Of a DNA stretch of 64,000 bases, positions 1-64,000 are shown piece after piece. The stretch is taken from contig CAXHJY010001069.1 of assembly GCA_964016885.1 (NCBI GenBank), positions 1-64,000 of the forward strand, read 5' to 3'. A model generated the notes under the pieces. The model saw only the letters and a list, made by a program, of their open reading frames with translations, had not been told where the DNA came from and did not search any database. Source of the DNA: Eledone cirrhosa (Eukaryota). A program made the translations under genes and the position numbers. Positions within the stretch are counted from its first letter, which is position 1. Each line of letters begins with the position of its first letter.

Positions 1-14344: not shown

Positions 14345-15150
14345 CTTAACTATCATATAATAAAGAAAGGAGTGCAGAATATACTTTTTTTTATCCCGTT
14401 TGTGAAAGAAGTTGGATTACTTTGAATAAATAATGAATGAATATTACATAATTTATGTACTAAATTTCGTAACTCTTGATTAAATATAAATAAATTTAGT
14501 GTTTATTTAAATATTCACTTTTTAAAAATGTTCAAATGTCAACACTTCCGATTAGCGCTCGTTATATTATAACACCTCGCATATATTTCCGTCGCTAATT
14601 TTCTCCTAATGCAGTTTATATATAATATCGTCTTTTTTAAATGTACCATGGATAACTTTACTGATTGCAGAAGAGAGTGTAACACAGACTCTCTTCAATT
14701 TCTGTGGATATTGTCAATTACGATTTTATTTCCCAAATCATATCTACACACATGTATATTTGCGTATAATATCAATATGCACACTACACATGCTAGTAGA
14801 AAACCACCCGAAGAGTGGTTTTTCTGCCAGTGAGATTTAATAATTATAAACCTATTTTCAAAATCAAAGTTAAATGATGTGCTGTCGTTCATGGCAAAAT
14901 ACATAATATTTTTTATTGGAGAAGGTAAGATATTTTTCTGCAAAAATTTGATTGCACTGTTTTGTACCCACTTATGTATTTTTTAAAAATGTTATTTATT
15001 CATTATAAAAATTCAATGATAGCATTCTATATGTAGGTGGGGCTCCTTCTTCTGGCAACCAATATTTTTAGACCTAGTATATATATATATATGACGACGA
15101 TGAATTTGTTTTGCAAGGTTTTTGATCGGAAATCGTGTGTCGAAACAAAT

Positions 15151-15320
15151 ATTGTTATACTTGGGGAGGGTCATATTGTTATAATATTTCCAGAAATAAT
15201 AACAGCACACACTCACTGTTTGGTTTGGGTTGGTTTTCGCTTCTGTATCTTTTACATCTCCATAGCTAATTTATTTGGCAATCAACGTTTATCATTGATT
15301 GACAAACGGTTAAAAATACA
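15151..15320. repeat. Dispersed ~165-bp repeat (second copy 23757-23918; end fragments at ~15461-15508 and ~19099-19123)
   Basis: ttgttatacttggggagggtcata...ggttttcgcttctgtatctttt...aacggtyaaaaataca shared. Confidence 0.85.
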
Positions 15321-15513
15321 GATGTAAATATATATATATATAGTCTATCAAAGTTCTTTTGTTGCACATCTGCAATATCATCAGTGGTACTATTATGTTC
15401 CTCCTGTTGTATTGTAAGGCCTACGCCATTTTTATTTTATTTGTTAGATTATATATATATCTGTATTTTAAACCGTTGGTCATATGGCCCTCCTCAAGTA
15501 TAACAATACATAT

Positions 15514-15573
<60 letters not shown>

Positions 15574-15636
15574 CAGATTAATGTTTTTAAAAAATCAATC
15601 TGTGGACTTCTGCGTCCACAGATTGATTTTTTTTTT

Positions 15637-15687
15637 AGTTTCAGAAGATCCCATTAAGGGTGAAAGCAGCAATTCTTTGCTTAAACT
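15637..15687 (+). ncRNA. Type I hammerhead ribozyme variant (U4A)
   Basis: AGUUU-CAGAAGA-U CCC AUUAA GGG U-GAAA-GCA gcaauucuu UGC-UU-AAACU; all three stems pair; AATAAA downstream. Confidence 0.7.
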
Positions 15688-15812
15688 TTAATCTGTTATT
15701 TTAATAAATATTTGCTCTATGGTTTTTATATATTTGATATATATATATTATCCTTATCGAGCGCTCTTCGGATTTTAGTCTTCACATTTCTTATTTACTT
15801 TATATATATAAT

Positions 15813-15995
15813 TTTATCTAGGGTTCAATCGGGGGTAACCACAGTAAGTAAGGTACTCGATACAAAGCAGAGTATAAATATTTAATATAGAAAAGGCTTC
15901 TACAGGACTAGAACTGCTTCATTCGGGAGAAATCATCAGGAAGCTTCCTGATGATTTCTCCCGAATGAAACAGCTCTAGTCTTGTAGAAGCCTTT

Positions 15996-16004
<9 letters not shown>
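15813..16004. mobile_element. Family-A element with 61-bp-arm palindrome (15883-16004) centred on AAGCTT
   Basis: Arms are reverse complements with ~3 mismatches; distal tail 15813-15882 matches 20247-20315. Confidence 0.9.
15943..15991 (+). ncRNA. Type I hammerhead ribozyme (family A, intact core)
   Basis: GCUUC-CUGAUGA-U UUC UCCC GAA U-GAAA-CAG cucuaguc UUG-UA-GAAGC; GUA cleavage predicted after 15986; the mirror copy has GAAG instead of GAAA. Confidence 0.8.
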
Positions 16005-16041
<37 letters not shown>

Positions 16042-16295
16042 ACACGTATATATATACATACATATGTGTGTATGTGTGAGTAGTCACGTCTGGTAGTTGT
16101 TCAGTATTTCAGTGATGTCCAGTGACAACAACTTTCCGCCTTCAATGGCTGACCTGGTGACATCTGGAGTGGTCAATGCTGTTGGTTGTATTCAGGTCAA
16201 ACCTCTCTTAATAGTCAACATTTTGTCTTCACTCACTCAAACCAGCCGACATAAGTGTTGCCGAGACGTGCTTGGCTGTGTAACTGACCAATATA

Positions 16296-16571
16296 CTAAT
16301 ACTACTACTGCTGCTGCTACTACTACTACTACTACTACTACTATTGGTACTACTACTACTACTACTACTACTACTATTGGTACTACTACTACTACTACTA
16401 CTACTATTGGTACTACTACTACTACTACTACTACTATTGGTACTACTACTACTACTACTACTACTACTGCTGCTACTACTACTACTGCTGCTGCTACTAC
16501 TACTACTACTACTACTACTATTGGTACTACTACTACTACTACTATTGGTACCACCACCACCACCACTACTA
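16296..16571. repeat. (ACT)n with ATTGGT interruptions
   Basis: Direct reading. Confidence 0.9.
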
Positions 16572-16739
16572 CATATCATAGCACCTGTTACAAACATTAC
16601 CCCCCCCCCCTCCAATCAGCCACCTGTTAATTTGTTAGAATTGGAAAGAAGCAAAGATACATTCGATAGTGTATTCCAAGATAGACTTAGTCTAGATGAA
16701 GGATGAGGTGGTCATGTCTGGGAGACTTCCGTCTAATAT

Positions 16740-17533
16740 GTCATCATCATCATCTTTACCATCATCGTCACCAACATCAACAACAATACCAACAACAACC
16801 GCCACCTACACCACCACCTACAATAACAACGCCATCAACCCTACCACCACCACCAAAGCCATCATCACCACCACCATCACCAAACACATCCCCCCACTTC
16901 ACCACTGCCAATCCCTCCATCCGCTACTAAAGTTAACCCCTACCCGCCACCCCCACCCCACTACCACCCTACACTTAGATTCAAGAACACGAGGATATGG
17001 ACAATTGGGTGTTGGTTTGTAATGTGGCTATTTTTAGAGGGACATGGTGGTGGTGTTATTGTTGTTGTTCTTGTGGTTGTTGGTAGTAGTGGTGGTGGTG
17101 TTGTTGGTGTTGGTAGTAATGGTGGTGGTGTTGGTAGTAGTGGTGGTGGTGTTGGTCTTGTGGTTGTTGGTAGTAGTGGTGGTGGTGTTGTTGGTGGTGT
17201 TGGTCTTGTGGTTGTTGGTAGTAGTGGTAGTAGTGGTGGTGGTGTTGGTCTTGTGGTTGTTGGTAGTAGTGGTGGTGGTGTTGTTGGTGGTGTTGGTCTT
17301 GTGGTTGTTGGTAGTAGTGGTAGTAGTGGTGGTGGTGGTGGTGTTGGTGTTGGTAGTAGTGGTGGTGGTGGTGTTGGTAGTGGTGGTGGTGGTGTTGTTG
17401 GTGGTGTTGGTCGTGTGGTTGTTGGTAGTAGTGGTAGTAGTGGTGGTGGCGGTGGTGTTGGTAGTAGTGGTGGTGGTGTTGTTGGTCTTGTGGTTGTTGA
17501 TAGTAGTGGTAGTAGTGGTGGTGGTCGTGTTGG
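16740..17533. repeat. (CAC/CAA)n and (GGT/GTT/AGT)n low-complexity tracts
   Basis: Direct reading. Confidence 0.85.
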
Positions 17534-17680
17534 TTCAGAATCCTATGGGGACCACCCCAAAGTCTAATACTGTTACATGGTTGTAATATAAATATACTCC
17601 TCTACCTTTCACGGGACCCCAGACAATCTTTTGCGGAACCCACTTTGGGAGCCACTGCTCTAACCACTAAGCCATGTGGT

Positions 17681-18411
17681 GCAGGATATTAAGAGTTAAA
17701 TAACTCGCTGGAGGCTGGCTTACACATCAACATCTCCAAAACAAAATGTATGACAACTGATAAAACTAAGCCCATCTCCAAGTCACATTCTACAACCAGC
17801 AAATTGCTCAAGTTACGGAGTTTGTATATCTCGGTCACAAACTATCATCAAACAACAATGGAATGAGTGCTGCGCAATATCGAATCACTCTAGGTTTTGG
17901 CAGCTTTCAACAAGAACAAGGAAGTACTAACATCAAAACGAGTTTCCTATCATTTGAAGGCTAAGATCTTTGATACTTACATCCTACCAGTTGTGTTATA
18001 TGGTCTTGACTGTGTCAATTGGACACAAGATCACTTCAGAAGCTCTCTACATTCCAGAACCACATCATGAGACTTATGACTAGCAAGCGGCTCAGCGATC
18101 GTATCTGTATCAGTGAGCCGCTCAACATTACCAAACTTAGACCAATTACATCAATTGTCAAGTCAAGAGTACTCAAACTATACGGCCATATAAAAAGATC
18201 AACTCGTGGTGTGAGTAGGTTATTCCTGGAAGGAAGGTTGGCTGGTAAGAGAAGCAGAGGCCGGCAGCCAAAACTATGGCTTGATAATGTCAACTTATGG
18301 ACTGGACTTTTCTCTTTGAACTCTGCTGTTGGTGGTCGAACTTTGTGGAGAGAGATATCACATGTTAATGTGCAGTCTGCAACTGGCGGAGTTTACCGTA
18401 AAAGTAGTAGT
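17681..18411 (+). mobile_element. RTE-clade LINE 3' relic (RT C-terminal region, frameshifted)
   Basis: Translates GLHINISKTKCM...FVYLG...ILPVVLYG...LKLYGHIKR...GKRSRGRQPKLWLDNV; ends in a (GTA)n tail. Confidence 0.9.
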
Positions 18412-18685
18412 AACTGCAAGTTTAAGGCGGCAAACAAAAACAGCAAAAAACAAAAACAAAAACAAAAAAGACATGAGCAGGTAGTTGAGGTGGTTACTAC
18501 TAACACACATACACCAACACTACTACCATCACCACTCTCACCACCACTAACACACATACACCACCACCACCACCACTGCCACCACCACCACTACTACCAT
18601 CACCACTCTCACCACGACCATCACTCCTCACCAGCGGATGTAACTAATTAATTTGTTCAACTGGAGAGACTGTAAACAACTTGGA

Positions 18686-18720
<35 letters not shown>

Positions 18721-18756
18721 TTACTACTACTACTATCGCTACTACTACTACTATCG

Positions 18757-18810
<54 letters not shown>

Positions 18811-18884
18811 TCGCTACTACTACTACTACTACTACTACTACTAGTAGTAGTACTTCTGCTACTACTACTACTACTACTACTACT
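18686..18884. repeat. (ACT)n microsatellite
   Basis: Direct reading. Confidence 0.95.
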
Positions 18885-19117
18885 AACACCATCTTGTCCA
18901 ACACCAACAAGTTGGTGTAGGACAGAACAAAGGAGAGACACAAAATAAAAACCTAGTTACTGAGGAGGTCATATAATGTGTGACAAAAGAGCTTTGACAA
19001 TATATAAACAACCTTCCGGTTATCGAAACAAACCAACCAACCGGAAACTTATAATAAATTGAAGTCAAAATCACAGGTGCGTGTGTTTTAATTGGTAGCA
19101 TGACCCTCCCAAATTAT

Positions 19118-19159
<42 letters not shown>

Positions 19160-19450
19160 GGTGTTGGATGCTTAAAGCGTCCGTATGCGGTAGGCCGTAT
19201 GAACACTCAATGCCCTCGTAGAGCAGAGTTAGGAAAATCTGGTTCGTAGAATCGAGACGTATCTGACGACCGTGTTGATTTCAGAGTCAGGTCTGATCAC
19301 TATATCGGTTAGATCACTATATCGATCATATATCAGATCACTATATCGATCGTGCCTCGAGCTGGTCGCCCGAGAAACATTTGTAATATGTCCAATAAAT
19401 TCATTTCGTCGCAACACTGATTCTCTTTTTTCTGTGATATATATATATAT

Positions 19451-19973
19451 TGATTAATGTTCAGAGCCATCCTCAGCATTCTCGTGTAGCACCCATCCAC
19501 CATCTGAGTGAGTTTCTTGGTCAGTCTCTAAGTCCCAGACCCGTACAACAACACAGACTCCACTACAGCAACGAAGAGACGGATCTTCAGGTCTTTATGA
19601 AGGTCCGACTTTCACACCGATCTCAAACTGTGGCACGCCGCCCAGGCTTTGCTCTTCCTCTCGACCGCATCATCTTCTGTATTCCCAATCTTCGCTCCCA
19701 GATACAGGAAGTCCTCAACCAATTCTAGCGGCTTCCCGCCTACATTAGTAATCTTCTCTGGCTTCTTAATATTCTCTACCAGATACTTCGTCTTAATCTC
19801 ATTTATTCTCTGCCCCACACTCATCGACACAGACTCCACCTCCTGAATCAACTCCTCTGCCTCCTTCTCTGTGTTTGTCACCAGAACTATGTCGTCGGCA
19901 AATTCAGCATCCGATATCTTTTTCGCCTTAACTCTCCTGCTCTGAGCCGGTGTTACAGTAAAGCCTCCCAAAC
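19451..19973 (-). mobile_element. RTE-clade LINE RT fragment, inverted segment
   Basis: FADDIVL catalytic motif, INEIKTKY, FLYLG, ESVLLYGS, DGCYTRMLRMALNIN; internal stops. Confidence 0.92.
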
Positions 19974-20218
19974 GTCAGCTCGAGAGTAACACAGAGAGAC
20001 TGAGGTTAACTGGACATGCTCACCGACATCCAGAGTTGACACTACACTCAGTGCTCCTGTGGGAGACCCTGCATGGACACACTGGAAGAGGAAGACCGAG
20101 GTTGACATATGTTGATGTCCTAAGGACAGACACTGGTCTCTTGGAGGCGCAGGACATGGCAACGATAATGAGGGACAGAGACCGCTGGAGAGAACTCGTC
20201 CATGGATCTCGGGAATTT
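19974..20218 (+). mobile_element. Same RTE LINE, 3' segment in forward orientation
   Basis: LRLTGHAHRHPE...LLWE...GRGRPRLTYVD...MRDRDRWRELV. Confidence 0.88.
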
Positions 20219-20246
20219 TACCCGCCCTATATATATACAGATATAT

Positions 20247-20380
20247 GTTTATCCCGGGTTCAATCAGGGGTAACCACAGCAAGTAAGCTACTCAATACAT
20301 AGCACAGTATCAATATTTAATATAGAAATGGCTTCTACAGGACTAGAACTGTTTAATTCGGAAGAAATCATCAGGAAACC
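20247..20380 (-). mobile_element. Family-A hammerhead repeat, long form
   Basis: Reverse complement GGUUUC-CUGAUGA...UAAA(G12U)-CAG..CUG-UA-GAAGCC, then ATTAAA, ~70-nt tail and (AT)n. Confidence 0.85.
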
Positions 20381-20974
20381 CATCAGGCACATCTCCTCCT
20401 TCTCCCTCCCTCTCCCTTTCCATGTCCTTCACCCTCTCTCCCCTTCTGTAGCTCTTCTCCTTTCCCTCTACTTTTCTCCCTCTCTCTCTCTCTACTCTGC
20501 TCTCTATTTACCTCACACCACACCCCCTCCTGTTCTTTCTAGAGTTCTACCTCTTATCTTCCACTAGAGTTCTCCGATAGTTGCCTCACCCCCATCCACC
20601 CCCACCCCACATAGACACCGAGGTGCTCCTCCTCCCGCTCTGTTCCTCCTCTATCATATGTTCGGATTTGGTTTCACATTGAAAGATAGTTTTGCTTTAC
20701 TACTTCCGCTTCATGCTAAACTTCCGGTGGGTCTTTTGAAATCTTCCGATCTGGGATTTCACGCATGAGCGCGTTACATGTGTGTGATCATGTGTGTGTA
20801 TGTGTTCTTGTGTGTTTGCAGACGCGTGTGTGTATGTGTGTGTGTGTATGCGTGTGTGTGTTCTAGTGAACGTGTGTAGATAAATGTGTGTATAGTTTAT
20901 TTAATTGTATACGCATAAGCAAAGACAGACGGTAATAACATACCGCATATAGTTATTTGTATCAGGTATGTCTG

Positions 20975-21007
20975 TGTATATATATATATATGTATATATA
21001 TATACAC

Positions 21008-21044
<37 letters not shown>

Positions 21045-21047
21045 CAC

Positions 21048-21084
<37 letters not shown>

Positions 21085-21091
21085 CACATAC

Positions 21092-21130
<39 letters not shown>

Positions 21131-21689
21131 CAGATATATATATATATATATACAGGTATATATATATATATATATATATATGTACATATATATATATATA
21201 TATGTACATATATATATATATGTACATATATATATATATATATATATGTACATATATATATATATATATGTACATATATATATATACATATGTACATATA
21301 TATATATATATGTACATATATATATATATATGTACATATATATATATATATATGTACATATATATATATATATATGTACATATATGTACATATATATATA
21401 TATATATATATGGACATATATATATATATATGGACATATATATATATATATATATATGGACATATATATATATATGGACATATATATATATATATATGTA
21501 CATATATATATATATATATATGGACATATATATATATATATGTACATATATATATATATATATGGACATATATATATATATATATATATATGTACATATA
21601 TATATATATATATATGGACATATATATATATATATATATGGACATATATATATATATATATATGTACATATATATATATATATATGGAC

Positions 21690-21720
<31 letters not shown>

Positions 21721-21896
21721 TATATATATATATATGGACATATATATATATATATATATATATAGACATATATATATATATATATATGTACATATATATA
21801 TATATATATGGACATATATATATATATATATATGGACATATATATATATATATATATGGACATATATATATGTATATATATATATATATATATATG
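20975..21896. repeat. (TA)n with periodic GTAC/GGAC interruptions
   Basis: Direct reading. Confidence 0.95.
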
Positions 21897-22391
21897 AAAA
21901 CAGGGAGAAAGAGACGATTATTAGGAAGAAAAAAATATTTTTTCCCTTTTTATTTCCTTCTCTCTTTTTTCTGGGTCAGAAAATGATTAAAACGAAATAT
22001 TTTACTTTGTGTAAAGTGTTAAGGTATTAGTTAATTTATTTATTAATTAACAATAGCATTTATTTACCTATTTATATATTTAATAATTGTCTTTAACGGT
22101 TTCAGCATTTTTATGCATTATCCAATGATAGTGATATGTATTGGTGTAGAATGGTGGTGTTGCATATGTTAAAGAAATGGTGCAGAAAGAATAATGTTAT
22201 TTACAAACAAGGTTTATGAAGTAAAAAGAAAAAAGAAAAAAAGGGGCGTAATGTGGAGCATAAAAAGTCAATGTGAAAGAAAAAATAATGTTATTTACAG
22301 GCATAGTTCTTGAAGTTAAGCAGATCAAAATGTGTTAATATATATATATATATATGTATATATAGACATATATATATATATATATATGTCC

Positions 22392-22457
<66 letters not shown>

Positions 22458-22785
22458 GTGTCTGTGTGTGTGTCTGTCTCTCTGTCTCTCTCTGTGTGTG
22501 TGTGTGTGTGTTGCACAATGCAAACGAAAGGCGAGTGCTGTATCAATTCATTATTTAAACAATGAACTGATTAAGCACTAAATTTCACCTTTCGTTATCA
22601 TCGTTCAACACACACACACACACACCTAGTCACGCAATTCACGACGGAGTCGTAAGGTCGCCATATTGGCATTCGGCGTTTCTAAGGCATTTTAAAAAAT
22701 CATGGCAGAACCCAACTCCTCTCTCCAGGTCTGAATACAACAGATTGCTTCTAGAAAAGGTGAGAAAGAGATATAGAGGAAGAAT

Positions 22786-22915
22786 AGACCCTAGTATTTG
22801 ACTGGTACTTTTTTTTATAGACCTCGAAAAGGATGTAAGGCAAAGTTGACCTTGGTGGGATTAGAACTCAGAGCCCGAACGAATACCGCAAAGCATTCTA
22901 TCCGACGTTCTGGTG
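22786..22915 (-). mobile_element. Diverged SINE family-1 copy
   Basis: actggtact...aaaggatgtaaggcaaagttgaccttggtgggattagaactcaga. Confidence 0.75.
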
Positions 22916-22921
22916 ACTCTA

Positions 22922-22996
<75 letters not shown>

Positions 22997-23368
22997 ACAC
23001 ACAATCACTCACACTCAAAACATTGAAAAAAAACCAGATGTTATATCACGTGAGCAACCACAGGTGAGATAGATAGATAGAGAGAGAGGACGAAAGGAAG
23101 CAAGGAAGACAGAGAGTCTACCATATGATTATGTCTGTCATTAGGGTCCTAATGATATGTCATAGATATATGTCATAGTTGATGTAATAATATTTAATGT
23201 CGTAGGTTATATATTAAATATATATAATTTACAGTTGAAATATATTTTCACAGTACGATAGTGTTGCCTCATATTTTATCTTTTGTTAATGGCGTCAATG
23301 GTGACTCCTTTTATATTTCACACAAATACCTTTATATATATATATACATATACACATTCTCTCTCTCT

Positions 23369-23428
<60 letters not shown>

Positions 23429-23913
23429 TATACACACACACTCACACACTCACTCACTCACTCACTCACTCACACATACACACACTCACACATACACACA
23501 CTTACACATACACACATACACACACACTCCACACACACTCCACACACACACTCCACACACAAACACCATTTTATATTCACATATACACAAACACACACAC
23601 AGCCATACAAATATACTATCGTATACATACATTCACGTACACACGCACACACACACACACTCTCTCTCTGTCTCTCTCTCACACACACATATATATATTT
23701 ATATAAATACATATATCTGTGTGTGTGTGTATATGTATTTTATATATATGTATATATTGTTATACTTGGGGAGGGTCATACTGTTGTAATAATATGACCA
23801 GGAATAATAACAGAACTCACTGTTTCGTTGGTTTTCGCTTCTGTATCTTTTATATCTCCACAGTTAATTCATTCGGCCATCAATGTTTATCACTGATTGA
23901 CCAACGGTCAAAA

Positions 23914-23971
<58 letters not shown>

Positions 23972-23980
<9 letters not shown>

Positions 23981-24392
23981 TAAAAAAATAATGAATAAAA
24001 CAATGAAACAGTTCCTTATATTAAACAAAAAAAGTTCATTATTTAACGATCGTTTCTAGGATATATATGTGTTAGAATTGGCATGCATATTCAACAGATC
24101 TATGTACAAAATTATACAAAATTATACAAACTATCAAAATTAAATATACATACCAAACACATATATATGGCATATATATATAACACATAAACGGCATATA
24201 TATGTGTTTGGTATGTATATTTAATTTTGATAGTTTGTATAATTTTGTATAATTTTGTACATAGATCTGATGAATATGCATGCCAATTCTAACACATATA
24301 TATCCTAGAAACGATCGTTAAATAATGAACTTTTTTTGTTTAATATAAGGAACTGTTTCATTGTTTTATTCATTATTTTTTTAATATTTTAT
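23972..24392. repeat. 198-bp inverted repeat, 25-nt spacer, with hammerhead-like motif
   Basis: 23972-24169 vs 24195-24392 are reverse complements (one mismatch seen, in the core); + arm has CUGAUGA 24267-73 ... GAAA-CGAUCG-UU 24308-19. Confidence 0.9.
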
Positions 24393-24552
24393 CTTGACTC
24401 TGTATTCCGTTTATCTTTCACCGAAAGTGATTTTTCATTGCATCTCTTCTTTCCATGATATCCGGACTACATTGAGTTCTTCATACGGATTGGACACTAC
24501 CGTAAACTCTTGGTAGATTTATCTACATATATATATATATATATATATGTCA

Positions 24553-27500
24553 ATCTTGTTGTCATATATCTCACACCTATCTTGGTCTTATTACCAACTA
24601 TCTTGCTGTCATATATCTCACACCTCTCTTGGTCTTATTACCAACTATCTTGTTGTCATATATCACACCTATCTTGGTCTTATTACCAACTATCTTGTCA
24701 TATATCTCACACCTATCTTGGTCTTATTACCAACTATCTTGTTGTCATATATCTCACACCTCTCTTGGTCTTATTACCAACTATCTTGCTGTCATATATC
24801 TCACACCTATCTTGGTCTTATTACCAACTATCTTGTTGTCATATATCTCACACCTCTCTTGTTCTTATTACCAACTATCTTGTTGTCATATATCTCACAC
24901 CTCTCTTGGTCTTATTACCAACTATCTTGTTGTCATATATCCCACACCTATCTTGGTCTTATTACCAACTATCTTGTTGTCATATATCTCACACCTATCT
25001 TGGTCTTATTACCAACTATCTTGTTGTCATATATCTCACACCTATCTTGGTCTTATTACCAACTATCTTGTTGTCATATATCCCACACCTATCTTGGTCT
25101 TATTACCAACTATCTTGTTGTCATATATCCCACACCTATCTTGGTCTTATTACCAACTATCTTGTTGTCATATATCCCACACCTATCTTGGTCTTATTAC
25201 CAACTATCTTGTTGTCATATATCTCACACCTATCTTGGTCTTATTACCAACTATCTTGCTGTCATATATCTCACACCTATCTTGGTCTTATTACCAACTA
25301 CCTTGCTGTCATATATCTCACACCTATCTTGGTCTTATTACCAACTATCTTGTTGTCATATATCTCACACCTATCTTGGTCTTATTACCAACTATCTTGT
25401 TGTCATATATCTCACACCTATCTTGGTCTTATTACCAACTATCTTGCTGTCATATATCTCACACCTATCTTGGTCTTATTACCAACTATCTTGTGGTCAT
25501 ATATCCCACGCCTATCTTGGTCTTATTACCAACTATCTTGTTGTCATATATCTCACACCTATCTTGGTCTTATTACCAACTATCTTGTTGTCATATATCC
25601 CACACCTATCTTGGTCTTATTACCAACTATCTTGTTGTCATATATCTCACACCTATCTTGGTCTTATTACCAACTATCTTGTTGTCATATATCTCACACC
25701 TATCTTGGTCTAATTACCAACTATCTTGCTGTCATATATCTCACACCTATCTTGGTCTAATTACCAACTATCTTGTCATATATCTCACACCTCTCTTGGT
25801 CTTATTACCAACTATCTTGTCATATATCTCACACCTCTCTTGGTCTTATTACCAACTATCTTGCTGTCATATATCTCACACCTATCTTGGTCTAATTACC
25901 AACTATCTTGCTGTCATATATCTCACACCTATCTTGGTCTAATTACCAACTATCTTGCTGTCATATATCTCACACCTATCTTGGTCTTATTACCAACTAT
26001 CTTGCTGTCATATATCTCACACCTCTCTTGGTCTTATTACCAACTATCTTGTCATATATCTCACACCTCTCTTGGTCTTATTACCAACTATCTTGCAGTC
26101 ATATATCTCACACTTCTCTTGGTCTTATTACCAACTATCTTGCTGTCATATATCTCACACCTCTCTTGGTCTTATTACCAACTATCTTGCTGTCATATAT
26201 CTCACACCTCTCTTGGTCTTATTACCAACTATCTTGCTGTCATATATCTCACACCTCTCTTGGTCTTATTACCAACTATCTTGCTGTCATATATCTCACA
26301 CCTCTCTTGGTCTTATTACCAACTATCTTGTCATATATCTCACACCTATCTTGGTCTTATTACCAACTATCTTGCTGTCATATATCTCACACCTCTCTTG
26401 GTCTTATTACCAACTATCTTGTCATATATCTCACACCTATCTTGGTCTTATTACCAACTATCTTGTTGTCATATATCTCACACCTCTCTTGGTCTTATTA
26501 CCAACTATCTTGTTGTCATATATCTCACACCTCTCTTGGTCTTATTACCAACTATCTTGTCATATATCTCACACCTCTCTTGGTCTTATTACCAACTATC
26601 TTGTCATATATCTCACACCTATCTTGGTCTTATTACCAACTATCTTGTTGTCATATATCTCACACCTATCTTGGTCTTATTACCAACTAACTTGTTGTCA
26701 TATATCTCACCTCTCTTGGTCTTATTACCAACTATCTTGTTGTCATATATCTCACACCTTTCTTGGTCTTATTACCAACTATCTTGTTGTCATATATCTC
26801 ACACCTATCTTGGTCTTATTACCAACTATCTTGTTGTCATATATCTCACACCTATCTTGGTCTTATTACCAACTATCTTGCTGTCATATATCTCACACCT
26901 ATCTTGGTCTTATTACCAACTATCTTGCTGTCATATATCTCACACCTCTCTTAGTCTTATTACCAACTATCTTGTTGTCATATATCTCACACCTATCTTG
27001 GTCTTATTACCAACTATCTTGTTGTCATATATCCCACACCTATCTTGGTCTTATTACCAACTATCTTGTTGTCATATATCTCACACCTATCTTGGTCTTA
27101 TTACCAACTATCTTGTTGTCATATATCTCACACCTATCTTGGTCTAATTACCAACTATCTTGCTGTCATATATCTCACACCTATCTTGGTCTAATTACCA
27201 ACTATCTTGTCATATATCTCACACCTCTCTTGGTCTTATTACCAACTATCTTGTCATATATCTCACACCTCTCTTGGTCTTATTACCAACTATCTTGCTG
27301 TCATATATCTCACACCTATCTTGGTCTAATTACCAACTATCTTGCTGTCATATATCTCACACCTATCTTGGTCTAATTACCAACTATCTTGCTGTCATAT
27401 ATCTCACACCTATCTTGGTCTTATTACCAACTATCTTGCTGTCATATATCTCACACCTCTCTTGGTCTTATTACCAACTATCTTGTCATATATCTCACAC

Positions 27501-30500
27501 CTCTCTTGGTCTTATTACCAACTATCTTGCAGTCATATATCTCACACTTCTCTTGGTCTTATTACCAACTATCTTGCTGTCATATATCTCACACCTCTCT
27601 TGGTCTTATTACCAACTATCTTGCTGTCATATATCTCACACCTCTCTTGGTCTTATTACCAACTATCTTGCTGTCATATATCTCACACCTCTCTTGGTCT
27701 TATTACCAACTATCTTGCTGTCATATATCTCACACCTCTCTTGGTCTTATTACCAACTATCTTGTCATATATCTCACACCTATCTTGGTCTTATTACCAA
27801 CTATCTTGCTGTCATATATCTCACACCTCTCTTGGTCTTATTACCAACTATCTTGTCATATATCTCACACCTATCTTGGTCTTATTACCAACTATCTTGT
27901 TGTCATATATCTCACACCTCTCTTGGTCTTATTACCAACTATCTTGTTGTCATATATCTCACACCTCTCTTGGTCTTATTACCAACTATCTTGTCATATA
28001 TCTCACACCTCTCTTGGTCTTATTACCAACTATCTTGTCATATATCTCACACCTATCTTGGTCTTATTACCAACTATCTTGTTGTCATATATCTCACACC
28101 TATCTTGGTCTTATTACCAACTAACTTGTTGTCATATATCTCACACCTCTCTTGGTCTTATTACCAACTATCTTGTTGTCATATATCTCACACCTTTCTT
28201 GGTCTTATTACCAACTATCTTGTTGTCATATATCTCACACCTATCTTGGTCTTATTACCAACTATCTTGTTGTCATATATCTCACACCTATCTTGGTCTT
28301 ATTACCAACTATCTTGCTGTCATATATCTCACACCTATCTTGGTCTTATTACCAACTATCTTGCTGTCATATATCTCACACCTCTCTTAGTCTTATTACC
28401 AACTATCTTGTTGTCATATATCTCACACCTATCTTGGTCTTATTACCAACTATCTTGCTGTCATATATCTCACACCACTCTTGGTCTTATTACCAACTAT
28501 CTTGTTGTCATATATCTCACACCTATCTTGGTCTTATTACCAACTATCTTGCTGTCATATATCTCACACCTATCTTGGTCTTATTACCAACTATCTTGCT
28601 GTCATATATCTCACACCTCTCTTAGTCTTATTACCAAATATCTTGTTGTCATATATCTCACACCTATCTTGGTCTTATTACCAACTATCTTGCTGTCATA
28701 TATCTCACACCTCTCTTGGTCTTATTACCAACTATCTTGCTGTCATATATCTCACACCTCTCTTGGTCTTATTACCAACTATCTTGTCATATATCTCACA
28801 CCTATCTTCGTCTTATTACCAACTATCTTGTTGTCATATATCTCACACCTATCTTGGGCTTATTACCAACTATCTTGTTGTCATATATCTCACACCTATC
28901 TTGGTTTTATTACCAACTATCTTGCTGTCATATATCCCACGCCTATCTTGGTCTTATTACCAACTATCTTGTTGTCATATATCTCACACCTATCTTGGTC
29001 TTATTACCAACTATCTTGCTGTCATATATCCCACACCTATCTTGGTCTTATTACCAACTATCTTTTGGTCATATATCCCACGCCTATCTTGGTCTTATTA
29101 CCAACTATCTTGTTGTCATATATCTCACACCTATCTTGGTCTTATTACCAACTATCTTGTTGTCATATATCTCACACCTATCTTGGTCTAATTACCAACT
29201 ATCTTGCTGTCATATATCTCACACCTATCTTGGTCTAATTACCAACTATCTTGTCATATATCTCACACCTCTCTTGGTCTTATTACCAACTATCTTGTCA
29301 TATATCTCACACCTCTCTTGGTCTTATTACCAACTATCTTGCTGTCATATATCTCACACCTATCTTGGTCTAATTACCAACTATCTTGCTGTCATATATC
29401 TCACACCTATCTTGGTCTAATTACCAACTATCTTGCTGTCATATATCTCACACCTATCTTGGTCTTATTACCAACTATCTTGCTGTCATATATCTCACAC
29501 CTCTCTTGGTCTTATTACCAACTATCTTGTCATATATCTCACACCTCTCTTGGTCTTATTACCAACTATCTTGCAGTCATATATCTCACACTTCTCTTGG
29601 TCTTATTACCAACTATCTTGCTGTCATATATCTCACACCTATCTTGGTCTTATTACCAACTATCTTGCTGTCATATATCTCACACCTCTCTTGGTCTTAT
29701 TACCAACTATCTTGCTGTCATATATCTCACACCTATCTTGGTCTTATTACCAACTATCTTGCTGTCATATATCTCACACCTCTCTTGGTCTTATTACCAA
29801 CTATCTTGTCATATATCTCACACCTATCTTGGTCTTATTACCAACTATCTTGCTGTCATATATCTCACACCTCTCTTGGTCTTACTACCAACTATCTTGT
29901 CATATATCTCACACCTATCTTGGTCTTATTACCAACTATCTTGTTGTCATATATCTCACACCTATCTTGGGCTTATTACCAACTATCTTGTTGTCATATA
30001 TCTCACACCTATCTTGGTTTTATTACCAACTATCTTGCTGTCATATATCTCACACCTATCTTGGTCTTATTACCAACTATATTGTTGTCATATATCTCAC
30101 ACCTCTCTTGGTCTTATTACCAACTATCTTGTTGTCATATATCTCACACCTCTCTTGGTCTTATTACCAACTATCTTGTTGTCATATATCTCACACCTAT
30201 CTTGGTCTTATTACCAAATATCTTGTTGTCATATATCTCACACCTATCTTGGTCTTATTACCAACTATCTTGTTGTCATATATCTCACACCTATCTTGGT
30301 CTTATTACCAACTATCTTGTCATATATCTCACACCTCTCTTGGTCTTATTACCAACTATCTTGTTGTCATATATCTCAAACCTCTCTTGGTCTTATTACC
30401 AACTATCTTGTCATATATCTCACACCTCTCTTGGTCTTATTACCATCTATCTTGCTGTCATATATCTCACACCTCTCTTGGTCTTATTACCAACTATCTT

Positions 30501-33500
30501 GTTGTCATATATCTCACACCTCTCTTGGTCTTATTACCAACTATCTTGTCATATATCTCACACCTATCTTGGTCTTATTACCAACTATCTTGTTGCCATA
30601 TATCTCACACCTCTCTTGGTCTTATTACCAACTATCTTGTCATATATGTCACACCTCTCTTGGTCTTATTACCAACTATCTTGCTGTCATATATCTCACA
30701 CCTCTCTTGGTCTTATTACCAACTATCTTGTCATATATCTCACACCTCTCTTGGTCTTTTTACCAACTAACTTGCTGTCATATATCTCACACCTATCTTG
30801 GTCTTATTACCAACTATCTTGTCATATATCTCACACCTCTCTTGGTCTTATTACCAACTATCTTGTCATATATCTCACACCTCTCTTGTTCTTATTACCA
30901 ACTATCTTGTCATATATCTCACACCTCTCTTGGTCTTATTACCAACTATCTTGCTGTCATATATCTCACACCTATCTTGGTCTTATTACCAACTATCTTG
31001 CTGTCATATATCTCACACCTCTCTTGGTCTTATTACCAACTATCTTGCTGTCATATATCTCACACCTATCTTGGTCTTATTACCAACTATCTTGCTGTCA
31101 TATATCTCACACCTCTCTTGGTCTTATTACCAACTATCTTGTCATATATCTCACACATCTCTTGGTCTTATTACCAACTATCTTGTCACATATCTCACAC
31201 ATCTCTTGGTCTTATTACCAACTATCTTGTCATATATCTCACACCTCTCTTAGTCTTATTACCAACTATCTTGTTGTCATATATCTCACACCTATCTTGG
31301 TCTTATTACCAACTATCTTGCTGTCATATATCTCACACCTCTCTTGGTCTTATTACCAACTATCTTGTCATATATCTCACACCTATCTTGGTCTTATTAG
31401 CAACTATCTTGCTGTCATATATCTCACACCGCTCTTGGTCTTATTACCAACTATCTTGTCATACATCTCACACCTCTCTTGGTCTTATTACCAACTATCT
31501 TGCTGTCATATATCTCACACCTCTCTTGGTCTTATTACCAACTATCTTGCTGTCATATATCTCACACCTATCTTGGTCTTATTACCAACTATCTTGCTGT
31601 CATATATCTCACACCTCTCTTGGTCTTATTACCAACTATCTTGTCATATATCTCACACCTCTCTTGGTCTTATTACCAACTATCTTGTTGTCATATATCT
31701 CACACCTCTCTTGGTCTTATTACCAACTATCTTGTCATATATCTCACACCTCTCTTGGTCTTATTACCAACTATCTTGCTGTCATATATCTCACACCTAT
31801 CTTGGTCTTATTACCAACTATCTTGTTGTCATATATCTCACACCTCTCTTGGTCTTATTACCAACTATTTTGTCATATATCTCACACCTCTCTTGGTCTT
31901 ATTACCAACTATCTTGCTGTCATATATCTCACACCTCTCTTGGTCTTATTACCAACTATCTTGTCATATATCTCACACCTCTCTTGGTCTTATTACCAAC
32001 TATCTTGTTGTCATATATCTCACACCTCTCTTGGTCTTATTACCAACTATCTTGCTGTCATATATCTCACACCTATCTTGGTCTAATTACCAACTATCTT
32101 GTTGTCATATATCTCACACCTATCTTGGTCTTATTACCAACTATCTTGCTGTCATATATCTCCCACCTCTCTTGGTCTTATTACCAACTCTCTTGTCGTC
32201 ATATATCTCACACCTATCTTGGTCTTATTACCAACTATCTTGCTGTCATATATCTCTCACCTCTCTAGGTCTAATTACCAACTATCTTGCTGTCATATAT
32301 CTCACACCTATCTTGGTCTTATTACCAACTATCTTGCTGTCATATATCTCACACCTATCTTGGTCTTATTACCAACTATCTTGCTGTCATATATCTCACA
32401 CCTCTCTTGGTCTTATTACCAACTATCTTGTTGTCATATATCTCACACCTATCTTGGTCTTATTACCAACTATCTTGTTGTCATATATCTCACACCTATC
32501 TTGGTCTAATTACCAACTATCTTGTTGTCATATATCTCACACCTATCTTGGTCTTATTACCAACTATCTTGTTGTCATATATCTCACACCTATCTTGGTC
32601 TAATTACCAACTATCTTGTTGTCATATATCTCACACCTATCTTGGTCTTATTACCAACTATCTTGCTGTCATATATCACACACCTCTCTTGGTCTTATTA
32701 CCAACTATCTTGCTGTCATATATCTCACACCTCTCTTGGTCTTATTACCAACTATCTTGTTGTCATATATCTCACACCTATCTTGGTCTTATTACCAACT
32801 ATCTTGTTGTCATATATCTCACACCTATCTTGGTCTAATTACCAACTATCTTGTTGTCATATATCTCACACCTATCTTGGTCTTATTACCAACTATCTTG
32901 CTGTCATATATCTCACACCTCTCTTGGTCTTATTACCAACTATCTTGTTGTCATATATCTCACACCTATCTTGGTCTTTTTACCAACTATCTTGCTGTCA
33001 TATATCTCACACCTATCTTGGTCTTATTACCAACTATCTTGTTGTCATATATCTCACACCTATCTTGGTCTTATTACCAACTATCTTGTTGTCATATATC
33101 TCACACCTATCTTGGTCTTATTACCAACTATCTTGTTGTCATATATCTCACACCTATCTTGGTCTAATTACCAACTATCTTGTTGTCATATATCTCACAC
33201 CTATCTTGGTCTTATTACCAACTATCTTGTTGTTATATATCTCACACCTATCTTGGTCTTATTACCAACTATCTTGTCATATATCTCACACATCTCTTGG
33301 TCTTATTACCAACTATCTTGTCATATATCTCACACCTCTCTTGGTCTTATTACCAACTATCCTGTTGTCATATATCTCACACCTATCTTGGTCTTATTAC
33401 CAACTATCTTGCTGTCATATATCTCACACCTCTCTTGGTCTTATTACCAACTATCTTGTCATATATCTCACACCTCTCTTGGTCTAGTTACCAACTATCT

Positions 33501-36500
33501 TGCTGTCATATATCTCACACCTCTCTTGGTCTTATTACCAACTATCTTTTTGTCATATATCTCACACCTATCTTGGTCTTATTACCAACTATCTTGCTGT
33601 CATATATCTCACACCTCTCTTGGTCTTATTACCAACTATCTTGTCATATATCTCACACCTCTCTTGGTCTTATTACCAACTATCTTGTTGTCATATATCT
33701 CACACCTATCTTGGTCTTATTACCAACTATCTTGCTGTCATATATCTCACACCTCTCTTGGTCTTATTACCAACTATCTTGTCATATATCTCACACCTCT
33801 CTTGGTCTTATTACCAACTATCTTGTCATATATCTCACACCTCTCTTGGTCTTATTACCAACTATCTTGTTGTCATATATCTCACACCTCTCTTGGTCTT
33901 ATTACCAACTATCTTGTTGTCATATATTTCACACCTCTCTTGGTCTTATTACCAACTATCTTGTCATATATCTCACACCTCTCTTGGTCTTATTACCAAC
34001 TATCTTGTCATATATCTCACACCTCTCTTGGTCTTATTACCAACTATCTTGCTGTCATATATCTCACACCTATCTTGGTCTTATTACCAACTATCTTGTT
34101 GTCATATATCTCACACCTCTCTTGGTCTTATTACCAACTATTTTGTCATATATCTCACACCTCTCTTGGTCTTATTACCAACTATCTTGTTGTCATATAT
34201 CTCACACCTCTCTTGGTCTTATTACCAACTATTTTGTCATATATCTCACACCTCTCTTGGTCTTATTACCAACTATCTTGCTGTCATATATCTCACACCT
34301 CTCTTGGTCTTATTACCAACTATCTTGTCATATATCTCACACCTATCTTGGTCTTATTACCAACTATCTTGTTGTCATATATCTCACACCTCTCTTGGTC
34401 TTATTACCAACTTTCTTGTCATATATCTCACACCTCTCTTGGTTTTATTACCAACTATCTTGTCATATATCTCACACCTCTCTTGGTCTTATTACCAACT
34501 ATCTTGTCATATATCTCACACCTCTCTTGGTCTTATTACCAAATATCTTGTCATATATCTCACACCTCTCTTGGTCTTATTACCAACTATCTTGCTGTCA
34601 TATATCTCACACCTATCTTGGTCTTATTACCAACTATCTTGTCATATATCTCACACATCTCTTGGTCTTATTACCAACTATCTTCTCACATATCTCACAC
34701 ATCTCTTGGTCTTATTACCAACTATCTTGTCATATATCTCACACCTCTCTTGGTCTTATTACCAACTATCTTGTTGTCATATATCTCACACCTATCTTGG
34801 TCTTATTACCAACTATCTTGCTGTCATATATCTCACACCTCTCTTGGTCTTATTACCAACTATCTTGTCATATATCTCACACCTATCTTGGTCTTATTAC
34901 CAACTATCTTGCTGTCATATATCTCACACCGCTCTTGGTCTTATTACCAACTATCTTGTCATACTTCTCACACCTCTCTTGGTCTTATTACCAACTATCT
35001 TGCTGTCATATATCTCACACCTCTCTTGGTCTTATTACCAACTATCTTGCTGTCATATATCTCACACCTATCTTGGTCTTATTACCAACTATCTTGCTGT
35101 CATATATCTCACACCTCTCTTGGTCTTATTACCAACTATCTTGTCATATATCTCACACCTCTCTTGGTCTTATTACCAACTATCTTGTTGTCATATATCT
35201 CACACCTCTCTTGGTCTTATTACCAACTATCTTGTCATATATCTCACACCTCTCTTGGTCTTATTACCAACTATCTTGCTGTCATATATCTCACACCTAT
35301 CTTGGTCTTATTACCAACTATCTTGTTGTCATATATCTCACACCTCTCTTGGTCTTATTACCAACTATTTTGTCATATATCTCACACCTCTCTTGGTCTT
35401 ATTACCAACTATCTTGCTGTCATATATCTCACACCTCTCTTGGTCTTATTACCAACTATCTTGTCATATATCTCACACCTCTCTTGGTCTTATTACCAAC
35501 TATCTTGTTGTCATATATCTCACACCTCTCTTGGTCTTATTACCAACTATCTTGTCATATATCTCACACCTCTCTTGGTCTTATAACCAACTATCTTGCT
35601 GTCATATATCTCACACCTATCTTGGTCTTATTACCAACTATCTTGTTGTCATATATCTCACACCTCTCTTGGTCTTATTACCAACTATCTTGTCATATAT
35701 CTCACACCTCTCTTGGTCTTATTACCAACTATCTTGTCATATATCTCACACCTCTCTTGGTCTTATTACCAACTATCTTGTCATATATCTCACACCTCTC
35801 TTGGTCTTATTACCAAATATCTTGTCATATATCTCACACCTCTCTTGGTCTTATTACCAACTATCTTGCTGTCATATATCTCACACCTCTCTTGGTCTTA
35901 TTACCAACTATCTTGTCATATATCTCACACCTCTCTTGGTCTTTTTACCAACTATCTTGTCATATATCTCACACCTCTCTTGGTCTTATTACCAACTATC
36001 TTGCTGTCATATATCTCACACCTATCTTGGTCTTATTACCAACTATCTTGCTGTCATATATCTCACACCTCTTTTGGTCTTATTACCAACTATCTTGCTG
36101 TCATATATCTCACACCTATCTTGGTCTTATTACCAACTATCTTGCTGTCATATATATCACACCTCTCTTGGTCTTATTACCAACTATCTTGCTGTCATAT
36201 ATCTCACACCTATCTTGGTCTAATTACCAACTATCTTGTTGTCATATATCTCACACCTATCTTGGTCTTATTACCAACTATCTTGCTGTCATATATCTCC
36301 CACCTCTCTTGGTCTTATTACCAACTCTCTTGTTGTCATATATCTCACACCTATCTTGGTCTTATTACCAACTATCTTGCTGTCATATATCTCTCACCTC
36401 TCTAGGTCTAATTACCAACTATCTTGCTGTCATGTATCTCACACCTATCTTGGTCTTATTACCAACTATCTTGCTGTCATATATCTCACACCTATCTTGG

Positions 36501-39500
36501 TCTTATTACCAACTATCTTGCTGTCATATATCTCACACCTATCTTGGTCTTATTACCAACTATCTTGCTGTCATATATCTCACACCTCTCTTGGTCTTAT
36601 TACCAACTATCTTGTTGTCATATATCTCACACCTATCTTGGTCTTATTACCAACTATCTTGTTGTCATATATCTCACACCTATCTTGGTCTAATTACCAA
36701 CTATCTTGTTGTCATATATCTCACACCTATCTTGGTCTTATTACCAACTATCTTGTTGTCATATATCTCACACCTATCTTGGTCTTATTACCAACTATCT
36801 TGTCATATATCTCACACATCTCTTGGTCTTATTACCAACTATCTTGTCATATATCTCACACCTCTCTTGGTCTTATTACCAACTATCTTGTTGTCATATA
36901 TCTCACACCTATCTTGGTCTTATTACCAACTATCTTGCTGTCATATATCTCACACCTCTCTTGGTCTTATTACCAACTATCTTGTCATATATCTCACACC
37001 TCTTTTGGTCTAGTTACCAACTATCTTGCTGTCATATATCTCACACCTCTCTTGGTCTTATTACCAACTATCTTGTTGTCATATATCTCACACCTATCTT
37101 GGTCTTATTACCAACTATCTTGCTGTCATATATCTCACACCTCTCTTGGTCTTATTACCAACTATCTTGTCATATATCTCACACCTCTCTTGGTCTTATT
37201 ACCAACTATCTTGTTGTCATATATCTCACACCTATCTTGGTCTTATTACCAACTATCTTGCTGTCATATATCTCACACCTCTCTTGGTCTTATTACCAAC
37301 TATCTTGTCATATATCTCACACCTCTCTTGGTCTTATTACCAACTATCTTGTCATATATCTCACACCTCTCTTGGTCTTATTACCAACTATCTTGTTGTC
37401 ATATATCTCACACCTATCTTGGTCTTATTACCAACTATCTTGCTGTCATATATCTCACACCTCTCTTGGTCTTATTACCAACTATTTTGTCATATATCTC
37501 ACACCTCTCTTGATCTTATTACCAACTATCTTGCTGTCATATATCTCACACCTCTCTTGGTCTTATTACCAACTATCTTGCTGTCATATATCTCACACCT
37601 ATCTTGGTCTTATTACCAACTATCTTGCTGTCATATATCTCACACCTCTCTTGGTCTTATTACCAACTATCTTGTCACATATCTCACACCTCTCTTGGTC
37701 TTATTACCAACTATCTTGTTGTCATATATCTCACACCTCTCTTGGTCTTATTACCAACTATCTTGTTGTCATATATTTCACACCTCTCTTGGTCTTATTA
37801 CCAAATATCTTGTCATATATCTCACACCTCTCTTGGTCTTATTACCAACTATCTTGTCATATATCTCACACCTCTCTTGGTCTTATTACCAACTATCTTG
37901 CTGTCACATATCTCACACCTATCTTGGTCTTATTACCAACTATCTTGTTGTCATATATCTCACACCTCTCTTGGTCTTATTACCAACTATCTTGCTGTCA
38001 TATATCTCACACCTCTCTTGGTCTTATTACCAACTATCTTGCTGTCATATATCTCACACCTCTCTTGGTCTTATTACCAACTATCTTGTCATATATCTCA
38101 CACCTATCTTAGTCTTATTACCAACTATCTTGTTGTCATATATCTCACACCTCTCTTGGTCTTATTACCAACTTTCTTGTCATATATCTCACACCTCTCT
38201 TGGTCTTATTACCAACTATCTTGTCATATATCTCACACCTCTCTTGGTCTTATTACCAACTATCTTGTCATATATCTCACACCTCTCTTGGTCTTATTAC
38301 CAAATATCTTGTCATATATCTCACACCTCTCTTGGTCTTATTACCAACTATCTTGCTGTCATATATCTCACACCTATCTTGGTCTTATTACCAACTATCT
38401 TGTCATATATCTCACACCTCTCTTGGTCTTATTACCAACTATCTTGTCATATATCTCACACCTCTCTTGATCTTTTTACCAACTATCTTGTCATATATCT
38501 CACACCTCTCTTGGTCTTATTACCAACTATCTTGCTGTCATATATCTCACACCTATCTTGGTCTTATTACCAACTATCTTGCTGTCATATATCTCGCCCC
38601 TCTCTTGGTCTTATTTCCAACTATCTTGTCATATATCTCACACCTCTCTTGATCTTTTTACCAACTATCTTGTCATATATCTCACACCTATCTTGGTCTT
38701 ATTACCAACTATCTTGCTGTCATATATCTCACACCTATCTTGGTCTTATTACCAACTATCTTGCTGTCATATATCTCACACCTCTCTTGGTCTTATTACC
38801 AACTATCTTGCTGTCATATATCTCACACCTATCTTGGTCTTATTACCAACTATCTTGTTGTCATATATCTCACACCTATCTTTGTCTTATTACCAACTAT
38901 CTTGCTGTCATATATCTCCCACCTCTCTTGGTCTTATTACCAACTATCTTGTTGTCATATATCTCACACCTATCTTGGTCTTATTACCAACTATCTTGCT
39001 GTCATATATCTCTCACCTCTCTGGGTCTAATTACCAACTATCTTGCTGTCATATATCTCACACCTATCTTGGTCTTATTACCAACTATCTTGCTGTCATA
39101 TATCTCACACCTATCTTGGTCTTATTACCAACTATCTTGCTGTCATATATCTCACACCTATCTTGGTCTTATTACCAACTATCTTGTTGTCATATATCTC
39201 ACACCTCTCTTGGTCTTATTACCAACTATCTTGTTGTCATATATCTCACACCTATCTTGGTCTTATTACCAACTATCTTGTTGTCATATATCTCACACCT
39301 ATCTTGGTCTTATTACCAACTATCTTGCTGTCATATATCTCACACCTATCTTGGTCTTATTACCAACTATCTTGTTGTCATATATCTCACACCTCTCTTG
39401 GTCTTATTACCAACTATCTTGTTGTCATATATCTCACACCTCTCTTGGTCTTATTACCAACTATCTTGTCATATATCTCACACCTCTCTTGGTCTTATTA

Positions 39501-42500
39501 CCAACTATCTTGTCATATATCTCACACCTCTCTTGATCTTATTACCAACTATTTTCTCATATGTCTCACACCTATCTTGGTCTTATTACCAACTATCTTG
39601 TTGTCATATATCTCACACCTATCTTGGTCTTATTACCAACTATCTTGTTGTCATATATCTCACACCTCTCTTGGTCTTATTACTAACTATCTTGTTGTCA
39701 TATATCTCACACCTATCTTGGTCATATATCTCACACCTATCTTGGTCTTATTACCAACTATCTTGTCATATATCTCACACCTCTCTTGGTCTTATTACCA
39801 ACTATCTTGTCATATATCTCACACCTCTCTTGATCTTATTACCAACTATCTTGTCATATATCTCACACCTCTCTTGATCTTATTACCAACTATCTTGTCA
39901 TATATCTCACACCTATCTTGGTCTTATTACCAACTATCTTGTTGTCATATATCTCACACCTATCTTGGTCTTATTACCAACTATCTTGCTGTCATATATT
40001 TCACACCTCCCTTGGTCTTATTACCAACTATCTTGTTGTCATATATCTCACACCTCTCTTGGTCTTATTACTAACTATCTTGTTGTCACATATCTCACAC
40101 CTATCTTGGTCATATATCTCACACCTATCTTGGTCTTATTACCAACTATCTTGTCATATATCTCACACCTCTCTTGGTCTTATTACCAACTATCTTGTTG
40201 TCATATATCTCACACCTATCTTGGTCTTATTACCAACTATCTTGTCATATATCTCACACCTCTCTTGGTCTTATTACCAACTATCTTGTCATATATCTCA
40301 CACCTCTCTTGGTCTTATTACCAACTATCTTGTTGTCATATATCTCACACCTATCTTGGTCTTATTACCAACTATCTTGTCATATATCTCACACCTCTCT
40401 TGGTCTTATTACCAACTATCTTGTCATATATCTCACACCTCTCTTGGTCTTATTACCAACTATCTTGTTGTCATATATCTCACACCTATCTTGGTCTTAT
40501 TACCAACTATCTTGTCATATATCTCACACCTCTCTTGGTCTTATTACCAACTATCTTGTCATATATCTCACAACTCTCTTGGTCTTATTACCAACTATCT
40601 TGTTGTCATATATCTCACGCATATCTTGGTCTTATTACCAACTATCTTGCTGTCATATATCTCACACCTCTCTTGGTCTTATTACCAACTATCTTGTTGT
40701 CATATATCTCACACCTCTCTTGGTCTTATTACCAACTATCTTGCTGTCATATATCTCACACCTCTCTTGGTCTTATTACCAACTATCTTGCTGTCATATA
40801 TCTCAAACCTATCTTGGTCTTATTACCAACTATCTTGCTGTCATATATCTCACACCTCTCTTGGTCTTATTACCAACTATCTTGTCATATATCTCACACC
40901 TCTCTTGGTCTTATTACCAACTATCTTGTTGTCATATATCTCACACCTATCTTGGTCTTATTACCAACTATCTTGCTGTCATATATCTCACACCTCTCTT
41001 GGTCTTATTACCAACTATCTTGTCATATATCTCACACATCTCTTGGTCTTATTACCAACTATCTTGTCATATATCTCACACCTCTCTTGGTCTTATTACC
41101 AACTATCTTGTTGTCATATATCTCACACCTATCTTGGTCTTATTACCAACTATCTTGCTGTCATATATCTCACACCTCTCTTGGTCTTATTACCAACTAT
41201 CTTGTCATATATCTCACACCTCTCTTGGTCTTATTACCAACTATCTTGTTGTCATATATCTCACACCTCTCTTGGTCTTATTACCAACTATCTTGTTGTC
41301 ATATATCTCACACCTCTCTTGGTCTTATTACCAACTATCTTGCTGTCATATATCTCACACCTCTCTTGGTCTTATTACCAACTATCTTGTTGTCATATAT
41401 CTCACACCTCTCTTGGTCTTATTACCAACTATCTTGCTGTCATATATCTCACACCTCTCTTGGTCTTATTACCAACTATCTTGTTGTCATATATCTCACA
41501 CCTCTCTTGGTCTTATTACCAACTATCTTGTTGTCATATATCTCACACCTCTCTTGGTTTTATTACCAACTATCTTGTCATATATCTCACACCTCTCTTG
41601 ATCTTATTACCAACTATCTTGTCATATATCTCACACATATCTTGGTCTTATTACCAACTATCTTGTTGTCATATATCTCACACCTCTCTTGGTCTTATTA
41701 CCAACTATCTTGTTGTCATATATCTCACACCTCTCTTGGTCTTATTACCAACTATCTTGTCATATATCTCACACCTCTCTTGATCTTATTACCAACTATC
41801 TTGTCATATATCTCACACCTATCTTGGTCTTATTACCAACTATCTTGTTGTCATATATCTCACACCTATCTTGGTCTTATTACCAACTATCTTGTTGTCA
41901 TATATCTCACACCTCTCTTGGTCTTATTACTAACTATCTTGTTGTCATATATCTCACACCTATCTTGGTCATATATCTCACACCTATCTTGGTCTTATTA
42001 CCAACTATCTTATCATATAACTCACACCTATCTTGGTCTTATTACCAACTATCTTGTTGTCATATATCTCACACCTATCTTGGTCTTATTACCAACTATC
42101 TTGCTGTCATATATCTCACACCTCCCTTGGTTTTATTACCAACTATCTTGTTGTCATATATCTCACACCTCTCTTGGTCTTATTACTAACTATCTTGTTG
42201 TCATATATCTCACACCTATCTTGGTCTTATTACCAACTATCTTGTCATATATCTCACACCTCTCTTGGTCTTATTACCAACTATCTTGTTGTCATATATC
42301 TCACACCTCTTGGTCTTATTACCAACTATCTTGTTGTCATATATCTCACACCTATCTTGGTCTTATTACCAACTATCTTGCTGTCATATATCTCACACCT
42401 CTCTTGGTCTTATTACCAACTATCTTGCTGTCATATATCTCACACCTCTCTTGGTCTTATTACTAACTATCTTGCTGTCATATATCTCACACCTATCTTG

Positions 42501-45277
42501 GTCTTATTACCAAATATCTTGTTGTCATATATCTCACACCTATCCTGGTCTTATTACCAACTATCTTGTCATATATCTCACACCTCTCTTGGTCTTATTA
42601 CCAACTATCTTGTCATATATCTCACACCTCTCTTGGTCTTATTACCAACTATCTTGCTGTCATATATCTCACACCTCTCTTGGTCTTATTACCAACTATC
42701 TTGCTGTCATATATCTCACACCTCTCTTGGTCTTATTACCAACTATCTTGCTGTCATATATCTCACACCTATCTTGATCTTATTACCAACTATCTTGCTG
42801 TCATATATCTCACACCTCTCTTGGTCTTATTACCAACTATCTTGCTGTCATATATCTCACACCTCTCTTGGTCTTATTACCAACTATCTTGCTGTCATAT
42901 ATCTCACACCTCTCTTGGTCTTATTACCAACTATCTTGCTGTCATATATCTCACACCTATCTTGGTCTTATTACCAACTATCTTGCTGTCATATATCTCA
43001 CACCTATCTTGGTCTCATTACCAACTATCTTGCTGTCATATATCTCACACCTATCTTGGTCTTATTACCAACTATCTTGCTGTCATATATCTCACAGCTA
43101 TCTTGGTCTTATTACCAACTATCTTGCTGTCATATATCTCACACCTATCTTGGTCTCATTACCAACTATCTTGCTGTCATATATCTCACACCTATCTTGG
43201 TCTTATTACCAACTATCTTGCTGTCATATATCTCACACCTATCTTGGTCTTATTACCAACTATCTTGCTGTCATATATCTCACACCTCTCTTGGTCTTAT
43301 TACCAACTATCTTGCTGTCATATATCTCACAGCTATCTTGGTCTTATTACCAACTATCTTGCTGTCATATATCTCACACCTCTCTTGGTCTTATTACCAA
43401 CTATCTTGTTGTCATATGTCTCACACCTATCTTGGTCTTATTACCAACTATCTTGTCATATATCTCACACCTATCTTGGTCTTATTACCAACTATCTTGC
43501 TATCATATATCTCACACCTATCTTGGTCTTATTACCAACTATCTTGCTGTCATATATCTCACACCTCTCTTGGTCTTATTACCAACTATCTTGTTGTCAT
43601 ATATCTCACACCTATCTTGGTCTTAATACCAACAATCTTGCTGTCATATATCTCACACCTCTCTTGGTCTTTTTACCAACTATCTTGTTGTCATATATCT
43701 CACACCTATCTTGGTCTTATTACCAACTATCTTGTTGTCATATATCTCACACCTATCTTGGTCTTATTACCAACTATCTTGTTGTCATATATCTCACACC
43801 TATCTTGGTCTTATTACCAACAATCTTGCTGTCATATATCTCACACCTCTCTTGGTCTTTTTACCAACTATCTTGTTGTCATATATCTCACACCTATCTT
43901 GGTCTTATTACCAACTATCTTGTTGTCATATATCTCACACCTATCTTGGTCTTATTACCAACTATCTTGTTGTCATATATCTCACACCTATCTTGGTCTT
44001 ATTACCAACTACCTTGCTGTCATATATCTCACACCTATCTTGGTCTTATTACCAACTATCTTGTCATATATCTCACACCTATCTTGGTCTTATTACCAAC
44101 TATCTTGTTGTCATATATCTCACACCTATCTTGGTCTTATTACCAACTATCTTGTTGTCATATATCTCACACCTATCTTGGTCTTATTACCAACTACCTT
44201 GCTGTCATATATCTCACACCTATCTTGGTCTTATTACCAACTATCTTGTTGTCATATATCTCACACCTATCTTGGTCTTATTACCAACTATCTTGTTGTC
44301 ATATATCTCACACCTATCTTGGTCTTATTACCAACTATCTTGTTGTCATATATCTCACACCTCTCTTGGTCTTATTACCAACTATCTTGTTGTCATATAT
44401 CTCACACCTATCTTGGTCTTATTACCAACTATCTTGTTGTCATATATCTCACACCTATCTTGGTCTTATTACCAACTATCTTGTTGTCATATATCTCACA
44501 CCTATCTTGGTCTTATTACCAACTATCTTGTTGTCATATATCTCACACCTCTCTTGGTCTTATTACCAACTATCTTGTCATATGTCTCACACCTCCCTTG
44601 GTCTTATTACCAACTATCTTGTTGTCATATATCTCACACCTATCTTGGTCTTATTACCAACTATCTTGTCATATATCTCACACCTATCTTGGTCTTATTA
44701 CCAACTACCTTGCTGTCATATATCTCACACCTCTCTTGGTCTTATTACCAACTATCTTGTCATATATCTCACACCTCCCTTGGTCTTATTACCAACTATC
44801 TTGTTGTCATATATCTCACACCTCTCTTGGTCTTATTACCAACTATCTTGTCATATATCTCACACCTATCTTGGTCTTATTACCAACTATCTTGTTGTCA
44901 TATATCTCACACCTATCTTGGTCTTATTACCAACTATCTTGCTGTCATATATCTCACACCTCTCTCGGTCTTATTACCAATTATCTTGTCATATATCTCA
45001 CACCTCCCTTGGTCTTATTACCAACTATCTTGTTGTCATATATCTCACACCTCTCTTGGTCTTATTACCAACTATCTTGTCATATATCTCACACCTCCCT
45101 TGGTCTTATTACCAACTATCTTGTTGTCATATATCTCACACCTCTCTTGGTCTTATTACCAACTATCTTGTCATATATCTCACACCTCTCTTGGTCTTAT
45201 TACCAACTATCTTGTCATATATCTCACACCTATCTTGGTCTTATTACCAACTATCTTGTCATATATCTCACACCTCT
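24553..45277. repeat. 47/44-bp satellite array, ~20.7 kb, roughly 450 units
   Basis: Unit ATCTTG(YTG)TCATATATCTCACACCTMTCTTGGTCTTATTACCAACT, single orientation, uninterrupted. Confidence 0.99.
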
Positions 45278-45416
45278 TTAGGGGAAAAAGGGGTGGGGTG
45301 TGGCTATATTCCACATTTGAATGGGACTTGTTACCAGATTTGTGGCAGGTGCCCTAAATTCAACCTCAAGCTTATTGAAAGGGATGATTCGAAATCAAAC
45401 ATCACAGACTGAAAAT

Positions 45417-45493
45417 TATACTATCCTATACTGTACTATACTATACTATACTACACTATACTACACTGTACTATACTACACTATACTATACTA
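45417..45493. repeat. (CTATA)n pentanucleotide
   Basis: Direct reading. Confidence 0.9.
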
Positions 45494-45774
45494 ATCTGTT
45501 TCCTTCATTTCTCAAAGATATATCACTAAGCCACTTAACACATTGAAAAAAAAGCAAACAAACAAACAGATAAACAAATAAAGAAAGCCCCCTACCTCCA
45601 CTAAAAGTCGGAAGATGGAGGTATAGGTTTTCATGTAAGATATGACTGCTTCTAATAAATAGTAATGGACAAAACAGAGTAAAGAGGAAAGTTTTGGTTT
45701 ATAGTTTTGTAAGCAGAAGATTACATGATCTTTTGACATGTGTACATATGTATGTGATGTATGAATGTCTGTGG

Positions 45775-45838
45775 TATATATATATATATATATATATCTA
45801 TATATATATACACTCATATATATATTAATTCATATTTG

Positions 45839-45874
<36 letters not shown>

Positions 45875-45984
45875 AATATATATTAATACAAATATGTGAT
45901 ATACACATATATACATATATATATATAGATATATAAATATGTGTTTATATATATATGTATATATACATATATAAATACAAATGT

Positions 45985-46024
<40 letters not shown>

Positions 46025-46072
46025 GTATATATATATGTATTTGTATGTGTATATATATGTACACACATATAT

Positions 46073-46103
<31 letters not shown>

Positions 46104-46140
46104 AATATTTATACATATTTTTACATATTTGTATATATAC

Positions 46141-46190
<50 letters not shown>
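45775..46190. repeat. (TA)n compound microsatellite
   Basis: Direct reading. Confidence 0.9.
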
Positions 46191-46195
<5 letters not shown>

Positions 46196-46444
46196 GCTGT
46201 TTGCCTCTTATCTTGGTAATCTATCAACTGAAACCATTTTCATAAGAGAAAGCTGTAAAAATCTGCTATATTATAACATTACACCATTGCTTTAAACATA
46301 CCACACACATATACATGCACTCACTCTCTCTCTCTCACATACACACACCTACTAGCTGTCTTTAACACACACACATATATATATACGCACACACATATAC
46401 TACCTCTCTAACACGCACAGACACACACACACACACTACCTCTC

Positions 46445-46478
<34 letters not shown>

Positions 46479-46887
46479 CGTCTGTAACACACACACACAC
46501 TACTTCTCTAACACACACACACACATATTACCTCCCTAACACACACACATACACTCATAGACAGACACACACACATATACTACCTCTCTAATACACACAC
46601 ATACATACACTCTCGCACACACCCCTCTCTCTTACACACACATACATACTACATCTCTAACACACACACAGGTCCACACACACACACTCTCTCTACTCTA
46701 CTCTCTCTCTAACATACACACATATACACATACATTCACAGACACATCTCTCTCTAACACACACACACATGCACACATACACTACATATGTCTCTAACAC
46801 ACACACACACACACAGACACACACTCTCTCTCTGCTGTCCTCTCGCTAAAACACACGCACAAACACACACAATCCCCCTCTCTCTAT

Positions 46888-47330
46888 AAAATAAAGTACC
46901 AGTAATGCACTGGGGTTGATTTAATCGACTTTCCCCTCCCCCAAATTGCTGCCCTTGTGCCTAAAGTAGAAATCATTATTATTATCAAAGGTAAAGTTAT
47001 CCTCGGCAGGATCTGAACTGTAGGTTCTGAGTTCAAATCCCGCCGAGGTTAACTTTGCCTTTCATCCTTACGGGGTCGTAAAATAAAGTACCAGTAATGT
47101 ACTTGGGTCGAATATCAGAAACCATTATCATTATTAGGGCGGTGAATTGGCAGTATCGGTAAAGGGTTGGACGCCATGCTTTCTAGCATAGTTACGTCCC
47201 TTTACGGTCTGAGTTCAAATCCCGTCGAGGTTAACTTTGCCTTTCATCCTTACGGGGTCGATAAAATAAAGTACCAGTAATACACTGAGATAATTGCTGG
47301 CCTTGTGCCAAAAGTAGAAACAATTATTAT
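46888..47330 (+). mobile_element. SINE family-1 cluster; near full-length copy at 47137-47330
   Basis: Head ggcggtgaatTGGCAGTATCGG...GAGTTCAAATCC, body, (ATT)n tail; two partial copies upstream. Confidence 0.9.
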
Positions 47331-47371
47331 TGGTTTTAGTCTGTAACAATTAGTAATTTCTTATATATGTA

Positions 47372-47429
<58 letters not shown>

Positions 47430-48280
47430 CATATATACATAATTATACATGTATACATAATTATACATGTATACATAATTATACATATATACATGATTAT
47501 ATATGTATATATATATATATATATATATTCCAATGTCTATTTTTGAGTCTTTCTTTCTGTCGTCTGAACTAATTTTAAAATAAATTAAATTTAAAATCGG
47601 TTTAAATACAAAATAGATTAAAAACATATAAAAATGTTTAAAAAAATTAAAAAACAAACAAGAAAAACAAAAAAATTAACAAATTGAACTTTTTTAGTCG
47701 AAAATAAAAAATAAAACAATTGAATTCTTAGAATAAATAATTACATATTTTTATCATTCCTTCTGTGTGTGTGTGTGGGGGGGGGTTCGTTGTGTGTGTG
47801 TGTGTGGGGTGGGTGTGTGTGTGTTCGTTATGTGTGTGTGGGGTGGGCGTGTTCGTTGTGTGGGTGTGGGTGTGTGTGGGGTGCGTGTGTGTGTGTATAT
47901 ATGTGTGTGTATATATGTGCTTGCGTATGTGTGTGTGTTTATGTATGTGTGTGTGTATATATGTATGTGTGTATATGCATGTTTGTGTGTGTTTGTATAA
48001 GTGTGTGTGTGTGTGTGTATATGCATGTACGTGTGTGTGTATAAGTGTGTGCGTGAGTATGTGTGATATTGTAAAATCACCCAGTGTCGTCATATGCAGC
48101 CCCTCCCTTCCACCACAGTGCTTCTCCCACCGTCCCTCTTTCTCTCTCTCTTTCTCTCTCTCTTTCTTTCTCTCTCACTCTCCCTCTCTCTCTTACACAC
48201 AGACACACACTCTCTGTCTCTTTCTAGTTAGTTACTAAGACAACACGATGTTTATTGGTTTCAAACAGCACCATCCATCC

Positions 48281-48500
<220 letters not shown>

Positions 48501-48738
48501 TTGTTTTACTTCCAAGGTAAAACCAAATCTGTCTCCTCCTCCCCTCCCATCCATCTACCACCTCCTCCTCCCCCTAGCCCCCCCCCCACTCCCCCCACAC
48601 CAGCTCCTCCCCACCCACACTAAAAACATAAATAACTTCGTTGTCATGACTACCACAGCAGAGTCACCTTTTCAAGACAGTGTAAATTCCCTGATATGTT
48701 GGCGGCGGCGGTGGCGGGGAGAACCGAAGGGATAATCC

Positions 48739-49013
48739 AGTGGTGGTGGTGATGATGGCGGCGGTAGTGGTGGTGGTGGAGGCTGTGGTGCCGGTGGTGT
48801 AGGTGGTGGTGGCGTTGTTAGTGGTGGTGCTGGTGGTGGTGTTGGTTGTGATGATGATGGTGGTGACGGTTGTGGTGTCAGTGGCGGTGGTGTAGGTGGT
48901 GGTGGCGTTGTTAGTGTTGGTGGTGTAGGTGTTGGTGGTGTAGGTGGTGGTGGCGTTGTTAGTGTTGGTGGTGTAGGTGTTGGTGCTGGTGGTGTAGGTG
49001 GCGGTGGCGGTGG
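48739..49013. repeat. (GGT)n low complexity
   Basis: Direct reading. Confidence 0.85.
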
Positions 49014-49626
49014 TCTCAGTTAAAGCGCTTTAAAATATGCCCAACAGTAATAATCCTCTTTTACACCGAATCAATTTGATAGTTGATAACCGAGACACCA
49101 TTTTGAAAGATGACGACAACAACAACAAATGCAACAGCAGCAGTAGTGCAGTAGTAGTAGTAGCAGTAGTAGTAGTAGTAGTAGTAGCAGCAGTAGTAGT
49201 ACTACTAGTAGTAATAGTAGTAGTAGTAGTAGTGGGAACTCTGCTTACTGGATGTGACATCCACAGATTTATGCCATCGTCCTGTCCCTTAACCCCTTTT
49301 CATAGCAAACCCAGTTAAAACAGGCTCTGGTTATATGAAAAAGTAAAAAGAAAAATGTCAAAGGTTTCTATTTAAATTAAATGGTGTTAACCCCTTTTAA
49401 TACCAAACCCAGTTAAAACCGGCTCTATGAAAGACAAAAAAGGTTCCTATTTAAATCTAACCGTATTAACACCTTTGATATCAAACAAAAGAAACAAAAA
49501 ATCAAAAGGTTCCCATTTAAATCAAATATTTCCGACACAAATATATATAAGAATCTTATGTTAAGTTATTATTTCAGTAATGAAATAATTTATAATTTTA
49601 GCAAATCCTTCAAAATTCTTCATTAA

Positions 49627-49852
49627 CCCTTTCGATATTAATCCAGCTGAAACAAACTCCAGTTCCATGAAATAAAATCCATTTTAAAAGGTGACAATTT
49701 AGATTAAATTCTTACAACATAATTTTATGTGAAAACCACTTAAGTTACTATCTTAGCAATGAAATAATGAATAATTTTAGTAAATCCCTCAAAATTCTTC
49801 AGTAATTAATTGAAATAAAGTATATTTCAAGAAAAATACAGTTACGAAAGGG
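49627..49852. mobile_element. piggyBac-like MITE
   Basis: TTAA|CCCTTTCG ... CGAAAGGG|TTAA (short spacer-free TIR, TTAA TSD); degenerate left-end copies at 49289, 49387, 49466. Confidence 0.75.
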
Positions 49853-50220
49853 TTAAAGTCTGTTAATATGTTTGGAGCCGCTGTCGTTGTAGGGTTAATT
49901 AAACGGGTAAAATCGTTAGATTTCAATTATGCGCCATTTTCATTTTAATAACTACGATCTTTCAACGGAAAACTGGAAAGTTCCATGTCCTCAGCCAACC
50001 TCACTTCGGTTTCGGTATTTTAAGGTGGATACCTTTCATCACAGTGCACATTGGGACGAAATAAACAGCTAGAGACAATATATATATTTAAGTCTTCACA
50101 TTTATTATTGTTACTATATATATATAAAGAATGATTTTCCAAATTGGAACAGAAGGGAAGAAGGGACGCACAGTTAAGGTAATAAGGTATTCAATATATT
50201 TGCAGAGAAGGTACAGATTA

Positions 50221-50296
50221 ATTTCATATAGAAATGACTTGTACAGGACTAGAACTGTAGGACTGCTTCGTTCATTTAAAATCTTCAGGAATGTCA
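50221..50296 (-). mobile_element. Diverged family-A hammerhead repeat
   Basis: atatagaaatgacttgtacaggactagaactg...tcttcaggaa; core CUGAAGA, internal duplication. Confidence 0.6.
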
Positions 50297-50874
50297 AGTA
50301 ATTTGGTCAAGATTGCTAGAGTCATGGAGTCTCGTTCGAATAGAAAGCTAAGATTTCTTGTTTCATTTTAACATTTGCAAGAGAGGAAATGACGACATTT
50401 TGTTATTAATATACATTAAGGACAATGTGAGCCTGATTACCATTCTATGTATAATAATTATTGCTATTTCGAGGTCACTCTAAGGGTTTTTTCTTTGATT
50501 CCAAAGCATATGGGAAATGGCGTCAGAAAAACACGTAGCGTTTTTTAATGGTAACAGGATATGACGTCAATATTTTTGGATATCGAAAATGAAAGTTTGT
50601 CCGTCTGTGTGTATGTGTGTTTGTGTGTGTGTTTGTGGTTGTTTGTGTTTGTTTGTTTCTGTGTGTATTTCTCTCTCTCCGTGTTTGTGTGCGTCTGTCT
50701 ATCTGTATGTGTGTGTTTGTCTCTCTCTCTCTCTCTCTCTCTCCCTCTCTCTGTGCCTGTCTGTCTGTCTGTCTCTCCCTCTCTCTTTCTATATATCTCT
50801 ATCTCTCTGTGTTTGTGTCTGTCTGTCTGTCTCTCACTCACCCCCTCTCTCTCTATATATGTGTGTGTGTATCT

Positions 50875-50914
<40 letters not shown>

Positions 50915-51470
50915 AACTAAGATGACCGGAGGTGTAGGAGTAGCTACACTCAGCCCTGGTCATCTGATGTGTCACATGGCAATGACGCCGTATTTAAGTG
51001 TAATTAATTAATGATAAAGCTGTTGATGGTGTAGGCGGAGGACGGAGGATAGATCGGTGAGAACATTTAGTGGTGTGTAGCTGGAGGGTGTAGTGACCAC
51101 TGTCAGGAGGCAGGGGTAGAAAGGGATTGTGTATATATAATAGCAAATATCTTACTAACTAGAGACGGAGGAGTGATGCTTTCTGAGATAATTTGGCAGA
51201 ATTTCTACTGAGTGGTTGAATAACCTAGATAAATGTGACGTCGTGTCTCGTGGACTAGGGTTTGACAATGTAAAACATACTGTCATATCAACCCATGGCC
51301 TGACCCTTAGGGTTTCAGGCATTTAGGACCCATAATCAACAACTATAGGGTAGCATTTGAACTTAGCAGGATTTGTTCTAGATTTTTTTACGTTCTAAGT
51401 ATTTTGCCTTTCTTGTAACGATTCTGGCAACCAACCGCCTGAAATATATTGAAACTAATATATTTTTTAT

Positions 51471-51943
51471 TTAGGCAAAAGGCCAATAATTCTGGGGTGA
51501 GGGAAAAGTCGATTAAATCGACCCCAGTACATTACTGTGAAGGTGCATGGCTTAGTGGTTAGAGCATTGGGCTTGCAATCAAAAGGTTGTGAGTTCAATT
51601 CTCGGACCGGGTGATTTGTTGTTTCCTTGAGCAAGACACTTTATTTCACGTTGCTCCAGTTTACTCAGCTGTAGAAATGAGATGATAGGGACTGGGGTCC
51701 CTATCATTAAATCACCCAAGACACCTCCAACGAGATATACCTCGGAGGAGGCCAGCTAAACCTGCATAGGTGTGAGCTGTCACACACACACAGTACATTA
51801 CTGGTACTTTATTTTAGCGACCCCTTAAGGATGAAAGGCAAAGCTAACTTCGGCGAAATTTGAACTCAGAGTGTAAAATGCCGTAACTCTATGCTGCAAA
51901 GCATGGCGTCCGACTCTCTACCGATACTGCCAATCCACCGCCT
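51471..51943 (-). mobile_element. SINE family-1 copy interrupted by a second SINE
   Basis: The halves rejoin across the duplicated CAGTACATTACTG. Confidence 0.85.
51538..51790 (+). mobile_element. tRNA-derived CORE-like SINE with (CA)n tail and 13-bp TSD
   Basis: A box TGGCTTAGTGG, B box GAGTTCAATTC; TSD 51525-51537 / 51791-51803. Confidence 0.92.
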
Positions 51944-53240
51944 TAATTACATTGAAACAAACAATAATAATAATAGTAGTAATAATAATAATAATATACA
52001 TCGCTTTAAAAATTTGCCAAGTTGAAAGGGTTCTTATGCACGAGAGATGAAAGAAGTTTAAGGAGGTGAAATATTCATAACTCCGAAAATGGAATATTTA
52101 GGAGATCAAAACTATGAGAAATTGAGAAATTATGTAAATTCTAGACTAAATCCGAAAACTATTATCCCTCTATTAGTTGGTTTTGTTGATCTTGTTGTTG
52201 TGGTTGTTGTTGTCGTTGTTGTTGTTGCTGGTTTTATAAATGTCAAATATATACATTCGAAGAACGACTGATATTTGGGGAGTTTGTCCTCCTCGGCCCG
52301 AAGTGCAGCAGAGCCTGGGTTAGTCGTAGACTGCACCAGGTTGCTGCTGGAGAAAGTGTCATAGTTGGGGATTATAAACCTTTGTTGTTTTATCCTACTA
52401 GTGGTTTCAGTAAATGGGATACGGCCATGTTGGGGCATTGCCCTAAAAAAATGTTTATCGATTATGTCGATACCCAGTGTTTAAATATAAATAAATGATA
52501 CAGAAACTATTTTTATTAGTCGGCCCCTTTTTTCCCCCCATTAAATCCAGCCTTGCCTTCACTTATACCTTAGTAAAAATAGATTGAAGGGGTGGATGTT
52601 ATGTTACTTTATCAAAGACGAGGGCAGTGTGGGGAATGTTAGGTTCTGTGATTACTTTGCAACCATGTGGTTCTGGGTTCAGTGACAGTTTACGTAGTAA
52701 ATCTTAAGTTTTCTGCGTCTTCTACAATGCTTCCTTTGTGCCCCCCCCCCCCCCTCCCCCATTAAATCGGACCCTGAACCACCGCCATTTTATCGTCACA
52801 TTTAAAGCAGACGACACTCTACATTTCACTGCATGATTTACCTTAGAATTACACGAAACAAACCTTTCATTAACTCTTTTCTCTTCTATCTTTCGCTGTT
52901 CACACTTTCCCTTCTATTTGAATCATCGCCAAAAAATACAACCAATACGCTTAACTAATTTAGCTTCTGATATAAATAACAAAATACAAAACAATACAAA
53001 ACCAAACGAAACGAAAACTATACATAAATTTGTTCATTAAATAGATGTAGTAAATTCCTAGCTATTAATAATCTATTATTAGAGAAAACATTTCAAATCG
53101 TTTAACACAAAACAAACATTTATCAATTAATAAACATGGCTGCCAACCAAATAATACAACAATACTCACACTTTAATATTTAGACAAAAGAGATTGAAAA
53201 TACTACTACTACTAATAATAAATTATATAGGCATCTTTAG

Positions 53241-55499
<2,259 letters not shown>

Positions 55500-55804
55500 A
55501 ATTTATAAACAACAACCAAAGAGTGTTTAGAACATTTAATCACGAATCAAGCAGAGTCCCGTTGTTTCAAACAACTGAAACCCTCATCGTCGAAACCGAC
55601 GGAGGTCCCACTAATATATAACAGGGACTACCAACACCTTATTTTAGTTTTTCAATTAAATATATTCACATCTGGAAGATACGTCCATATTTCTATTTGA
55701 TTCTCTTTCTCAAAAGATTATTTTTAGATTTAAACAAGAATGGATTCTTCTTCAGATCTCAAGACTCATTTTTTTAACATCTGTCCAGGCAGGTTTAAAA
55801 AAAA

Positions 55805-56218
55805 ATTTTCTTACTTTTATTCGTTTTTATTTTTTTATCTTTTTTTTATTATTTTTTTTATTTTTATTTCTATTTTTTTCTTATTTTCTTTATTTTATTT
55901 CAAGTTTTTATATTTAATTTTTTAAATTTTAATTTTTTTATTTAATTTTTTTTATTTAAATTTTTTTATTTTTATTTTTTTATTTATTTTTTATTTTTAT
56001 TTCATTTTATTTTATTTTTGTTTTTATTGTTATTTTATTTTTAGTTTTAGTTTTAGTTTTTATTTTAATTTTCATTATTTAAATTTTATTCTATTTTATT
56101 TTTATTTTTATTTTTAGTTTTAGTTTTTATATTTATTTTATTTTTTATTTTAATTTTTATTATTCTTATTTTATTTTATTTTATTTTATTTTATTATTTA
56201 TATATCTTTATTTTATTT
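55805..56218. repeat. T-rich (TTTTA)n low complexity
   Basis: Direct reading. Confidence 0.85.
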
Positions 56219-56344
56219 CAAAGAAGTCACAGCCCTAGTCAGTCTTTCAACCCTATAATTCCATATATCGCCATTTAAATACAAAAATTGGGCCATTTTA
56301 TTTTGAAAAAAAAAAAAGTCATATTTTAGTTTTTCATCTTGGAA

Positions 56345-57570
56345 AACTTGGCAGAGTCGGTAAAGCATCGGACAAATGCTCAACAGTGTTTGTTTAGGAT
56401 CTTTACTTTACATTCTGATTTCAATTCCTACCATGATCTACTTTTACCTTTTCATTCTTCCAGTCTTGATAATATATAGTTATATAGTACCAGTCATGTT
56501 TTGGGGGTAGTTAGAATCGAAAAATTACAACAACAATAAACATTCCACAATAAGGTGGGGGAGGGAGGGCGGAGAACAACCCAAGGGCGACACAGGTACC
56601 CAACCATTCCTGAACCACCCGACACCTCTCTCTTCCTCCTCAACTCAAATCAACTAGTCTACAGGCGCATGCTCAGAGTAGGCCCATTCACACGAGCCAC
56701 TCTCGCTACATTCACCCACCTTTTAGCAAATGTACTGAGGAGAGAGAGCACTTCTCTCTCCTCCACCCTCACCTTTTCTACTTTAGGCACAAGGCCAGTA
56801 ATTTAAAGGGGAAGAGAGTAAGTCGATTAAATCGACGCCAGTACGTTACTGGTACTTTATTTTATCGACCCAATTATTATTCAATTGGTTTTGTTATTGT
56901 GCATTTTTACTCAGCCCTACATATCGGCCCTTGTGGCCAATAAATGAAATCATTTCGATTGGCAGTATCGGTATAAGGTCGGACGCCATGCTTTGTAGCA
57001 TGGAGTTACGGCTTTTATGATCTGAGTTCAAGTTCCGCCGAGGTTAACTTTGCCTTTCATCCTTACGGGGTCGATAAAATAAGGTTCCAGTTATGTACTG
57101 GGGTAATTGCTGGCCTTGTGCCTAAAGTAGAAACAATTATTATTGTGAACATACAAATATATACAGCATATAGAAAATAGGATTGTATACTGCACGTATC
57201 CCAGGCACATATAGCTGTGCTCAGTAATGCAGTAACGGCATATGAGACAACAATAATAACAACAACAATAATAATTGTTTCCAATTTTCGCACAAGGCCA
57301 TCAATTACCCAGTGTATTACTGGTACTTTATTTTATCGACCCCGTAAGGATGAAAGGCAAAGTTTACCCCGGCGGAATTTGAACTCAGACCGTAAAGGGA
57401 CGCAACTGTGCTGGAAAGCATGGCGTCCGACCCTCTACCGATACTGCCAATGTTCAAATTCCGCCGAGTTAACTTTGCCTTTCATTCTTACGGGGTCGAT
57501 AACATAAAGTACCAGTAATACACTGGGGTAATTGCTGGCCTTGTGCCTAAAGTAGAAACAATTATTAATA
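56345..57570. mobile_element. SINE family-1 cluster in alternating orientations
   Basis: Old + copy ~56348-56500; - fragment 56775-56871; + 56959-57144; - 57270-57450; + partial 57452-57570. Confidence 0.85.
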
Positions 57571-57635
57571 ATGTCAGCTTCTCTGTAGAATATCTTTAGT
57601 TTGTCATTAGAGACTAATGAGAAAGTATTGATATT

Positions 57636-57790
57636 CTACACATACAGACACACATTCATACATACATACACATACACACACATTCGTACATACATACAGA
57701 CACACATTCATACATACATACAGACACACACATTCGTACATACATACAGACACACACATTCATACATACATACACATACACACACACATT

Positions 57791-57822
<32 letters not shown>

Positions 57823-58500
57823 CATACATGCATACAGACACACATTCATACATACATACACATACAGACACATTCATACATACAGACACATACAGACACA
57901 CATTCATACATACATACACATACAGACACATTCGTACATACATACACACACATTCGTACATACATACAGACACACACATTCATACATACATACAGACACA
58001 CACATTCATTCATACATACATACACATACAGACACACATTCATACATGCATACACATACAGACACATTCGTACATACATACACACACATTCGTACATACA
58101 TACAGACACACACATTCATACATGCATACACATACACACACATTCATACATACATACAGACACACACATTCATTCATACATACATACACATACATACACA
58201 TACAGACACACAGATTCATACATGCATACACATACACACACATTCATACATGCATACACATACACACACATTCATACATACACATACACACACATTCATA
58301 CATACATACACATAGACACATTCATACAGACACACATTCATACATACATACACATACACACACATTCATACATGCATACACATACACACACATTCATACA
58401 TGCATACACATACACACACATTCATACATGCATACACATACACACACATTCATACATGCATGCCTACTCAATCACACACACACACACACATACACACATA
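57636..58500. repeat. Complex (CA/TACA/TTCA) microsatellite
   Basis: Direct reading. Confidence 0.9.
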
Positions 58501-58879
58501 CTACCCATGCACATTTCCTCCCCCTCCCTTCCCCTTTATGCACCTCCCTTCTCCCCTTCCCTTCTCCTTCCCCATATCCCCCCCTCAGTTCCCTCTTCCC
58601 CACCCCCCTCTCCCTCCCTCCCACGTCTTTATTTACAGTTACACAAACCCTGCATCAGTGCACAGCAAAGTGTTAGAAGCTGATTAATCATGCTTCACAG
58701 ACCTGGACACAGTTTATCATATAATGCACATGTGCAGTTGAATACCGACCTGGGCTTGCATACTGTATCATATGTACATGTAGAAATATGTCAGTGTGTG
58801 TGTATATATATATATATAAGTGCATGTATATGTATAGGTGCATGGATATATGTATGTATTTATATATATACATATATAA

Positions 58880-58919
<40 letters not shown>

Positions 58920-58950
58920 GCACATATACACACACACACATATATATATG

Positions 58951-58999
<49 letters not shown>

Positions 59000-59224
59000 G
59001 ATGACACACTAATTTATGAAGCGTCCCTTATTTCTACTAGATCTACCAAATCATAATATTAGTATATATAAAGTATATTATAAAATTAAATCAAATTGTT
59101 TAGGAACATTCTTTTCCTTTTTTTTTTAAATATACCCAACTGTACCAAGGATCTCACACATTTTCCAATATATATATCCCTTCCATATACTGCACCGATT
59201 GTGTTGTTATTTCTGTTTACCTTT

Positions 59225-59283
<59 letters not shown>

Positions 59284-59291
59284 GCACACGC

Positions 59292-59322
<31 letters not shown>

Positions 59323-64000: not shown

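Follow-up and report, generated by a model that had tools for sequence, protein, structure and literature searches.

The closest described systems are the endonuclease-bearing Penelope-like elements (PLEs). The accessible parts of PMC8557442 and PMC3846280 describe inverted 5'-truncated copies, optional tails and (TA)n targets for these elements. For an anole PLE studied in vitro, the available sections of PMC11167929 report that uncleaved RNA was the main substrate, that the RNA 5' end set the product length and that the tail mapped to two internal start sites of the reverse transcriptase (RT); both strands of AT-rich targets were nicked and extended, and a dimer was predicted. In Penelope of D. 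virilis, the transcription start is placed at 371, ~120 nt upstream of helix I of the hammerhead, and an intron at 416-491 ends at helix I (portions of PMC4209133 and PMC2377424). The accessible text of PMC8557442, PMC11167929 and PMC3846280 treats the origin of the inverted terminal repeats (pLTRs) of PLEs and the role of their hammerheads as open questions.

The window analyzed here is a stretch of 64,000 nt of AT-rich, microsatellite-rich animal DNA, in which 39,967 bases were masked as tandem repeats; its interspersed repeats appear similar to those of octopus. An earlier note on this DNA had described a mini-element at seven loci, all of which we recovered by blastn at the coordinates claimed (the last one at 62679). 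An nhmmer profile resolved this repeat, family A, into 10 arms across the seven loci (E from 3.8e-42 to 1.5e-6); the profile was built from 8 of the 10 arms, whose scores thus arise by construction. Beyond these 10 arms, no family A match up to E=1 was found in the window by nhmmer, and a window search with a covariance model made from seven arms returned only those seven. The units are 65-135 nt long. Single copies are located at 1591, 20247, 50221 and 62679, while the loci at 8704, 11783 and 15813 are head-to-head pairs.

The pair at 15.9 kb has a left arm at 15813..15943 on the minus strand, which belongs to the long 3' class (the two classes are defined below) and carries the core change A15.1 to G. 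Its right arm, at 15944..16004 on the plus strand, is of the short 3' class, is joined to (AT)n and was detected by blastn and by the profile. In the pair at 8704..8811 the left arm is of the short class and the right arm is decayed and cut off in helix III; this pair has the 5' arm GCUUUC, that of the commonest subtype in public data. The pair at 11783..11920 combines a short left arm with a long right arm (11846-11920), whose ribozyme body is gone through an internal deletion, and both arms have the change A9 to U. The single copies are all on the minus strand. The one at 1591..1648 is of the short class, with its 5' end at U4 of the core and its 3' end on (AT)n; the one at 20247..20381 is of the long class, adjoins a LINE-like remnant at its (TA)n end and carries G12 to U. 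A diverged copy of a second subtype occupies 50130..50296, with the 5' arm UGAC-A-UUC, a 3' arm ending GUCA, an A-U pair at a position that is G-C in the other copies and a long, diverged tail. Finally, 62679..62719 is a tail-only fragment, comprising the last 40 nt only, that was found by blastn and by the profile.

Evidence beyond the window came from four public runs (X1, X4, X5 and X7), placed on the copy at 20200-20420 as the reference; the runs carry three organism labels, the first of which is also represented by RAD reads. We could place 14,297 contigs from X1, 11,168 contigs from X4, 50 contigs from X5 and 10,120 reads from X7, though part of the signal to the left of 20247 is due to the neighboring LINE end and TA run and not to family A. 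Given thousands of reads and contigs under three labels, family A is abundant and common to several species.

A type I hammerhead fold with an intact core was matched by a descriptor at 15943..15991 on the plus strand, with the cut predicted after A15986. Helix I has 5 bp (15943-47/15987-91), CUGAUGA is at 15948-54, helix II consists of a U.U plus 3 bp (15956-58/15963-65), GAAA is at 15967-70 and helix III has 4 bp (15970-73/15982-85), with GUA as the cleavage triplet. The core elements CUGANGA, GAAA and UH are thus found in the order of a type I hammerhead, with three helices. The full descriptor had two matches in the 64 kb, compared to an average of 0.01 matches in each of 200 shuffled versions of the 24,033 unmasked bases. 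The other match, a weak one at 49994 on the minus strand, is a CUGANGA...GAAA pattern with a 6-bp helix II and a weak helix I, and is either a chance occurrence or a decayed hammerhead from another family. Among the 10 arms of family A only one has an intact catalytic core; the other nine have core changes, truncations or deletions. Rfam produced no hammerhead match for 15940-15998 up to E=10 and no hammerhead among 35 matches on 15880-16000, and the best 150 of its 395 matches in the whole window were microsatellite and hairpin artefacts.

Taken alone, the hammerhead fold of 15943-15991 is predicted to be weak (-2.7 kcal/mol, versus a minimum of -5.0 kcal/mol) and to be a minor state (P 0.0012), with predicted probabilities of 0.65-0.69 for the helix I pairs. 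The CUAG palindrome in its loop III is predicted to permit dimers. The two arms at 15.9 kb are predicted to pair into a 57-bp hairpin of -89.6 kcal/mol, and inside this hairpin the predicted hammerhead fold is lost.

Covariation in stem I had been read from the window copies, and this reading failed there. Only one of 13 pairs was doubly changed in seven arms, a number reached in 147 of 500 shuffles; the covariation score was 0.190 vs 0.178, with 122 of 500 shuffles as good. In the register used for that reading, 90.5% of the cells were paired across the seven arms. The commonest 5' arm in the public data, GGC-U-UUC, is one U longer than the 3' arm GAAGCC needs. Because of this ancestral, probably bulged, extra U, neither the UUUC at 8.7 kb nor the U.G at 20.3 kb is a compensation; both simply use it.

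Between subtypes we observed what appear to be compensatory double changes in helix I (GGC-U-UUC/GAAGCC, GAC-A-UUC/GAAGUC and AGAUUC/GAAUCU), read off from public consensus letters and one window copy. That window copy, at 50221, represents the GAC-A-UUC subtype with its 3' arm ending GUC, and it is the only molecule, a decayed one, on which both arms of this subtype are linked. The variant 20331 G>A, which matches the same subtype, was present in 14% of X7 reads and in 6% of X1 and X4 depth. For the AGAUUC/GAAUCU subtype, 967 reads had the GAAUCU 3' arm, and both arms were seen in one tandem joint. Loop II positions were variable in 35-79% of X7 reads, while core positions, except for the reference's own G12 change, were absent among the best 40 of 208 variant rows. 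As far as sequence patterns can tell, the variation of loop II, the quiet core and the compensatory helix I pairs point to selection for the fold in source elements.

The 5' ends had been claimed to stop near CUGAUGA, which we found for nine of ten arms and six of seven loci. These nine arms start -1 to +8 nt from C3, all within 8 nt of CUGAUGA; the exception is the copy at 62679, whose 5' end is ~86 nt downstream of CUGAUGA. In each subtype the boundary falls at the helix I base, although the arm sequences differ. In the public data, 237 and 197 of the 2,975 partly placed X1 contigs break at 20378 and 20377, respectively, the largest X1 loose-end classes among those listed (24 of 610 loose-end rows), and the same positions account for 327 and 125 of the 3,281 partly placed X4 contigs. 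The coordinate convention is fixed by the window copies, with 50221 breaking at 20377 and 8704 at 20378. Since the unique flank of the reference forces reads to break by ~20381, the heterogeneity of the flanks is informative and the break itself is not.

Past the break, the X1 and X4 contigs have 3-5 shared letters and then near-random sequence. The agreement among contig flanks was 0.39-0.43, compared to 0.35-0.36 for random window flanks; 3-5 fixed letters predict an agreement of 0.41-0.45 and so account for the excess over random. Agreement was higher in the RAD run X7 (0.51-0.54), which may be due to shared upstream sequence or to a few deep RAD loci. With near-random flanks past helix I, the boundary looks like the start of an element and not like a stop within a longer template. 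In most copies, the 5' end is the base of helix I and the neighboring sequences are unrelated. The AGAUUC subtype is exceptional: in two different contexts, at least 17 letters that follow UUC are shared, which extends the subtype past helix I by at least 14 nt. This subtype runs past helix I, and therefore the fold does not force a stop.

A splice acceptor was rejected as the cause of the boundary, since spliced copies would have a common upstream exon; in one subtype, CAG is found at the start of helix I, as at the end of the D. virilis intron. We take the helix III loop to resemble a tRNA T-loop. A polymerase III B-box in this loop was rejected as well: it would be only ~33 nt from the start, and no A-box was seen. 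At the 5' junction of the 20247 copy, the 7-mer CATCAGG (20369-20375) recurs 12 nt downstream, at 20381-20387, in what looks like a re-copy of the template's 5' end. All six occurrences of this 7-mer in the window, on either strand, are at family A loci.

The two 3' end classes proposed in the earlier note were confirmed. Short ends near ATTAAA are found at 1591, at 8704, in the left arm at 11783 and in the right arm at 16000, and long ends near GATAAAC, ~67 nt away, at 15813, 20247, 11920 and 62679. The copy at 50221, previously assigned to the ATTAAA ends, continues instead through a diverged long tail to ~50130. As claimed, the 3' ends are usually on (AT)n: in eight of ten arms the 3' end abuts or lies close to an (AT)n-type run, which points to a (TA)n insertion bias, in a window that is itself rich in microsatellites. 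The X7 depth increased in steps from 1991 to 4556 and 6462 across 20304-20327, but breaks near 20311 and 20316 come partly from subtypes with another tail or an insertion, so that the short class is smaller than the step suggests. In three runs, the sequence of the loose ends at 20313 is (TA)n.

Counted from the cut site, the short end is ~20 nt and the long end ~90 nt away, which puts the hammerhead near the 3' end. Across the cut site the X7 depth was level, at 7458, 8573 and 8066 in the bins before, at and after 20336. The lack of a drop indicates that the copies were made from uncleaved or religated RNA, in agreement with the main substrate of the anole PLE in vitro, and speaks against cleaved RNA as the template.

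Two further observations concern the neighborhood of the 3' ends. A 40-nt segment (15772-15811 and 50086-50127; 88% over 42 nt) occurs only immediately past the long 3' ends of two copies that belong to different subtypes, separated from them by a short TA run, and is either a longer 3' class or a second TA-targeting element placed tail to tail. Public joints on 20311-20358 formed head-to-tail units of ~72 nt in three runs; these units combine the ribozyme 3' half with a different tail, without CUGAUGA, and are possibly minisatellites born from family A.

Inversions were observed at three loci, with their centers where the earlier note had put them. The center at 15941..15946 is a zero-spacer AAGCTT (AAG|CTT) with the central GC common to both arms, and the one at 8.7 kb is AAAG|CTTT (8763-8770, centered on 8766/8767). 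Written out, these read GGAA-GC-TTCC and GGAAA-GC-TTTCC, respectively. The third center, at 11.8 kb, is an asymmetric GGAAG|TCC at 11845/11846. Two of the three centers thus have no spacer, and for such a center a simple hairpin snap-back is excluded, as it would always leave one. A long arm is combined with a short arm in two of the three pairs. An inverted 5'-truncated copy next to the 5' end, as in PLEs, is present at three of seven loci.

Strand-switch joints were present in three of the four public runs. Among the 11 strand-switch rows listed (15 of 86 joint rows), symmetric switches at 20376-20378 made up 13 of the 23 X1 contigs, 6 of the 9 X4 contigs and 8 of the 24 X7 read starts. One arm was at the helix I boundary in three further listed rows, and four rows involved 20359/20360 (reference coordinates), a second breakpoint cluster that falls outside the explanation preferred below. 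The helix I boundary is a preferred, not an exclusive, switch point.

The arms of a pair resemble each other. The right arm at 15.9 kb is nearest to its left arm (53/56, compared to at most 51/56 for other arms), a U-rich loop II is common to both arms at 8.7 kb, and A9 to U is found in no arms other than the two at 11.8 kb. The variant 20329 T>A, common to the arms at 15.9 kb, had frequencies of 6-22% in the public runs. With such common variants at one locus, a pair was probably built at insertion or homogenized afterwards.

We see about an even chance that family A is a short, non-autonomous pLTR piece of a PLE, with a boundary produced by run-off and with pairs produced by the joining of two cDNAs. 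The template was likely an uncleaved RNA copied in trans, with its 5' end probably at the base of helix I. A PLE reverse transcriptase-endonuclease would nick an (AT)n run, and cDNA synthesis would begin at one or the other of two internal sites separated by ~67 nt, from which the short and the long 3' classes (the tail) would arise. The enzyme would then read through the uncleaved ribozyme and run off the RNA 5' end, and this would fix the 5' boundary. When both target strands are primed, two cDNAs of one source would meet by their 3' ends (GCC) and could be joined over an overlap of 0-2 nt (the GC of GGC), leaving a zero-spacer palindrome at the base of helix I and yielding pairs of a long and a short arm. 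The inversion point would then correspond to the template end rather than to a ribozyme-induced stall. The boundaries, the junction sequences, the two 3' classes, the copies spanning the cut site and the covariation between subtypes are observed, whereas the RNA, its 5' end, its cleavage, the mobilizing enzyme and the joining step are putative. The lack of shared upstream sequence in most copies and the read-through in the AGAUUC subtype suggest run-off as the simpler cause of the boundary.

The likeness of paired arms could also be explained if, after the same run-off, the end of the first cDNA primed itself or switched template and copied itself, the product being joined to the other target end at the AT-rich short site. 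We regard this as rather doubtful. The similarity of the two arms at 15.9 kb, the shared A9 to U and the U-rich loop II would all follow from it; one arm is readable as a shorter copy at all three loci, if the deletion at 11.8 kb is later; and self-priming is proposed for PLE palindromes in the accessible text of PMC3846280. However, the centers have zero spacers at two of three loci, the commonest public joints (20376-20378) retain UUC on both arms, and a snap-back joint onto 20375 is absent among the 15 of 86 joint rows listed. Moreover, 20329 T>A is common enough in the public runs to be a subtype mark that needs no arm-to-arm copying, and the structures predicted for the cDNA end are weak (-2.4 to -4.0 kcal/mol). 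No special joining step is needed at all if the zero-spacer centers were inherited, i.e., if palindromes formed once or a few times and were copied whole, with single copies as truncations at the hairpin tip. The center type 20378/20378, which recurs in three runs, agrees with such masters. Still, the three loci have three centers and three arm combinations, each with its own shared variants, and we find this origin quite improbable.

The earlier note had favored a stall or template switch of RT at the ribozyme 5' arm; in this model the template would be a longer PLE RNA, and the fold or a protein bound to it would be the cause. Reverse transcriptase travels 3' to 5' along RNA; it would meet the 3' arm of helix I first and open the helix from there, so that the fold is gone when the 5' arm is reached. 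A stall at the 5' arm is therefore an unlikely cause, all the more so as most contigs have no shared upstream sequence, the subtype that has it was copied through the 5' arm, and the hammerhead fold is weak (-2.7 kcal/mol). On the other hand, the boundary is at the base of helix I in every subtype despite the differing arms, and the upstream sequence in one subtype means that longer templates exist. According to the available sections of PMC11167929, the anole hammerhead acts with the help of protein, and a block by a protein bound to the fold is thus conceivable; in the accessible part of PMC4209133, the D. virilis intron ends at the 5' end of helix I, which makes this site a landmark in longer PLE RNAs. 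On balance we consider the stall model improbable; a template switch at the 5' arm may still have occurred, but then at the end of the template. The type I hammerhead, the lack of coding capacity and a few public reads that join head to tail (20377 to 20333, 14 read starts) would also fit a non-LTR retrozyme whose monomers were produced from self-cleaved or circular RNA and then scattered. This origin appears very improbable, as the copies are not bounded by the cut site and have no depth step there, the window contains no family A tandem array, and the units are far shorter than the 150-450 bp given in the available text of PMC7229834. No tandem hammerhead units of 150-450 bp were found in the window, and the head-to-tail joints in public data give units of less than 80 nt.

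Run-off followed by the joining of two cDNAs is thus the reading that we prefer. The link to a PLE pLTR, the fixed 5' boundary and the preferred inversion point of the earlier reading are retained in it and extend to the public reads; the stall is not. Some points are in tension with it, the long tail and the second breakpoint cluster among them. An RNA start at helix I would be atypical, given the start ~120 nt upstream in D. virilis, and the rare A9 to U, present in each arm at 11.8 kb, is easier to reconcile with copying from arm to arm or with later conversion than with two separate RNAs. We found no parent PLE linked to family A: a 23-nt pattern had no match in metagenome, viral and prokaryote contigs, and five short motifs had no match in the accessible part of the PMC8557442 supplement. 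As a tentative and more specific proposal, helix I could form the very beginning of the RNA, with family A being either a SINE-like RNA (65-135 nt) headed by a ribozyme or strong-stop cDNA from a PLE mRNA. If so, genomic copies would map the 5' end of a PLE RNA to the base, and the hammerhead cut would remove the first 45 or so nucleotides. Each zero-spacer palindrome would then preserve the end-to-end joining of two cDNAs from a single PLE dimer, and so directly document the formation of inverted pLTRs.

Other features of the window were also observed. Degraded frames at 3154-2300 on the minus strand, interrupted by a SINE-like insert with a short duplication, presumably correspond to the RT thumb, cysteine linker and GIY-YIG start of a Neptune-type PLE. 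For these frames there was no confirming Pfam match, and a protein atlas had no usable match for 2873-3154. They are on the same strand as the 1591 copy, ~650 nt off, and no direct link between the two was seen. Among 98 of the 175 unmasked frames scanned, Pfam had no RT + GIY-YIG match; there was one sub-threshold RVT_1 match at 19615-19974 (E 2.8e-6, below the curated cut-off) and two further weak matches, none of them PLE-specific. LINE-like remnants are located at 17900-18650 and 19600-20230, and the 20247 copy is in a TA run that ends one of them. Other long, near-perfect palindromes are found at 5728-6035, 6304-6659, 24008-24356 and 57272-57564, several of them flanked by or centered on (TA)n; a scan of these four for a hammerhead core found none. 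A 47-bp satellite array with ~450 copies, 94% matches and a strong strand skew spans 24553-45275.

Judged by its sequence features, family A behaves like a PLE pLTR insertion. With the complex insertions of endonuclease PLEs, as described in the accessible text of PMC3846280 and PMC8557442, it shares head-to-head copies with a palindromic junction, a 3' extension confined to one of the arms, (TA)n targets, the lack of a clear target-site duplication and a hammerhead near the 3' end. It differs from them in having no ORF and units of only 65-135 nt, without the RT + GIY-YIG ORF of an autonomous PLE, in its extension of ~67 nt compared to tails of 30-40 nt, and in 5' ends that are fixed at the base of helix I where theirs are variable. 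Poseidon of Anolis carolinensis (available sections of PMC11167929) likewise has two tail-defining start sites, AT-rich targets and copies of uncleaved RNA, while its ORF begins in hammerhead stem II; the ATGs examined in family A close within a few codons.

The hammerheads of PLEs described in the accessible part of PMC4209133 have the same type I topology and a palindromic loop 3 allowing dimers (CUAG in family A). They also include many variable, dispersed single motifs and opposite-strand pairs from truncated PLEs. Compared to the minimal metazoan motif in that text, helix II of family A is short (3 bp + U.U, no G10.1-C11.1 pair) and helix III has 4 bp with an 8-nt loop; the GUA triplet and the optional bulge in helix I are further differences from the PLE hammerheads described there. 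Metazoan non-LTR retrozymes, in the available text of PMC7229834 and bioRxiv 10.64898/2026.07.22.740005, are also non-coding, carry a type I hammerhead and are probably derived from PLEs, and the axolotl HHR_Amex2 likewise has a U.U pair at the base of helix II (bioRxiv 10.64898/2026.07.22.740005, same portion). Unlike these retrozymes, family A is dispersed as single or inverted copies and not arranged in tandem units of 150-450 bp, and its boundaries are off the cut site.

The architecture of family A is therefore mostly known, with inverted pLTRs, tails and (TA)n targets, and its new feature is the fixed boundary at helix I; we found no report of a family bounded in this way in the literature covered, with most subscription papers and Repbase outside the search. 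Its many short copies with a fixed 5' boundary, two 3' sites and distinct subtypes provide natural junctions that can separate fold-back from the joining of two cDNAs, and the template is small enough for the existing in vitro PLE assay. Set against the known systems, family A adds a tractable test case rather than another class of elements.
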